Part shown: in pieces, positions 1 through 64,000 of the stretch | Numbering within the stretch: the first letter of the stretch is position 1 | How the letters are laid out: every line of letters starts with the position of its first letter | From: Collinsella sp. | Lineage (GTDB): Bacteria > Actinomycetota > Coriobacteriia > Coriobacteriales > Coriobacteriaceae | Direction: 5' to 3' | Assembly: GCA_046995905.1 (NCBI GenBank) | Contig: JBKXET010000001.1 | Span: 479,589-543,588, forward strand | Length of the DNA: 64,000 nt | Translations under genes and position numbers: made by a program | The notes under the pieces: model-generated | Database searches by the model: none | Told to the model about the DNA's origin: nothing | Seen by the model: only the letters and a program-made list of their open reading frames with translations

Positions 1-207
1 GTCGCCGCCGTCGAGAAGGCCCACGAGGAGCGCTACAACAAACTCGTCGAGCGCATCGAGTCGGGCGAGGTGTTTGAGCGCGAGGGCGTGAAGGTGTGGA
101 AGTGCCTGAACTGCGGGCACCTGCACGTTGGTGCCGAGGCGCCTGAGGTGTGCCCGGTGTGTAACCACCCGAAGGCGTACTTTGAGGAGCAGGTGGTGAA
201 CTACTAG
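1..207 (+). CDS. rbr: rubrerythrin, C-terminal fragment (5' end outside window)
   Basis: Open from base 1 to TAG 205-207. Translation ends ...EKAHEERYNKLV...WKCLNCGHLHVGAEAPEVCPVCNHPKAYFEEQVVNY, a ferritin-like helix followed by a rubredoxin-type CxxC-x12-CxxC domain. Confidence 0.85.
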   Translation, partial: VAAVEKAHEERYNKLVERIESGEVFEREGVKVWKCLNCGHLHVGAEAPEVCPVCNHPKAYFEEQVVNY

Positions 208-228
208 CGCTTGGCGCTAGCGTGAGCT

Positions 229-394
229 GGGCCGGGAGGGCCGGACTACCTTCCCTCCTCGCTCACGGCTTCGCAGGGTCGCGTTGAGGGAAGGTAGTCC
301 GGCCCTCCCGGCCCGCTTTGGGTCGTCGCGTGCTCGCTACAGAAAAGCTGATAAAAAAGTTTGTGTGCCGCCCCTTATGGGGCGGCACGTTTTT
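229..394 (+). repeat. structured intergenic element, copy 1 (29-bp perfect stem, conserved loop, conserved tail ending in an intrinsic terminator)
   Basis: Arms 229-257 and 286-314 are perfect reverse complements, with loop 258-285. The tail ends in hairpin GTGCCGCCCC-TTAT-GGGGCGGCAC plus a T-run (365-394). A paralog lies at 1131-1292. Confidence 0.8.
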
Positions 395-479
395 GTGGGG
401 GCCGGTTGGGGCGGTGACGTTGCTTAGAGGGTACACTGGGTAGCGTTGGCTATTCGTTTCCTCTTGTGAGGTGTTGGTT

Positions 480-1112
480 ATGGGTAAGAAGTCTCGGGCT
501 CGGGTTGCTGCGGCGGGAACTCGCAAGGATCCTGGTCGTCGGGTTGCCGAGGGTGAAAAGGCCAATCGTGCTGAGAAGGGCAAGAAGGTCGGTGCGCATG
601 CTCATCCTGAGTGGGCGCCCCATTTGAATTCGGCTAGTGAGGACTTGACCGCCAAGCTGTTTACGATGGTCGAGGTCATCTTGGGCGTGGTGCCTGTGGT
701 GGTCATTGGCCTGTTCCTGGCCTCTAAGGATGCCACGAGCGTGGATAAGCTCACCGAGGTCTTTTCGCAGGAGCCCTCGATGGTGGTCACGTTTATTTCT
801 GCGTGCCTGCAGCCGTTTGTGGCGTACATGCTGTACATGATTTATCGCAAATACTGCGAGGGCGATGCGGGCTTTGCCGCCGGCAACCTGATCGGTCTTT
901 TGTGCTCCGAGATCCTACTGCTCAATATCCCGGGCGTCATCGGTATGGGCATCTTGCTGTGGCGTGTTTGGCGCAACGTTGCCCCGCACTTTGAGAGTTG
1001 GCTGTTTGAGCGCCGCGTAATGGGCGTGCTGGCAGACATCGCCGGGTCGCTCGTGATTCTCGTCTTGGCATTTATGTGCGCCACCGCCGCCCGCGGTCTC
1101 GCGGGCATGTAG
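480..1112 (+). CDS. hypothetical multi-pass membrane protein with a basic N-terminus
   Basis: ORF 471..1112. ATG at 480 follows GAGGTG. There are several hydrophobic segments (VILGVVPVVVIGLFLA, IGLLCSEILLLNIPGVIGMGILLW, LADIAGSLVILVLAFMCA). No family was recognised. Confidence 0.55.
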   Translation: MGKKSRARVAAAGTRKDPGRRVAEGEKANRAEKGKKVGAHAHPEWAPHLNSASEDLTAKLFTMVEVILGVVPVVVIGLFLASKDATSVDKLTEVFSQEPSMVVTFISACLQPFVAYMLYMIYRKYCEGDAGFAAGNLIGLLCSEILLLNIPGVIGMGILLWRVWRNVAPHFESWLFERRVMGVLADIAGSLVILVLAFMCATAARGLAGM

Positions 1113-1130
1113 TCTGTTCTCACCGACCAC

Positions 1131-1292
1131 GGGGCGCAGGGCGGGGAAACCTTCCCCTCTCGCTCACGGCTTCGCAGGGTCGCGCGAGGCAAAGGTTTCC
1201 CCGCCCTGCGCCCCGGCGTTGAGTCGTCGCATGCTCGTTACAGAAAAGCTGATAATAAGTTTGTGTGCCGCCCCTTTGGGGCGGCACTTTTT
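1131..1292 (+). repeat. structured intergenic element, copy 2
   Basis: Arms 1131-1159 and 1186-1214 pair as 23 bp perfect, a 2-nt mismatch, then 4 bp. The loop carries the same 24-nt core as copy 1. The tail is ~88% identical and ends in a terminator hairpin plus T-run at 1265-1292. Confidence 0.8.
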
Positions 1293-1545
1293 GTGTGGGG
1301 TCCCGGTCTCCACAATTTTCGTCAAGCTATTGGTTAGATTTTGGTCAGTTGGCGTAAGGGTGGAAGGCCAAAAGATTGTTGGCGAAAAAAGCTCAGAGAA
1401 AGTGCTGGTAGGGGAGTTGTTGAGCTTTTCGACAGCTTTTGAGCAAAAGAAACTTTGTGGCTATTGCCGGCGATTGCGTTGTCGCGGTCATGGCGGTGCG
1501 GGATGCTGGTCGTAAGCGTCGAATGCTCCGATTTTGGAGGCCAGC

Positions 1546-1980
1546 ATGGATCTGTTTCTTGAGACTCCGCAGCAACAAGCCGAGCGCATGTTGCGCCAAC
1601 AGCAACGGCTTATAGAGATGCAAATGCAAGGGGCGGCAGCCCAGCCCTTTGCGCAAAACGTCGTGCCCGCTGCTGTACCTGCAGCCGTGCCCGGGTGCGA
1701 ATCGGCACCAGAGGCCTATTCCGTACAGCAAGATTCATATGCGCAGGAGCTCGCGTTCGACAAGCGTCGTGCGCGTCGTCGCCGCGTGGGCCAGCGCCTG
1801 CGCACATTGGCGATGATCGTGCTCATTCCGCTAGGACTTGCGGCAATCTTCTTGGCCTCATATGCCCTCACGTGCATTCTCAACGGTGCCTCGCCCAATG
1901 AGGTGCTCCAGCATCTAGCGGCCCTGGGCCAGCGCCTAGGCGATGTCGCAACAACCATCCGCGCCGGCTGGGAGAGTTAG
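1546..1980 (+). CDS. hypothetical protein with one C-terminal TM segment
   Basis: ORF 1534..1980. ATG 1546 lies 5 nt after GGAGG. A Q/A-rich N-terminus and an RRARRRR stretch precede the TM helix LAMIVLIPLGLAAIFLASYAL. Confidence 0.45.
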   Translation: MDLFLETPQQQAERMLRQQQRLIEMQMQGAAAQPFAQNVVPAAVPAAVPGCESAPEAYSVQQDSYAQELAFDKRRARRRRVGQRLRTLAMIVLIPLGLAAIFLASYALTCILNGASPNEVLQHLAALGQRLGDVATTIRAGWES

Positions 1981-2103
1981 CGTTTGTCACATTAGGACTT
2001 CCAGGGTGTACGAATTATCGCCACGAGCAGAATTCTTGCATCCTGTGGGTCCTGTCGTGCGACTGAATAGTATTATTGAAGATAAATAATAATAGGATTT
2101 GCT

Positions 2104-2634
2104 ATGTATAAGCAGGATTTAGAGCAGACTCTTTTGGGCATTGACGAAGAGGCGGAGCTGGAAATAGGTCCAAGAGACGACAGGCCGAACGTTGTATTGG
2201 TGGGAGGAAGCGCCTTCATGCTAAACGATGTGACGAATCGTTCGGTTACACATGACATTGATGTGTTTGAGGCAGATAGGTGCCTCCGCGAGATCATAGC
2301 TCGATACCCCGAGGTGAATGGTATGGCGGTGGCATATTGTAATCAGATGCCGTTCAATTACGGAGATCGTTTGATTCCCTTGGATATTGGGGCGCGCTTT
2401 ATCAGGTACTTTACGCCATCCTTGGAGGACCTGGCGGTAATGAAGCTCTATGCCTGTCGTCCGAACGACATCATCGATCTTCATAGCCAGGCATTCGTCG
2501 ACCGACTTGATTGGGGACTGCTCGAACGGCTTATATTCGACGAGGGCGAGGCGCTGGCGTCGTCGCCTTCGGAGCGGAGTTATCAAGAGATGGTCTGCGC
2601 ATACAGCCAATACAAAAAGGAGGTGCTCGGTTGA
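2104..2634 (+). CDS. nucleotidyltransferase-fold protein (DUF6036 / AbiEii-MNT-like)
   Basis: Motif VLVGGSAFML..R.VTHDIDVF matches the hG[GS]...D.D NTase signature, and EDLAVMKLYACRPNDIIDL is typical of DUF6036-type proteins. Local GC is about 48%. Confidence 0.55.
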   Translation: MYKQDLEQTLLGIDEEAELEIGPRDDRPNVVLVGGSAFMLNDVTNRSVTHDIDVFEADRCLREIIARYPEVNGMAVAYCNQMPFNYGDRLIPLDIGARFIRYFTPSLEDLAVMKLYACRPNDIIDLHSQAFVDRLDWGLLERLIFDEGEALASSPSERSYQEMVCAYSQYKKEVLG

Positions 2635-3194
2635 ATCTGACCTTTGAGGGATTCTTAAAAGGCTATTGCCGAGAGCTATCCGGACAGCAGTCGCTCAGTT
2701 TTAGAAAACTGGTTAAGCAAGCGACGACGGTTGCGCCGCGCGTGGCGGAGCCCCTGTTTTTGCTCGCTTTGGCACAGGGTAAAGCCGAATACGTTCTGGG
2801 CTTATCCGAGGGTTCGTGGATGGAAGAGGGTTACCGAGGCGTTTTGTCCTTGTACGCCCAAACGGGTAGCCTGGCATCTCTATGCGCCGAGGACAAACTT
2901 CCTAATCGTTATGCCAACGTTTGGCGTGCGTATAGAGCGGTGAAGGAAAAGCCAGTGGCGGACAGAAGAATCAACGCCCTGATGCGAAAAAGAACGTTGG
3001 GAGCGCTAGAGGAATCGGGTGTAACGCGCTACGGTCTCTGCCGCGATTTGAATCTGAATAAGGGAAACGTGTACGCATATTTAGCCGGTGATGACTCAAA
3101 GGTGAGCAGGGAGACGGCGCGCCGCATTATGGAATATGCGGAGGAGAGGGGCGCCCAAGAAGGGGCCGGGCGCCCGGTGCGTATGGCGGGGTAA
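2631..3194 (+). CDS. hypothetical protein with a C-terminal XRE-like HTH
   Basis: A TTG start at 2631 lies 7 nt after AGGAGG and overlaps the upstream stop by 4 nt (TTGA). The C-terminal part TRYGLCRDLNLNKGNVYAYLAGDDSKVSRETARRIMEY looks like a helix-turn-helix. Confidence 0.45.
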   Translation: MNLTFEGFLKGYCRELSGQQSLSFRKLVKQATTVAPRVAEPLFLLALAQGKAEYVLGLSEGSWMEEGYRGVLSLYAQTGSLASLCAEDKLPNRYANVWRAYRAVKEKPVADRRINALMRKRTLGALEESGVTRYGLCRDLNLNKGNVYAYLAGDDSKVSRETARRIMEYAEERGAQEGAGRPVRMAG

Positions 3195-3245
3195 GATTGA
3201 TCGCGGTTTTGATTGGTGCTCGATTGGGTTTGTTGGGCGGAGTTT

Positions 3246-4601
3246 ATGTCTGCTATTGATATTGTGCTTGTTGTGATCGCCTTGGTGGCGGTGGGGGTTG
3301 CTGTGGCTTGCGCCCTGCAGCTTAAGGGCCTTCGCGCCGAGCTGCGGGAGCGCGGCGATAGCGGGGTAGAGATGCTGGCTGCGCTCGAGCAGGCCAACAG
3401 CGCGCTCGATGCCCTCAACGTCGCGCTGGCAGAAACCCGCCGCACGGCAAATGCCATCGCGCAGCAGCAGACAACCGATGCGGCCGTGGAGCAGCAGCGC
3501 TACCTGACCATTGCGCGCGAGTTCTCGCAGGCCGGCGACCGTATGGATGACCTGCGCCGTGAGACGGCTCAACAGCTTGGCGCCAACCGCGAGGGCATCG
3601 AGCACCGCCTGGACAAGGTGCGCGAGACGGTCGATGCCCAGCTGGGCGCTATCCGCAAGGACAACAACGTTCAGCTCGACCAGATGCGCGCGACGGTGGA
3701 CGAGAAGCTTTCCCGTACGCTCAACGATCGCCTGTCTGCATCGTTTAAGCAAGTGAGCGACCAGCTCGAGGCCGTGTACAAGGGCCTGGGCGATATGCAA
3801 TCTATCGCCACCGGCGTGGGAGACCTTAAGCGCGTGCTGGGCAATGTGAAGGCGCGCGGCATTTTGGGCGAGGTGCAGCTGGGCGCGATTCTGGCGGACA
3901 TCCTCACGTCCGATCAGTATCTGGAAAACGTGGCCACAAAGCCCGGCGCCTCGGAGCGTGTTGAGTTTGCCGTCAAGCTGCCGGTAGACGAGGGCGATCC
4001 CGTGCTGCTGCCGATCGACTCCAAATTCCCGGGCGACGCGTACGAGCATCTGCTCGATGCCCAGGAGTCGGGCGACGCGGAGGCCGTCGCCGCTGCGCGC
4101 AAGACGCTCGATGCGATGGTGAAACGCGAGGCAAAGGACATCTGTGAGAAGTACCTGAGCGTGCCCGCGACGACCAACTTTGGCATTATGTTCGTGCCGT
4201 TTGAGGGCCTGTACGCCGAGGTCGTCAGCCGCCCCGGGCTTATCGAGACCCTGGGCCGCGACTATCACGTCAATGTTGCCGGCCCCAGCACCATGGCGGC
4301 CATCCTCAACAGTCTGCAGATGAGCTACCAGACGTTTAAGTTGCAAAAACGCACCGATGACGTGCTGCGCGTACTTTCTGCCGTCAAGGCCGAACTGCCA
4401 CGCTATCAAAAGGCGCTCCGCCGCGCCCAGCAGCAGATCGAGACCGCGGGTAAAACGGTCGAGGGCATTATCACCACACGCACCAACGTTATGGAGCGCA
4501 AGCTCAAGGACATCGACGCGCTGGAAGACGCGCGGGAGGCCGACGAGATTTTGGGCTTGGAGTCCGCGGGCTTACTCGCGGGCCAGGAAGACGAGGACTA
4601 G
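3246..4601 (+). CDS. rmuC: DNA recombination protein RmuC
   Basis: N-terminal TM, a long coiled-coil, then a RmuC-type nuclease core (GNVKARGILGEVQLGAILADIL...VEFAVKLP...LLPIDSKFP...MFVPFEGLYAEV). Confidence 0.85.
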   Translation: MSAIDIVLVVIALVAVGVAVACALQLKGLRAELRERGDSGVEMLAALEQANSALDALNVALAETRRTANAIAQQQTTDAAVEQQRYLTIAREFSQAGDRMDDLRRETAQQLGANREGIEHRLDKVRETVDAQLGAIRKDNNVQLDQMRATVDEKLSRTLNDRLSASFKQVSDQLEAVYKGLGDMQSIATGVGDLKRVLGNVKARGILGEVQLGAILADILTSDQYLENVATKPGASERVEFAVKLPVDEGDPVLLPIDSKFPGDAYEHLLDAQESGDAEAVAAARKTLDAMVKREAKDICEKYLSVPATTNFGIMFVPFEGLYAEVVSRPGLIETLGRDYHVNVAGPSTMAAILNSLQMSYQTFKLQKRTDDVLRVLSAVKAELPRYQKALRRAQQQIETAGKTVEGIITTRTNVMERKLKDIDALEDAREADEILGLESAGLLAGQEDED

Positions 4602-4726
4602 TCGCAACGGACGGCGGGGCGCCGGCGTAAAAGCGGGGCGCGGGCGCTTTTCGCGTCGTGCGTGCCTGAAGCGCACTTCGGTGTGCAACAATGGCGTTTC
4701 GTCCTATCAGATGCGAAAGGAAGCCC

Positions 4727-6529
4727 ATGTCTCAGAGAAGCACCAGTCCGCTCAAACGCTCCACCGTGCGCCGCACGCTGCAGCGTTTTTGGGACGTCAC
4801 GCGCACACAGCCGTTGATCGTCTTTCTCTCGGTGTTCTCGTCGGCGGGCTACATCTTTTTGCTTACGTTTGCCAACACCTACGTGATGGCCCTTATCGTC
4901 GACCGCGTCCAGGCCGGCCCCGTGGCGGGCGACCAGGTGCTTGAGGTCTTTGGCCCCTACATTCTGGCGCTCGTGCTCGTTAATCTGGTAGGCCAGATCC
5001 TCTCCAAGCTGCAGGACTACACCGTCTACAAGCTCGAGATTGCGGGCAACTATCACCTGGCGCGCCTGTGCTTTGACACGCTCTCCAATCAATCCATGAC
5101 ATTCCACACCAGTCGCTTTGGCGGATCGCTTGTGAGCCAGACGAGTCGTTTTATGAGCGGCTACACGGGTCTGGTGGACGTGACGGTGTATTCGCTCATT
5201 CCCACCATCACCTCGGTTGTCTGCACAGTGGCGGCGCTCGCCCCGGTGGTGCCGACGTTTACCGTGATCCTGGTGGGCATCATGGTCGTCTACATTGCGT
5301 TTGTCTGGCTTATGTACAAGCGCATCATGCCGCTTTCGGCCGCGACGTCCGCCGCTCAGAACAAGCTGTCGGGCGTGCTGTCCGACGCGGTCACAAACAT
5401 CCTGGCCGTCAAAACCTGCGGGCGCGAGGACTTTGAGCGCGACCTATTCGATACCGCCGACCGCGCCGCGCGCGATGCCGAAACGGTTTCGATGCACGCC
5501 ATGATGCAGCGCAACTTTACGACCTCGGGCCTTATCGTCATTACCATGGCCGTGGTGAGTGTGTTCGTCGCGGGCGGCAACGCGTGGTTTGGCATCTCGG
5601 CCGGCACGCTCGTCATGATCTTTACCTATACGTATAACCTCACTATGCGTCTGAACTACGTGAGCTCCATGATGCAGCGCATCAACCGTGCGCTGGGCGA
5701 TGCGGCCGAGATGGCGCGCGTGCTGGACGAGCCGTGTCTGGTGGCAGACGACGAGAATGCCCCCGAGCTCAAAGTGACCGAGGGCGCGATTGATTTTGAG
5801 CACTTGAGCTTTGCATACCGTGACGCCGCGGCAGGCGAGAGCGTGTTCAACGATCTGACGCTCCATGTGGCGGCGGGCCAGCGCGTGGGTCTGGTGGGCA
5901 AATCGGGCTCGGGCAAGACGACGCTCACCAAGCTGTTGTTGCGCCTGGACGACGTGCAGGGCGGCCGCGTGCTCGTGGACGGCCAGGACGTCTCGCGCTG
6001 CACGCAGCAGAGCCTGCGCCGTCAGGTTGCCTACGTGCCGCAAGAGGCGCTGCTGTTCCACCGCTCCATTCGCGAGAATATCGCCTACGGCCGCCCCGAC
6101 GCTACCGACGAGCGGATCCGCGAGGCTGCGCGCCTGGCCAACGCCCTGGAATTTATCGATCGCCTGCCCTGTGGCTTTGACACCATGGTGGGCGAGCGCG
6201 GCGTCAAGCTTTCGGGCGGCCAACGCCAGCGCGTGGCCATCGCCCGCGCCATTCTCACTGACGCGCCGATTCTGGTGCTCGACGAGGCGACGTCTGCCCT
6301 GGACAGCGAGTCCGAGGCGTTGGTGCAGGAGGCGCTCGAGAACCTGATGCGCGGGCGCACCTCCATTGTGGTGGCGCATCGCCTGTCCACCGTGGCGGCG
6401 CTCGACCGCATCGTGGTGTTGGCGGACGGTGAGATTGTCGAGGGCGGCACACATGCGCAGCTTGTCGAGGCGGGCGGCGAATACGCAAGCCTGTGGAGCC
6501 GCCAGACCGGCGCATTTTTGGAGGCTTAA
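4727..6529 (+). CDS. ABC exporter, fused permease/ATPase (MsbA/MdlB-like)
   Basis: Six-TM N-terminal half; Walker A GKSGSGKTT, signature LSGGQRQR, Walker B ILVLDEATSALD. ATG 4727 follows AAAGGAAG. Confidence 0.9.
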   Translation: MSQRSTSPLKRSTVRRTLQRFWDVTRTQPLIVFLSVFSSAGYIFLLTFANTYVMALIVDRVQAGPVAGDQVLEVFGPYILALVLVNLVGQILSKLQDYTVYKLEIAGNYHLARLCFDTLSNQSMTFHTSRFGGSLVSQTSRFMSGYTGLVDVTVYSLIPTITSVVCTVAALAPVVPTFTVILVGIMVVYIAFVWLMYKRIMPLSAATSAAQNKLSGVLSDAVTNILAVKTCGREDFERDLFDTADRAARDAETVSMHAMMQRNFTTSGLIVITMAVVSVFVAGGNAWFGISAGTLVMIFTYTYNLTMRLNYVSSMMQRINRALGDAAEMARVLDEPCLVADDENAPELKVTEGAIDFEHLSFAYRDAAAGESVFNDLTLHVAAGQRVGLVGKSGSGKTTLTKLLLRLDDVQGGRVLVDGQDVSRCTQQSLRRQVAYVPQEALLFHRSIRENIAYGRPDATDERIREAARLANALEFIDRLPCGFDTMVGERGVKLSGGQRQRVAIARAILTDAPILVLDEATSALDSESEALVQEALENLMRGRTSIVVAHRLSTVAALDRIVVLADGEIVEGGTHAQLVEAGGEYASLWSRQTGAFLEA

Positions 6530-6592
6530 GGCCCCCGTACGTGGGACAATCGTTTCCGTGAAGTTATGTTTCTGCCGAGCCGAGGAGTCGTT

Positions 6593-7258
6593 ATGCCACG
6601 CGAGACCAATGCCGCCAAACGCGAGCGCGCCATCGAGGTGTGCGAGCGCCTTAACCGTCGCTATGGCCCGGTCGAGTGCTTCTTGGACCACGAGAATCCC
6701 TTTAGGCTGCTCATTGCGGTACTGCTCTCGGCTCAGACGACCGACGCGCAGGTCAACAAGGTGACACCCCAACTGTTTGCCCAGTGGCCCACGCCCGAGG
6801 CCATGGCCGGAGCAAGCGTGACAGACGTGGCGGACACCATTAAGTCACTCGGCTTTTATAAGAGTAAGGCCAAGCATGCCGTGGAGGCCGCGCAGATGAT
6901 CGTCGCCGATTACGGCGGCGAGGTGCCGGCCGACATGAAGGAGCTTGTAAAGCTGCCGGGCGTGGGGCGCAAGACGGCGAACATCGTGCTCAACGTGGGG
7001 TACGGCATCGTAGAAGGCATCGCGGTGGATACGCACGTCAACCGCATCGCGCACCGCCTGATGCTGAGTCCCAAGACGCACGCCAAAGAGCCACTCAAGA
7101 CCGAGCAGGATCTGCTCAAGATTTTGCCGCACGAGTATTGGGAGTCGGTCAATCACCAGTGGATTACCTTTGGCCGCGAGATTTGCGATGCCCGCAAGCC
7201 CAAGTGCGACGAGTGCCCGCTGGCAGACCTTTGCCCCAGCGTGCGCGTGACGGGGTAG
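6593..7258 (+). CDS. nth: endonuclease III
   Basis: HhH-GPD motif LPGVGRKTANIVL and C-terminal 4Fe-4S Cys cluster CDARKPKCDECPLADLC. Confidence 0.9.
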   Translation: MPRETNAAKRERAIEVCERLNRRYGPVECFLDHENPFRLLIAVLLSAQTTDAQVNKVTPQLFAQWPTPEAMAGASVTDVADTIKSLGFYKSKAKHAVEAAQMIVADYGGEVPADMKELVKLPGVGRKTANIVLNVGYGIVEGIAVDTHVNRIAHRLMLSPKTHAKEPLKTEQDLLKILPHEYWESVNHQWITFGREICDARKPKCDECPLADLCPSVRVTG

Positions 7259-7376
7259 GGCCCGACACGTTTTGCCGGCACCCGAAGACGGCGACCAATG
7301 TTGCGCAACACATTTGGGCTGCGATGGCTCAATATGATGGCGACAGATGCCGTTTGTTGTGAGGGGATGCCCGAAT

Positions 7377-8423
7377 ATGTTTTGCACCAAGTGTGGATCC
7401 GAGATGCCCGACGGAACCGATTTTTGCACGAACTGCGGGGCACGCATGGGCGCCGCTTCTCCGGCGGCCGCGCCTGCTGAGCCCGCATCGATGCCGGCGG
7501 CAGGGATGCCTCCCGTGCAGAAGAAGTCACATAAGCGCGCGGTGATTGTCGGCATGTGCGTGGTAGGCGTGCTCGTTGCCGGCGGTGCCGCTCTGGCGCT
7601 GACCGGCGTGCTGGGTCCGCTTGGGCAGGGCAACTCATCGCAGATTACGGTACTGGGGTCCGACGAGGGTTCAGCCGAGCACAAGGACAAGGGAAGCGCC
7701 AAGGAGAAGCCTGCCGATGAGCAAGAAGAGCCGGAAGAGACCGAGCAGACGAGCAGCAGCGTAAAAGTCGACCTTAACGACCAGGCAACCTATGCCGCCG
7801 CAAACCTGTTCCTGTCGAACTTTACGGAGGAGCACTTCGATCGGGACTGGTATCAGACGGGCGGCTTCGATTCGACTGACGGACTTTCTGATGACGAGAA
7901 ATACAAGCTGGTTAAGTTTATCTGGTGCCATTTTATTGACAACGCGCCGTATCGAATCGAGAAAGGCGACTATGACAACGGTAATAGCCAGCGTGTGGCG
8001 ACTGATGTGATCAATAGGGAACTCAATCGCTTGACGGGTCTGACGCTTTCCGATGCCGATATGACTTATGACAGAACGCCGGAGGGGCAGGCGATTCCTG
8101 ATTCGGCCGAAGCGCATGACGGGTACTTGTATCTGAAACAGGAATATGGCCAGGGAAATTACAACCCACCGTGTGCCATCGTTACGGGCACGACTGACCT
8201 TGGCGACAACATTTACGAGCTCACCTATGAGGTCTACAGTGCTGGCGGCATGTTACTTCCTTCCGACATCCCCGAGAGCACCTACGGCCTGCCAAAGAAC
8301 CAGTTCATCGCCGCAATTCAAGCGGACGCATCCATGGGCCGTACCGAGACTTGCACGGTCCGCGTCGCGCAGGGTGACGGCATCCCGACCTTCATGCTGC
8401 TTAAAATGGGCGTCTACGATTAG
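7377..8423 (+). CDS. zinc-ribbon domain protein, membrane-anchored
   Basis: N-terminus MFCTKCGSEMPDGTDFCTNCG (double CxxC), a TM helix AVIVGMCVVGVLVAGGAALAL, an acidic linker, then an uncharacterised extracytoplasmic domain. Confidence 0.6.
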   Translation: MFCTKCGSEMPDGTDFCTNCGARMGAASPAAAPAEPASMPAAGMPPVQKKSHKRAVIVGMCVVGVLVAGGAALALTGVLGPLGQGNSSQITVLGSDEGSAEHKDKGSAKEKPADEQEEPEETEQTSSSVKVDLNDQATYAAANLFLSNFTEEHFDRDWYQTGGFDSTDGLSDDEKYKLVKFIWCHFIDNAPYRIEKGDYDNGNSQRVATDVINRELNRLTGLTLSDADMTYDRTPEGQAIPDSAEAHDGYLYLKQEYGQGNYNPPCAIVTGTTDLGDNIYELTYEVYSAGGMLLPSDIPESTYGLPKNQFIAAIQADASMGRTETCTVRVAQGDGIPTFMLLKMGVYD

Positions 8424-8467
8424 ACTCGGCGTATAGCTCACTCTGATAGCGCCAGGCGGCTTGCCCG

Positions 8468-8512
8468 TCTGGCGTTTTTGTTGCGGGGCTGGGCGTACGC
8501 TTGAGCAGGAGT
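8468..8512 (+). repeat. 45-bp direct repeat, copy 1 (overlaps the terminator T-run of the upstream gene)
   Basis: TCTGGCGTTTTTGTTGCGGGGCTGGGCGTACGCTTGAGCAGGAGT. It is 44/45 identical to 10181-10225. Confidence 0.9.
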
Positions 8513-8621
8513 ATATGTTGCCTCATGCCGCCCCATGCAAAAATGTGTTGCTAATTTAGAAGCCTATTCAAGCGCGCCGAAGTCGTGGCGTGCTGGCGTA
8601 GCATGAGCAAAAAATCAAGCA

Positions 8622-10100
8622 ATGGAGGGTAACGTGGCAATATCGAAGACGCGAGAGCTCGAAGATTATTTTGAACGCATCGTGCGCACGCGCGAAGGCG
8701 ACCTGCCTGGTCGTCGCAAAGGCGACGAATACTTGTCTCAAACCCATGCGCTCTACCATGGCGACCCTGCGCCCTGGGCTCTGACGCCAAAGATATTCGA
8801 CAAGGATATGACGGCGCTTCTTAAGGAGGCGTCCGAGCGCATGTACGGCATTATGGACAAGGTGACGCGGGCGTTTTGTTCCGATGCCTCCGTGCGCGCG
8901 TGGTTTCGCATGGATCCGGCTTTTGCTGACCTGTGCGCTATGGATGCCGGCTATGATTGCCAGATCCCCCTTGCGCGCGTTGATATCTTTCTTGACGAGG
9001 ACACCGGTTCGTATACGTTTTGCGAGCTCAATACCGACGGCAGTGCCGGAATGGTAGTGACCGATGCGGTCTGTCAGGCAGTGCGAACGACGCCTTCCTT
9101 TGAGGAGTTTGCATCCGACCACCCCGGCTTTCGGCAGTACGATTTGTGCGACGACTGGATAGATGCATTGTTTGAGACCTATGCAGAGTGGAAGCTGGCC
9201 CATCCTCGCCGCACCGAGGATAGTGCACGATTGGACGACGGGGCCCGCGTTGACGAGGGGCTCTATGCGCCGCAATCAAAGAAATGTCCCGCTTCGGTGG
9301 CAATCGTCGACTATTCGGAAAGCATCGACTCGGAAGATGCGGCTCATTTTGTCGACCTTATGAGGCGGCGGGGTGTAGCCGCACGCTTTGCGGATGTGCG
9401 CGACCTGCGGATTGGCGAAGGCGAAAGCGGTGCTAGGTGCCTGTGCGATGCCGCTGGTCCTATTGATTGCGTCTGGCGGCGCGCGGTGACCGGCGAGTTG
9501 TGGGATAAGCCGTGCGATGGACGCTCGGCCTTAATTGAGGCGGCTCAAGAAGGGATTGCGTGCATCGTCGGGGGATTTAGAACGTGGCCGTGTGCGACTA
9601 AGACCGTATTTGCATTTCTGTGGTCTCGAGCCGGGCAGTCCTTGTTGAGCCCGGAGGAGCAATCGTTTGTACGGGAGCATGTGCCCTATACCGAGATTTT
9701 GGACGAAAGCACCCAGTTGTCGAGATTTGCCGAAAAGGACCGATGGATCGTCAAGCCGTGCGGCGGCTACAATGCGGTTGGCGTTGTCGCTGGTTTGGAT
9801 GCCACGGAACAGGAATGGTCCCAGGTGCTTACTCGTGCTGCGGCCGCTGGGGCGATTGTACAGGAGTATGCTCAGCAGTATCAGACTCCCTGCTTGCGCG
9901 GAACGCTTGTCGATGGGCCGCATCGAGGAGAGGCGCCCAAAGGACTTGTGGATGATCTTGGTTTTGCGCCCGCTTCTAATATGGAAGGCTTGTATCTGTA
10001 TCGCGGCCGTTTTGCAGGCGTGTACACACGTGTGGGCTTTGCCAACACCATAGGAGAGTGGACGAGCCGTTTGAACGTTGCGAGCTTTTTTGAGGAATAG
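8622..10100 (+). CDS. glutathionylspermidine-synthase-family / ATP-grasp-like protein
   Basis: Motif ARVDIFLDEDTGSYTFCELNTDGSAGM and a C-terminal half (WIVKPCGGYNAVGV...IVQEY) resemble pre-ATP-grasp GSP-synthetase-like ligases. The assignment is by eye only. Confidence 0.55.
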   Translation: MEGNVAISKTRELEDYFERIVRTREGDLPGRRKGDEYLSQTHALYHGDPAPWALTPKIFDKDMTALLKEASERMYGIMDKVTRAFCSDASVRAWFRMDPAFADLCAMDAGYDCQIPLARVDIFLDEDTGSYTFCELNTDGSAGMVVTDAVCQAVRTTPSFEEFASDHPGFRQYDLCDDWIDALFETYAEWKLAHPRRTEDSARLDDGARVDEGLYAPQSKKCPASVAIVDYSESIDSEDAAHFVDLMRRRGVAARFADVRDLRIGEGESGARCLCDAAGPIDCVWRRAVTGELWDKPCDGRSALIEAAQEGIACIVGGFRTWPCATKTVFAFLWSRAGQSLLSPEEQSFVREHVPYTEILDESTQLSRFAEKDRWIVKPCGGYNAVGVVAGLDATEQEWSQVLTRAAAAGAIVQEYAQQYQTPCLRGTLVDGPHRGEAPKGLVDDLGFAPASNMEGLYLYRGRFAGVYTRVGFANTIGEWTSRLNVASFFEE

Positions 10101-10180
10101 CCGTTTCTTGGGGAGCCTTCCGTGGTTGCGGCGTTTGACGTGACGGGGAGATTTTGGCGAAGCCGGCGAGTCCAGTTCTA

Positions 10181-10225
10181 TCTGGCGTTTTTGTTGCGGG
10201 GCTGGGCGTACGCTTGAGCTGGAGT
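10181..10225 (+). repeat. 45-bp direct repeat, copy 2
   Basis: TCTGGCGTTTTTGTTGCGGGGCTGGGCGTACGCTTGAGCTGGAGT. One mismatch to 8468-8512. Confidence 0.9.
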
Positions 10226-10322
10226 CCTCTCCATGCGCTACCATGACAGGCAACGAATTTGACGAACGACCCGCCGAGCTTGCCTCGGCGGGCTTTTGGC
10301 GTTGCAATGCCGGAGGAACAGC

Positions 10323-13300
10323 ATGCTCATTCACCGTATAGCCGCGCAGCTCTACACTGCCGAGGCGCTGCAGACCGTCGAGGCCGGGCTCGATTCTGGC
10401 GAGGACGTGACGCTGGCCGTGTCTCAGTCGGGCCGAACGCTTATGGCCGCCGCCCAGTTTGCGCGTCGTCCGCGCCCCACGGTCTACATCGTGAGTGGCG
10501 AGGATGCGGCCGATCGCGCCGCACGCAGTCTGGCCGCCTATGTGGGCCTGGCGCACGTGTGCCGCTTTCCCGAGCGCAAGGACTACCCTTGGCGCGAGCA
10601 GGCGCCCGACGACGCCGTGGTAGCCCAGCGCTGCGAGGCACTCGGGCGCATCGTGCGCGGCGACAACTGCATCATGGTCGCCTCGGCCCGCGCGCTGCTG
10701 CGTTGCGTGCCGCCAGTCGAGAGCCGCTACTGGGAGTCCACGACCTTCGCGGTGGGCGAGGAGATTCCTTTTGACGAGGTGCCGCGGCGCCTGGTGGGCA
10801 TGGGCTACACCAATGCCGGCGCTGCCGACGCGCCCGGCCTGTTCCGCGTGCACGGCGACACCGTCGAGGTGTTTCCCGCGCAGGAAAAGGCGCCCGTGCG
10901 CATTGAGTTTTTTGGCGACGAGATCGACCGCATCCGCCGCATGGTGAGTTCAACGGGCCAGACCATCGGCAACGAGGACAGCATCGAGATCTTCCCCTGT
11001 CGCGAGCTGGCGCTTACCGACGAGGCCGTTCACAACATGCATGTGGCGCTCTACCGCGCCAGCCAGGACGACAGCAAGTTGGCGGCGCTGCTCGAGATGG
11101 TGGATGCGCGCATCGTCACGCCTGAGCTCGACCGCTTTTTGCCGGTGATGTACGGCCAGACCGTGAGCCCGCTTTCGCATGTGAGCGGCAAAGCGCTCGT
11201 AGTGCTGTCCGAGCCGCGCTCGCTGTTCGACGATTGCCTGCGCGCCTACGAGGATATCGAGGCACGTGCCGGCGAGGCGGGGGTCGACCGTCTGGACGGC
11301 CTGTATGTGCGTGCCCAGCAGCTCGATTTTGGTGCTCAGCAGCGCCTGAACTATGTGAGCCTCATCCGTGCCGGCGGTGCGGTGACGGCAGAGCTCAAGA
11401 TTGAGCAGCCGGCCATTGCGGGCTCGGACAATCGCTTTATGACGCGCATCCAGGAGGTCGTGGGCAAGCGCTATGCCTGCGTGTTTGCCATCCCCGACCG
11501 CGGTGCGCGCGAGTCGATGGAGCTCACCTTTGGCGACGAGGGCATTACCTTTGAGGAATCGCTGACCGCCGCGCCCGAAAATGCCGGCGCTATCGGCGAC
11601 CGCGTGCGCGTGGCAGCGGCGGATTCCGCCGACCGTGCCGCACGCCAGGAGGCCCATGCTTCCATTCGCGAGCGTAAGGCCGATGCGCTCAACGCCCGCT
11701 CGCTCGAGGCGGGTGCCGCCCAGGCTGCCGCCGGCGCCGCCGTGCCCACCATCTCGCGCGGGCGCGTGACCTTTGTGGACGCTGCCCTGCCGCAGGGCGT
11801 GGTGGTGCCCGATGCCAACCTGGCCGTATTCTCGATTGCCGACCTCAACGCCCGCATGGATGCCAACCGCGCGCGCAGCCGCCGCAAGGTTGACATTACG
11901 CAGATCACCTTCCCATTTAAACCGGGCGACTACGTGGTGCACGCCACTCACGGTATCGCGCTCTTTAGCGAGATCGCGCGCCAGGAAGTGGGCGGCAAGG
12001 AACGCGACTACTTTTTGCTGGAATATGCCGATGGCGACAAGCTCTACGTGCCGCTCGAGCAGGTCGACCGCATCACGCGCTATGTTGGCCCCGACGGCGA
12101 CAAGCCGCGCCTGACCAGGCTCAACACCGCCGACTGGACGCGTGCTACCAACAAGGCGCGCAAGAACGCCAAAAAGCTGGCGTTTGACCTGGTTGACCTG
12201 TATACGCGCCGCTCGTCGATTACCGGTATCGCTTGTCCGCCCGATACGCCCGAGCAGATCGAGATGGAGGAGAGCTTCCCCTACGACGAGACACGCGACC
12301 AGCTGGAGGCTATCGCCGACATCAAGGCCGACATGGAGGCGCCCAAGCCCATGGACCGCCTGCTGTGCGGCGACGTGGGCTTTGGCAAGACCGAGGTCGC
12401 CCTGCGCGCGGCGTTTAAGTGCGTGGACTCCGGCCGCCAGGTCATGGTGCTCTGCCCCACGACCATTCTGGCCCAACAGCACTACGAGACATTCTTTGAG
12501 CGCTTTGCCCCGTTTGGCCTGGAGGTCGAGGTGCTCAGCCGCTTCCGTACCCCGGCGCAGCAAAAGCGCGCGCTCAAGGCGTTTGCCGAGGGCACGATAG
12601 ACGTGCTCATCGGCACGCATCGTCTGCTTTCGGCCGATGTGAACCCCAAGAACCTGGGCCTGGTGATCATCGACGAAGAGCAGCGCTTTGGTGTGCAGCA
12701 CAAGGAGCAGCTCAAAAACCTGCGCGAGCAAATCGACGTGCTCACACTCTCGGCAACGCCTATTCCGCGAACCATGCAGATGGCCACGAGTGGCGTGCGC
12801 GACATGAGCCTGATCACCACGCCGCCGACCGGGCGTCGTCCCGTGATCGTGCACGTGGGGGAGTACGACCCCGACGTGGTGAGTGCGGCGATTCGCCTGG
12901 AGGTGGGCCGCGGCGGTCAGGTGTATTACGTGTCCAACCGCGTCAAGACCATCGACGATGCCGTGGCGCGCGTGCACGAGGCCGCGCCCGAGGCGCGCGT
13001 GGGCGTGGCACACGGCAAGATGAGCCCGCGCGAGGTCGAGGACGTGATGATCGAGTTCGCGACCAAGAAGATCGACGTGCTTATCGCCACGACCATCGTG
13101 GAGAGCGGTATCGATAACGCGACCGCCAACACGCTCATCATCGAGGACTCGCAGCGTCTGGGTCTGGCACAGCTCTACCAGCTCAAGGGCCGTGTGGGTC
13201 GCTCTGCCACGCAGGCCTATGCGTACTTTATGTTCCCGGGCGAGCTGCCGCTTACCGAGGAGGCCACGGCACGCCTGACTGCACTTTCCGAGTTCCAAGA

Positions 13301-13955
13301 CCTGGGCAGCGGCATGCGCATCGCCATGCGCGATCTGGAGATTCGCGGCGCCGGCTCGCTTATGGGAGCCGAGCAGCACGGTAACCTGTCGAGTGTGGGC
13401 TTTGACCTGTTTACGCAGATGCTGGGACAGGCCGTGGCCGAGGCGCGCGGCGACGACGATGCCGGCGTGGAGGCGGCGAGCGTGGGCATCAACCTGCCGG
13501 CCGACTACTTCTTGTCCGAGGAGTACATGCCGGCGGTGGACCAGCGCGTGCTCGTGTACCGCAAGCTCGCGGCGGCTGAGGACCTGGAGAGTGTCGACGA
13601 GGTGCAGGAGGAGACCGAGGCCGCGCACGGTGAGCTGCCGTTGGCGGGGCTCAACCTGTTCAATCGCGCGCGTATCCGTATCCGCGGCGAGCGCCTGGGG
13701 CTCGAGAGTGTCACGCTCAGCGGTGGGCGCATTACCTTCCTGGGGGTTGACGTTCCCAAGAAGGTAGCCTTTGAGTTCAAGAATCGCTATGGCGCGGTGA
13801 ACTTTCCCAAGAGCCGCAAGCTGTCGGTGCCCTACAAGGCGGGCGCCGGCGCGGGCAGCGGCCTGGGCCGCGGCCTCGACGCCAACGACGGCACCGGCCC
13901 GGTGGCCGCGGCGCTCATGCTGCTGCAACAGCTGGGCGCTAGCGACGACGACTAA
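10323..13955 (+). CDS. mfd: transcription-repair coupling factor
   Basis: About 1210 aa. UvrB-homology N-terminus, RNAP-interaction region (VVHATHGIALF), superfamily-2 helicase motifs (GDVGFGKTEV, DEEQRFG, TATPIPRT) and a TRCF C-terminal domain. Confidence 0.95.
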   Translation: MLIHRIAAQLYTAEALQTVEAGLDSGEDVTLAVSQSGRTLMAAAQFARRPRPTVYIVSGEDAADRAARSLAAYVGLAHVCRFPERKDYPWREQAPDDAVVAQRCEALGRIVRGDNCIMVASARALLRCVPPVESRYWESTTFAVGEEIPFDEVPRRLVGMGYTNAGAADAPGLFRVHGDTVEVFPAQEKAPVRIEFFGDEIDRIRRMVSSTGQTIGNEDSIEIFPCRELALTDEAVHNMHVALYRASQDDSKLAALLEMVDARIVTPELDRFLPVMYGQTVSPLSHVSGKALVVLSEPRSLFDDCLRAYEDIEARAGEAGVDRLDGLYVRAQQLDFGAQQRLNYVSLIRAGGAVTAELKIEQPAIAGSDNRFMTRIQEVVGKRYACVFAIPDRGARESMELTFGDEGITFEESLTAAPENAGAIGDRVRVAAADSADRAARQEAHASIRERKADALNARSLEAGAAQAAAGAAVPTISRGRVTFVDAALPQGVVVPDANLAVFSIADLNARMDANRARSRRKVDITQITFPFKPGDYVVHATHGIALFSEIARQEVGGKERDYFLLEYADGDKLYVPLEQVDRITRYVGPDGDKPRLTRLNTADWTRATNKARKNAKKLAFDLVDLYTRRSSITGIACPPDTPEQIEMEESFPYDETRDQLEAIADIKADMEAPKPMDRLLCGDVGFGKTEVALRAAFKCVDSGRQVMVLCPTTILAQQHYETFFERFAPFGLEVEVLSRFRTPAQQKRALKAFAEGTIDVLIGTHRLLSADVNPKNLGLVIIDEEQRFGVQHKEQLKNLREQIDVLTLSATPIPRTMQMATSGVRDMSLITTPPTGRRPVIVHVGEYDPDVVSAAIRLEVGRGGQVYYVSNRVKTIDDAVARVHEAAPEARVGVAHGKMSPREVEDVMIEFATKKIDVLIATTIVESGIDNATANTLIIEDSQRLGLAQLYQLKGRVGRSATQAYAYFMFPGELPLTEEATARLTALSEFQDLGSGMRIAMRDLEIRGAGSLMGAEQHGNLSSVGFDLFTQMLGQAVAEARGDDDAGVEAASVGINLPADYFLSEEYMPAVDQRVLVYRKLAAAEDLESVDEVQEETEAAHGELPLAGLNLFNRARIRIRGERLGLESVTLSGGRITFLGVDVPKKVAFEFKNRYGAVNFPKSRKLSVPYKAGAGAGSGLGRGLDANDGTGPVAAALMLLQQLGASDDD

Positions 13956-14035
13956 CAAGTAGGGGGCGTGGCGGGATGAAGTTGTCTTTGTCCCGCCACG
14001 TTGCAGGTTGATTCCAGCCCCATCGAAAGGAAAGC

Positions 14036-14899
14036 ATGTTCGGGTACATCTATAAGAAAGATGCCGCCATTATCGCGGTTGTCCTGTGTCTTTGTCTGGG
14101 CGTGGGCAGTTTCTTCGATTATCAGATCTCGAGCGCGCTGTTCAATATCGGCAGCATGTACGGTCGCTTTATCGAGGCCGCCGGCGAGCTGCCGTTCGAG
14201 CTGACGGCGAGCATCGCGGGCGTTATGCTCGTGCGCGCGGTGCGTCCCGACTCCAGGGGGAGCAAATGGCTCGCTGTGCTCGGCATCCTCGTCAACGTTG
14301 GCCTGACCGGCTACGAGATCGTTTCGTCCCTGAGGGTTGGCGGCAAACTCATCGCGGCTCAGTTGGTGCTGACGTTTGTGCTGGTCATCGTCGCCAACCT
14401 TATCGTCTATCGCCTCACGCGCACGACCGAGCCCGACGAGCTCACACGCTGGGCGTTGATGGTGCTTGCCGTGTGGGTCGCTCAGGCCATCATCCTCAAC
14501 GTGATCGTCAAGCCGCTGTGGTCGCGCCCGCGCATGCGCGTGATCGAGGTCACGCCGGGGCTCAATTTTCAGCCGTGGTGGGTGATCGGCAATCCCGACA
14601 AGTGGACCTATATCGCCGCCGGCGTAATCAAGGACGGCTTTAAGTCGTTCGCGAGCGGGCACACCGCGCATGCGGCGATGGGTCTTATGCTCGCCGGACT
14701 TCCCGCGGTGGCCTTTAAGGAAAAGCCCTCGCGCCGTCGGGTGGTCTTTTGGACGGCGGCTGTGGTCGCGGCGCTCGTCGCCTTTGGCCGCATCGTGATC
14801 GGAGCGCATTTTTTGAGTGACGTGAGCTGCGGCTTTGCCCTGGTGCTGGCGCTTGAGTGCCTTGCCGCGCGCATTGCCTATCCCAACGGCGTACAATAG
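14036..14899 (+). CDS. PAP2-family phosphatase, membrane
   Basis: Multi-TM. PAP2 motifs KPLWSRPRP-like, SFASGHTAHA and GRIVIGAHFLSDV. Confidence 0.8.
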   Translation: MFGYIYKKDAAIIAVVLCLCLGVGSFFDYQISSALFNIGSMYGRFIEAAGELPFELTASIAGVMLVRAVRPDSRGSKWLAVLGILVNVGLTGYEIVSSLRVGGKLIAAQLVLTFVLVIVANLIVYRLTRTTEPDELTRWALMVLAVWVAQAIILNVIVKPLWSRPRMRVIEVTPGLNFQPWWVIGNPDKWTYIAAGVIKDGFKSFASGHTAHAAMGLMLAGLPAVAFKEKPSRRRVVFWTAAVVAALVAFGRIVIGAHFLSDVSCGFALVLALECLAARIAYPNGVQ

Positions 14900-14944
14900 C
14901 TCCGTTTGAATCATCTGGCCGATACCCGGTAAGAGAGGATTGCC

Positions 14945-15970
14945 ATGCTCGCGTTTAACAACGACTATTCCCACGGCGCACATCCGGCAGTGCTGCAGGC
15001 GCTCGTCGACACCAACATGGAGCCGCAGCCCGGCTACGGTACCGATGCGCACACCGAGCGTGCCAAGCAGCTTATCCGCGAGGCCTGTCAGGCCCCCGAT
15101 GCCGACGTGTTTTTTCTGGTGGGCGGCACGCAGGCCAACGCGACGGTGATCGACATGCTGCTTGCGCCCTACGAGGGCGTCGTTGCCGCCGAGACCGGCC
15201 ACGTCGCCGGGCACGAGGCGGGCGCTATCGAGTTTGGTGGTCACAAGGTGCTCACTATCCCCGGCTACGAGGGCAAGATGCACGTCGAGGATCTCGAAAA
15301 CTATTTCCAGGTGTTCTACGAAAACGAGAGCCATGAGCACATGGTGTTCCCGGGCGCCGTGTACGTGAGTCTATCGACCGAGTACGGCACGCTGTATTCC
15401 AGGGCTGAGCTCGCGGCGATTCACGCGGTGTGCCAGAAGCGCGAGATTCCGCTATTTGTGGACGGCGCTCGCCTGGCCTATGCACTGGCGGCCGGTGAGT
15501 GCGACATTACCCTGCCCGAGCTGGCGCAGCTGTGCGACGTGTTCTACATCGGCGGCACCAAGTGCGGCGCGCTCTGCGGCGAGGCTGTGGTGTTCTGCGG
15601 CATGCACGCTCCGGCACATCCCATTCCGCGTATTAAGCAGCACGGCGCGCTGTTGGCCAAGGGCCGCCTGACGGGCGTGCAGTTTGAGGCACTCTTTACC
15701 GATGGCTTGTATTTTGAGATTGGTCGACAGGCGATCGAAACCGCGCAGACGCTTCGTCGCGTGCTGCACGAGCACGGCTACCGGTTCTTCTTGGAGACGC
15801 CGACTAACCAGCAGTTCGTGATTCTGCCCAACGAGGACATGGCGCGCATTCGCGAGCATGCGGCGATCGAGTACTGGGAAAAGTACGACGAGACCCACAC
15901 GGTGGTGCGCTTTTGCACCAGCTGGGCCACGACGCAGGAGGATATCGACGCGTTGGCGGCGGTTCTGTAG
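14945..15970 (+). CDS. PLP-dependent low-specificity threonine aldolase / beta-eliminating lyase family
   Basis: N-terminus FNNDYSHGAHPAVLQAL and the PLP-lysine context FYIGGTKCGALCGEAVVF. Confidence 0.7.
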   Translation: MLAFNNDYSHGAHPAVLQALVDTNMEPQPGYGTDAHTERAKQLIREACQAPDADVFFLVGGTQANATVIDMLLAPYEGVVAAETGHVAGHEAGAIEFGGHKVLTIPGYEGKMHVEDLENYFQVFYENESHEHMVFPGAVYVSLSTEYGTLYSRAELAAIHAVCQKREIPLFVDGARLAYALAAGECDITLPELAQLCDVFYIGGTKCGALCGEAVVFCGMHAPAHPIPRIKQHGALLAKGRLTGVQFEALFTDGLYFEIGRQAIETAQTLRRVLHEHGYRFFLETPTNQQFVILPNEDMARIREHAAIEYWEKYDETHTVVRFCTSWATTQEDIDALAAVL

Positions 15971-15988
15971 CCTGATGTAATGACGAGG

Positions 15989-16032
15989 GGCCGCCTTGCG
16001 CTTGGGTTTGGCGCAAGGCGGCCTTTGTTTTT
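15989..16032 (+). terminator. intrinsic terminator
   Basis: GGCCGCCTTGCGC-loop-GCGCAAGGCGGCC followed by TTTGTTTTT. Confidence 0.8.
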
Positions 16033-16048
16033 GAGGGAGAAGGGTTGT

Positions 16049-16639
16049 ATGACCGAGATGTCCGATCCGACGATTCGTCTGGCGACGCCCGATGATGCGC
16101 CGGCGTTGCTTGCCATCTATGAGCCGTATGTGCGCCAGACGGCGATTACCTGCGAATACGAGGTGCCGAGCGTTGAGGAGTTCGCCGGGCGCATCGAGCG
16201 CACGCTCAAGCGCTATCCGTATCTGGTGATGGAACTGGACGGGCGTCCGGTAGGCTATGCCTATGTGAGTCCGCTCAACAGCCGCGAGGCATACGACTGG
16301 TCGGTCGAGACATCGATCTACCTGGCGCGTGATGTGCGCCACGGCGGGCTGGGCCGCAAGCTGCATGACGCGCTCAAGCAATGCCTGATCGCGATGGGTA
16401 TCACCAACATGTGCGCCCTCATCGCCGTGCCGCACGACAAGGACGATGAGTACCTGACGCACAACAGCCAGGACTTCCATGCCCATATGGGGTATCGCCT
16501 GGTGGGCGCCTTCGACCGCTGCGCCCAAAAGTTCGGCCGCTGGTACGACATGTGTTGGATGGAGCTGGTCCTAGCCGAGCGCACGCCCAACCAACCCAAA
16601 CCAACCTGGTTCCCCGACCTCCCCAAACCTGCCATTTAG
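16049..16639 (+). CDS. GNAT N-acetyltransferase (phosphinothricin-acetyltransferase-like)
   Basis: IRLATPDDAPALLAIYEPYVRQTAITCEYEVPSVEEF and RGGLGRKLHDAL (acetyl-CoA loop). Confidence 0.8.
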   Translation: MTEMSDPTIRLATPDDAPALLAIYEPYVRQTAITCEYEVPSVEEFAGRIERTLKRYPYLVMELDGRPVGYAYVSPLNSREAYDWSVETSIYLARDVRHGGLGRKLHDALKQCLIAMGITNMCALIAVPHDKDDEYLTHNSQDFHAHMGYRLVGAFDRCAQKFGRWYDMCWMELVLAERTPNQPKPTWFPDLPKPAI

Positions 16640-16650
16640 GGACAGGTATA

Positions 16651-16890
16651 TTTTGGCCGCTTTGTAGCGTCAATCCACCGCGAGAAGTACGGATTCACGC
16701 GTCTTTTGATGCGGATGGGCGTAATTTGGCTTCGATTTGGGTCCGTTTGGCTTCGATTCGAACTAAGTGAGTAGACTTTTTAGCGCAGGTCGAGCACAAG
16801 GCGTATCTGCCTTAGTAAAACCGCAGGTCACAGAGGTGACAGTTTTTGGTGTGCTCGACAGGTCACGAAAAGTCTACTCACTTAGATTTG
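16651..16890 (+). repeat. intergenic repeat A, intact copy, containing a ~123-nt imperfect palindrome (16763-16885)
   Basis: Outer arms CTAAGTGAGTAGACTTTT (16763-16780) and AAAAGTCTACTCACTTAG (16868-16885); inner arms GTCGAGCAC and GTGCTCGAC. A paralog at 24961-25134 plus 26901-26968 is split by the IS. Confidence 0.85.
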
Positions 16891-17035
16891 CGGTACTGGA
16901 TATTCTGAGCAGGAACAGTTGAGCTTGGACGGCGCGTATTGCCAGGCGATGTTGGCATTTGTGCCATGCTGGCTTGAGATTTAATAAAACCGCAGGTAAA
17001 ACGTTCATTAGGTACAGTTTGCCTCGTTTGGTGCG

Positions 17036-17758
17036 CTAGCCGATGGGCTCGGTGTATTTTGCGCGGTCGGTGCGCTGGATGCGCTTGGAGACGTGGAGCG
17101 GGCGGCCGTCGGTGTCGTAGACGTAGTCGGTGATTAGGATCAGCGCCTGCCCGCGCTCAACGTTGAGCAAAAACGCCTCGTTTTGCGAGGCGTAGCACAC
17201 CTCAAAGGTCTTATGCCCCTGTGCCGGTGCGCGATGGAACTCCTGTCGCAGCGTGGCGTAGAGCGAACCGTTGATATCGCGATCGATGAGTGCCTCAAAG
17301 CTCGGTGGTAGATAGGTGGTCTCCAGGCACAGCGGCGCATCGTCCAGATAACGCAGACGGACAAGTTTGACGAGCTTGCTGCCCACGGCGGCATCAAAGA
17401 ACTTAGCTATGCTGCCGCCCGCCTTGGTAAAGCCCGAGTCCACGGTGCGCGTGGTGGGCTTCATGCCCTGGCCTTCGACCTGCTTGGTATAGCTCGAAAA
17501 CACCAGGTTGTTCTCATGGAGCGCGGGCGTGTCGGCCACAAAGGCACCACGTCCGCGCTCGGTGCGCACCAGGCCCTCATCAACGAGCACCTTAAGGGCG
17601 TGGCGCACGGTGCTGCGCGACAGCCCCGATTCGTCCATAAGCTCCATCTCGGACGGCAGCTTGTCTCCGCGCGCGTAGATGCCGGCGGCGATGCGGTCGC
17701 GAAGCGTACCCGCCAAGCGCTCGTATTGGGCCAGTTTCTTTTTAGACGAAGCGTTCAT
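17036..17758 (-). CDS. GntR/HutC-family regulator with UTRA effector domain
   Basis: wHTH LPSEMELMDESGLSRSTVRHALKVLVDEGLV plus a C-terminal UTRA-like domain. Divergent from the SIS/PTS genes. Confidence 0.85.
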   Translation of the reverse strand: MNASSKKKLAQYERLAGTLRDRIAAGIYARGDKLPSEMELMDESGLSRSTVRHALKVLVDEGLVRTERGRGAFVADTPALHENNLVFSSYTKQVEGQGMKPTTRTVDSGFTKAGGSIAKFFDAAVGSKLVKLVRLRYLDDAPLCLETTYLPPSFEALIDRDINGSLYATLRQEFHRAPAQGHKTFEVCYASQNEAFLLNVERGQALILITDYVYDTDGRPLHVSKRIQRTDRAKYTEPIG

Positions 17759-17963
17759 GCGATCAACCTGTATCTAACTTGTATGCGTATCTAATTAAGC
17801 ATGTATTCAATACAACAACAAAACCGCTGGTAGCTAGCTATCGAAAACCGCATCAGCAAAATTTCTAGGACAAATATAGCATACAACTAGTCGACATAAC
17901 CAAAACATGTATGTAACTTGTATGCCATCGAGAGCATCAAACGAGAAGAAAGGCTGATGCACG

Positions 17964-18956
17964 ATGACTACTCAGGAACAGGTTAAGGATGTCGTCTCCC
18001 AGGTTTTGGCTGACAAGGCAGACAAGGGCGGCATCAAGCGCGTCGTGTGGATTGGCGCTGGCGGATCCAACGGCGGCAACTATCCTGCCCAGTACTTTAT
18101 GGAGCACGAGGCCACGCAGGTCGTGAGCTCCAGCTACACCAGCAACGAGTTCGTGCACGCAACCCCTGCCTACGTCAACGAGAACACCCTGGCCGTGGTC
18201 GTGTCCATGCGCGGCACCAAGGAGACCATCGTCGCCGCCCAGGTCGCCAAGGACCACGGCGCCAGCACCATCGCAATCTATGTTGACGAGTCCGGCCTCA
18301 CCGAGGTCTGCGACTACAAGATCCAGTACGACAGCTTGGCCGTCAACGAGTCCTGCATGGGCCGCACCAACTCCGCCGTCGTGACCATGATCGCCATGGA
18401 GCTCACGCAGCAGACCGAGGGCTATGCCGAGTACGAGACCGCTATGGCCGCCTTCGATCTGGTCGATCCCATCTACCGCAAGGCCGTCGAGTACACCCGT
18501 CCGCTCGCTGCCAAGTGGGCCGAGCAGAACGCCGACAAGCCCTGCATCAACGTCATGGCTCAGGGCCCGCTCTTTGGTGCCGCCTATGTCTTTAGCATCT
18601 GCAACGTTCAGGAGATGCTGCAGATCGACTCCTGCACCATCAACACCTGCGACTTCTTCCACGGCCCCTTCGAGATCCTGGACAAGCGCACCTCGCTGTT
18701 CCAGCTCATCAGCGTCGGCCGCAGCCGCTGCAACGACGAGCGCGGCATCCGCTTCGTTAACCAGTACGGTGGCGAGCGCGTCTATCAGCTCGACGCCAAG
18801 GAGCTCGGCCTCAACGACATCAAGGACAGCGTGAGCGAGTACTTCAACCACCTGATCTTCGCTCCGATCCTCAACAACGTCTACATGCGTGCGCTTTCCG
18901 CCGTCACCCACAAGGACTACATGACGCGCCGCTACATGTGGAAACTCGATTACTAG
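17964..18956 (+). CDS. SIS-domain sugar-amine-phosphate deglycase (FrlB/GfrF-like), paralog 1
   Basis: About 330 aa with a double SIS architecture: VVWIGAGGSNG, SMRGTKET, HGPFEILD, and C-terminal RRYMWKLDY. Confidence 0.7.
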   Translation: MTTQEQVKDVVSQVLADKADKGGIKRVVWIGAGGSNGGNYPAQYFMEHEATQVVSSSYTSNEFVHATPAYVNENTLAVVVSMRGTKETIVAAQVAKDHGASTIAIYVDESGLTEVCDYKIQYDSLAVNESCMGRTNSAVVTMIAMELTQQTEGYAEYETAMAAFDLVDPIYRKAVEYTRPLAAKWAEQNADKPCINVMAQGPLFGAAYVFSICNVQEMLQIDSCTINTCDFFHGPFEILDKRTSLFQLISVGRSRCNDERGIRFVNQYGGERVYQLDAKELGLNDIKDSVSEYFNHLIFAPILNNVYMRALSAVTHKDYMTRRYMWKLDY

Positions 18957-18990
18957 GGATAGAGCAACCTAACAACTCAATGTCCTCATA

Positions 18991-19057
18991 AGTTGCGGTG
19001 GAATAGTTCCTGTTTGGGGGCTTGAAGCCTCTATTCAGGAACTATTTCACCGCAACT
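18991..19057 (+). terminator. 22-bp-stem hairpin downstream of the SIS gene (terminator-like, no T-run)
   Basis: AGTTGCGGTGGAATAGTTCCTG (18991-19012) pairs with CAGGAACTATTTCACCGCAACT (19036-19057), with one G-T mismatch. Confidence 0.5.
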
Positions 19058-19178
19058 GAATCCAGGGCGGCACTTGGGGACGTTCCTTTTGTGCCGGCAC
19101 TTGGGGACACTCCTGGGAATCATTTCCTCGTTCGCCGATTTGTGTCTTGAAAAATGTATATAACGACTATAACGTAGT

Positions 19179-20297
19179 GTGAAACATATTGGAAACAATA
19201 CCGAGGAGGCTGCGTTGAAGAAGAGCAATCTGGGCTATGTGCTGGTGCTGATCGCCGCGCTTATGTGGGGCAGCATCGGAATCTTTGTAAACGGCATCTC
19301 GGCCATGGGCGTTTCGTCCCAGAGCATGGCTGCCTTTCGCTTGTTGGTCGGAGCGCTTATCTTGGCGCCGGTCCTGATGTTTATGGGCTGCCGTCCGGGT
19401 GAGGGGTCTACCGTGGCTCAGGGTCCGCTGGCCCTGTTCAAGGCAAGCCCTAAAGAGCTTGTTCCCTGTGCGCTTGTCGGCATCGTCGGTTTGGCCGCCG
19501 CCAACACCTGTTATTACGAGTGCATGGGCGAGGTGGGCATGTCCACGGCCTCGGTGCTGCTCTATACCTCGCCGGTGTTTGGCGTCGTGCTCGGCCGCGT
19601 GCTTTATCGCGAGGACGTGACCCCCAACAAGCTCGTCGCCATTGTCTTTAACATCGTTGGCTGCGTGCTTGCAGTGACCAATGGCGACCTTTCCGGTTTT
19701 CATTTTTCGGTTTGGGGCGTCACGTCGGGCGTGATTGCAGGCCTTTGCGGTGCGTCGCTCGCGGTGTTTAGCCGGATAGCAACCAAGACAGTCCACCCGC
19801 TGGCTGTCACGTTTTGGGGCTTTGTTTTTGGCGGTGCGGTTATGGCGGCTATCGCGGCTCCGTGGCCGGATGTCGCCGCGGCAATGTCGCCACAGCTGCT
19901 GCTGCTGTTCCTTGGCTTTGGACTCATCCCCACAGCCGTGGCTTACATCTTATATATGCAGGGTCTGTCCATGGGGCTCGAGACGTCGAAAGTTCCCGTC
20001 GTAATGTCTTTCGAGACGGTCGTCACCGTACTGGTGGGCATTGGCATCTACGCTGAGCCCGCCGGCGCGATCAAGGTCCTGGGCATCGTGCTGGTGCTCG
20101 CGTCCATCCTGATCATGAACACCGACTTCTCCAAGCTGCGCAACAGTGTGTTTGTCGGTCATGTTGTTGAGAGCATGACCTTTAAGCCCAACGCGTGGTG
20201 GACGGAGAAATCGCAGGACATGGATCTGTTTAAGGAGCGCACCGGCATCGCGCTGGAGCCCACCGTACAGGAAAGCCCCTGGTACTTCGTGCGATAG
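19179..20297 (+). CDS. DMT/EamA-family transporter
   Basis: Ten predicted TM segments with two EamA-like halves. The start is uncertain: GTG 19179, or TTG 19215 after GAGGAGG. Confidence 0.75.
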   Translation: MKHIGNNTEEAALKKSNLGYVLVLIAALMWGSIGIFVNGISAMGVSSQSMAAFRLLVGALILAPVLMFMGCRPGEGSTVAQGPLALFKASPKELVPCALVGIVGLAAANTCYYECMGEVGMSTASVLLYTSPVFGVVLGRVLYREDVTPNKLVAIVFNIVGCVLAVTNGDLSGFHFSVWGVTSGVIAGLCGASLAVFSRIATKTVHPLAVTFWGFVFGGAVMAAIAAPWPDVAAAMSPQLLLLFLGFGLIPTAVAYILYMQGLSMGLETSKVPVVMSFETVVTVLVGIGIYAEPAGAIKVLGIVLVLASILIMNTDFSKLRNSVFVGHVVESMTFKPNAWWTEKSQDMDLFKERTGIALEPTVQESPWYFVR

Positions 20298-20479
20298 GGG
20301 ATTGCGCGCAGGGTCTGACCTGGGGTTATCCAGCTAGCGCCGGCCTACCCAGTCCAACGTTTCGAGTACGTTAAACCCGTCAACGGTCGATTTTCACCCG
20401 CGAACGGTCTTTATACTAATTAGCAATATAAGCAACGTATAAGACGTTATAATGACCATAACGAAAAGGAGGAGGCAAG

Positions 20480-21403
20480 ATGAATCAGATCATTCTCGCA
20501 TCTCATGGCGGCCTGGCCGCAGGCGCCAAAGACACGCTCGAGATGGTTCTCGGCGACGTGTCGAACGTCCACGTCGTGTCGCTTGCTCGTGACGACAAGG
20601 AGCCCATCACCAATAAGGTTGAGGCTATGATCGCCACGTTCAACGCGGACGACACCGTCTATGTGCTGACCGATATGCTCGGCAGCTCGGTCAACAACAA
20701 CATGGTCGAGCTTTCCAAGAACGGCACGAAGTTCACGGTTGTCAGCGGTTTCAACATCCCGTTGGCGCTCACGCTTGCTATGAGCCCCGCCCCCGTCAAG
20801 GGCGCCGAGCTCGCGGCCCTCATCAATGAGGCCCGCACCGGTCTGACCAACCCCAACGCACCGGTCGAGGCCGCCGCGGCTCCCGCCAAGAAGGCCAAGG
20901 CGTCCCGTCACAGCTCCGGTCCCGCCAAGATCGTCCTCGCACGTCTTGACTACCGTCTGCTGCACGGCCAGGTCGTCTTTACTTGGACCACCAAGGTTCA
21001 GGCCGAGCGCATCATCGTCGTCGACAACGCTGCCGCCAACGATGACATCAAGAAGGGCGCTCTTAAGCTGGCCAAGCCCCAGGGCGTGCGCCTGAACGTC
21101 TTCACCGTCGAGCGTGCCCTCGCCAAGATGGATAAGCTCAACACCCTCGGCGAGCGCGTCATGTTCGTCTTTGGCAACACTGCCGAGATGCTGCAGTTCT
21201 GTCAGGGCTACAAGCTCGACGCCATCAACCTGGGCGCCACCGCCAACCACGACGGTGCCGATCAGGTCGGCGGCAAGGACAGCTCCGTCTTCCTCGACGC
21301 CACCCAGAAGGCCGACGTCAACCAGCTGCTCGACATGGGCATCAAGCTCTATGTCCAGCAGACCCCTACGTATCAGAGCGTCGACATCGACGCCAAGCTG
21401 TAA
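20480..21403 (+). CDS. PTS mannose/fructose/sorbose family EIIA-EIIB fusion
   Basis: EIIA N-terminus MNQIILASHGGLAAGAKDTLEMVLG, an Ala/Pro linker, and EIIB KIVLARLDYRLLHGQVVFTW. Confidence 0.9.
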   Translation: MNQIILASHGGLAAGAKDTLEMVLGDVSNVHVVSLARDDKEPITNKVEAMIATFNADDTVYVLTDMLGSSVNNNMVELSKNGTKFTVVSGFNIPLALTLAMSPAPVKGAELAALINEARTGLTNPNAPVEAAAAPAKKAKASRHSSGPAKIVLARLDYRLLHGQVVFTWTTKVQAERIIVVDNAAANDDIKKGALKLAKPQGVRLNVFTVERALAKMDKLNTLGERVMFVFGNTAEMLQFCQGYKLDAINLGATANHDGADQVGGKDSSVFLDATQKADVNQLLDMGIKLYVQQTPTYQSVDIDAKL

Positions 21404-21439
21404 TCAACCAGGCTTTTGCCTGACTGAAAGGAGAAGGGT

Positions 21440-22234
21440 ATGAATACGTTCATCAGTGCGGTGCTCGTCGGCCTCGTCGGCGTGTTCTGCATGTGGGACT
21501 CCCGCCTGCTCGGTCGTCTTAACTTCGAGCAGCCCCTCGTTGGCGCTACGCTCGTCGGTCTGCTGTTGGGCGATGTGCCCACCGGCCTTGCCGTCGGTGC
21601 CGCCGTCGAGCTCGTGTCCATGGGCCTGGTGCAGGTCGGCGCCGCCGTTCCGCCCGATATGGTCCTGGGCGGCATCGTGGCCGCTGCCTTTGCGTGCCTG
21701 ACCGATGCTTCCGCCGAGACCGCCATGACGATCGCCATCCCGGTCGCCGTCCTGGGTCAGCTCCTCGGCATCGTGTTCCGTTCCATCATCGCCGCCCTTA
21801 CCCATGTGGCAGATAGCGCGATCGATAACGGAAAGTTCAAGACCGCCTACCGCATGCACATCTGCGCCGGCTCCGGTCTGTACGCCGTCATGTACTTCCT
21901 GCCGATCTTCCTCGCCGTCTTTGTTGGCACCGACCTGGTTCAGGCCATCGTCAACATGGTTCCCGAGTGGCTGTCCACTGGTCTTAACGTTTCGACCAAG
22001 ATCATGACCGCCTACGGCTTGGCCCTGCTGCTCACCATGATGATCAAGAAGGGTATGACTCCGTTCCTGTTCATCGGTTTCCTGCTCGCCGCTTACCTCA
22101 ACCTGTCCGTCATCGCGGTCGCTCTGATCGGTGTGTGCCTGGCTGTCGTCTTCATGGGCTTCAAGTTCAACGGTTCCCATGCAGCCGCCGGTGTCGATTC
22201 CGACTACGATCCGCTCGAAGACGACGAAGACTAA
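21440..22234 (+). CDS. PTS mannose-family EIIC
   Basis: Multi-TM protein with the position and size typical of ManY/SorA-type IIC. Acidic C-terminal tail. Confidence 0.85.
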   Translation: MNTFISAVLVGLVGVFCMWDSRLLGRLNFEQPLVGATLVGLLLGDVPTGLAVGAAVELVSMGLVQVGAAVPPDMVLGGIVAAAFACLTDASAETAMTIAIPVAVLGQLLGIVFRSIIAALTHVADSAIDNGKFKTAYRMHICAGSGLYAVMYFLPIFLAVFVGTDLVQAIVNMVPEWLSTGLNVSTKIMTAYGLALLLTMMIKKGMTPFLFIGFLLAAYLNLSVIAVALIGVCLAVVFMGFKFNGSHAAAGVDSDYDPLEDDED

Positions 22235-22247
22235 GGAGGAACACACT

Positions 22248-23081
22248 ATGGCAACCGCAACCAAGGACGTGTCCCTGAACAAGAAGGTCAGCCAGTTCTT
22301 CTGGCGCTCCTGGGCCATCCAGGCCTCTTGGAACTACGAGCGTCAGATGAACATGGGCTTCCTCTACGGCATGGTTCCCACGCTCGATCGCCTCTATCCG
22401 GATGAGTCCGACCCCAAGCAGCTCGCTGCTAAGAAAGAGGCTTACCACCGTCACATGGCGTTCTACAACTGCACCCCGCAGACGAGCGCTTTCATCCTGG
22501 GCCTCGCCGCCTCCATGGAGGAGGAGTACGCCAAGGATCCCGAGAACTTCGATCCCGATTCGATCAACGCGGTCAAGACCTCCCTCATGGGTCCGCTTTC
22601 CGGCATCGGTGACTCCTTCTTCCAGGGCACCATCCGCGTTATCGCCTTTGGTCTGGGCGTTCAGCTGGCTCAGCAGGGCTCCATCATGGGCCCGATCCTG
22701 GCCATGCTCATCTCCATCGTCCCCTCTGTGCTGATCACTTGGTTCGCAGCCAAGATGGGCTATCAGGGCGGTCACGAGTACCTGAGCAAGCTTCAGGGCG
22801 GCGACCTCATGGAGAAGCTCATGTATGTCTGCGGCATCGTGGGTCTTATGTCCGTGGGCGGCATGATCGCTACGCTGATCGGCGCCACCACCCCGCTGCA
22901 GTTCGCTGAGGGCACTGTCGTGATCCAGGACATCCTGGACGGCATGATGCCCCAGATGATCTCCCTTGGCCTCACTGGCCTTATGTACTGGCTCATCAAG
23001 AAGAACGTCAACACCGGTTGGCTTCTCGTGATCGCCATCGTGGGCGGCATCGCCCTCTCCGCGGCCGGCATCCTGGCCTAG
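22248..23081 (+). CDS. PTS mannose-family EIID
   Basis: FFWRSWAIQASWNYERQMNMGFLY is the hallmark IID N-terminal motif. ATG 22248 follows AAGGAGG. Confidence 0.9.
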   Translation: MATATKDVSLNKKVSQFFWRSWAIQASWNYERQMNMGFLYGMVPTLDRLYPDESDPKQLAAKKEAYHRHMAFYNCTPQTSAFILGLAASMEEEYAKDPENFDPDSINAVKTSLMGPLSGIGDSFFQGTIRVIAFGLGVQLAQQGSIMGPILAMLISIVPSVLITWFAAKMGYQGGHEYLSKLQGGDLMEKLMYVCGIVGLMSVGGMIATLIGATTPLQFAEGTVVIQDILDGMMPQMISLGLTGLMYWLIKKNVNTGWLLVIAIVGGIALSAAGILA

Positions 23082-23278
23082 TCGCGACTAAGCGCCTAAC
23101 CGCTTTCCCCCGGGGGCCTGCCTGGCATCCCATACCCCAGGCAGGCTTCCATCCCTATACGTGACAAAGGACAGTCCCTTTGTCACATCCTCAACGGGCC
23201 GGCGACTCGGTCCAAACCACGGTAACCCTGCGAGCGCCCGGCAATGTGGCGCCGCAAAAATCGAAAGGAATGTGTCAG

Positions 23279-24262
23279 ATGTACGAGATCGACCTTAACC
23301 TCCCTAAGCAGATCGTCGCTGACGTCCTGTCCAACCACGAGATCCACAGCGTCGCCTTCGTCGGCTGCGGCGCTTCCATGTCCGACCTTTACCCCGCCAA
23401 GTACTTCCTGGCCAACAACACGGACAAGCTGAACGTTCAGATCTTCACCGCTAACGAGTTCAACTACGACACGCCTTCCTGGGTCAACGAGCACACCTTC
23501 GTGATCACCTGCTCCCTCGGTGGCTCCACGCCCGAGACCGTCGAGGCCAACAAGACCGCCAAGAAGCACAACTGCCCGGTCGTCTCCCTCACCAACAAGG
23601 CTGGCTCCGCTCTGACCGTCGACGCCGACCATGTCATCGTTCACGGCTTCCACGCCAACTACGCTGCCAAGTGCGAGAAGCCCGGCTATGCCATCGCTCT
23701 TGCTGTCGAGATCCTTCAGCAGACCGAGGGCTATGACCACTACGAGGACATGATCACCGGCCTCACCAACGTCTTCGATCTCTGCGAGAACGCCGCTCAG
23801 CACTGCAAGAAGCTCGCCAAGAAGTTCGCCGAGGACTTCAAGGACGACAAGATGATTTACTTCATGGCTTCCGGTGCCTCCGAGAAGATGGCTTATTCTC
23901 ACGCCGCCTTCCTGTTCACCGAGATGCAGTGGATCGACGCCGCCGCCTACAACACCGGCGAGTACTTCCACGGCCCGTTCGAGGTTTCCACCGAGGGTAA
24001 GCCCTACGTCTTCTTCATGTCCGATGGCGCCACCCGTCCGATGGACGCCCGCGCCCTCACCTTCCTTAAGCGCATGGGCGCCAAGGTCGCTCTGATCGAC
24101 TCCAAGGACTACGGCCTGGCTGACGTCGTGCCCGCGAGCGTCGTCACCTACTTCAACCCGCTGCTGCACCTTGCCGTTATGCGTGAGTACGGCAACCAGA
24201 TCGCCGAGGCCCGTCAGCACCCGCTGACCATGCGTCGCTACATGTGGAAGCTTTCCTACTAA
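23279..24262 (+). CDS. SIS-domain deglycase (FrlB/GfrE-like), paralog 2
   Basis: VAFVGCGASMS, CSLGGSTPET, HGPFEV, and C-terminal RRYMWKLSY. The start was chosen at ATG 23279 after AAAGGAA. Confidence 0.7.
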   Translation: MYEIDLNLPKQIVADVLSNHEIHSVAFVGCGASMSDLYPAKYFLANNTDKLNVQIFTANEFNYDTPSWVNEHTFVITCSLGGSTPETVEANKTAKKHNCPVVSLTNKAGSALTVDADHVIVHGFHANYAAKCEKPGYAIALAVEILQQTEGYDHYEDMITGLTNVFDLCENAAQHCKKLAKKFAEDFKDDKMIYFMASGASEKMAYSHAAFLFTEMQWIDAAAYNTGEYFHGPFEVSTEGKPYVFFMSDGATRPMDARALTFLKRMGAKVALIDSKDYGLADVVPASVVTYFNPLLHLAVMREYGNQIAEARQHPLTMRRYMWKLSY

Positions 24263-24342
24263 TCACAAGTAAGTAGACCTTACGGGTTGATTGAAAGGGG
24301 ATGGGGTTTACGCCCCGTCCCCTTTTTTGCTCTTGAGAGGAG

Positions 24343-24978
24343 ATGCGTATGATCAAGGCAGTGCTGTTTGATATGGATGGCGTGCTGGTCGATACCGAGT
24401 GGTTCTACAACCGCCGCCGCGTGGCGTTTATGGAGGAGAAGGGCTTCCACTTTGACGAGATCCCCGATCTTTCGGGGTCTAACGAGCCGGCCATTTGGCA
24501 GGCGCTGGTGCCCGACGATGTTGAGTTGCGCGAGCGCCTGCGCGTGGAGTACAAGCAGGTCTACAGCCCGGTCCATCCCGTTCCGTATGCCGAGCTGCTC
24601 AACGAGCAGACAGAGCCGGTGATGCGCGAACTGCACGAGCGCGGCGTGAAGTGTGCCATCGCGAGCTCGTCCTATCGCGAGCTGATTGACGAGCTGGTGG
24701 ACATCGCCGGTATTGCCGACGTGTTGGACTACACCATCAGCGGCCACGAGTGCAGCGCGTTTAAGCCCGACCCCGAGATTTACCTGCGTGCCATGGAGGC
24801 GTTGGGGGCGGAGCCTGCCGAGTGCCTGGTTATCGAGGACTCGCCTTTGGGCATCGAGGCCGGCAAGCGTTCCGGCGCCCGCGTCCTGGCACTGCGTCCG
24901 CACGAGGGCGTCAACCTCGATCAATCGCGAGCCGATGCCGTTATTGATAATCTGACCGACATTTTGGCCGCTTTGTAG
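24343..24978 (+). CDS. HAD-superfamily hydrolase (beta-phosphoglucomutase-like sugar phosphatase)
   Basis: DxDG motif LFDMDGVLVDTE, a cap domain, then SSSYR and EDSPLGIEAG. The last 6 codons lie inside repeat A. Confidence 0.85.
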   Translation: MRMIKAVLFDMDGVLVDTEWFYNRRRVAFMEEKGFHFDEIPDLSGSNEPAIWQALVPDDVELRERLRVEYKQVYSPVHPVPYAELLNEQTEPVMRELHERGVKCAIASSSYRELIDELVDIAGIADVLDYTISGHECSAFKPDPEIYLRAMEALGAEPAECLVIEDSPLGIEAGKRSGARVLALRPHEGVNLDQSRADAVIDNLTDILAAL

Positions 24979-25134
24979 TGTCAATCCGCCGCGAGAAGCA
25001 CGGGTTCAAGCGTTTTTTGCGGTGGACTGGCTCCATTTGGTTTCGATTTTGATCCGTTTGGCTTCGATTCGGACTAAGTGAGTAGACTTTTTGGCGCAGG
25101 CCGAGCACAATGCATATCTTCCTTTGTAAAACCG
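24961..25134 (+). repeat. intergenic repeat A, second copy, left part (interrupted by the IS)
   Basis: Aligns with 16651-16823 and ends ...TTTGTAAAACCG directly before the IS. Confidence 0.85.
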
Positions 25135-25150
25135 ACGCTCCTATAAGTTG

Positions 25151-26388
25151 TCAATAGGCAGTTTGCGGGAGCGCTCCCTTCAATTCGCACAGGAGCTCGT
25201 AATACCTCCTCTCCAGTTTCGTCGACCGCCGTCTCCCATGTTCCAGGTGACCGAGTGAGGCCGCGGACATGCCGAGCCCCGCGGCGGCCTGCTTCTGGGT
25301 CACCCGCATCGCCTTGCGCATCTTCGCGAGCTCGGGGCCTTCCGGCGCGGCGCCGTCGGGATTCGGGTCCATGAGCACGCGGTACACCTCCCGCGCTATG
25401 TAGCGCTTCAGGCAGCGGACCGCCTCCCTCCGGGACTTCCCCTCGGAGGTTCGCCTCGCCACGTACCTCCTCGTCCTCTCGTCGTATGCCATGCGCTTGA
25501 TCGCGATCTCGTAGAGCGCCCAGTTCGCCTGCCGGTTGCCGCCGCGGTTGAGCCTGTGCCGCTCCGTCTTCCCGCTCGACGCGGGGATCGGGGAGACGCC
25601 GCACAGCATCGAGAACGCCGCCTCGCCCTTCAGCCTGCCGGGGTTGTCGCCGGCGGCCACGACCAGGGCGGCGGCGGTCGTCGTGCCGCAGCCCTCGATG
25701 CCGAGCAGCGCGGGCGCGTTCGCCTCCAGCAGCGCGCGGATGCGCTCGTCGAGGGACTCGACCTGGCTGCGGGCCTCCTTCCAGACCGCCGCGACGGACC
25801 GCAGCGAGGCCAGCACGCTCTCCTCGAGCGCGTCGCCCGCCTTCCTCCGCGCGCGAGCAGCGGCATGAGGTCCTTCGGCCGCTCGCGGCCCCTGAACCGC
25901 TCCCTCAGGGCGCCCGGGGCCGTCGTGAGCATCGACTTCGCGCAGGCCACGCAGGACGTGGACGTCGCGACGGCCAGCCTGCGCGCGACGTAGAGCTGGC
26001 GCACCGCCTCGACCCAGCCGTCCTGCGACTTCGGCACGGAGCAGCCCCTCCCGGACGCCGCCTTGCGCGCCGCGCGCTCGGCGTCCAGCGGGTCGCTCTT
26101 CCCCTCGCCGGGCCTCGCCTTGTCCCTCTTGGGCCTGAGCACCTCGACGACGTTGTACCCGAGCTCCACGAGCCTCCTCGTCAGCCCGGCCCCGTACGAT
26201 GCCGTGCCCTCGACGCCGACGACCATGCAGCTCCCCGGGTCGCCTATCGCCTCCGCCAGCCTGTCGTAGCCCTCGGGGTCGGCCCCGAAGCTCCCGCTCC
26301 AGATCTTCCTCCCGAGGCCGTCGAGCAGGCACAGGACATGCACGTCCTTGTGCGTGTCGACGCCCGCGATGACCGTTTCGCCTTCCAT
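25151..26388 (-). pseudogene. IS110-family transposase, interrupted by a frameshift near 25845-25862
   Basis: The N-terminal DEDD domain (VIAGVDTHKDVHVLCLLD...VGVEGTASYG) is in one frame. The Transposase_20 part (LLGIEGCGTTTAAALVVAAGD...SSGKTERHRLNRGGNRQAN) is in the -1 frame. The switch falls in a GCGCGCG run. Confidence 0.8.
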
Positions 26389-26488
26389 TTTCGCTCCCCT
26401 CGGTCTGCCGCCTGCTCCGCGCCCGGGTCTCCCAGACATTGCACTGACGGGAGCGCTACAATCAAGTTGCCTTATCCGATTGTCCGCG

Positions 26489-26900
26489 CTCATGCTCCTA
26501 TTAGGTCATGGCAGGACTCCGGGTCGCGGAAGCCGGGGCGAGACAGGTCGGATTTGAGGACGGCCGAAGAGGCGTCAGCAGGTCAGTGGGTCATCGTCCC
26601 GGCGTTCAGCATCAGGGTAGCGCTGCGACGCGGAAATCGCGCGCTGTTGACGCGCCCCCGCAGTGCCCGCTTCCCCCGAGGACAATTATCAGTGCTCATG
26701 CTCCTATTAGGTCATGGCAGGACTCCGGGTCGCGGAAGCCGGGGCGAGACAGGTCGGATTTGAGGACGGCCGAAGAGGCGTCAGCAGGTCAGTGGGTCAT
26801 CGTCCCGGCGTTCAGCATCAGGGTAGCGCTGCGACGCGGAAATCGCGCGCTGTTGACGCGCCCCCGCAGTGCCCGCTTCCCCCAAGGACAATTATCAGTG
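26489..26900 (-). repeat. tandem duplication (2 x 206 bp) of the outer 5' non-coding end of the IS
   Basis: Units 26489-26694 and 26695-26900 are identical except at one position (26678 G vs 26884 A). Each ends with the IS terminus ...GGACAATTATCAGTG. Confidence 0.95.
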
Positions 26901-26968
26901 CAGGTCACAGGGGTGGCGGTTTTGGGTGTGCTCTGCAGGTCGCGTAAAGTCTACTCACTTGTAATTTG
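26901..26968 (+). repeat. intergenic repeat A, second copy, right part
   Basis: CAGGTCACAGGGGTGGCGGTTTTGGGTGTGCTCTGCAGGTCGCGTAAAGTCTACTCACTT aligns with 16824-16885. Confidence 0.8.
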
Positions 26969-27098
26969 GGCCTTTGGTCGTGGGGTTGCTGGTCCCGCTT
27001 TGGTTGTCGGGAGAGGGTGAATTGAAGCGCCCCCGCACGCTCCATGCTACAATCGCGGACATATCCCACAACTACATCTGCCTTCGAAAGGAGCCTGC

Positions 27099-28106
27099 GT
27101 GGCGAACGCCATCGATCAGCTCACGGACCGAGTGCTCGTGCTCGGCCGCCTCACCATCGTCCGCCGCGCCATTACTGCTGTGGCGGTCACCATTTCCGCC
27201 GTTCTCCAGACATTTCTGATCCAGGCGTTCATTCAGCCCGCCGACCTGCTTCCGAGCGGTCTCACCGGCGTCGCGGTCCTGCTCGATCGCGTTACCTCGC
27301 TGGGCGGCGTTCACATCGACATCTCGCTCGGCATGCTTGCGCTCAACATTCCCGTGGCGCTCCTATGCTGGAGCGGCATTAGCAAGCGCTTCGTCATCTT
27401 CTCGATGATGCAGGTCGTGCTCTCGTCGCTGTTCCTCAACATCTTTCACTTCGCTCCATTTTTGGGCGACAAGATCATGCTCATCATTTTTGGCGGCGTG
27501 GTCTCGGGTCTGGGCGCTGCCATCGCACTTAAATCCGGCGCATCCACCGGCGGCACCGACTTTATCGCGCTGTGGGTTTCCAACCACACGGGCAAGACCA
27601 TCTGGGGCGTCATCTTTGGTTTCAACTGCTTTATCCTGGCGATCTTTGGCTTTATGTTTGGCTGGGACAAGGCGGCGTATTCCATCGTGTTCCAGTTTAT
27701 TTCGACCAAGACCATCGACAGTTTCTATCGTCGCTACGATCGCGTGACGCTGCAGATTACGACGCGCAAGGCAGACGAGGTCATGACTGCCTACGTAAAC
27801 CATTTTCAGCACGGCATTAGCTGCGCCGAGGTCGTCGGCGGATACAGCCGCGAAAAGATGTACCTGCTGAACACCGTTGTTTCGACCTACGAGAGCCAGG
27901 ACATTATCAAACTGGTGTGCGACGTTGATCCCGGCGCCGTGATCAACGTGTTCCACACGCTCAACTTTGTGGGCGGCTGGTGGGGCGGTCATGTCGACGA
28001 GCCCATGCCCACGGCCGTTCCCGATCCCGACAAGCCCGCACGCATGGCCAGCAGGCAGGCGCGCCTCAGCGAACAGGACAGCCTGCAGCAGGACGACGGC
28101 AAGTAG
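27099..28106 (+). CDS. YitT-family membrane protein (DUF2179 C-terminal domain)
   Basis: GTG 27099 follows AAAGGAG. Five to six TM segments with GGTDF, then a C-terminal soluble domain ...ITTRKADEVMTAYVNHF.HGISC.EVVGGYS. Confidence 0.75.
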   Translation: MANAIDQLTDRVLVLGRLTIVRRAITAVAVTISAVLQTFLIQAFIQPADLLPSGLTGVAVLLDRVTSLGGVHIDISLGMLALNIPVALLCWSGISKRFVIFSMMQVVLSSLFLNIFHFAPFLGDKIMLIIFGGVVSGLGAAIALKSGASTGGTDFIALWVSNHTGKTIWGVIFGFNCFILAIFGFMFGWDKAAYSIVFQFISTKTIDSFYRRYDRVTLQITTRKADEVMTAYVNHFQHGISCAEVVGGYSREKMYLLNTVVSTYESQDIIKLVCDVDPGAVINVFHTLNFVGGWWGGHVDEPMPTAVPDPDKPARMASRQARLSEQDSLQQDDGK

Positions 28107-28324
28107 GGTATTGGCATTTTGCCGGTCCTGCGCAACCCATCCGAACGAGCCCCCCGAAAGCCCCGTTGCTTTCGAGGGCTCTCGTTTGCCCAGATAAAAC
28201 CTACCATAATGAAGCTGTCGCTTTTTGGTAGGGAGGGTGTATCGTTTTATCAATATGAGGTAACATGAAACTAGACGTTATATACGTATTAGAAATTTAG
28301 CTATTTTGATAAGAGTGATCAGAT

Positions 28325-29044
28325 ATGCCTGCGCCCAAAAATGCACCGCTTTACCAGCAGATTTATGACGAAATCAAGGATGCGATCGAGAAAGGTGTTT
28401 ATGCACCCAAGGAGCGTATTCCGTCCGAGCTTGAACTAGCCGAGCAGTACGAGGTGAGCCGTATTACGGTGCGCCGCGCTGTCGAGGAGCTGTGCTCCGA
28501 TGGTTACCTGGTTAAGCAGCAGGGCCGCGGCACCTTTGTCTCCACGCCGCACATCAACCGCCAGTTTCACGCCTCGACGCTGCAGACGTTTACCGCGCTG
28601 TGTGCCGGCAACGGCATGAAGGCCGGTGCGCACGTGATCGATCGCCAGATCGTTCCGGCGCGCCAAAACGAGATGGAGTTCTTTGGCCTGCAGAAGGATG
28701 CGCTGCTGCTGCATATCAAGCGCGTGCGTACGGCCGACGGCGAGCCCATCTTTGAGGAGAACATCTTTGTGCCGTTTGACGCCTACCGTGAGCTGTTGAC
28801 GGCCGATCTTGAGGACAAGTCGATTTTTGCCGAGGTCGAGCGTGTTGGCGGAACGCCGATTGTCTCGGTTGGCTACCGTACGGTCGAGGCCGTTCGAGCT
28901 AACGCCGAGCAGGCGGCCGAGCTGGGCATTGCTCCGCACGATCCGCTGCTCAACCTGCGTGCCGGCTTTACCGGTCCCGATGACGAGCCGGTTTTGATGG
29001 GTAAGCAGTACTACGTGGGATCGCGCTACGTTATGGTCATGTAA
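28325..29044 (+). CDS. GntR/HutC-family regulator with UTRA domain
   Basis: PLYQQIYDEIKDAIEKGVYAPKERIPSELELAEQYEVSRITVRRAVEELCSDGYL plus a UTRA-like domain. Confidence 0.85.
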   Translation: MPAPKNAPLYQQIYDEIKDAIEKGVYAPKERIPSELELAEQYEVSRITVRRAVEELCSDGYLVKQQGRGTFVSTPHINRQFHASTLQTFTALCAGNGMKAGAHVIDRQIVPARQNEMEFFGLQKDALLLHIKRVRTADGEPIFEENIFVPFDAYRELLTADLEDKSIFAEVERVGGTPIVSVGYRTVEAVRANAEQAAELGIAPHDPLLNLRAGFTGPDDEPVLMGKQYYVGSRYVMVM

Positions 29045-29072
29045 GTTACGCGGTTTTACCAAACCGCGTAAC
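29045..29072 (+). terminator. perfect 12-bp hairpin directly after the stop codon (terminator-like)
   Basis: GTTACGCGGTTT-TACC-AAACCGCGTAAC. Confidence 0.5.
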
Positions 29073-29273
29073 GGCTCGACGCTGCGCCTTTGGTTCCGCC
29101 GTTCTGCCGAACGACGGATTGGTCGACGCTGCAAGCCCGCCAGGGCGGCAATCTGCCTTTCAACTTCGGCGGCATGACCAGAAGGTCAATGCCGCCTCGT
29201 TTCAAGGCACCTTGCTCGCTCTGACGGGCTTTCGCTGTCGTTGCCAGAACATCGGCGTTGCCGCGGTCCAAAG

Positions 29274-29350
29274 TAGTCGTTGGGGACGTTCTTAAATGAC
29301 TAGTCGTTGGGCGTTCTTGTATGACTAGTCGTTTAAGAACGTCCATCGAC
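29274..29350 (+). repeat. three tandem 25-27-nt units beginning TAGTCGTT, upstream of recQ
   Basis: Units 29274-29300, 29301-29325 and 29326-29350. The first 23 nt are identical to 50637-50659. Confidence 0.8.
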
Positions 29351-29429
29351 TAGTTTGGGCTGCGGTCGTGTGCTGCTGTCCCTGTGGCGGCGTATAATCG
29401 GCGGCAGATGACTTGGACGTTAGGAAACC

Positions 29430-31412
29430 ATGACCGATAGCATGCAGCAGATGGCGCTCGACACGCTCGGCGCCTATTTTGGCTACACCTCGTTTCGCCC
29501 GGGACAGGATCGCATGGTGGATGCGATCCTTGCCGGCCGCGATGCGCTCGGCGTTATGCCCACAGGCGCCGGCAAGTCCATTTGCTACCAGGTGCCTGCG
29601 CTCATGCTGCCCGGCATCACCTTTGTGGTGAGCCCGTTGCTGTCGCTTATGGAGGACCAGACCCGCGCACTGCTCGCGGCGGGTGCGCGCCCCAGTTATC
29701 TCAACTCCAGCCTTACGCCGGCTCAGCAAAATACCGTGCTCAAGCGGGCGCGCGAGGGCCGTTATCAGCTTATGTATGTGGCGCCCGAGCGCCTGCTCGA
29801 GCCGCGCTTTTTAGCCTTTGCGCAGGAGGCCGCGGGTTCCTCCGGCATTGGCGTGCCGTTCGTGGCCATTGACGAGGCACACTGCGTGAGCCAGTGGGGG
29901 CAGGATTTCCGCCCCGCCTACCTGCAGATTCGCGAGTTCATCGATTCGCTGCCGCAGCGCCCCATTGTGGCGGCCTTTACCGCTACGGCGACCGAGCGTG
30001 TGCGCGCGGATATCCAGCAGATGCTCGGCCTGCAAAACCCTGCGACGGTGGTGACGGGCTTTGATCGCAAGAACCTCTACTTTGGCTGCGAGGAGATGGG
30101 CGACAAGGCCAAGGCAGCGTGGGTGCGCGACTATGTGATCGCGCATTCGGGCGAGAGCGGCATCGTGTATTGCTCGACCCGCAAGACGGTCGATGCACTG
30201 GCAGGCGAGCTTGCCGAGGCGCTGGGCCCCAGCGGCATTCGTGTTGGCCGCTACCATGCCGGCATGGGCAACGACGCCCGCCGCCAAAGCCAGCGCGCCT
30301 TTATCGACGACGATATCCAGGTGATGGTTGCCACCAACGCCTTTGGCATGGGCATAGACAAGCCCAACGTGCGCTACGTGATCCACAACAACGTGCCCGA
30401 GAGCATCGAGGCCTACTACCAGGAGGCAGGTCGCGCCGGCCGCGATGGCGACCCGGCCAGCTGCCACCTGCTGTGGAACGGCAACGATTTTCGCATGCGT
30501 CGCTTTCTGATCGATCGCGGCGATGCCGCCGATGAGGCGCTCGACGACGAGCAGCGCGCGTGGGCGCTCCAGAATCGATATCGTCTGCTCAGCCAGATGG
30601 AGGGCTACTGCAATACCACCGGCTGCCTGCGCGAATACATGCTGCGCTACTTTGGCGACGAGGCCGCGGCCGAGCATGCGGCTGCGGCGGGTGCGGGCAG
30701 CGCCGCCATGGACGAGGCCGAGGGCTGCGGCAACTGCAGCAACTGCCTCACGCAGTTCGAGGTCGAGGACGTCACCGATATGGCCCGCGCCGCCGTGCGC
30801 TATGTGGACACGCGTCCCATGCGTTTTGGCAAGTCGCTCATCGCCGACGTGCTCCACGGCGGCAACACCGAGCGCATTCGCCAGATGCATCTGGACGAGG
30901 ACCGCGGCTACGGTGAGCTGTCGAGTGAATCGGTTGGGCGCATCAAGGATATTATCGGCCAGCTGTGCGGCCGCGGTTATCTGGCTACCTCGCAGGGGCA
31001 GTACCCGGTCGTGGGACTGGGCCCGCGTGCCGGCGAGGTCGAGGACGAGGCGTTTGCCTTTACCGTTAAGCGTCGCGCGTCCAAGCGCAAGGCCTCGGCC
31101 CGCGCCCGCCGTGCGGTGGATCTGCTGCGCGAGGAGGCCGAGCTGGATCAGCGTCCGCGCGTGGGCGACGATGCCGAGTTGTTCGAGCGCCTGCGTGCCC
31201 TGCGCAAGGAGATTTCGACCGAACTGGAGATGGCGCCGTACATGGTCTTTTCCGACAAGGCCCTGCGCGGTCTGTGCCGTCTACGCCCGCAGACGCGCGA
31301 CGAGCTTGTCCAGGTCAACGGCATTGGCGAGAAAAAGGCCGACGCCTTTGGCGAGCAGTTTATGGCGGCGATTGAAGAGTTTGAGTCCGAGCATGCACGG
31401 GATGGAGCGTAA
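29430..31412 (+). CDS. recQ: ATP-dependent DNA helicase RecQ
   Basis: FRPGQ, MPTGAGKS, DEAHCVSQWGQDFRPAY, a Zn-binding Cys cluster, RQC, and a C-terminal HRDC (LFERLRALRKEI...MAPYMVFSDKAL). Confidence 0.95.
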   Translation: MTDSMQQMALDTLGAYFGYTSFRPGQDRMVDAILAGRDALGVMPTGAGKSICYQVPALMLPGITFVVSPLLSLMEDQTRALLAAGARPSYLNSSLTPAQQNTVLKRAREGRYQLMYVAPERLLEPRFLAFAQEAAGSSGIGVPFVAIDEAHCVSQWGQDFRPAYLQIREFIDSLPQRPIVAAFTATATERVRADIQQMLGLQNPATVVTGFDRKNLYFGCEEMGDKAKAAWVRDYVIAHSGESGIVYCSTRKTVDALAGELAEALGPSGIRVGRYHAGMGNDARRQSQRAFIDDDIQVMVATNAFGMGIDKPNVRYVIHNNVPESIEAYYQEAGRAGRDGDPASCHLLWNGNDFRMRRFLIDRGDAADEALDDEQRAWALQNRYRLLSQMEGYCNTTGCLREYMLRYFGDEAAAEHAAAAGAGSAAMDEAEGCGNCSNCLTQFEVEDVTDMARAAVRYVDTRPMRFGKSLIADVLHGGNTERIRQMHLDEDRGYGELSSESVGRIKDIIGQLCGRGYLATSQGQYPVVGLGPRAGEVEDEAFAFTVKRRASKRKASARARRAVDLLREEAELDQRPRVGDDAELFERLRALRKEISTELEMAPYMVFSDKALRGLCRLRPQTRDELVQVNGIGEKKADAFGEQFMAAIEEFESEHARDGA

Positions 31413-32170
31413 TGATGGCATCCGACGATAAAACCGAGCGCACTGAGGTGTCCGCCGTGCCGCTGTACCAGCAGGTAATGGACGACCTAAAAGGCGAGAT
31501 CGCGCGTGGCGTGTACGCATCCGGCTCGCGCATTCCTTCCGAGATGGAGCTCGCGAAGTACTACGGCGTGGGACGCATCACCGTGCGCCGCGCCGTCGAG
31601 GAGCTGTCGCGCGCGGGGTATCTCAACCGCCAGCAGGGGAGGGGCACGTTTGTGTGCGCGCCCAAGCTCAAACGCAAGATTGTCCAGAAGGGTGACGTTC
31701 AGAGCTTTTCCGAGGGTTGCGCTGCCAATGACATGGTAGCCGGAGCACGCCTGGTGTCGCGCACGGTGGTCGCGGCGACACGCGAGGACGCGGCGTTTTT
31801 TGGGGTGGAACCCGGCTGCGAGCTCATCGTTGTCGAGCGCGTGCGCACGGCAGACGGCGTGCCCGTCATGCTCGAGAACAATGCCTTTGTACTGGCCGAC
31901 CATCCCTATCTGCAGACGCTTGCCGACAAGGACCTCACGGACAATTCCATCTTTGCGCTCGTTGCCGAGCATTCGGGCCGCGCGCCGCTCAAGTCCGACC
32001 CCTGTACTGTGGAGATTGCGCTTGCCGATGCTCAGGCGGCCTCGCTGCTGGAGGTGCCGGTCGGCGAGCCGCTCTTCTATATGGAGGCGTACTTTACCGA
32101 TGAGGACGAGCGGCCCTTGCTGCTCGGACGCCAAAAGATCGTGGGTTCGCGCTACGTGTTCGACATCTAA
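31412..32170 (+). CDS. GntR/HutC-family regulator with UTRA domain
   Basis: The ATG overlaps the recQ TAA by 1 nt. VPLYQQVMDDLKGEIARGVYASGSRIPSEMELAKYYGVGRITVRRAVEELSRAGYL. Close paralog of 28325-29044. Confidence 0.85.
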   Translation: MMASDDKTERTEVSAVPLYQQVMDDLKGEIARGVYASGSRIPSEMELAKYYGVGRITVRRAVEELSRAGYLNRQQGRGTFVCAPKLKRKIVQKGDVQSFSEGCAANDMVAGARLVSRTVVAATREDAAFFGVEPGCELIVVERVRTADGVPVMLENNAFVLADHPYLQTLADKDLTDNSIFALVAEHSGRAPLKSDPCTVEIALADAQAASLLEVPVGEPLFYMEAYFTDEDERPLLLGRQKIVGSRYVFDI

Positions 32171-32314
32171 CGTCCACAGATAGAACGATATAGAACAAAT
32201 TCGGTGAAATGGCTTCACGGGCGTCGTCATGCGTGCTATAAATAGGACAACATAGAACGACCGCAGGTACGAGCTGACGTCGTTCAAAAGCGCCACACAA
32301 GGAGGAGCATCACC

Positions 32315-33283
32315 ATGAACGCACACGATCTGATTCAGGAAATCATCGAGCGCAAGGGCAAGATCGAGAATGTCTTTTGGATCGCTTGTGGCGGTTCGAT
32401 GATTGACCTGATGCCGGCCAACGAGCTGCTCAAGCGCGAGGCCACCACGTTTACCTCGACGGTCTACACGGCACGCGAGTTTTGCCTGATGGCTCCCAAG
32501 AGTCTTAGCGAGAAGTCACTCGTCATCGCCTGCAGCCACAGCGGCAATACGCAGGAGGTCGTCGATGGTTGCGAGATGGCGCTGGCAGCCGGCGCCGAGG
32601 TCGTGGCCATGACCGACTGCGAGGGCTCCAAGATCGATAACGGCAAGTGGACCACCTGGGTCTATCCGTGGGGCGAGGGCGTGCCGCAGGCCGAGGTCCC
32701 GCAGGGCATCGGCGCTCTGATCGCCGCCGAACTGCTCGACCAGCAGGAGGGCTACGAAGCGCTCGCCGACATGTACGAAGGCCTTAAGCAGATGGACGCG
32801 CTGCTGCCCGCCGCCCGTGAGAAGGTCAACGCCGAGCTGGGCGCCCGCTTTGCCGAGCTCTGCCAGCAGCACAAGTTCTTCTATATCCTGGGCTCCGGCC
32901 CCAACTTTAGCCAGACCTATGCCATGGCGATCTGCTCGCTCATGGAGATGCAGTGGCAGCACTGCTGCTACATCCACTCCGGCGAGTACTTCCACGGCCC
33001 GTTCGAAGCCACCGAGCCCGGCGTGTTCTACTTTGTGCAGCTCGGATCGGGCGAGTGCCGCCCCATGGAGGAGCGCGCGCTGGCGTTCCTCAACACGCAC
33101 ACCGATACAGTCATGGTGCTCGATGCGCTCGAGTACGGCGTGGGTGAAGTGCCTGCCAGCGTGCGTTCGTTCCTGGAGCCGATCTTCTTCTACAACATGA
33201 GCTGCGAGCTGCGCGCCGCCCGCGGCAAGGTGTTCGACCACAGCCCCGAGATTCGTCGCTACATGGGCATCGAGCAGTACTAG
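32315..33283 (+). CDS. SIS-domain deglycase-like protein, paralog 3
   Basis: VFWIACGGSM, CSHSGNTQE, HGPFEATE, and C-terminal RRYMGIEQY. Confidence 0.7.
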   Translation: MNAHDLIQEIIERKGKIENVFWIACGGSMIDLMPANELLKREATTFTSTVYTAREFCLMAPKSLSEKSLVIACSHSGNTQEVVDGCEMALAAGAEVVAMTDCEGSKIDNGKWTTWVYPWGEGVPQAEVPQGIGALIAAELLDQQEGYEALADMYEGLKQMDALLPAAREKVNAELGARFAELCQQHKFFYILGSGPNFSQTYAMAICSLMEMQWQHCCYIHSGEYFHGPFEATEPGVFYFVQLGSGECRPMEERALAFLNTHTDTVMVLDALEYGVGEVPASVRSFLEPIFFYNMSCELRAARGKVFDHSPEIRRYMGIEQY

Positions 33284-33332
33284 GTAACGGGAAAAGCATT
33301 CACCTTCGATTCGCAAGCGGGCCACATGAGTC

Positions 33333-33373
33333 AAAAAGCGGGCCGCGCCGGGGATTTCCGGCGCGGCCCGCTT
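33333..33373. terminator. bidirectional intrinsic terminator between convergent genes
   Basis: AAAAAGCGGGCCGCGCCGG-loop-CCGGCGCGGCCCGCTT. Confidence 0.8.
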
Positions 33374-33414
33374 AGTATCGCGCATAGATTCGCAAGGTTG
33401 CGGTAGCCAGCGGC

Positions 33415-34392
33415 CTACTTTGCGTCGTAGGCCTCGGCGTCCCACCAGTCGAGCTGGGCGATGTTGTCGCGGATGTGCTGGCAGCTCTTGTGGAAGCCCT
33501 CGAGCTCGTGCTCGGACAGGTCCAGCGTGTAGACCTCCTCGACGCCCTCGGCACCGATCACGCACGGCAGGGAGGTGAAGATGCCCTCCTCGCCATACTG
33601 GCCGGTCATGAGCGTGGAGGCGGAAAGCACGGCGTGCTCGTTATGCAGCACGGCGGCGCAGACGCGCGCGGCGGAGTTGGCGACGGCGTACTCGGTGCAC
33701 TGCTTGCCCTGGTAGGTCACATAGCCGCCCTTGCGTGCGAGCTCCTCGACCTCCATGTGGTCGAAGGCGTACTTGTCGGGGTTCTCGGCCTGAAGCTCAG
33801 TCAGGCTCTTGCCGGCGATGGTTGCGGCCTTAAAGGCGGCCAGCTGGCTAAAGCCGTGCTCGCCGATCATGTAGGCGTCGATGGACTTGGGACTCACGCC
33901 GACCTTCTTGGAGATCTCGGTGCGCAGGCGGGCGGAGTCCAGGCCACAGCCCGAGCCGATGATCTTCTTGGGATCGTAGCCGGTCAGGTGCCACAGCTCG
34001 GTACACACGACGTCGCAGGGGTTGGAGATGCTTACAAAGATGCCGTCAAAGCCGGCGTCGACGATGCGCTTGGCAAAGGTGCGGGCGGCGTCGGTGGTAA
34101 AGAATAGCTCACCGTCGCGGTTGCCGGCGGCCAGCGCAACCTTGCCGGCGGCGTTGACGATGACGTCGCAGCAGGCCAGCTCCTCGTAGTGGTCGTAGCA
34201 GTTGACGATCTTGGTGTTGTACGGGACAAACGAAAGGGAGTCGCGCAGGTCCTGGACCTCGGACGTCACCTTGGCCTCGTTGATATCGCACAGGTACAGC
34301 TCATCGGCAATGCCCTGCATAAGCAGGCTGTTGGCGACATGTGCTCCTACGTGGCCCTGGCCGACCACACCGATCTTACGCGTCTGGTACAT
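33415..34392 (-). CDS. ldh: L-lactate dehydrogenase
   Basis: KIGVVGQGHVGAHVA (Rossmann fold), IGEHGFSQ and the catalytic region. ATG 34392 follows AAAGGA. Confidence 0.9.
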   Translation of the reverse strand: MYQTRKIGVVGQGHVGAHVANSLLMQGIADELYLCDINEAKVTSEVQDLRDSLSFVPYNTKIVNCYDHYEELACCDVIVNAAGKVALAAGNRDGELFFTTDAARTFAKRIVDAGFDGIFVSISNPCDVVCTELWHLTGYDPKKIIGSGCGLDSARLRTEISKKVGVSPKSIDAYMIGEHGFSQLAAFKAATIAGKSLTELQAENPDKYAFDHMEVEELARKGGYVTYQGKQCTEYAVANSAARVCAAVLHNEHAVLSASTLMTGQYGEEGIFTSLPCVIGAEGVEEVYTLDLSEHELEGFHKSCQHIRDNIAQLDWWDAEAYDAK

Positions 34393-34603
34393 ATGAGTAT
34401 CCTTTCGGCCGAGTTTTTCGCGTTGAAACATTGTAGCGTCCTGCCGTTACTTTGCTAGGCTAAAGTGCAGCAGATTTTAGAGACATGCCTTAATTTCTAC
34501 TTTTGGGGCGTTTTGGGCCGCTGACGGCATCGCCGGGCGATGTACTCGCGCGGATGGGGCCGGTCGTTGTACCATAACTGCAACTGACTCGTAAGGAGCA
34601 TTC

Positions 34604-35530
34604 ATGCCCATTCGCATCCCCGACGCCCTCCCTGCCGCCGCGCAGCTCGAGAGCGAGAACATCTTTGTCATGACCGAGTACCGCGCGCTGCACCAGGACA
34701 TCCGTCCGCTGCGCGTGCTCATCCTCAACCTCATGCCCACCAAAATCGCTACCGAGACGCAGATCATGCGCAAGCTCTCCAACACGCCGCTGCAGGTGGA
34801 GGTGGACCTGCTGCGCACGAAAACGCACGAGGCCACGCACGTGAGCGCCGGCCACCTGGAGACGTTCTACCGCACGTTCGACGACATCCGCGACATCCAC
34901 TACGACGGCCTGATCATCACGGGCGCGCCGGTGGAGCAGATGCCGTTCGAGGAGGTCGACTACTGGCCCGAGCTCTGCCAGATCATGGATTGGTCCACCA
35001 CGCACGTGCACTCTACGCTGCACATTTGTTGGGGCGCGCAGGCCGGCCTGTACCATCATTACGGCATCCAGAAGTACGACCTGCCGGCAAAGGCGAGCGG
35101 CGTGTTCGAGCATTATCTGGTGAAGCCGCAAAGCCCGCTGGTCCGCGGCTTTGACGACCGCTTCTATGCCGTACATTCGCGCAACACCGACGTGCGCCGC
35201 GAGGACGTGGAGGCCGAGCCGCAGCTTGAGGTCGTGGCCGTGTCCGACGAGGTGGGCCTGTACATCGTCAAGTCGACCGACAGCCGTCGCTTCTTTGTCT
35301 TTGGTCACCCCGAGTACGATACCGACACGCTGCGCCTGGAGTACGAGCGCGACGTGAAGCGCGGCCTCAACCCTCAGGTGCCGGCGCATTACTTCCCGGG
35401 CGACGACCCCTCCGCCGATCCGCGCAACGTCTGGCGCAGCCAAGCTCAGCTGTTCTACACCAACTGGCTCAACTACTACGTCTACCAGACCACGCCCTAC
35501 GACCTGGCCCGCGCCGGCGAGGAGCACTAG
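34604..35530 (+). CDS. metA: homoserine O-acyltransferase MetA
   Basis: [20 protein letters not shown]...[17 protein letters not shown]...ICWGAQA is the canonical MetA signature. Confidence 0.9.
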
Positions 35531-35572
35531 GCTGCGATGGTACTGCTGTAGCCGTGGCTGATATGGCAGCGA

Positions 35573-36166
35573 TTAGGCGCTGATGATGTGGGGTAGTGGC
35601 AGGTCGTGAGCGTCGGTGGGAACGCGGTCGACACGCTGCTCGTCAAAGGCAATGCCGATGATCTGGCATGTGGCCGAAAGCGTGGACAGGTAGCGATCGT
35701 AGCAACCGCCGCCGTAGCCCAGGCGCGCGCCGGTTTGGTCGAAGGCCACGAGCGGCACAACAATCATGTCGAGTGCTTCGGCAGGTACGATGGGGAAGCG
35801 GTTGCTGTCGATGTCCGCGGCGGCGAAGGTTCGCGTGGGATGGGTGATAAACGGAGCGGCGGACGCATCGTCGGCGGCAACTGCTCGCATGCACATGCGC
35901 TGGCCACAAGCTGCGGCATCAATTGCCGAGAACATGCACGGATAGGCTACGCGCCAGCCGCGCGCGGCGGCCGCAGCGGCAAACGCGGCAGGGTCTGCCT
36001 CGGAGCCCATTACGGCATAGACTGCAACGGTGTGCGGGGCTGCGGGATCCGAGCTGCCCAGCAACTCAACAAGCCGCGCACAGATAACGGCAGACTTCGC
36101 CGCCCGCAAGTCCAAATCAAGAGCATCGCGCCGAGCAATCACTGCCCGCCGCAACTCAGCCTTATC
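35573..36166 (-). CDS. 5-formyltetrahydrofolate cyclo-ligase
   Basis: MDKAELRRAVIARRDAL... and C-terminal GYGGGCYDRYL. ATG 36166 follows GGAGAGGG. Confidence 0.8.
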   Translation of the reverse strand, partial: DKAELRRAVIARRDALDLDLRAAKSAVICARLVELLGSSDPAAPHTVAVYAVMGSEADPAAFAAAAAARGWRVAYPCMFSAIDAAACGQRMCMRAVAADDASAAPFITHPTRTFAAADIDSNRFPIVPAEALDMIVVPLVAFDQTGARLGYGGGCYDRYLSTLSATCQIIGIAFDEQRVDRVPTDAHDLPLPHIISA

Positions 36167-36302
36167 CATCCCAGCTCCCTCTCCTAAACCTACCAAAAAG
36201 GGACAGGTTTATTTTGGCAGGTTTTATCTGGGCAAACAGCAAAAACAACCACGAAGGGAACACAGACACCCTCGTGGTTGTTTTGATGGCGACTTGTCTC
36301 TA

Positions 36303-36647
36303 TTACAACGCCGCGGCGATTGCTTCGGCCACAAATTTGTTAAGCGATTCACCCTTCTTTGCCGCCGCCAGTGCTGCCTGCTTGTGAAGCTCGGAGCCTG
36401 TTCTCACATTGAATGAGCCCTTAAAAGCCCGCTCTGGTTCCTTGCCCTTTTCGGCACAAAACTCAAGGTAATCGTCGACGGCCTCGTGGAAGCATCGCTC
36501 CACTTCTTCAACCGTGGAGCCTTCAAATACAATTGCGTCCCTAATGCCGGCGACCATACCTGTCAGCACGTGCTGTTCGGCATCGAACTCGACCGGGGCG
36601 AAATAACCCTTGTAAGCCAAAACGTTACTCATGGCTGCCTCCGACAT
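36303..36647 (-). CDS. hicB: HicB-family antitoxin
   Basis: YKGYFAPVEFDAEQHVLTGMVAGIRDAIVFEGSTVEEVERCFHEAVDDYLEFC plus a C-terminal RHH-like region (FNVRTGSELHKQAALAA). The start may be ATG 36632. Confidence 0.8.
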   Translation of the reverse strand: MSEAAMSNVLAYKGYFAPVEFDAEQHVLTGMVAGIRDAIVFEGSTVEEVERCFHEAVDDYLEFCAEKGKEPERAFKGSFNVRTGSELHKQAALAAAKKGESLNKFVAEAIAAAL

Positions 36648-36888
36648 CTTGTAGAAATCGAACGATGTTTCGGATGGTTCCCGCCGTCAATTCGTCAGAT
36701 GGATGGGGTGCGTGCATCACGAACATTCTGCCGTCCGATGGCCTGTAGAAGCGAATGCGCGATCCGGATGTCCTGCCTTTGTTGTCCATTTCAAAGCCAT
36801 ATGAAGCCATAACTTTAAGAAAGTCAGCAAATCTATACGTTGAAGGACAGCTAAGCAGCTGGGCGATGAGTTTGTCGATCCGAGCCAT
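36625..36888 (-). CDS. hicA: HicA-family mRNA interferase toxin
   Basis: 87 aa, overlapping and upstream of hicB. ...GSRIRFYRPSDGRMFVMHAPHPSDELTAGTIRNIVRFL matches the YcfA/HicA pattern. Confidence 0.75.
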   Translation of the reverse strand: MARIDKLIAQLLSCPSTYRFADFLKVMASYGFEMDNKGRTSGSRIRFYRPSDGRMFVMHAPHPSDELTAGTIRNIVRFLQDVGGSHE

Positions 36889-36903
36889 CCTGCCTCACAT
36901 CCC

Positions 36904-36922
36904 GCAACTATATTATAGTTGC
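36904..36922. promoter_or_regulatory. perfect 9-1-9 palindrome in the hicAB promoter region (candidate HicB operator)
   Basis: GCAACTATA-T-TATAGTTGC, 16 nt upstream of the hicA start. Confidence 0.5.
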
Positions 36923-37034
36923 AATTTAATCCCGAAGCAATCACCCATACTATAGAACACATGTACGTATAGAACAAGTGTTCGAACCGCCACAAAGGTA
37001 CCTGTCCCCTTTGTGGCGGTTTTGCTTGCTGTGG

Positions 37035-40000
37035 TTATGCCAGCAGGTCGACTACGTTGAAGTCGGCGTTGCTCTTGGCGATGACTTCGCGGCCGCCAAA
37101 GACGCAGGTGGGCGACTCGGCTGCGATGCGCGTCACGTCGGCGCCGAGCGAGCGCAGCTCACCGGGCGTGGCGGCGAGCATCTGGGCGCGACGCTCCTCG
37201 CGTGCGTGCGGATCGAGCCCGGCCAGGTAGGTCGTGTTGCGGCGCTTGGTGAGCGCGTACGGCTTCACCGGCGCGTCCATGCCGCTCACGCAGCTCACGA
37301 TAAAGCCCTCAAAGGCGGCCTCGTCGGGCTCAAAGCTGCCAAGCCATGCACCCGCGCGCTCCACGCGCTCAATCGAGGGGTCGATTGCCGGGTCGCGGTA
37401 GGTGTAGAACGCCGTCTGACGCTCGCCAGCCGCGCGGAATCCGCAGCCGTACGCACCGCCCTTCACGCGGATCTCGTTCCACAGGTAGTCGTAGGAGAGT
37501 GCGTTGGCGGCAACCGCCCAGGCACCCGTCACGCCAATGCCCAGGCGACGCGGGTCGCACGCGCTTGCCGCAAAGCAGATGTCGCTGGGGATCACGAAGG
37601 CCTCGTGGCGGTCGCACGGCGCCGGCACCGCGAGCGCGTCGCGGCCGGCGCCATCGCCCGCATCCAGCCCCAGGTCGCCCGCGGCATCCCAGTACGCGTC
37701 AAAGTCCTCATCGCTGCCGGTAAAGCTCGCCAGGCAGCCGTCGGCCACAAAGATGCGGCCTGCCAGCTCGGCAAGCTTGGCACGCAGGCCGTCCAGGCGC
37801 TCGTCAAAGTGGTCGAGCAAATCGCGCAGGAACAGGTAGAAGTCTACGCCCGAGAGCTGCTCACGCACCACGGCCGAAGGCGAGCTGTAGCTCATCGCGC
37901 GACCGAGCGCCGCCGAGTGGCCGTTGTTGATAAAGCCCTGCTCAAGCCCAATACGAATCTGCGTGAGCACGTCGCGCACGCGGTCGGCATCGGCGTCCGC
38001 CAGCAATGTGCTCGACCACACCTCGCGCGGTAGGCTCGCCAGCGCGTCGATCTTTTCGGACAGGGCGCCGGCGCTCACCAGCAAGTAGGGGCGCACGCCG
38101 TCCACTTCGGGCTGCGTCATGACCTCGGTCGTAAAGCTCAAAAAGCCCAGTTTGCCGGCAAGTAAATTGTCGAGCTCCTCGGCCGAATGCTCGCGTGTGG
38201 GCAGCTGCTTGAGCAGGCGGCAGAGCAGCGTCACATAGGGCAGATCCTCAAACGCGACGCAGCTCAGGTCGAAATACTGCATGGCGTAGGCCAGACGGTT
38301 GGTGGGGATGCCGTGGCGCAGGCAGGGGATGGGCGCGGTCGTGTCCACGACCAGCGGCGGCTCGGGGCGCGCCTCGCCAATGTCGGACACGCGCAGACGC
38401 GGCAGTGTGGCCTTGGCCTCGGGTGTGTCTTCCGCCTCCTGTGCGGCACGCAGTGCTGCCGTGCGCTCGACCACGTCGGCCAGCTCGGCATCGGTCATGG
38501 CGTCCCGCTTGGCTGCCAGCTCGGCGGCCTCGGCACCCTCCGAACCCTCGGTGGCGTCCACCGGCACCAGCTCGACCAGTGCCATGTGATCGTTCTGCAG
38601 CACCAGTTCGCGCAGCAGGTCCTCAAAATAGCTGCCGTCCAGCTCGCCACGCAGCTCCTCGTACACCGGGCCGTACTTGAGCGCCAGCGTCGCGGCGTCG
38701 TCATCGTAGAGCCAGGTGCTCAGCGCGTCGCACGCAATGGCCACGCCGTCGGCGATACCGTAGTCGCGCTGGCGCAGGTCGTATTCGTTGCTGCTGATGA
38801 TGGCTTCCAGGCGCTCGCGCGGAACGCCGTGCTCGCACAGGTCGCGGCAGGCGTCCTGGAACACGCGGCGCAGATCGCGCGCCACGCCGGGCTGCGCGTT
38901 TTGCAGCATGATGAGCTCGTAGGGCTGCAGGCTCTCGGCCGCGGTGTAGCTCACCACGTTGCCACCCAGGCCGGCGGCCAGAATGGCCTTCTTAACCGGC
39001 GCTTCGTTGGAGCCCAGCAACGCCTCGAACAGGATATCCGCCGCGATCGTGCGCTTACGGTCGAGCGCGCTGCCCAGCACCAGGCCCAGGCCCACCAGGG
39101 CGTTCTCGGGCGTGGTGGCCATCTCGACACGCTTATACTCGCAGGTCACGGGCGCCTGCACGCCCAGCGGATTGGGCGCCAGCGTGGACGGGTCCTCGCC
39201 GGCGGCAACGGCAGCGTCCATGCGGCGGCTCGCGGCACTCGGCTGTGACAGATAACGCTCGTCCAAAAACGCCAGCGCGCGGTCCACGTCCAGGTCGCCG
39301 TAGAGCGTGATATAGGAGTTGGAAGGATTGTAGTGGCGCGCGTGCGTGTCCAGGAACTGCTCGTAGGTGAGCGCGGGAATCGCGCGCGGGTCGCCGCCGC
39401 TCTCGTGCGCATAGGCGGTGTCGGGATAGAGCGCGGCGTTGACGGCGTCGTCCAGCACGCTCATGGGGTCGGACAGCGCGCCCTTCATCTCGTTGAACAC
39501 CACGCCGTTATAGCGTAGCGTGCCCTCGCGCAGGCTGGCGGGGCTGCCGTCGCCCTCGCCTTCGGCGCCCTGCGGCAGGTCCAGCTCGTAGTGCCAGCCC
39601 TCCTGCTCAAAAATGGTGGGCTTGGTATAGATGGCCGGGTTGAACACCGCGTCCAGGTACACGTCCATCAGGTTATACAGATCCTGCTCGTTGGTGGTGG
39701 CAACGGGGTAGATGGTCTTGTCGGGGTAGGTCATGGCGTTGAGGAACGTCTGCATGGAGCTCTTGATCAGGTCGACAAACGGCTCCTTGACGGGAAACTT
39801 GGCCGATCCGCACAGCACCGAGTGCTCAAGAATATGGAACACGCCGGTGGAATCGGCCGGCGGCGTCTTAAAGCCAATGGCAAAGGCCTTGTTTTCGTCG
39901 TCGCACGCCAGGTACAGCAGACGAGCGCCCGAGGCAGTGTGTCGCAGCACGTAAGCGTCCGAGTCGAGCTCGGGCACGGTCTCGCGGCGCTCGACGGCAA

Positions 40001-40073
40001 AGCCGTGGCAGGTAGTGCCGGGCACCAGCAGTGCAGCGGCTGCGGCGCGCGGGTCGGTTGAGGTGGTGGGCAT
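37035..40073 (-). CDS. M16C-family (insulinase / PreP-like) metallopeptidase
   Basis: Inverted zinc motif HILEHSVLCGS near the N-terminus; about 1010 aa with the four-domain size typical of M16C. ATG 40073 was chosen rather than the ORF-track start at 40280. Confidence 0.85.
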   Translation of the reverse strand: MPTTSTDPRAAAAALLVPGTTCHGFAVERRETVPELDSDAYVLRHTASGARLLYLACDDENKAFAIGFKTPPADSTGVFHILEHSVLCGSAKFPVKEPFVDLIKSSMQTFLNAMTYPDKTIYPVATTNEQDLYNLMDVYLDAVFNPAIYTKPTIFEQEGWHYELDLPQGAEGEGDGSPASLREGTLRYNGVVFNEMKGALSDPMSVLDDAVNAALYPDTAYAHESGGDPRAIPALTYEQFLDTHARHYNPSNSYITLYGDLDVDRALAFLDERYLSQPSAASRRMDAAVAAGEDPSTLAPNPLGVQAPVTCEYKRVEMATTPENALVGLGLVLGSALDRKRTIAADILFEALLGSNEAPVKKAILAAGLGGNVVSYTAAESLQPYELIMLQNAQPGVARDLRRVFQDACRDLCEHGVPRERLEAIISSNEYDLRQRDYGIADGVAIACDALSTWLYDDDAATLALKYGPVYEELRGELDGSYFEDLLRELVLQNDHMALVELVPVDATEGSEGAEAAELAAKRDAMTDAELADVVERTAALRAAQEAEDTPEAKATLPRLRVSDIGEARPEPPLVVDTTAPIPCLRHGIPTNRLAYAMQYFDLSCVAFEDLPYVTLLCRLLKQLPTREHSAEELDNLLAGKLGFLSFTTEVMTQPEVDGVRPYLLVSAGALSEKIDALASLPREVWSSTLLADADADRVRDVLTQIRIGLEQGFINNGHSAALGRAMSYSSPSAVVREQLSGVDFYLFLRDLLDHFDERLDGLRAKLAELAGRIFVADGCLASFTGSDEDFDAYWDAAGDLGLDAGDGAGRDALAVPAPCDRHEAFVIPSDICFAASACDPRRLGIGVTGAWAVAANALSYDYLWNEIRVKGGAYGCGFRAAGERQTAFYTYRDPAIDPSIERVERAGAWLGSFEPDEAAFEGFIVSCVSGMDAPVKPYALTKRRNTTYLAGLDPHAREERRAQMLAATPGELRSLGADVTRIAAESPTCVFGGREVIAKSNADFNVVDLLA

Positions 40074-40214
40074 ATGCAGTCTCCTTTGACGCCCCAGCGG
40101 GGGCGAATCGAGTCGAATCCTCGAGAGTATACCCATATGGGGCCGCGACCCTGCGGCGAACTGGAGACGATGCCAGCGGATTGGGCGAAGGGCTCGCGTG
40201 CCCGCCGCACGAGC

Positions 40215-40327
40215 GTGGAAAATTGGACGCCTATCGAATGAGAGTGGATTTTCGGACGGAATCAGCCTCAAAACGCCCAAAAGCCGTCCAAATATCCACC
40301 CTCATTTCCCGACCGTCCAAAATCCAC
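40215..40327. repeat. four GTGGA-N5-GGACG type sites arranged as two forward plus two inverted
   Basis: Forward at 40215-40230 and 40244-40259. Inverted (CGTCC-N4/5-TCCAC) at 40285-40299 and 40314-40327. Confidence 0.7.
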
Positions 40328-40346
40328 GTTCATCCGCCGCCCGCAC

Positions 40347-40595
40347 ATCTCTCATCTCTCATTCGTCACGAATACGAGAGATAACAGAAAGACGAGAGAT
40401 AAATATGAGAGATAGCTGAGCAGCAAAGAGACAAGCAATCATGGTATTGTCTCAATACCGATTGTCTACCAGCAAAAACATGTTTAAATGAAACAGATGG
40501 CAGACATCTTATCTCTCATCTCTCACTCATCTCTAATATGAGAGATAACAGATAGATGAGAGATAATTACGAGAGATAACTGAGAGACGAGAGAA
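40347..40595. repeat. two ~75-bp direct-repeat blocks (164-bp period), each made of ATCTCTC x2-3 followed by GAGAGAT x3+
   Basis: ATCTCTC at 40347, 40354, 40511, 40518 (and 40529, 6/7). GAGAGAT at 40376, 40394, 40407, 40540, 40558, 40571 (and 40582, 40589 degenerate). Confidence 0.85.
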
Positions 40596-40640
40596 ATCCA
40601 TCCGTGGTACACCCGCAGGACCGAGCGAAAGGACGTGCAG

Positions 40641-42107
40641 ATGAACGAAAACGAACTGACCGGTCTGCTCGAGTCTTTAAGGCGCATGGGCTCGGACGAT
40701 CTTAACGTCGAGGTCAAGGAGAGCGCCACGACGCTTTCCCGCGACGTATGGGAAACGGTCAGCGCTTTCGCAAACACCGCCGGCGGCATCATCGTACTCG
40801 GAGTGAGCGAGCGCGCGGGTTTTGTCCCAGTTGCAAACTTTGAGACCGAGAAAGTGCTCAACCAATTCGTGGCGGGCATGGGCGATGCCGGCGGTCGCGG
40901 AAAGCTGGCCAATCCGCCCAAATACACCATTGAGCGCGTGGAGCTCCAGGGCACCGTGGTTCTGGTCATCACGATTGAGGAGCTCGACCCGTCGAGCAAG
41001 CCTTGCTATGTCATAGAGCGGGGCGCTCAAGGTGGCAGCTACAAACGCATCGACGACAAAGACGTGCCGCTTTCGTCGACCGAGGTCCTGTCCTTGTCGT
41101 CATACGAGCAGACGAGCCTCAGCGATCGCGATGCGGTGCCTGGTGCAGGCGTGGACAATCTTGACGATGCCCTGGTCGACCGTACGATAGATCGGGCTTT
41201 CTCGTTGACGCCCCGGGCAATGCGCGGCGCGCCGGACAAACAAACGAAGCTGGAGCGCCTAAATTTCCTTGATTCCCAGGGCAATGTTACCAAGGCTGGA
41301 CTCCTAGTTGCGGGCACCTACCCTCAGCAGTTTTATCCCAAGCTCTTTATCGACATGGCTGTCTATGCGGGAACTCAGAAGGGCACTGCGGGGCCACTAA
41401 GGTTCATGGACCGCACAATCTGTGAGGGCACGTTGGGCGAGATGATCTCGGATGCTGTCGCGGCCGTCGCCAAGAATTTGCGGCGAACCTCGACCGTCCA
41501 AGGCGTCTCGCGTGTCGACTCGCTGGAGATTCCCGAGGAGGTTCTGCGCGAGGCAATCGCCAACGCCGTAATCCATCGAGAATACGGGGATCGGTTCTGT
41601 GGACAATCGATTGCCGTCGACGTCTTTGACGATCGTGTCGAGGTGACGAATCCTGGCGGCCTTTACGGGGGAAAGACTCGCGAGAACTTGTTTGACGGCA
41701 GCTCCCGATGCCGTAACGCGACGCTCGTGAAACTCATGTCGATTGTCCCGCTGCCGGATGGCGCAGGTTCGCCGGCTGAGGGCAATGGCTCGGGCATCCC
41801 GATGATGATCGATGCCATGCGCGCGCATGGTCTGGCCGAGCCCCTGTTCTGCCCGGGGTTCGATCGGTTCAAGGTCGTACTTTACCGTTCAAAGATCGAG
41901 CCGGTCGATCATGGCGGGGGCTTAATTGTGACAGCACTCAAACACTACGGCGAGCTGGGGACGCGTGAGCTGGCAGAACGCACGGGGCTTACGATTTCCC
42001 AGGTTAGGTCGCGCGTCAACGCGCTCATTGCTCAAGGCGAGCTTGAGCCCACGGCGCCGGCGACGAGCCGCAACCGCAAGTATCGACTGTCAGAGCGCGT
42101 GGAATAA
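40641..42107 (+). CDS. COG2865-type ATP-binding protein (Schlafen AlbA_2 domain + HATPase_c_4 + C-terminal wHTH)
   Basis: LNVEVKESA...VWETVSAFANTAGGIIVLGVSE (AlbA_2), REAIANAVIHREY...VEVTNPGGL (HATPase-like), and a C-terminal wHTH (ELGTRELAERTGLTISQVRSRVNALI). ATG 40641 follows AAAGGA; GTG 40635 is also possible. Confidence 0.75.
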   Translation: MNENELTGLLESLRRMGSDDLNVEVKESATTLSRDVWETVSAFANTAGGIIVLGVSERAGFVPVANFETEKVLNQFVAGMGDAGGRGKLANPPKYTIERVELQGTVVLVITIEELDPSSKPCYVIERGAQGGSYKRIDDKDVPLSSTEVLSLSSYEQTSLSDRDAVPGAGVDNLDDALVDRTIDRAFSLTPRAMRGAPDKQTKLERLNFLDSQGNVTKAGLLVAGTYPQQFYPKLFIDMAVYAGTQKGTAGPLRFMDRTICEGTLGEMISDAVAAVAKNLRRTSTVQGVSRVDSLEIPEEVLREAIANAVIHREYGDRFCGQSIAVDVFDDRVEVTNPGGLYGGKTRENLFDGSSRCRNATLVKLMSIVPLPDGAGSPAEGNGSGIPMMIDAMRAHGLAEPLFCPGFDRFKVVLYRSKIEPVDHGGGLIVTALKHYGELGTRELAERTGLTISQVRSRVNALIAQGELEPTAPATSRNRKYRLSERVE

Positions 42108-42207
42108 ATGCGTTAGCGGACGAGGCGACCCAATAATCGACCCTCGATTGGCGCCCACTAAGGTTAAGCGGTTGTTGCCCAGTTGACGGTGATGCTAAAG
42201 ACTCGGC

Positions 42208-42699
42208 TTACGCCGGCATGGCCGCGAACCCGTCCATCAAGAACAGCCTAAGAACCAGCTTGATGACATATCCCGGTTTGACTTCAGCCGCGTCAAAGAC
42301 ATGGCGCTCGGCGAGCTCGCTGCAGTATGTATAGATGTCGCGGATAAGGTCCGCGCCCGAAAGCGTAAACATGTAGCCTGCGTCCGAAAGCGCATTGGGC
42401 GCGGCAGGCAACTTGGCCATGTGACAGAACGTTTGCAGGTCGGGCGCCATAACGTTCTGGTAGTCGAGGTGGCCGTTGGCATCCTGCGCGGCAAGCTCCA
42501 ATTGGCGCACAAAATCCAGCGCCGCCGCTAACACAAAGCTCGGCGTAGGCGCATTGACGTCCTGAGTGGTCGCCACAAGCCTGCCCGCCGCCTGCGTGAC
42601 AAGCCAAGCGACCTCGCGCTGGCAACGCACGGCCTTGCGCGTAACCGGCTTGATGGACGAAGAAGAAACGCTTCCCTTAGGCGGATTCGAAGCAGCCAT
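42208..42699 (-). CDS. hypothetical protein
   Basis: ORF 42208..42792. ATG 42699 follows GGAGGG. No recognisable motif. Confidence 0.45.
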   Translation of the reverse strand: MAASNPPKGSVSSSSIKPVTRKAVRCQREVAWLVTQAAGRLVATTQDVNAPTPSFVLAAALDFVRQLELAAQDANGHLDYQNVMAPDLQTFCHMAKLPAAPNALSDAGYMFTLSGADLIRDIYTYCSELAERHVFDAAEVKPGYVIKLVLRLFLMDGFAAMPA

Positions 42700-42914
42700 A
42701 AGACCCTCCCATGAACAATCCGGCCCAACAAGCCCGGATGAAACACGTGCTACATCAGTATACAGGGGAGTGGGGTAGCGGGGTACAAGCACGCCAGCGG
42801 CAAACCGAGAGCATCAACGATGTGCCGATCGCGGAATGAGATCTCGTAATAATTGACTCTCGGCCATATTATTGAGGGGCATGACTCGCGTTCGTATGGT
42901 TGTAGGTGCTGGCG

Positions 42915-43997
42915 ATGAACGACATTGACCTTGCTGTTCCGTTGATGGATGGACCAAGCTATGACCGCGCCTGCAGTCTCGTGCCTTCCGAATACGTTGA
43001 GGCATGGGAGTGGTTTCTGGGTGAGGAACAGCGCGGCGGCGTTTGGACCAGCCTTCCGCACCACACCAAGGAAGATAGCCCTCAGTATCAGTACCGTTTG
43101 AGAATTGACTCGGACTTCTTTCCCGTAACGCGGGATTCAGGGATCTTCTGGCCGGGCCAGGATCGGGTGAAGCAAGATCCCAATAAGATCTTTGCGCTTT
43201 CGGTCCATAACTCTAAAAAGAGCTTCTACACCGATGTGCCTCCGCTCTATTTGGATGACGGTACGTGGGTCATTAAGTATTCGGTCCAAGCGCCAGGCGC
43301 CGTTGGTTCTCGAGACCAGAATTACAACCGTAAAATGCTCAACTGCATGGAATGTGGCGTCCCAGTCGGAGTCATATTTGCAACCGAGGTGGGCTATAAG
43401 GTGCTCGGCCTTGCGTTTGTTGAGCGGTTCGAGCCCGAAAACGGATGGTTTGTTCTGCACGGTCCTGTTCATAAAGGCGGACCGGACCCTCGTTTTGCGC
43501 CCGACATGAGTTATCTGAAGCACATACCCGTCGATATTGAGTTTGCCGGACAGGGTGTGACCGACGACGAAAAGGTCCGCTATGCGTTAAGGCGCGAGCG
43601 ATTGGGGCAGCAATGGTTCCGCAAGCAGCTCGTTGCCGCCTATGATGGCCGTTGCGCGGTGTCGGACTGCGGCGTCAGCGAAGCTCTGGAGGCTGCACAT
43701 ATCGAGAATTACTCGGGACCCAAATCGCAGGTTGCCAGCAACGGTATTCTGCTTCGGCGCGATCTTCATTCCCTATTTGATGCTCACCTGATTTCGTTTG
43801 AGCCTGTTTGCGGCGAATATCGGCTGTGCGGATCGTACCTGCTGGATAAGACCGACTACGCTTCCTTTGCGGGTGCGACGCTAAGGCAGCCGAATGAGCG
43901 TCAGTGGCGACCCGATACGGTGTTTCTTGAGGCCCATCGCATTGAGTTCGATCGCTCGGAAAAGAAGCGTGAAAAGGCGGGGCTTCTGCCGTATTAG
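42915..43997 (+). CDS. HNH (HNH_2-type) endonuclease with an unassigned ~230-aa N-terminal domain
   Basis: C-terminal CAVSDCGVSEALEAAHIENY...NGILLRRDLHSLFDAHLISF is the PF13391-type HNH signature. The N-terminus contains PVGVIFATEVGYKVLGLAFVERF, reminiscent of PUA/SRA-like readers. GC is about 48-52%. Confidence 0.7.
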   Translation: MNDIDLAVPLMDGPSYDRACSLVPSEYVEAWEWFLGEEQRGGVWTSLPHHTKEDSPQYQYRLRIDSDFFPVTRDSGIFWPGQDRVKQDPNKIFALSVHNSKKSFYTDVPPLYLDDGTWVIKYSVQAPGAVGSRDQNYNRKMLNCMECGVPVGVIFATEVGYKVLGLAFVERFEPENGWFVLHGPVHKGGPDPRFAPDMSYLKHIPVDIEFAGQGVTDDEKVRYALRRERLGQQWFRKQLVAAYDGRCAVSDCGVSEALEAAHIENYSGPKSQVASNGILLRRDLHSLFDAHLISFEPVCGEYRLCGSYLLDKTDYASFAGATLRQPNERQWRPDTVFLEAHRIEFDRSEKKREKAGLLPY

Positions 43998-44119
43998 CGT
44001 ATTTGGCTTTGGCATTCTTTGACGATCGTGTTGTTTGATCGGATCGCGTGGCGATGCAATCTCGCGCCCGCCCGCCGGTGCATGCTCTTCCTGATTTGTA
44101 TAGCGAGAGGGGAGCGTGT

Positions 44120-44404
44120 ATGAGCTGGCGAGGCGATATTGCGATGGGGAAGTACGGAAAACTGCCGTGTGCCCTTATAGACAACAATATGTTTCCGAGC
44201 GTAGAGATTGATTGCGGGTCGTTTGTCGTTGCCTGCCCTTGCTGCGGCTCGCAAATACCGTGTCTCGACATTCGGTTTATCGATGCGCGCGACAGACTCA
44301 GCGACGAAGTGAGAAAACGGACAGGCGTTCATATGCCGGTGTATCCGGAGAAATGCCCTGTTTGTGGCCTCGATATCGTGTACGACGCCGGCGACGAGGG
44401 ATAG
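44120..44404 (+). CDS. small zinc-ribbon protein (two CxxC pairs)
   Basis: ATG 44120 follows GAGGGGAG. CPCCG...CPVCG. Coding status is moderately uncertain. Confidence 0.4.
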   Translation: MSWRGDIAMGKYGKLPCALIDNNMFPSVEIDCGSFVVACPCCGSQIPCLDIRFIDARDRLSDEVRKRTGVHMPVYPEKCPVCGLDIVYDAGDEG

Positions 44405-44441
44405 GTGATGCGGAGGAGTTGGCTGTGAGTGTCTTTTGCCT

Positions 44442-45128
44442 CTACAAATAAATCCCCTCACCGAGTTGCTTGTGGAACTCGGCGTGATGGTCGCGTGCCC
44501 AGGTAAAGAGCGCCTGGTCAAAGTCGGTACGCGTGGCCGGGACGCCAAAGACGCCGGCAACTTCGACGCGTATAAACTCCAGTGCCGGCAGCTTGTTGAT
44601 GGCAGTGAGGGCAAACGGGGACGAGGGCTCCTCGAACAGATAGCGGCTGCCTTGCAGCGCGTCGCAACTGGTGCACGTGTTGCCGAGCGACGGGGCTTTG
44701 GAGGCTCGCGCGCCTACGGGCTTGTAGCCGCAGCGCTTATGAAGGTAGTCGCGGATCTCGCCCGGCACGCAGCCAAGAGCGGGCACGATGGCGAGTGCGT
44801 TGGCGTTGGCCGTGTCGATGGCAATGTACCTGGCTTCGTTGGGCGCGTGCGCGATGGCGATGCTCTCGTCGTTATCGGTTCGATAGGGAATGCCGAAGGC
44901 CGCGACCGAGGTCTCTTTGTGACACTTCCAGCACTCGCGCTTGCCCAGTACTAGATATATATACGGCGCTGAGGGGTCGGATCGGTCAACACCGGGCAGC
45001 CACTCGGCAAAGGGCTCGGGGTTGACGCCGCTGGGTACATACCAGATCTTCTTGGTCCGGTCCCATTTGGCGCCCAGCGCCTTGGCTTCTTCTTTGTGCG
45101 AAAAGGGGACATCGAGCTCGGTGCGCAT
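44442..45128 (-). CDS. DUF5710-domain protein
   Basis: N-terminus MRTELDVPFSHKEEAKALGAKWDRTKKIWYVP matches the DUF5710 motif seen on primase/topoisomerase-associated proteins of mobile elements. The C-terminal domain is Cys-rich and unassigned. Confidence 0.6.
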   Translation of the reverse strand: MRTELDVPFSHKEEAKALGAKWDRTKKIWYVPSGVNPEPFAEWLPGVDRSDPSAPYIYLVLGKRECWKCHKETSVAAFGIPYRTDNDESIAIAHAPNEARYIAIDTANANALAIVPALGCVPGEIRDYLHKRCGYKPVGARASKAPSLGNTCTSCDALQGSRYLFEEPSSPFALTAINKLPALEFIRVEVAGVFGVPATRTDFDQALFTWARDHHAEFHKQLGEGIYL

Positions 45129-45370
45129 GGCGGCTCCTTGGTGCTGCAGGTGCAAGTGGCTCAAGGATACCGCAGGGCGCAGACATCGCGGCGTTTTGTC
45201 GAGAAGTTGCGGCTCGGATGGGTTCGAGACGCGTTGGTCTCGGCCTCGGTGGCTATTGACGCGGTTTTGTGCATGGGCAGGGTGGTTGCTTGGGCGGTTG
45301 GAGCTGCCAGCGGATTTGGCGACATAAAACAAAACAGCCCAGAGGACATAGCCTCTGAGCTGCGAACATT

Positions 45371-45445
45371 TGGTGGGCGTTAGAAGATTTGAACTTCTGA
45401 CCTCTTCCGTGTCAGGGAAGCGCTCTCCCCCTGAGCTAAACGCCC
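45371..45445 (-). tRNA. tRNA-Val (anticodon GAC), CCA encoded
   Basis: The reverse complement folds as a cloverleaf: acceptor GGGCGTT/AACGCCC, D stem GCTC/GAGC, anticodon stem CTTCC/GGAAG with loop CTGACAC, T stem AGAAG/CTTCT with loop TTCAAAT. Confidence 0.95.
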
Positions 45446-45734
45446 GATCAAGGGTGCGCAAGCGCGCAAGGGATAATATAACGGAGCCTGAACTCGGTGG
45501 CAAGAACATTTTTAAAAATCGCTTACATTGTGGAATTCGGGGGCTTTGTCATATCCATTTCAAAAGAGCCTGCTGCCGCGATTTGGCTGTCGCATAATGC
45601 AAGGCCATTGCGGTATCGAGCTATGGAAAGACGCCTGCGGAATTGTCCTACCGATAAGCGGACAAGCCTCCAGCTGGTGACTTCGCCGTGGTAAGGTAAG
45701 CCGAATTGTTTCCAGGCTGTTTCGGGGGAGCGGA

Positions 45735-46757
45735 ATGAGCAAAGAGTGTGTCGAGCAGGTCGAAGGCGCAGGGGCTTCGGTGCCGATGACCGATATATCG
45801 AACATTGATGTGCCCGAGGGCACCGACGAGCTCAGCCGCAACACCCGTCGCGCATGGCGCGACCGCCTGAACAGCGCTTCGACGCGCAAGATGATCACGG
45901 GCGTCTTGGCTACGCTGGTGGGCGGTTCGTTTTGGGGCTTCTCGGGCACCAGCGCGAGTTTTCTGTTCGATACCTACCACGTCGACACCTTGTGGCTTAT
46001 GAGCGTGCGTCAGATTCTCGCCGGTCTACTCTTTATGGCCGTGGTTGTTACGCGCGACCGCGAGCGCCTGATTAAGCTCTGGACCACACCCGCCGATCGC
46101 AAGCAGCTGCTGCTCTTTACCGCCTTTGGTCTGTTGTTCAACCAGTTTTGCTATCTTTCGGCCGTGCGCCTGACGAACGCCGGAACCGCGACGGTGCTCC
46201 AGTGCCTGCAGCTCGTTATCATCATGGGCTACGCCTGCGTGACCGATCGCCGCATGCCGCGCACTCGCGAAGTCATCGGCATTGGCCTGGCTCTGGGTGG
46301 AACCTTTTTAATCGCCACCGGCGGCGACCCCACCAGCCTGAATATCTCGCCGCTTGGCCTGGCAGCAGGTCTTATGTGTGCGGTCAGCGCCACGTGTATG
46401 GCGGTGATTCCCGCCAAGATCCTGCCCGAATACGGCAGCCCCATCGTCACGGGCTCGGCAATGCTCACGGCGGGTGTGGTCTCGTGTGTCTTCGTGCAGC
46501 CCTGGGCGTATATGCCGGCGCTCGACGCTGCCGGCGTCGAGGCGCTCGCGGTGTTCGTGGTTATCGGCTCGTTTTTTGCTTACATGCTCTATATGCAGGG
46601 CGTTAAGGACATCGGCTCGGTGCGTGCGAGTCTCATCGGAACTGTGGAGCCGGTTTCGGCGACCATCACCAGCGCCGTTATGCTGGGCACGGTGTTTTTG
46701 CCGACCGACCTTATCGGCTTTGCCATGATCATCGTGATGATGTTCCTCACGGTGTAG
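45735..46757 (+). CDS. DMT/EamA-family transporter
   Basis: Ten TM segments after a ~45-aa cytoplasmic N-terminus, with two EamA-like repeats. Confidence 0.8.
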   Translation: MSKECVEQVEGAGASVPMTDISNIDVPEGTDELSRNTRRAWRDRLNSASTRKMITGVLATLVGGSFWGFSGTSASFLFDTYHVDTLWLMSVRQILAGLLFMAVVVTRDRERLIKLWTTPADRKQLLLFTAFGLLFNQFCYLSAVRLTNAGTATVLQCLQLVIIMGYACVTDRRMPRTREVIGIGLALGGTFLIATGGDPTSLNISPLGLAAGLMCAVSATCMAVIPAKILPEYGSPIVTGSAMLTAGVVSCVFVQPWAYMPALDAAGVEALAVFVVIGSFFAYMLYMQGVKDIGSVRASLIGTVEPVSATITSAVMLGTVFLPTDLIGFAMIIVMMFLTV

Positions 46758-46906
46758 CTGGCGCCGCCGCCAAGACAGAAAAGGTGTTGTGCCGCATTTT
46801 CGCCAATTGATGTCCGTGTCTGGAGTTTAGCTGTCGATGATCAAAATGCCATAAACTAGTAACGTTATGGACTTTTTCATTGCGACTCAATTGCGAGGAT
46901 TTCTTT

Positions 46907-49219
46907 ATGGCTGGTAATCACTTTAAGGGCAGCGATAGCGGCCGTCCTGCAGTTCCGCCGCGTCCGAACGGGGCTGGTAAGGCCGGCACGCCGGGCGGCG
47001 CTGGACGGGGCGGTTCCGGTAAGCGCGTGTCCCCGGGCGAGACAGCGATGTTTACCGCTCTGTACGAGCAGTCTCAAAAGGCAAAAAAGACCGGCCGTGC
47101 AAGAGGGAATGTCTTTGCGGGTGGTGCAACCTCCACGTCGCAGCCGAGCGGGGCTCCTTCGGTACCTGCGAACAACGCAGGTGCTGTCAACGCCGCGAAT
47201 GCCGCCGGCAACGTTAATGCCGGCAAGGCCGCCAACAATACTCCCTCTGCCGGTGGCGCGGGGCTTACGGGTAACCTTGGCACGATCTACACCGGCGCCT
47301 CCGAGACTGGCACGTTCGCCCGCCTGGATGATAGCGGTGCCGAGTTTGCGGGCTCGGGATCCAAGGAAGATTATTACGATTTTGGCTTGAACTACGGTAG
47401 CGACGCTTCGTCGAGTTCGACCTCTGACGGTCTGATCCGTCATCGCCATCGCAAGGGCGAGGGCAAGAAGCGTCACACTGGCGCCATTATTGCCGCTGTA
47501 GTCGCGGTGCTTCTCGTTGCGCTTGGCGCGAGCGGCTTTATGCTGCTTAACTCGGCAAAGACCGTAAAGAGCGAAGCGAAGGAGGCTGTCGAGATCGTCG
47601 GTGGCCTTAAGGACAAGGTCACGTCGGGCGATTTTTCGACGCTGCCTGACGACGCGAAGAAGATCGATGAGCTCTGCGACAGCATGAAGGCGGAGACTTC
47701 GAGCCCGCTGTGGACGGCGGCTTCGTTTATCCCGGTGTATGGCAGTGACATCAACGCAGCCCGCACCATGATTGATGCCCTGTCCGATGTCTCGAGCAAC
47801 GCGCTGGTTCCCATGGCCGACAACCTTTCTCAGGCCACGCCCGGCAAGCTGTTCCAGGATGGCATGATTAACGTGTCCGCGCTGCAGGCGGTCGCCGATT
47901 CGCTTTCCAGCAGCTCGAAGGTGTTCAAGAGCGCCAACGAGAAGGTCCAGGGCATTGGCGATACTCATGTTTCCCAGGTGACCGAGCTGGTCGATAAGGC
48001 CAAGGATGGCTTTGCCACCCTCAGCGGCGCGGTCGATGCAGCGGAGAAGGTCGCCCCTGTCCTTCCCCAGATGCTCGGCGCCAACGGCCAGACGCGCAAC
48101 TATCTTATGTACGCCATGAACAACGTTGAGATTCGTGCTTGCGGCGGCTTTGGCGGCTCGCAGGGTCTGATTTCGGTTACCGACGGCCAGATGTCGATTG
48201 GCGACTTTGTTCCCCGCATTGGACTGAGCGAGGATGAAGCGGTCGAGAGCGTCGACGAAGAGGACGAGGCGCTGTTCGGCAACCACAGTAACCTGTACAA
48301 CTCGGGTAACACCTATTCGCCCGACTGGCCGCGCAACTCGCAGCGTGTCGCAGCCCTGTGGAAATCTCAGTATGGCCAAGACGTTGATGGCGTCATCGGT
48401 ATCGACCCGGTGTTCCTGCAGTATCTGCTGGGCCTTGTCGGTAATGTCTCGCTGCCCGATGGCACAGTTGTCGACGGCACCAATGCGGCCAAGGTCCTCA
48501 TGCACGACGTGTACTGGAACTATCCGGTCGAGGAGTCGGACGGCATCTTTGCAGCCGTTGCCAGCGCCGCCTTCGACAAGATTCTCGGCGGCATCGGTGA
48601 TGTTGATGTTACGAAGCTCGTCAGCGCCGTTGAGCGCGGTGCCGAAGAGGGCCGCCTGATCGCGTGGATGAAAAACGACGACGAGCAGAACGCTATCAAG
48701 GAAATGAACATCGACGCCTCGCTGCCCGATCCGGACGACCCGAGCGAGGATCCCGTTGCCGGTGTCTACTTTAACAACCTGAGCTTCTCCAAGCTCGACT
48801 GGTACCTGAACGCTGATACGCAGATTGGCCAGGGCATCAAGAACGGTGACGGCACGTGCTCCTATCGCATCACCGTTACCCTGACGAACATCATGACGCA
48901 GGAGGAGGCTGGCAAGCTGCCCGACTACGTTGCGGCGAGCGCACCCGATGCCGCGCGTGACGACGAGCGTCTGAATGTCTCACTGTTTGCCCCGACGGGC
49001 GGCAACATTACTGATCTGACCGTCGAGGGCACCCAGTTTGGTCTCGGCGCCGCTACGTGGCATGGAATCCCCTTCTATTCGGGCACCGTTGACCTGCATG
49101 CTGGCGAGACGACGACGATCACGTATACGCTGACCACGTCGGCCGAGGCGGGGGACAAGCCGCTTACGCTGCGTCAGACTCCTACATGCCAGGCGGCTCG
49201 CGACAGCGCGTCGGCGTAG
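46907..49219 (+). CDS. DUF4012-domain cell-envelope protein
   Basis: Low-complexity G/A/N-rich N-terminus, one TM (GAIIAAVVAVLLVALGASGFML), then a DUF4012-like core (NYLMYAMNNVEIRACGGFGGSQGLI). Confidence 0.7.
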   Translation: MAGNHFKGSDSGRPAVPPRPNGAGKAGTPGGAGRGGSGKRVSPGETAMFTALYEQSQKAKKTGRARGNVFAGGATSTSQPSGAPSVPANNAGAVNAANAAGNVNAGKAANNTPSAGGAGLTGNLGTIYTGASETGTFARLDDSGAEFAGSGSKEDYYDFGLNYGSDASSSSTSDGLIRHRHRKGEGKKRHTGAIIAAVVAVLLVALGASGFMLLNSAKTVKSEAKEAVEIVGGLKDKVTSGDFSTLPDDAKKIDELCDSMKAETSSPLWTAASFIPVYGSDINAARTMIDALSDVSSNALVPMADNLSQATPGKLFQDGMINVSALQAVADSLSSSSKVFKSANEKVQGIGDTHVSQVTELVDKAKDGFATLSGAVDAAEKVAPVLPQMLGANGQTRNYLMYAMNNVEIRACGGFGGSQGLISVTDGQMSIGDFVPRIGLSEDEAVESVDEEDEALFGNHSNLYNSGNTYSPDWPRNSQRVAALWKSQYGQDVDGVIGIDPVFLQYLLGLVGNVSLPDGTVVDGTNAAKVLMHDVYWNYPVEESDGIFAAVASAAFDKILGGIGDVDVTKLVSAVERGAEEGRLIAWMKNDDEQNAIKEMNIDASLPDPDDPSEDPVAGVYFNNLSFSKLDWYLNADTQIGQGIKNGDGTCSYRITVTLTNIMTQEEAGKLPDYVAASAPDAARDDERLNVSLFAPTGGNITDLTVEGTQFGLGAATWHGIPFYSGTVDLHAGETTTITYTLTTSAEAGDKPLTLRQTPTCQAARDSASA

Positions 49220-49256
49220 GGTTTTTCTGGTAGCGCAGATAATCGAGTACCATTTT

Positions 49257-49289
49257 GGGGCGGACAGGCAATCTGTTCGCCCCTATTTT
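49257..49289 (+). terminator. intrinsic terminator
   Basis: GGGGCGGACAG-GCAAT-CTGTTCGCCCC followed by TATTTT. Confidence 0.8.
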
Positions 49290-49302
49290 GTAAGGAGAGC
49301 GC

Positions 49303-50634
49303 ATGAAGTACTTTGGCACCGACGGCTTTCGCGGCGAGGCCAACGTTGGGCTGACGGTAGAGCACGCTTATAAGATTGGCCGTTTTGTGGGCTGGTATTA
49401 TGGCGCCAACCGCGAGCGCAAGGCGCGCGTTATCGTGGGCAAGGACACACGTCGCTCGAGTTATATGTTCGAGGCGGCGCTGGTGAGCGGTCTGGTCGCG
49501 AGCGGTGCGGACGCCTATATGCTGCACGTGATCCCGACGCCGGGCGTGGCGCATCAGACCGTGGAGGGCTGCTTCGATTGCGGCATCATGATCAGCGCGA
49601 GCCACAACCCGTTTTGCGATAACGGCATTAAGCTCGTCAATAGCGACGGTTTTAAGATGGACGAGGACGTACTGGAGCTCATCGAGGACTACATCGATGG
49701 CAAGAGCGAAGTTCCGTTGGCCACGGGCAACCACATCGGTGCCACGGTGGACTACATGCAGGGCCGCAACCGCTACATTGCTTCGCTCATTGCAAGTGCG
49801 AACTTTTCGCTGCAGGGCGTCAAGATCGGTATCGACTGCGCCAACGGCTCGGCTTCCTCGGTGGCCAAGCCGGTGTTTGACGCGCTCGGTGCCGACGTGC
49901 GCGTGATCAATGCCGCGCCCGATGGCTTTAACATCAACGTCGACTGCGGCTCCACGCATATGGAGCGTCTGCAGCGCCATGTGGTGGAGCAGGGCCTGGA
50001 CGTGGGTTTTGCCTACGATGGCGATGCCGACCGCTGCCTGGCCGTGGATGAGCGCGGTCGCGTGGTAGACGGCGACCAGATCCTGTACGTGTGCGGCGTG
50101 TATCTGAACAAGCACGGTCGCCTTTCGGGCGGTACCGTGGTGCCGACGATTGCCAGCAACTTTGGCCTGATCAAGTCGTTGGAGCTTGCCGGTCTGAGCG
50201 CCGTGACCAGCGGCGTGGGCGACCGTCACGTGTATGCCAAGATGCGCGAGGGCGGCTACAGCCTGGGCGGCGAGCAGACGGGCCATACGATCTTTGGCGA
50301 TATCGAGCGCACGGGCGACGGCATTATGACCTCGCTGCGCGTGATGGAAGTGATTCGTGCCGAGCGCGAGACGCTCTCGCAGCTCACGGCTCCGTGCAAG
50401 CTGCTGCCGCAGGCGCAGGTGGCCGTGCGCGTGGCGGACAAGGACGCCGCGCTCGAGAACATGGGCGTGCAGAACGCCATCGCCGAGGCCGAGGTTGCGC
50501 TGGCAGGCGAGGGCCGCGTGCTCGTGCGCAAGAGCGGAACCGAGTCGGTTATCCGCGTGCTGGCCGAGGCGCCCGACCAAGCATCCGCCGATGCCGCCAT
50601 GAAGCGCATCGCCGCCGCGCTGGAAGCTCTGTAA
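49303..50634 (+). CDS. glmM: phosphoglucosamine mutase
   Basis: MKYFGTDGFRGEAN, active-site SASHNP, metal loop DGDADR. Confidence 0.95.
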   Translation: MKYFGTDGFRGEANVGLTVEHAYKIGRFVGWYYGANRERKARVIVGKDTRRSSYMFEAALVSGLVASGADAYMLHVIPTPGVAHQTVEGCFDCGIMISASHNPFCDNGIKLVNSDGFKMDEDVLELIEDYIDGKSEVPLATGNHIGATVDYMQGRNRYIASLIASANFSLQGVKIGIDCANGSASSVAKPVFDALGADVRVINAAPDGFNINVDCGSTHMERLQRHVVEQGLDVGFAYDGDADRCLAVDERGRVVDGDQILYVCGVYLNKHGRLSGGTVVPTIASNFGLIKSLELAGLSAVTSGVGDRHVYAKMREGGYSLGGEQTGHTIFGDIERTGDGIMTSLRVMEVIRAERETLSQLTAPCKLLPQAQVAVRVADKDAALENMGVQNAIAEAEVALAGEGRVLVRKSGTESVIRVLAEAPDQASADAAMKRIAAALEAL

Positions 50635-50670
50635 GGTAGTCGTTGGGGACGTTCTTAAACAACTAGGTGG

Positions 50671-50709
50671 AAAGGGGGCGCCGCGGATTGGTTCCGCGGC
50701 GCCCCCTTT
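50671..50709. terminator. bidirectional terminator between glmM and the M32 peptidase gene
   Basis: AAAGGGGGCGCCGCGGA-TTGGT-TCCGCGGCGCCCCCTTT. Confidence 0.85.
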
Positions 50710-50731
50710 GCGTTGGCGTGTCGGTTATGCC

Positions 50732-52315
50732 TTACAGCTCGTAGAGCGTGGTGAACTTGTCCTGCAGGTAGCTGCAGTAGTAGCGGGCATCGAACGCCAT
50801 GCCGCACGCGCCCTTGATGAGCTCCGGCGCGTCCTTGGCGCGGCCCCACTGCCAAATGTGCTCGCCCAGCCAGGCGCGGACGGGTGTCAGGTCGCCGCTC
50901 GCACAGGCGCCGTTGAGGTCGACACCGTCGCGGCACATGGCCGGCACAAACATGGCGTCGTAGGCGCTGCCCAGCGCATAGGTGGGGAAGTAGCCAAACG
51001 AGCCGCCGCTCCAGTGCGTATCCTGTAGGCAGCCGTGCGTGTCGTCGGGAACGGGAATGCCCAGGTACTCATCCATGAAGCGGTTCCAAAGCGCGGGGAT
51101 GTCCTTGGCCGTGGCCTCGCCGGCAAACAGCATGCGCTCGATCTCGTAGCGCACCATAACGTGCAGCGGATAGGTGAGCTCGTCGGCCTCGGTGCGGATC
51201 AGCGAAGGCTGCGCGATGTTCACGGCGTGGTAGAGCGTGTCCTCGTCGACGTCGCCGTAGACCTCGGGTGCGTGGCGGCGCAGCACCTCGAGCAGCGGTC
51301 CCATAAAGGCGCGGCTGCGACCCACGGTGTTCTCGAAAAAGCGGCTCTGGCTCTCGTGGATGCCCATGGAGGTACCGCCCTCCAGACAGGTGCGCGCATA
51401 GGCGGGATTGACGCCCAGCTCGTACATGGCATGTCCCGCCTCGTGGATGATGCTGTAGACGTTGGAGATGCAATCGTTCTCGTAGATGTGTGTCGCGATG
51501 CGCGCGTCACCCACGGCAAAGCCCTCGCTAAACGGGTGTTCGGTAAAGGCAAGCGTGGTGTCGTTCAGGTTCAGGCCGACGAGCTTCATAAGGTCGAAGC
51601 TCATGGCGCGCTGGGCGGCCTCGGGCACGCGGGCGTGCAAAAAGTCGGCAGCGGGCTGCTGGCCGCGCTCGCCGATGGCGTGCACGAGCGGCACGACCGT
51701 CGCCTTGACCTCATCGCAAAACGCATCGAAGCTCTTGGCGGAAAGGCCGCGCTCGTACTGGTCGAGCCAAACGTCGTATGGGTCGCGCTTGGGGTCCATG
51801 AGTTCGGCCTGATGCTTAAGTTGGGCGATGATTCTATCCACATAGGGCTCAAAACTCGCCCAGTCGTTGGCCGTCTTGGCCTTGTGCCACACGGCGTCGG
51901 CCTCGCAGGTGAGCCTGGTCCAGGCCTCGGCCTCCTCGGTAGGAATAACGCTTGCCTCGCGCTGGTCGCGGCCGAGCACGCGGATCTCGTCGAGCAGCTG
52001 CGGGTCGTCTACGTGTCCGCTTGCAACCGTCTCGCGCGCTAACGAGCGTACGAGCTCAACGGACTTCTCGCTGGTCAGTAGCTTGTGATGCTCGCCGGCA
52101 AGCGTGCCCATGGCGTCGGCACGGGCGGCAGCACCGTTGGCAGGAGCAATCGTCGCTCCATCGAACTCGGCAATCTTGAGCAGGTACTCGCGAGTCCACA
52201 GCTTGCCCTCGAGTTTGCGGAACTTTTTGACGGCCTTGTCGACTTTAGCGGCCTTGACGCCCTTGGCGGCCTTTGCCACGGCGGCCTGGGCCTTCTTATC
52301 GAGTTTCTTTCCCAT
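50732..52315 (-). CDS. M32 carboxypeptidase (Taq-type)
   Basis: HEAGHAMYE zinc motif, HESQSRF and IRTEADELTYPLH signatures. Lys-rich N-terminal extension. Confidence 0.9.
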   Translation of the reverse strand: MGKKLDKKAQAAVAKAAKGVKAAKVDKAVKKFRKLEGKLWTREYLLKIAEFDGATIAPANGAAARADAMGTLAGEHHKLLTSEKSVELVRSLARETVASGHVDDPQLLDEIRVLGRDQREASVIPTEEAEAWTRLTCEADAVWHKAKTANDWASFEPYVDRIIAQLKHQAELMDPKRDPYDVWLDQYERGLSAKSFDAFCDEVKATVVPLVHAIGERGQQPAADFLHARVPEAAQRAMSFDLMKLVGLNLNDTTLAFTEHPFSEGFAVGDARIATHIYENDCISNVYSIIHEAGHAMYELGVNPAYARTCLEGGTSMGIHESQSRFFENTVGRSRAFMGPLLEVLRRHAPEVYGDVDEDTLYHAVNIAQPSLIRTEADELTYPLHVMVRYEIERMLFAGEATAKDIPALWNRFMDEYLGIPVPDDTHGCLQDTHWSGGSFGYFPTYALGSAYDAMFVPAMCRDGVDLNGACASGDLTPVRAWLGEHIWQWGRAKDAPELIKGACGMAFDARYYCSYLQDKFTTLYEL

Positions 52316-52439
52316 ACCGTATCCTTAATCTCGCAGGCCGAGCGCCGCAGGCGGGTGCGCGGCCAATTTGCACAGCTACCTGCCTTGTACCCAGCGCGAA
52401 CAAAACGGAACGCGGCGATGCGCTCGCGAAATGTGTTAT

Positions 52440-52735
52440 CCTATAGCCCAATGCGTTGACGGAGAGGGTTTTGCCCGCCGCGTCGCCGGCAAGAGAGGGA
52501 AGGTCATGGGCTGCAAGCCTTCCTGCGGTGGCAAGGGCCAAGCGTTCACTTCCGAGCAGCGACCTCAACGGGCGCGCGGCCAGTGGCGGCGATGTCCCCA
52601 GTAGGGAAGCCGTGAGCCTCGCGACAAGGGGCGCAGAGTGGGCGCGGCGGGCCAGACATCCGCCGGGTCAAACAAGGTGGTACCGCGGAATTTAACCGTC
52701 CTTGGGCAATGCACATGCCCGAGGGCGGTTTTTTG
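52440..52735 (+). promoter_or_regulatory. T-box leader (terminator type) upstream of pheS; the 5' boundary is approximate
   Basis: Canonical T-box sequence AAGGTGGTACCGCGG at 52674-52688, followed by terminator stem CCGTCCTTGGGCA/TGCCCGAGGGCGG (52696-52728) and a T-run (52729-52734). Confidence 0.75.
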
Positions 52736-52819
52736 TTACCGAACCGGGCCGCGCATCCGCAGCATCGGGCGGCGTCAGCCGTCCCGGAGCGCGGATGCGC
52801 GAGAGACGAAAGGGAAGAC

Positions 52820-53896
52820 ATGAGTCTGATTGATGATCTGGTCAAACTCGAGGAAGAGGCCAAGGAGCTCGTCGCAGGCGCCGACGACGCCGAGAAGCTC
52901 GAGGCCGCGCGCGTCGCGCTGCTCGGCCGCAAGGGCCGCATCACCGGCCTGATGCGCATGATGGGCAAGCTCGCCCCCGAGGATCGTCCCGTTATGGGCA
53001 AGCGCGCCAACGAGATGCGCCAGCTGATCGAGGGCATGCTCGACGAGCGCACGACCGAGATGAAGGCCGCCGCCCTTAAGCACGCACTCGAGCACGATGC
53101 CGTCGACATCACGCTGCCGGGCATCCGTCCGCAGATCGGTCACCAGCACCTGATCAAGCAGATCATCGAGGAGGCCGAGGACATCTTCTGCGGCATCGGC
53201 TACACTGTCGAGTCCGGCCCCATGGTCGACACCTCCTACTACAACTTCACGGCGCTCAACGCCCCCATGGATCACCCGAGCCGTTCGGCCCGCGACACGT
53301 TTTACGTGGTCGACAACAACCCCGGCAGCGTTGCGCACCCCGAGGCGCACGCCCACGGCGAGTCCGACGTGCTGCTGCGCACCCAGACCTCGGGCGTGCA
53401 GATCCACACCATGGAGTCGCAGAAGCCGCCCATCTACATGATCTGCCCGGGCACCGTCTACCGTCCCGATACGGCCGATGCCTGCCACCTGCCGCAGTTT
53501 AACCAGATCGAGGGCCTGGTCGTGGACGAGGGCATTACTTTCGGCGACCTCAAGGGTACGCTCGACTATTTTGTTAAGTGCATGTTTGGCGAGGACCGCA
53601 AAACGCGCTACCGCCCGCACTTCTTCCCCTTCACCGAGCCTAGCTGCGAGGTGGACGTGAGCTGCCACGTGTGCGGCGGCAAGGGCTGCAACTTCTGCAA
53701 GCACAGCGGCTGGATCGAGATTCTGGGCTGCGGTATGGTCGATCCCAACGTCCTTATCAACTGCGGCATCGACCCCGAGAAGTACACCGGCTTCGCCTTT
53801 GGCATTGGCGCCGAGCGCGTCGCGGCTCTGCGCTACGACCTGCCCGACCTGCGCACGCTCATGACAGGCGATATGCGCTTCCTCAACCAATTTTAG
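52820..53896 (+). CDS. pheS: phenylalanine-tRNA ligase alpha subunit
   Basis: ATG 52820 was chosen. Class II motifs (HPSRSARDTFY, FRPHFFPFTEPS, GFAFGIGAERVA). Confidence 0.95.
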   Translation: MSLIDDLVKLEEEAKELVAGADDAEKLEAARVALLGRKGRITGLMRMMGKLAPEDRPVMGKRANEMRQLIEGMLDERTTEMKAAALKHALEHDAVDITLPGIRPQIGHQHLIKQIIEEAEDIFCGIGYTVESGPMVDTSYYNFTALNAPMDHPSRSARDTFYVVDNNPGSVAHPEAHAHGESDVLLRTQTSGVQIHTMESQKPPIYMICPGTVYRPDTADACHLPQFNQIEGLVVDEGITFGDLKGTLDYFVKCMFGEDRKTRYRPHFFPFTEPSCEVDVSCHVCGGKGCNFCKHSGWIEILGCGMVDPNVLINCGIDPEKYTGFAFGIGAERVAALRYDLPDLRTLMTGDMRFLNQF

Positions 53897-54058
53897 GCTT
53901 GCCCATGCACCCCATCTTGGCGTTCAAACCGTCGCTCGCGTACCTTTAGTACGCGTCGCTCCTCTTTCACGCCAACCTGGGGCACCTGGACAACCCTAAG
54001 GCGAACGTCTTCATTTGATATTCCTCCCCTTGCGGAGATTAAGAACTAGGAGAGCTAC

Positions 54059-56512
54059 ATGCGCGTTTCTTACGACTGGCTCAAGACCATGATCGATATT
54101 CCGGAGGATCCCAAGACCCTTTCGGACGAATATATCCGTACCGGTACCGAGGTCGAGGCGATCGACACCGTGGGCGAGTCCTTTGACCACGTGGTGACCG
54201 CCCAGGTAATCACCAAGACCCCGCACCCCGATAGTGACCACATGTATGTGTGCTCGGTCGACGTGGGCGACAAGAACCTCGACGCCGACGGCAACCCCGC
54301 TCCGCTGCAGATCGTCTGCGGCGCGCAGAACTTTGAGGCCGGCGACCACATTGTCACGGCCATGATCGGCGCCGTGCTGCCCGGCGACGTCAAGATCAAA
54401 AAGAGCAAGCTGCGCGGCGTCGTGTCCATGGGCATGAACTGCTCCGCGCGCGAGCTCGGTCTGGGCGGTGATCACTCCGGCATTATGATTCTGCCCGAGG
54501 ATACGCCCTGCGGCATGCCGTTTGCCGAGTATGTGGGCTCCAGCGACACCGTGCTCGACTGCGAGATCACGCCCAACCGCCCCGACTGCCTGTCCATGAT
54601 CGGCATGGCCCGCGAGACCGGCGCCATCTTCGACCGCGATTTCCACGTTGAGCTGCCCGCCATCAAGGCCGAGACCGGCCGCGCGACGGACGACGAGCTT
54701 TCGGTCGAGATTGCCGACGAGGGCCTGTGCGACCGCTATGTCGCCCGCATCGTGCGCAACGTGAAGGTGGGCCCGTCGCCCGACTGGATGGTCAAGCGCC
54801 TCAATGCCCTGGGCGTGCGCCCGCACAACAACATCGTCGACATCACCAACTACGTGATGATGCTCACCGGTCAGCCGCTGCACGCCTTTGACCTTGACAC
54901 CTTTGCCGAGCGTGAGGGCAAACGGCGCGTGGTGGTTCGCGCCGCCCAGCAGGACGAGAAGTTCACGACCCTCGACGGCGAGGAGCGCACGCTCGACGCC
55001 GGCATGGGCCTGATCACCGACGGCGAGCGTCCCGTGGCGCTGGCCGGCGTCATGGGTGGCATGGATTCCGAGATTGAGGACGACACCGTCGACGTGATGG
55101 TCGAGAGCGCCTGCTTCAACGCCGGCCGCACCTCGCACACCAGCCGCGACCTGTCGCTGATTTCGGACGCCTCCATCCGCTTTGAGCGCCAGGTCGACGA
55201 GACCGGCTGCGTGGACGTCGCCAACGTGGCCTGCGCGCTCATCGAGCAGATTGCCGGCGGCGAGGTCGCTCCCGGCTACGTGGACGTGTTCCCTGCGCCC
55301 AAGACCATCGACAGCATCAAGTTGCGCCTGGCTCGCGTGCACGCCATCTGCGGCGCCGACATCGAGCCCGACTTTATCGAGCGCTCGCTCACCCGCCTGG
55401 GCTGCACCGTCGAGCGTGAGGGCGAGGACTTTATGGTGACCCCGCCGAGCTTCCGTCCCGACCTGCCGCGCGAGATCGACCTGATCGAGGAGGTCCTGCG
55501 TCTGTGGGGCATGGGCCGCGTGACGGCGACCATCCCGGCTGCCAAGAACCATATCGGCGGCCTGACCCGCGAGCAAAAGCTCACCCGCAAGGTCGGCGAG
55601 ATCCTGCGCGCCTGCGGCCTCAACGAGACCACGACCTTTGGTTTTGCCGCCCCGGGCGACCTGGAGAAGATCGGCATGCCCACCGAGGGCCGCGGCTGCC
55701 CCGTGGTGCTCATGAACCCGCTGGTGGCCGAGCAGACCGAGATGCGCCGCTCGCTGCTGCCGGGCCTTTTGCAGTCGGTAGCCTACAACGAGGCCCACGG
55801 CACGCCCAACGTGCACCTGTACGAGGTGGGCAGCCTGTTCCACGGCCGCGAGAACGCCAGCCTGCCCAAGGAGACCAAGTCCGTGGCGGGCGTGCTCTCG
55901 GGCCAGTGGAGCGAGCAGTCCTGGAACATGAAGTACCGCAAGCTGCGCTTCTTCTATGGCAAGGGCATCGTGGAGGAGCTGCTCGCCCAGCTGCGTATCG
56001 AGAAGGTTCGCTTCCGTCCCGTCGAGGGCGAGGGCTACGCCTTCTTGCAGCCGGGCCGCGCGGCCGAGGTTCTGTCTGGCGGTACCGTGCTAGGCTGGGT
56101 CGGCGAGATCCACCCCGAGGCGCGCGAGGCCTGCGGCATCGACGAGGTCGTCGTCGCCTTTGAGCTCGATTTGGACAAGCTGATCAAGGGTGCCCGTAAC
56201 CAGGAGAACTACCGCGAGTTCTCGCAGTACCCGGCCGTCGAGCACGACTTGGCTATCGTGGTCGATAACGCTGTGACCTGCGAGGACCTTGAGCGTCGCA
56301 TCGCCAGTGCCGGCGGCAAGCTGCTCGAGGGCGTGCGCCTGTTCGACGTGTACCGCGACCCGGTCCGCATTGGCAAGGGCAAGAAGTCCATGGCCTTCGC
56401 GCTTACGTATCGCTCCGACGACCATACGCTCACCAGCGAAGAGGTCGAAAAAGCGCACCAGAAGATCGTCACCAAGGTGTGCAAGGGCGTAAACGGCGAG
56501 GTCCGCGGCTAG
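54059..56512 (+). CDS. pheT: phenylalanine-tRNA ligase beta subunit
   Basis: 817 aa. N-terminal tRNA-binding (OB) domain, B3/4, B5 and FDX-ACB domains. Immediately downstream of pheS. Confidence 0.95.
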   Translation: MRVSYDWLKTMIDIPEDPKTLSDEYIRTGTEVEAIDTVGESFDHVVTAQVITKTPHPDSDHMYVCSVDVGDKNLDADGNPAPLQIVCGAQNFEAGDHIVTAMIGAVLPGDVKIKKSKLRGVVSMGMNCSARELGLGGDHSGIMILPEDTPCGMPFAEYVGSSDTVLDCEITPNRPDCLSMIGMARETGAIFDRDFHVELPAIKAETGRATDDELSVEIADEGLCDRYVARIVRNVKVGPSPDWMVKRLNALGVRPHNNIVDITNYVMMLTGQPLHAFDLDTFAEREGKRRVVVRAAQQDEKFTTLDGEERTLDAGMGLITDGERPVALAGVMGGMDSEIEDDTVDVMVESACFNAGRTSHTSRDLSLISDASIRFERQVDETGCVDVANVACALIEQIAGGEVAPGYVDVFPAPKTIDSIKLRLARVHAICGADIEPDFIERSLTRLGCTVEREGEDFMVTPPSFRPDLPREIDLIEEVLRLWGMGRVTATIPAAKNHIGGLTREQKLTRKVGEILRACGLNETTTFGFAAPGDLEKIGMPTEGRGCPVVLMNPLVAEQTEMRRSLLPGLLQSVAYNEAHGTPNVHLYEVGSLFHGRENASLPKETKSVAGVLSGQWSEQSWNMKYRKLRFFYGKGIVEELLAQLRIEKVRFRPVEGEGYAFLQPGRAAEVLSGGTVLGWVGEIHPEAREACGIDEVVVAFELDLDKLIKGARNQENYREFSQYPAVEHDLAIVVDNAVTCEDLERRIASAGGKLLEGVRLFDVYRDPVRIGKGKKSMAFALTYRSDDHTLTSEEVEKAHQKIVTKVCKGVNGEVRG

Positions 56513-56673
56513 GTCCTGCGCTGGGGTATGGGTCAGCGGTGGCTGCTGCCGAGTCCTACGTGACTGCTGTTTTCGGTATAAGGCACCGTTGAGCCTGCAT
56601 ATATGACACGCGCATTACATAACGGCGTGCTGCTTTGTCGGCAGTGCGCCGTTTTGCTATGATAGCCCGCGGC

Positions 56674-56701
56674 GTGTTACGAATCTGACATTACGTAACA
56701 C
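56674..56701. promoter_or_regulatory. inverted repeat GTGTTAC-N14-GTAACAC (NikR-type operator candidate)
   Basis: Perfect 7-bp arms at 56674-56680 and 56695-56701, 58 nt upstream of the transporter start codon. Confidence 0.55.
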
Positions 56702-56758
56702 TGGAAAGGTAATTCAAGCGGCGTTGCAATTCCGTGCGCCGATAACCGGGAGGCGTAC

Positions 56759-57844
56759 ATGCACATTCCAGATAATTATCTGTCCCCGCAGACCGATGCC
56801 GTCATGGCGGTGGCGATGGTGCCCGTCTGGGCTCACTGTATCAAGAAGGTGCGCGCCACGCTCGATCGCGAGCACATGGCTTTCCTGGGCATCTGCGCCG
56901 CATTTTCCTTCTTGCTTATGATGTTCAACGTGCCGCTGCCCGGCGGCACCACTGGCCACGCCGTTGGTGGCGCACTTATCGCGCTGCTGCTGGGCCCCGA
57001 GGCCGCGGCTATCGCGGTTTCGGTCGCGCTGGCGCTGCAAGCGCTGCTGTTTGGCGACGGCGGCATCCTGTCCTTTGGCGCTAACTGCTTTAACATGGCC
57101 TTCGTGTTGCCGTTTGCCGCAGCCATCGTGTTCCGCGCGCTTAACAGCCGTTTGCACGACAAGAGCTGGGGCACCTCGGTTTCGGCCATCGTAAGCGGCT
57201 GGGTCGGCCTGTGCCTGGCGGCCCTGTGCGCAGCAATCGAGTTTGGTATTCAGCCGATGCTTTTCACGAATGCTTCGGGCGCTCCGCTGTACTGCCCCTT
57301 CCCGCTGTCCATTGCCATTCCGGCCATGATGATCCCGCATATGTTGGTAGCCGGCGTGGTCGAGGGCGTGGCGACGGCCGCCATCTACGGTTTCATTAAG
57401 AAGACGGCGCCGAGCGTTATCGTCGGCCCCGAAGCCGCCGATGGACAGCTTGCTGCCGAGGGCGCTGCTGCAAAGAAGACCTCGCTGGTCCCCACGCTCA
57501 TCTTGGTTGCCGTGCTTGTCGTGGCCACGCCGCTGGGCCTGCTGGCCACGGGTGACGCCTGGGGTGAGTGGGACGCCGAGGGCGCCGCGACCGCCGTTCA
57601 GGAGGCTGGCGACGACAGCCTGCAGGCTTCGGTCGGTCTCGACACCCCGACCTTTGCCGACGCTCTGCCTACGGGTGATTACCTGCAGGCCTATTCCGAG
57701 GAGCAGGGTCTCGGCTTTGCCGGTCAGGCTGCCATGTATATCTTGTCCGGCGTGATTGGCGTGGCGGTGCTCACCATCGCATTCCGTCTGATCTCGCTGA
57801 CGGTCAAGGAAAGCGGAGCCCATGGCGATGGTCGAGCTGCCTAG
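56759..57844 (+). CDS. ECF-type Ni/Co transporter substrate-capture component, CbiM/NikM fused to a CbiN/NikN-like C-terminal part
   Basis: N-terminus MHIPDNYLSP (characteristic of CbiM/NikM), about 7 TM segments, then an extra region with two TMs flanking a soluble acidic segment. Confidence 0.8.
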   Translation: MHIPDNYLSPQTDAVMAVAMVPVWAHCIKKVRATLDREHMAFLGICAAFSFLLMMFNVPLPGGTTGHAVGGALIALLLGPEAAAIAVSVALALQALLFGDGGILSFGANCFNMAFVLPFAAAIVFRALNSRLHDKSWGTSVSAIVSGWVGLCLAALCAAIEFGIQPMLFTNASGAPLYCPFPLSIAIPAMMIPHMLVAGVVEGVATAAIYGFIKKTAPSVIVGPEAADGQLAAEGAAAKKTSLVPTLILVAVLVVATPLGLLATGDAWGEWDAEGAATAVQEAGDDSLQASVGLDTPTFADALPTGDYLQAYSEEQGLGFAGQAAMYILSGVIGVAVLTIAFRLISLTVKESGAHGDGRAA

Positions 57845-58658
57845 CTGGCTTGCGGTCGAGCAGCGTTACGAGCCCACGGGCGCTCGTCATCGCGTGATGC
57901 AAAAGAACGTCCTGCACCTGGCGAGCCTGCTTGAGCGGGTTCGCCTGGGTGGAGGCGCGCACGAGGGCGGGTCGATGGTCGACCGCGCCCTTTCTTGCGT
58001 TTCGGCTCCGGTGCGCCTGGTGGGGATATTCGTTTGCGTCCTGTGCGTGTGCCTGACACAAAGCCCGCTGTACCTCATGTTGATGGCGGCCATTGCGCTG
58101 GTGCTCGTTGCCGTGCGTCCCATACGCGGGCTGCGCGCGACCTTTGTGCCGGCGCTTGGCGCCGCGGGGCTCGCAGTGGTTTTGGCGCTGCCTGCCCTGC
58201 TGCTGGGTGCTTCCGCTACGGGCACCATGCTCAAGATTGCGCTCAAGACCTTCATTAATGTGTCGCTGGTGCTGGGCGCTTCGTGGACCCTCACGTGGAG
58301 CCGCATGTCGGCGGCGCTCAAGATGCTGCATCTACCCGACGAAGTTATCTTTACGTTTGATATGGCGCTCAAGCACATCGAGGTGCTGGGTCGTACGGCG
58401 CACGATCTGTGCGAATCGGTCATGCTGCGCAGCGTTGGCCGTGCGCCCGAGGGATTTTCGCGTACCGATTCGATCGCGGGTATCATGGGCATGACCTTTA
58501 TCAAGGCGATGAAATGCAGCCGCGCGATGGACGAGGCTATGCTTTGCCGCGGCTTTGCCGGTGCGTATCCGGCTCCCGCGCGCGCCAGGTTTGGCTGGCG
58601 CGATGCGGCCTATGCGGCCGGCGTGGCGCTGCTGACAGTGTTGTGCGCCGTGCTGTAG
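57822..58658 (+). CDS. ECF transporter transmembrane (T) component CbiQ/NikQ
   Basis: Overlaps the upstream gene by 23 nt. Multi-TM protein in the position typical of the T component. Confidence 0.7.
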   Translation: MAMVELPSWLAVEQRYEPTGARHRVMQKNVLHLASLLERVRLGGGAHEGGSMVDRALSCVSAPVRLVGIFVCVLCVCLTQSPLYLMLMAAIALVLVAVRPIRGLRATFVPALGAAGLAVVLALPALLLGASATGTMLKIALKTFINVSLVLGASWTLTWSRMSAALKMLHLPDEVIFTFDMALKHIEVLGRTAHDLCESVMLRSVGRAPEGFSRTDSIAGIMGMTFIKAMKCSRAMDEAMLCRGFAGAYPAPARARFGWRDAAYAAGVALLTVLCAVL

Positions 58659-58686
58659 GCGCTGCTGGTCCCGACTGGGGATGTAA

Positions 58687-59475
58687 ATGGGGAAGGGCGA
58701 CGTTTTGACGATCGATATGAATAATGCGGCGGGCACGAACGGTGCGGGCGGCGCCGAGGTCACGCCGCTCATCGAGCTGCGCGACGTAGTGTTCTCCTAT
58801 GCGGGACATACGGTTGTCGATGGCGTTTCGCTGCAGGTGGACCGTGGGGAGCTCGTTGCCCTGCTAGGTCCCAACGGCTGCGGCAAGACGACGATCATGC
58901 GCCTTATCAACGGCCTTGAGCTCGCGGACGCGGGCACGTATCTGTTTGACGGGCATGCGGTCGATGCGGCATATCTCAAGGATCCCGCGGCTGCCCAGCG
59001 GTTCCATCAGCGCGTGGGCTTTGTGTTCCAGAATGCCGATGCGCAGCTCTTTTGCGCCACGGTGGGCGAGGAAGTTGCTTTTGGTCCCGCGCAGATGGGG
59101 CTGCCGGCAGACGAGCTCGAGCGCCGCGTGCGCGATGCCATGGGGCTGTTCCAGGTTGCCGACCTTGCCGACGCCTCTCCCTATCAGCTCTCGGGCGGGC
59201 AAAAGAAGCGTGTGGCGCTGGCGGCAGTTGTATCGATGAACCCCGATATCCTAGTGCTCGATGAGCCCACCAATGGGCTCGACGAGGATTCATGCGACAT
59301 CGTGGTCAACTTCTTGCTGGCCTACGTCGCGGCGGGTAAGACGGTCTTGATGAGCACGCATCACCAGGATTTGGTGCGACGCCTGGGTGCCCGTGCAATC
59401 TATATCGATCGATATCACCATGTGGTCGAGACGCCTTCGCCGTCGTATGGAACCGAAAGCGGTACTACGGACTAG
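58687..59475 (+). CDS. ECF transporter ATPase CbiO/NikO
   Basis: Walker A GPNGCGKTT, signature LSGGQKKRV, Walker B ILVLDEPTNGLD. Confidence 0.9.
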   Translation: MGKGDVLTIDMNNAAGTNGAGGAEVTPLIELRDVVFSYAGHTVVDGVSLQVDRGELVALLGPNGCGKTTIMRLINGLELADAGTYLFDGHAVDAAYLKDPAAAQRFHQRVGFVFQNADAQLFCATVGEEVAFGPAQMGLPADELERRVRDAMGLFQVADLADASPYQLSGGQKKRVALAAVVSMNPDILVLDEPTNGLDEDSCDIVVNFLLAYVAAGKTVLMSTHHQDLVRRLGARAIYIDRYHHVVETPSPSYGTESGTTD

Positions 59476-59543
59476 TTGCTGCGTAGAGCGTGCGTAGCCG
59501 CCCGCGCGGCTTTGCCGTGATGGTATAGTTATCCAGGTTTTTT

Positions 59544-60404
59544 ATGGGGGTGGCTATGCCAAGTTGGAACATTCATATCGCTCAGACGGAGCGTTTGCTG
59601 GAGCGCACCGGTGCACTTGCCAATAGCGTGCGCGACCGCAATGCCTTTTTGTTTGGCTGCGTGGTTCCGGATATTTTCGTGGGCTATATGGTCCCTGGCA
59701 TCGCCGATCCCATCCCGTACCGCATTACGCACTTTGCAAAGCCCGAGCCTATCCCTAAGCCTCGTGAGCATGAGTTCTGGGATACCTATGTGGCACCGTT
59801 GCTTAAAAGTTCGCCCACCGGTGCGCCAGCCGCGGCGACCTCGATTGTCGAGGAGCGCGAGCGACTCAATCGGGTGCATTATCCCCAACGCTACAAGGAT
59901 GCCGAGCCGGTTGCCGGTCCCGGTGCTAGCGAGCTTTCGCTCGCGCCCGATGACGTGGCGCAGTCGCTGCTCGATCTGACGCTGGGCGTTTGGTCTCACC
60001 TCGTGGCCGATACCGTGTGGAATACGCGCGTGAATCAGTACCTGGAGGCGCACGGCGGCAAACCGTGCGAGGAATTCCGCATTAAAAAGCAAGGCGACTT
60101 TGACTGGTTTGGCAAGACGCTCGGCATCGTTTCGATTCCGCGCGCGACCGATCGCCTGTATACTGCGGCGACGCGTTTTGGGCAGTATCCCATCCATAAG
60201 GAGTATGTGCTCAAGACCATCGGCGTTATGCACGAGATCGTGCGCGAAAACCCCGGCGAGCCCGACCATCCGCCATACCGCCTGCTGACCGAGAAATTCT
60301 TCGACGCAACGTTTACCGAGGTCATCGAGCTGACCGAGGCGGGCTTTGCGGCTCGCGTTGCCGCTTCTGACGTCCCCGCAGTCCCCCTGATCGCTAGCTG
60401 CTAG
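59544..60404 (+). CDS. hypothetical protein (possibly zinc-dependent phospholipase C / P1-nuclease-like fold)
   Basis: N-terminal WNIHIA, VVPDI, THF and WSHLVADTVWN resemble His/Asp metal-ligand motifs of that superfamily. Weak assignment. Confidence 0.4.
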   Translation: MGVAMPSWNIHIAQTERLLERTGALANSVRDRNAFLFGCVVPDIFVGYMVPGIADPIPYRITHFAKPEPIPKPREHEFWDTYVAPLLKSSPTGAPAAATSIVEERERLNRVHYPQRYKDAEPVAGPGASELSLAPDDVAQSLLDLTLGVWSHLVADTVWNTRVNQYLEAHGGKPCEEFRIKKQGDFDWFGKTLGIVSIPRATDRLYTAATRFGQYPIHKEYVLKTIGVMHEIVRENPGEPDHPPYRLLTEKFFDATFTEVIELTEAGFAARVAASDVPAVPLIASC

Positions 60405-60540
60405 CCGGCCGGCTTGACGGTGAACAGTTCATCCCAATTGACCAACGGCTCCCGTCGCAGGCGTCTTCGGTGGTGCGCTCGGCATCGGAGAGGCTTGCGA
60501 CTGAACGCAAATCGATGAGGCGGCATATGAAGAAGGTCTT

Positions 60541-60576
60541 AAAAAAGCCCGGAAGGCAATGCCTTCCGGGCCCTTT
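60541..60576. terminator. bidirectional intrinsic terminator
   Basis: AAAAAA-GCCCGGAAGGC-AAT-GCCTTCCGGGC-CCTTTG. Confidence 0.8.
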
Positions 60577-60604
60577 GCAATGCAAGTCTGCTTGCAAGTG
60601 CGAT

Positions 60605-62065
60605 TTAGCGCACCTGAGCGACGTAGGCGACGTTGGTCGAGGAGACCTTGTCCTCGAGCTGGACGCTCATGCGGGGATCGCCGGCGGTAGCGACGGTCAG
60701 GTCGCCGGCCTCGACGTAGCCGAGCTCCTTAGCGGTCTCGATCGCCTTGACGATCGTGCCGTTGACGGTGCCCTGAGTAATCTCGGCCTGGTGCGGGATA
60801 ACGCCCCAGTACATAATCATCTGCTGGACGGCCCACTCGTGGCGGGAGAACGCGCAGATCGGCATGTTGGGACGGAAGTGCGAGATCAGGCGAGCGGTAC
60901 GACCGGTGGTCGTCGGCACGGTGATGCACTTGGCGCCAACAGTGGTAGCCATGTTCACAGCGGACATACCCACAACGTTGTTGACGACGCGGGTGCCGTG
61001 AGCGTCAGCCGGAACCTCGAGCGGAGCGTGAGCCGGGAGGTACTTCTCGGTCTCGAGAGCAATGCTGGCCTGCATCTTGACGGCCTCGACCGGGTACTTA
61101 CCGGCAGCGGACTCGCCAGAGAGCATAACGGCGTCGGTGCCGTCGTAAATGGCGTTAGCAACGTCGGCAACCTCGGCGCGCGTCGGGCGCGGGTTCTGCT
61201 GCATGGAGTCGAGCATCTGCGTAGCGGTGATGACGGGCTTGTAGGCCGCGTTGCACTTGGCGATGATCTCCTTCTGGATATGGGGAACGAGCTCGGGCTT
61301 GATCTCGATGCCCAGGTCGCCACGGGCGACCATGATGCCGTCGGAAGCCTCGAGGATCTCGTCAAAGTTCTCGACGCCCAGGGCGCACTCGATCTTCGGG
61401 AAGATCGTCACGTGCTCGCCACCGTTCTCGCGGCAAAGCTTGCGAATGCCGCGGACGGACTCGCCGTCACGGATGAAGGAAGCGGCGATGTAGTCGATGT
61501 TCTCGGTCAGGCCAAAGAGGATGTCCTGACGATCGCGCTCGGTGATAGCGGGCAGCGAGATGTTGACGTTGGGCATGTTGACGCCCTTACGCTCGCCAAT
61601 CAGGCCGTCGTTCTTAACGACGCAGGTCATGTCCTGGCCGCTGACGGACTCGACCTCGAGGGCAACCAGGCCGTCGTCGATCAGGATAAGGGAGCCCTTC
61701 TCGACCTCGGAGGGCAGAGCCAGGTAGTCGAGGGAGATGTGCTCAGAGGTGCCGTGGAAATCCTCGGACGTGGGCTGAGCAGTGACGACGATCTTATCGC
61801 CGGTCTTGACGGCAACCTTCTTGCCGTCGACCAGAAGGCCGGTGCGGACCTCGGGGCCCTTGGTGTCGAGCAGGATGCCGACGGGCAGACCGAGCTCCTT
61901 GGAAATACGACGGACGCGCTCGATGCGACCGTGGTGCTCGTCGTAGGATCCGTGCGAGAAGTTAAAACGGGCGACGTTCATGCCCGCCTTGATCATCTCG
62001 CGGATGGTCTCGTCGCTATCGCAGGCGGGACCCATGGTGCATACAATCTTAGTGCGCTTGTACAT
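60605..62065 (-). CDS. pyk: pyruvate kinase
   Basis: MYKRTKIVCTMGPA, FNFSHG, MVARGDLGIE and ESAAGKYP motifs. Confidence 0.95.
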   Translation of the reverse strand: MYKRTKIVCTMGPACDSDETIREMIKAGMNVARFNFSHGSYDEHHGRIERVRRISKELGLPVGILLDTKGPEVRTGLLVDGKKVAVKTGDKIVVTAQPTSEDFHGTSEHISLDYLALPSEVEKGSLILIDDGLVALEVESVSGQDMTCVVKNDGLIGERKGVNMPNVNISLPAITERDRQDILFGLTENIDYIAASFIRDGESVRGIRKLCRENGGEHVTIFPKIECALGVENFDEILEASDGIMVARGDLGIEIKPELVPHIQKEIIAKCNAAYKPVITATQMLDSMQQNPRPTRAEVADVANAIYDGTDAVMLSGESAAGKYPVEAVKMQASIALETEKYLPAHAPLEVPADAHGTRVVNNVVGMSAVNMATTVGAKCITVPTTTGRTARLISHFRPNMPICAFSRHEWAVQQMIMYWGVIPHQAEITQGTVNGTIVKAIETAKELGYVEAGDLTVATAGDPRMSVQLEDKVSSTNVAYVAQVR

Positions 62066-62507
62066 TCAGACCTCCATCTGACATCGTCTTGCGCTGATAG
62101 ATAAACCATAAGAAATAAAACCGAGATGATTATAACGAAATGCCGACCGAATACCCCAAAAAATCGACCGTATGCCGAATTAGAAGTTCATTTTTTGCGG
62201 TAAAAACGGTATATGAAAAATCTTTACCAACCGTTCTGACCGCTGCTATCTGGGCGATATTTCAGTTTGACGATGCGCCGAAGAAAAAACGTTTTATCAA
62301 TGTTGAGCATCACACGGTCTGCATCGTTGCACTCGAGCCGTGTTTCCAATTGGAATGTTTTGGCTAGACGCGCCGCTTTGGGGTACCATAGCTCCACTAT
62401 CAACTGCCGCTCAGCACGGCAGCCTTGATGAGCCCTTGCCCTTCTCCTGGGAATTATGATCGGGCATCAATCTGCTGAGTGGCCCGAATCCCAGGAGGGG
62501 ACTCTAT

Positions 62508-64000
62508 ATGCAAAAGGAATACCTGTCCGCCGCGGCGGAGGTACTCAGCGACCAGGGCGTCGATGAGAACCTCGGCCTGAGCAACGACGAGGCGTCGTCG
62601 CGCCTCGCCAAGACAGGCCCTAACAAGCTCGATGAAGCCGAGAAGACGCCGTTGTGGAAGCGCTTCTTTGAGCAGATGGCCGACCCCATGGTCATCATGC
62701 TGATCGTTGCCGCCGTCATCAGCGCGCTCACGGGTATGGTCAAGGGCGAGCCCGACTTTGCCGATGTCGTCATCATCATGTTCGTCGTTATCGTCAACTC
62801 GGTGCTGGGCGTGGTCCAGGAGGCTAAAAGCGAGGAGGCTCTCGAGGCCCTGCAGGAGATGAGCGCGGCGCAGTCCAAGGTGCTGCGCGACGGCAAGCTC
62901 GTGCACCTGCCGAGCGCCGAGCTCGTGCCTGGTGACGTGATCATGCTCGAGGCGGGCGACTCCGTCCCGGCCGACTGCCGCGTGCTCGAGAGCGCCACGA
63001 TGAAGATCGAAGAGGCTGCACTCACCGGCGAGTCCGTGCCTGTCGAGAAGCATGCCAACGTGATCGAGCTCGCCACCGGCACCGATGACGTGCCGCTCGG
63101 CGACCGCAAGAACATGTGCTACATGGGCTCCACCGTGGTGTACGGCCGTGGCCGCGCCGTCGTAGTCGGTACCGGCATGGATACCGAGATGGGCAAGATC
63201 GCCGGTGCCCTGGCTGAGGCCAAGGAAGAGCTCACGCCGCTGCAGGTGAAGCTTGCCGAGCTCAGCCGCATCCTCACCATCATGGTTATCGTCATCTGCG
63301 TCGTTATCTTTGGTGTCGATATCATCCGCCACGGCGTGGGCAACGTTCTTACCGACCCGACCGCCCTGCTCGATACCTTTATGGTCGCCGTCTCGCTCGC
63401 CGTCGCCGCCATCCCCGAGGGCCTGGTCGCCGTCGTGACCATCGTGCTGTCGCTTGGCGTGACCAAGATGGCCAAGCGCCAGGCAATCATCCGCAAGCTC
63501 TCCGCCGTCGAGACCCTTGGCTGCACGCAGACCATCTGCTCCGACAAGACCGGTACCCTCACCCAGAACAAGATGACCGTCGTCAAGCACGAACTCGCCG
63601 CGCCTAAGGAGAAGTTCCTGGCCGGTATGGCGCTGTGCTCCGATGCCCAGTGGGACGAGGACTTGGGCGAGGCCGTGGGCGAGCCGACTGAGTGCGCGCT
63701 CGTCAACGACGCCGGCAAGGCGGGCCTCACTGGCCTGACTGCCGAGCACCCGCGCGTGGGCGAGGCCCCGTTCGACTCGGGCCGTAAGATGATGTCCGTG
63801 GTCGTCGAGACCCTGGACGGCGAGTATGAGCAGTACACCAAGGGCGCGCCCGACGTGGTGATCGGCCTGTGCACCCATATCTACGACGGCGACAAGGTCG
63901 TTCCGCTGACCGAGGAGCGTCGCGCCGAGCTCGTGGCCGCCAACAAGGCCATGGCCGACGAGGCCCTGCGCGTGCTGGCGCTGGCAAGCCGCACCTACAC
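62508..64000 (+). CDS. P-type Ca2+/cation-transporting ATPase (P2 type), N-terminal part; continues past the window end
   Basis: Not in the ORF track because there is no stop in the window. Own translation from ATG 62508: MQKEYLSAAAEVLSDQGVDENLGLSNDEASSRLAKTGPNKL..., TGES motif (about 63010) and phosphorylation site ICSDKTGTLTQNKM (about 63535-63576). Confidence 0.9.
   Translation, partial: MQKEYLSAAAEVLSDQGVDENLGLSNDEASSRLAKTGPNKLDEAEKTPLWKRFFEQMADPMVIMLIVAAVISALTGMVKGEPDFADVVIIMFVVIVNSVLGVVQEAKSEEALEALQEMSAAQSKVLRDGKLVHLPSAELVPGDVIMLEAGDSVPADCRVLESATMKIEEAALTGESVPVEKHANVIELATGTDDVPLGDRKNMCYMGSTVVYGRGRAVVVGTGMDTEMGKIAGALAEAKEELTPLQVKLAELSRILTIMVIVICVVIFGVDIIRHGVGNVLTDPTALLDTFMVAVSLAVAAIPEGLVAVVTIVLSLGVTKMAKRQAIIRKLSAVETLGCTQTICSDKTGTLTQNKMTVVKHELAAPKEKFLAGMALCSDAQWDEDLGEAVGEPTECALVNDAGKAGLTGLTAEHPRVGEAPFDSGRKMMSVVVETLDGEYEQYTKGAPDVVIGLCTHIYDGDKVVPLTEERRAELVAANKAMADEALRVLALASRTY

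Follow-up and report, generated by a model that had tools for sequence, protein, structure and literature searches.

The window, by which is meant the whole 64-kb stretch of Collinsella DNA that was analyzed, contains a minus-strand insertion element in which the non-coding end upstream of the recombinase gene, the left end, carries a tandem duplication of 206 bp (Table 1). When corrected for a frameshift, the gene encodes a protein with an N-terminal DEDD/RuvC-like domain (PF01548, E = 1.7e-18) and a C-terminal Tnp domain (PF02371, E = 1.3e-17), and its intact homologue P0001 has 412 amino acids. The frame is broken at 25847-25848, where one G is missing from a GGG run; the nearest copy of the element, L008, which is 99.7% identical, reads GGG at this position, and the frameshift is therefore either private to the copy in the window or a homopolymer sequencing error. 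Recombinase homologues of 94-100% identity are very common in Collinsella, one 90%-identity cluster having 7846 member sequences. The left end is long, with 304-306 bp from terminus to ATG in copies that have a single unit, and ~16 nt follow the stop codon. Judged from its sequence, the element belongs to the IS110 family, and within it to the subgroup with a bridge RNA encoded in the left end; the earlier note had made the same assignment, which is borne out by the Pfam domains and by covariation across six subfamilies (see below).

Table 1. Coordinates of the element, its predicted RNA features and the host repeat in the window; element positions are counted from the C of CACTG, which is position 1.
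Feature	Window coordinates	Strand	Element positions	Remarks
IS110-family element with duplicated left end	25135..26900	-		1766 bp (normal copies ~1560 bp); ends placed by flank divergence and two independent empty sites
Recombinase gene, frameshifted	25151..26388	-		ATG at 26388, stop 25151-25153; DEDD_Tnp_IS110, Transposase_20 and C-terminal HTH_3/HTH_31 (Pfam scan)
TTGACA, -35-like hexamer	25149..25154	-		In right end, overlaps stop codon; from sequence
GATAAT, -10-like hexamer, outer unit	26891..26896 (inner copy 26685-26690)	-		Conserved as CACTGATAAT in all six subfamilies
Outer 206-bp unit	26695..26900	-		True left-end terminus, -10 box, 5' stem-loop, full target-binding loop, left donor guide and 5' third of donor-binding loop; truncated bridge-RNA gene
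Inner 206-bp unit	26489..26694	-		Runs on into 26389-26488, like normal single-unit copies
Tandem junction	26694..26695	-		In gene orientation ...AGGAGCAUGAG joined to CACTGATAAT...; crossover inside G-C
Only complete bridge-RNA gene (approximate, predicted)	26420..26678	-	~17 to ~275	From near predicted transcription start to 3' end of donor-binding-loop outer stem
Target-binding loop, inner copy	26528..26607 (outer 26734-26813)	-		Consensus fold
Donor-binding loop, complete copy single	26420..26523	-		Inner stem GAGCGC 26486-26491 with GCGCUC 26451-26456
Left target guide, CUGACCUGC	26578-26586 (outer 26784-26792)	-	109-117	First loop, 5' side; equals left flank plus shared C, 8/8 in window
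Right target guide and handshake bases, AAAUCCG+AC (AAAUCCGAC)	26547-26555 (outer 26753-26761)	-	140-148	First loop, 3' side; complement of right junction
Left donor guide, AAUAGGAGC	26494-26502 (outer 26700-26708)	-	193-201	Second loop, 5' side; matches right-end sequence
Right donor guide and handshake bases, UCAGUG+CA (UCAGUGCA)	26440-26447	-	248-255	Second loop, 3' side; reverse complement of left junction TGCACTGA
Host 119-bp palindromic intergenic repeat, split by element	25076..26960	.		Arms AAGTGAGTAGACTTT at 25076-25090 and complement at 26946-26960; target ACCTG-C-GGTTTT at centre
Intact empty copy of 119-bp host repeat	16765-16883			Target at 16817-16828

The left terminus was placed at 26900 by the divergence of the flanks (68 distinct left and 60 distinct right), and the right end by two independent empty sites, both of which read ACCTG-C-GGTTTT, with no target duplication. 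One of these is represented by ten IS-free contigs that contain the same HAD-YitT gene pair and read AAAACCGCAGGTCA at the insertion point; the other, on the minus strand of the window at 16817-16828, is the empty counterpart of the insertion L083. Because the empty sites read as they do, the right end (...ATAGGAGCGT) lies 2 nt further out than the position of 25137 called in the earlier note, at 25135, and a single C is common to element and target (G25134 or G26900 on the plus strand). A first boundary model, with a 2-nt core GC, a right end at 25137 and a target ACCT-GC-GTCGGTTTT, was rejected on the same evidence, and the empty target that it implies was not found in the window or in any collected locus. 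ACCTG and GGTTTT are common to the flanks, GTC is invariant in 60/60 right flanks, and the motif ACCTGCGGTTTT, which also occurs in the flanks of eight IS loci, is present twice in the window as against 0.21 expected. If the ends are joined in the way that follows from the empty sites, a true junction, in a circle or in a tandem, would read GGAGCGT-C-ACTG and would bring the two promoter-like hexamers together as TTGACA-18 nt-GATAAT; the spacer is 15 nt with the first boundary model. Such -35- and -10-like hexamers recur in every subfamily in which both ends could be read.

The minimum free energy fold of the left end as a single sequence is uninformative (z = -0.66), so that comparative folding was needed, and five more distant subfamilies with 54-68% protein identity were added, making six in the consensus fold. 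The left ends of all subfamilies begin with CACTGATAAT and can be aligned from element position ~85 on. In the RNAalifold consensus, two stem-loops follow one another, and both contain a large internal loop. Of its 47 pairs, 23 show compensatory changes; the paired fraction of cells is 88%, as compared with 35-42% after the partners have been slid by 1-3 columns, and 0/500 shuffles are as good. In the inner stem of the donor-binding loop, for example, GAGC/GCUC covaries to GGGC/GCCC. Scans of the region against Rfam 15, which may not include a bridge-RNA family, at the gathering threshold and at E<=10, and of the whole window, returned no such family, the only matches being a tRNA elsewhere and sub-threshold noise. 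As read from these alignments, the left non-coding end encodes a bridge-RNA-like structure that has the support of covariation.

The predicted guides can be located in this structure. The target-like string GCAGGTCA, which the earlier note had found at 26578-26585 and 26784-26791, is identical to G26900 together with the flank 26901-26907, and its end-like string GCTCCTAT, at 26494-26501 and 26700-26707, is identical to 25137-25144. The suggestion that the two strings are guides agrees with the fold, in which they lie on the 5' sides of the internal loops and not in stems; the reverse complement of the first, TGACCTGC, corresponds to the left target guide and that of the second, ATAGGAGC, which is the right-end sequence, to the left donor guide, where the match to the right end stops 2 nt short of the shared base C. 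A third string, TCAGTG, is present at 26583-26588 as had been described, but its interpretation as a guide is not upheld, the string being absent from the closest subfamily, L085. On the 3' side of the first loop, 8/9 positions of the right target guide are complementary to GT-C-GGTTTT. On the 3' side of the second, the right donor guide and two adjoining bases are complementary to TG-C-ACTGA at the left junction, of which UCAGUGCA is the reverse complement, and they covary in other subfamilies (AACACTGA, GTCACTGAT). Across subfamilies, different targets go with different target guides: those of the element in the window (TGACCTGC on the left and AAATCCGAC on the right) match its own flanks, as do those of L091 (ATCCTGAGC and CTGCGAA), L106 (CCCTTACACCAAC and GAAAGAC) and L110 (AAATGTC and AGAATGAG). 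The bases beside the right guides are putative handshake guides: CA beside the right donor guide is complementary to the final TG of the left target half, AC beside the right target guide is complementary to the final GT of the right end, and both complementarities covary across subfamilies.

The duplication is superimposed on this architecture. Tandem Repeats Finder reports 26488-26901 as a single tandem array with a period of 206, 2.0 copies, 99% matches and 0 indels, and direct comparison of the units agrees with the earlier description of two 206-bp copies with a sole mismatch (26678 G versus 26884 A). Both units close, as had also been noted, with the same terminus string, the 15-mer GGACAATTATCAGTG (26680-26694 and 26886-26900), which occurs exactly twice in the window compared with 0.03 occurrences expected by chance. 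The breakpoint can slide by 2 nt at most, over a G and a C, beyond which the adjoining bases differ; within this ambiguity the outer boundary of the duplication is the terminus of the element, and the inner boundary has G-C in common with the terminus. The unit stops at element position 206 with the crossover inside G206-C207 (in short form, GGAGCATGAG joined to CACTGATAAT). This point is 5-6 nt 3' of the left donor guide and lies in the donor-binding loop, where the crossover interrupts the 5' strand of the inner stem (GAGCGC, 204-209, with its partner GCGCUC at 239-244). The match to donor sequences at the repeat boundaries is thus one-sided, with the authentic right-donor terminus on one side and no left-donor match at the other crossover.

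Because the unit reaches no more than 3 nt into the donor-binding loop's inner stem and the remainder is single-copy, the element has one complete and one truncated bridge-RNA gene and not, as the earlier note proposed, a duplicated guide-RNA gene. The right donor guide (positions 248-255) is outside the repeat, and with the 3' half of the donor-binding loop (26420-26488) it is present once; from the outer unit, the inner stem-loop of the donor-binding loop and its closing strand are missing, as is the right donor guide. A unit comprising a complete gene would contain both loops and all four guides, and the 206-bp unit does not. The guides that are present in the two units are identical. The left terminus is intact in both, and therefore the right end could be paired with either of them. 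No good promoter is rebuilt at the tandem junction, the best -35-like hexamer for the inner -10 box being ATGACC, 19 nt from GATAAT.

To place the duplication among other copies of the element, 84 loci were collected from Collinsella genomes and gut metagenomes. One full 206-bp unit is found exactly in 75 of these, the left end has the single-unit length of 304-306 bp in 80/80 copies in which it could be measured, and the tandem-junction string occurs in 0/84. In two of them, L038 (Collinsella sp. i05-0019-G5, NZ_AP031421.1) and L056, a single-unit element occupies the same chromosomal site as the element in the window, with flanks that are 97% and 92% identical, respectively, to those in the window. 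The L038 and L056 elements differ from that in the window at ~40 positions and are therefore not its simple ancestors; they may represent independent insertions or gene conversion. As it is absent from ~80 other Collinsella copies, including these two at the same chromosomal site, the duplication is a derived and rare variant, present in 1 of about 85 copies, and the comparison of one versus two units that the earlier note had recommended shows that it is not the normal structure of the element. A scan of JGI metagenomes for the junction string gave 0 matches, and a looser junction pattern gave 45 matches in metagenomes, all of them unrelated chance ones. Of the side products that would be predicted, the collected loci include no solo unit at a target and no element without the unit; a head-to-tail junction in the form given by the first boundary model, which differs from the true junction, is likewise absent. 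A second tandem duplication, of 44 bp, is present in L026 from C. aerofaciens; its start is likewise the terminus, G-C is again present at the crossover, and no further tandem duplication within this element was found in 113 loci.

A variant encountered once could have been created in assembly, if a 206-bp partial circle yielded reads across its junction, or if a repeat graph was mis-threaded, and the result was laid out as a tandem. The element is multi-copy, short-read assemblies collapse its copies to contigs of ~1.57 kb, and the 1-nt homopolymer deletion in the gene is a typical long-read error, indicating that this assembly may contain errors. However, the element is embedded in a contiguous 64-kb window, its two units differ at one base, and the junction string is found in no normal copy, so that real reads must carry the junction; an artefact is for these reasons distinctly unlikely.

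The single difference between the units, at position 17, is at one of 10 commonly polymorphic sites, and the outer unit has the common haplotype of the lineage whereas the inner unit does not. This is compatible with input from another copy, with later mutation or with conversion. Input from another copy is a feature of a scheme in which a second copy of the element was inserted into the resident one at the internal G-C, after which homologous recombination between the right-hand parts of the two, which are long and identical, deleted one recombinase gene and left two units followed by the rest of the element. Such a history predicts exactly the junction that is seen and could account for the haplotypes of the units, but the internal site is unlike the target ACCTG-C-GGTTTT, two steps are needed, and no nested intermediate was present in 84 loci, which together make it distinctly improbable.

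The reading that we favor, to which we give somewhat better than an even chance on the sequence evidence, is that the duplication was made or initiated by the recombinase in a terminus-anchored, half-match event within a normal element. A recombinase-dependent event is favored because two independent duplications start at the same terminus, and it should be recognized that the support for terminus anchoring consists of these two events only, in the window copy and in L026. An element of ~1560 bp would have occupied its usual target, ACCTG-C-GGTTTT at the center of the palindromic intergenic repeat, and during or after insertion its first 206 bp would have been duplicated in tandem when its authentic left terminus, C-ACTGATAAT, which is the half-site of the right donor, became joined to a G-C within its own bridge-RNA gene. 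The recombinase would have been bound through the right donor guide to the terminus only, in a half-match reaction, and an incoming strand that ends in G-C could find a pairing partner in the G-C at the positions of the right donor guide and handshake bases. Three routes, among which the sequence alone gives no choice, could have led to the duplication: strand exchange with the sister copy, a 206-bp partial circle that inserted again at the left junction, or repair of a break where the terminus had been cleaved. As the recombinase gene is frameshifted, the enzyme would have acted earlier or come from another copy. The anatomy of the duplication, its rarity, its boundaries at the exact terminus and the architecture of the RNA are established by the comparisons above; it is the involvement of the recombinase, and the route taken, that we infer.

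With the true right end and the target, the internal crossover has nothing in common beyond G-C, with 2/7 matches to the corrected left-donor sequence (chance level); in the older register there are 4/7 matches to the guide at the crossover, which ranks 12th of 207 GC sites. The DNA that specifies the left donor guide mimics the right end perfectly, but the crossover is not there; it is 5-6 nt away. The earlier note had considered an action of the recombinase on an internal pseudo-end, GCTCCTATTA, but the actual crossover is 5-6 nt beyond it, where there is no similarity to the true end. Microhomology of 1-3 nt is also left by recombinase-independent repair, and a tandem duplication that arose at the 2-nt microhomology through slipped replication or unequal exchange, and that abutted the end of the element by chance, would likewise be marked by G-C only and have no guide-matching sequence at the internal crossover. 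On the other hand, boundary and terminus agree to the exact nucleotide, and the 44-bp duplication in L026, the only other one in 113 loci, starts there too; two such coincidences from random breakpoints in ~1560 bp have a probability roughly estimated to be of the order of 1e-5. Slippage is accordingly regarded as unlikely, and a terminus-anchored reaction of the recombinase is preferred.

The same segment of DNA raises a further possibility, which we consider unlikely. The DNA for the left donor guide, in the donor-binding loop, is a copy of the right end (ATAGGAGC, preceded by a TGAC motif), and this might make the bridge-RNA gene a preferred internal partner for terminus-anchored half-match reactions, with partial circles and duplications of the left end as a systematic by-product of self-targeting. 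If this were true, stand-alone target-binding-loop modules would be shed, and the ratio of target to donor loops could shift or new guides could evolve.

With regard to function, the two units have the same guides, this copy has a frameshift in its recombinase gene, and of about 85 copies it is the only one of this form. No evidence of a function for the duplication is seen. The earlier note had considered a change in RNA dosage or a first step in guide diversification, and nothing that was found suggests either. An adaptive duplication of the guide-RNA module, supplying more RNA with the target-binding loop or raw material for a new guide, draws some support from the outer unit, which keeps a -10 box of its own and a target-binding loop that is intact, but in addition to the features just listed the right donor guide is missing from the unit and no -35-like hexamer is usably spaced from the inner -10 box; this explanation is very improbable. 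Rather than an adaptation, the duplication is most likely a neutral by-product carried by a copy that is decaying, and it is probably inconsequential for the host genome.

The locus nevertheless provides a natural, nucleotide-resolved example of a terminus-anchored IS110 rearrangement without a full guide match, a class of event for which descriptions have so far mostly been made in bulk. The donor-binding loop is cut and a guide gene in truncated form is left behind, and in this respect the event bears on off-target and partial reactions of the bridge recombinases used in genome editing. As a by-product of the analysis, an abundant bridge-RNA element of human-gut Collinsella is annotated with its four guides, putative handshake bases, empty target motif and host repeat, and about 60-68 distinct natural insertion sites are catalogued for it.

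The IS1111 subgroup, in which site choice is guided by a seekRNA, belongs to the same transposase family. It differs in encoding the RNA downstream of the transposase; in the Collinsella element the RNA is upstream and the downstream end is ~16 nt. The closest parallels are with IS621 and the IS110 subgroup (Durrant et al. 2024, PMC11208160; Hiraizumi et al. 2024, PMC11208158), with which the element shares a recombinase composed of DEDD and Tnp domains, the combination of a long left end with a very short right one, and a target that is a palindromic intergenic repeat. The promoter hexamers, which in those elements meet only in the circle, are predicted from the sequence to do so in the Collinsella element too. 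The bridge RNA of IS621 consists of a 5' stem-loop followed by the target-binding loop and then the donor-binding loop (PMC11208160), and the same order is predicted for the Collinsella RNA; in both systems, left guides are identical to left half-sites and right guides are complementary to right half-sites. IS621 also has handshake guides (PMC11208158), and in the Collinsella element, as in IS621, two bases by each right guide are complementary to the non-cognate partner. There are also several differences. IS621 has a CT dinucleotide core, whereas the Collinsella element demonstrably shares one base (C) with its target; the match of its left donor guide stops 2 nt before the shared base; its recombinase has an extra C-terminal XRE-type helix-turn-helix domain; and its host, Collinsella, is a member of the Coriobacteriia.

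The kind of event that is proposed has already been described in preprints from 2026. Tandem non-coding repeat units (n = 468) are reported to adjoin IS110 transposases, and partial circles to reuse the termini ~300-fold above chance (bioRxiv 10.64898/2026.08.14.744561). Those loci are defined by at least two adjacent same-strand copies of at least 50 bp each and at least 95% identity inside an IS110 locus, and the window has 2.0 copies of 206 bp with 99% identity. As in them, a same-strand non-coding tandem lies beside the recombinase gene, with an authentic terminus as one boundary and no full donor match at the other. However, the boundaries in those loci mostly keep left-donor matches, whereas the reused boundary is here the right-donor terminus and the left-donor-like 8-mer is 5-6 nt from the crossover. 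In the excision reaction of IS621, a donor-only half-match recombination suffices (bioRxiv 10.64898/2026.08.31.748434), and a comparable partial match of the bridge RNA would explain the joining of a true terminus to a non-matching internal site; that study concerns excision and off-target insertion in vitro rather than a duplication or the Collinsella element, and the link to the latter is one that we infer. What the present analysis adds to the tandem loci described previously is the placing of the breakpoints on the structure of the bridge RNA, so that the new detail is where the RNA gene is cut, inside the donor-binding loop.

At the center of a palindromic intergenic repeat of 119 bp, whose arms read AAGTGAGTAGACTTT, lies the target of the IS110-family element; the window contains one empty copy of the repeat and one occupied copy, the latter split by the element. 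This repeat is a REP-like host repeat family of Collinsella and is the natural landing pad of the element. An exact empty copy of the target motif, the second in the window, reads ACCTGCGGTTTT and is located outside the 119-bp repeat, in surroundings that read AACGTTTTACCTGCGGTTTTATTAAA. Two related subfamilies with recombinase homologues P0092 and P0051 (loci L097-L102 and L106-L109) always have a fragment of a Transposase_mut (IS256-family) gene upstream of them, the left flank of their insertions being CTTACACCAAC, and appear to use the end of a different insertion sequence as their target. In L029 and in L042, the element is present in two full copies at most 2.5-3.1 kb apart in the same orientation, which makes for locally clustered insertions without a tandem junction.

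The left-end terminus has also been duplicated independently in L026, a locus of C. aerofaciens 1001099B_141217_A1, as a perfect 44-bp tandem duplication with its inner breakpoint inside the 5' stem-loop of the bridge-RNA gene.

Locations of the features discussed in the text (window positions unless a locus is named)
Feature	Location	Strand	Remarks
Sub-threshold sR10 match	26573-26616 and 26779-26822	minus	over 5' side of target-binding loop
Helix-turn-helix domain	25151-25330	minus	also in homologues P0001, P0031, P0091
44-bp tandem duplication	L026:2151-2241		junction GCGCGG/CACTGATAA
119-bp repeat, empty copy	16765-16883		
119-bp repeat, occupied copy	25076-25090 with 26946-26960		split by element
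Empty target motif ACCTGCGGTTTT	16986-16997	minus	
Frameshifted recombinase copies	loci L001, L002		proteins P0007-P0011, P0021-P0029, P0032

In this Coriobacteriia clade, the recombinase ends in an additional helix-turn-helix domain of the XRE type (HTH_3/HTH_31, at residues about 352-407), which IS621-type recombinases are not known to carry. The sequence coding for the domain extends into the right end and its -35-like hexamer, and the domain might regulate the junction promoter. Many database copies of the recombinase contain frameshifts, whose positions vary but fall inside the C-terminal part or a short distance ahead of it. They separate the helix-turn-helix domain from the rest of the protein (L001 and L002, for instance, have 325 aa + 73 aa), and the shifted reading frame extends past the element into the flank. 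The gene is GC-rich, and the frameshifts could be sequencing errors in it, decay that has occurred repeatedly, or a regulated feature.

The bridge RNA matches the archaeal C/D-box sRNA sR10 in Rfam below threshold (17.5 bits at E = 0.22, where the gathering score is 45). GAUGAC and CUGA flank its left target guide, and CAUGAC and AUGA flank its left donor guide. The match and the motifs that frame the guides recall the link to C/D-box guide RNAs that has been proposed for the bridge RNAs of IS110 elements (bioRxiv 10.1101/2024.06.21.599552).
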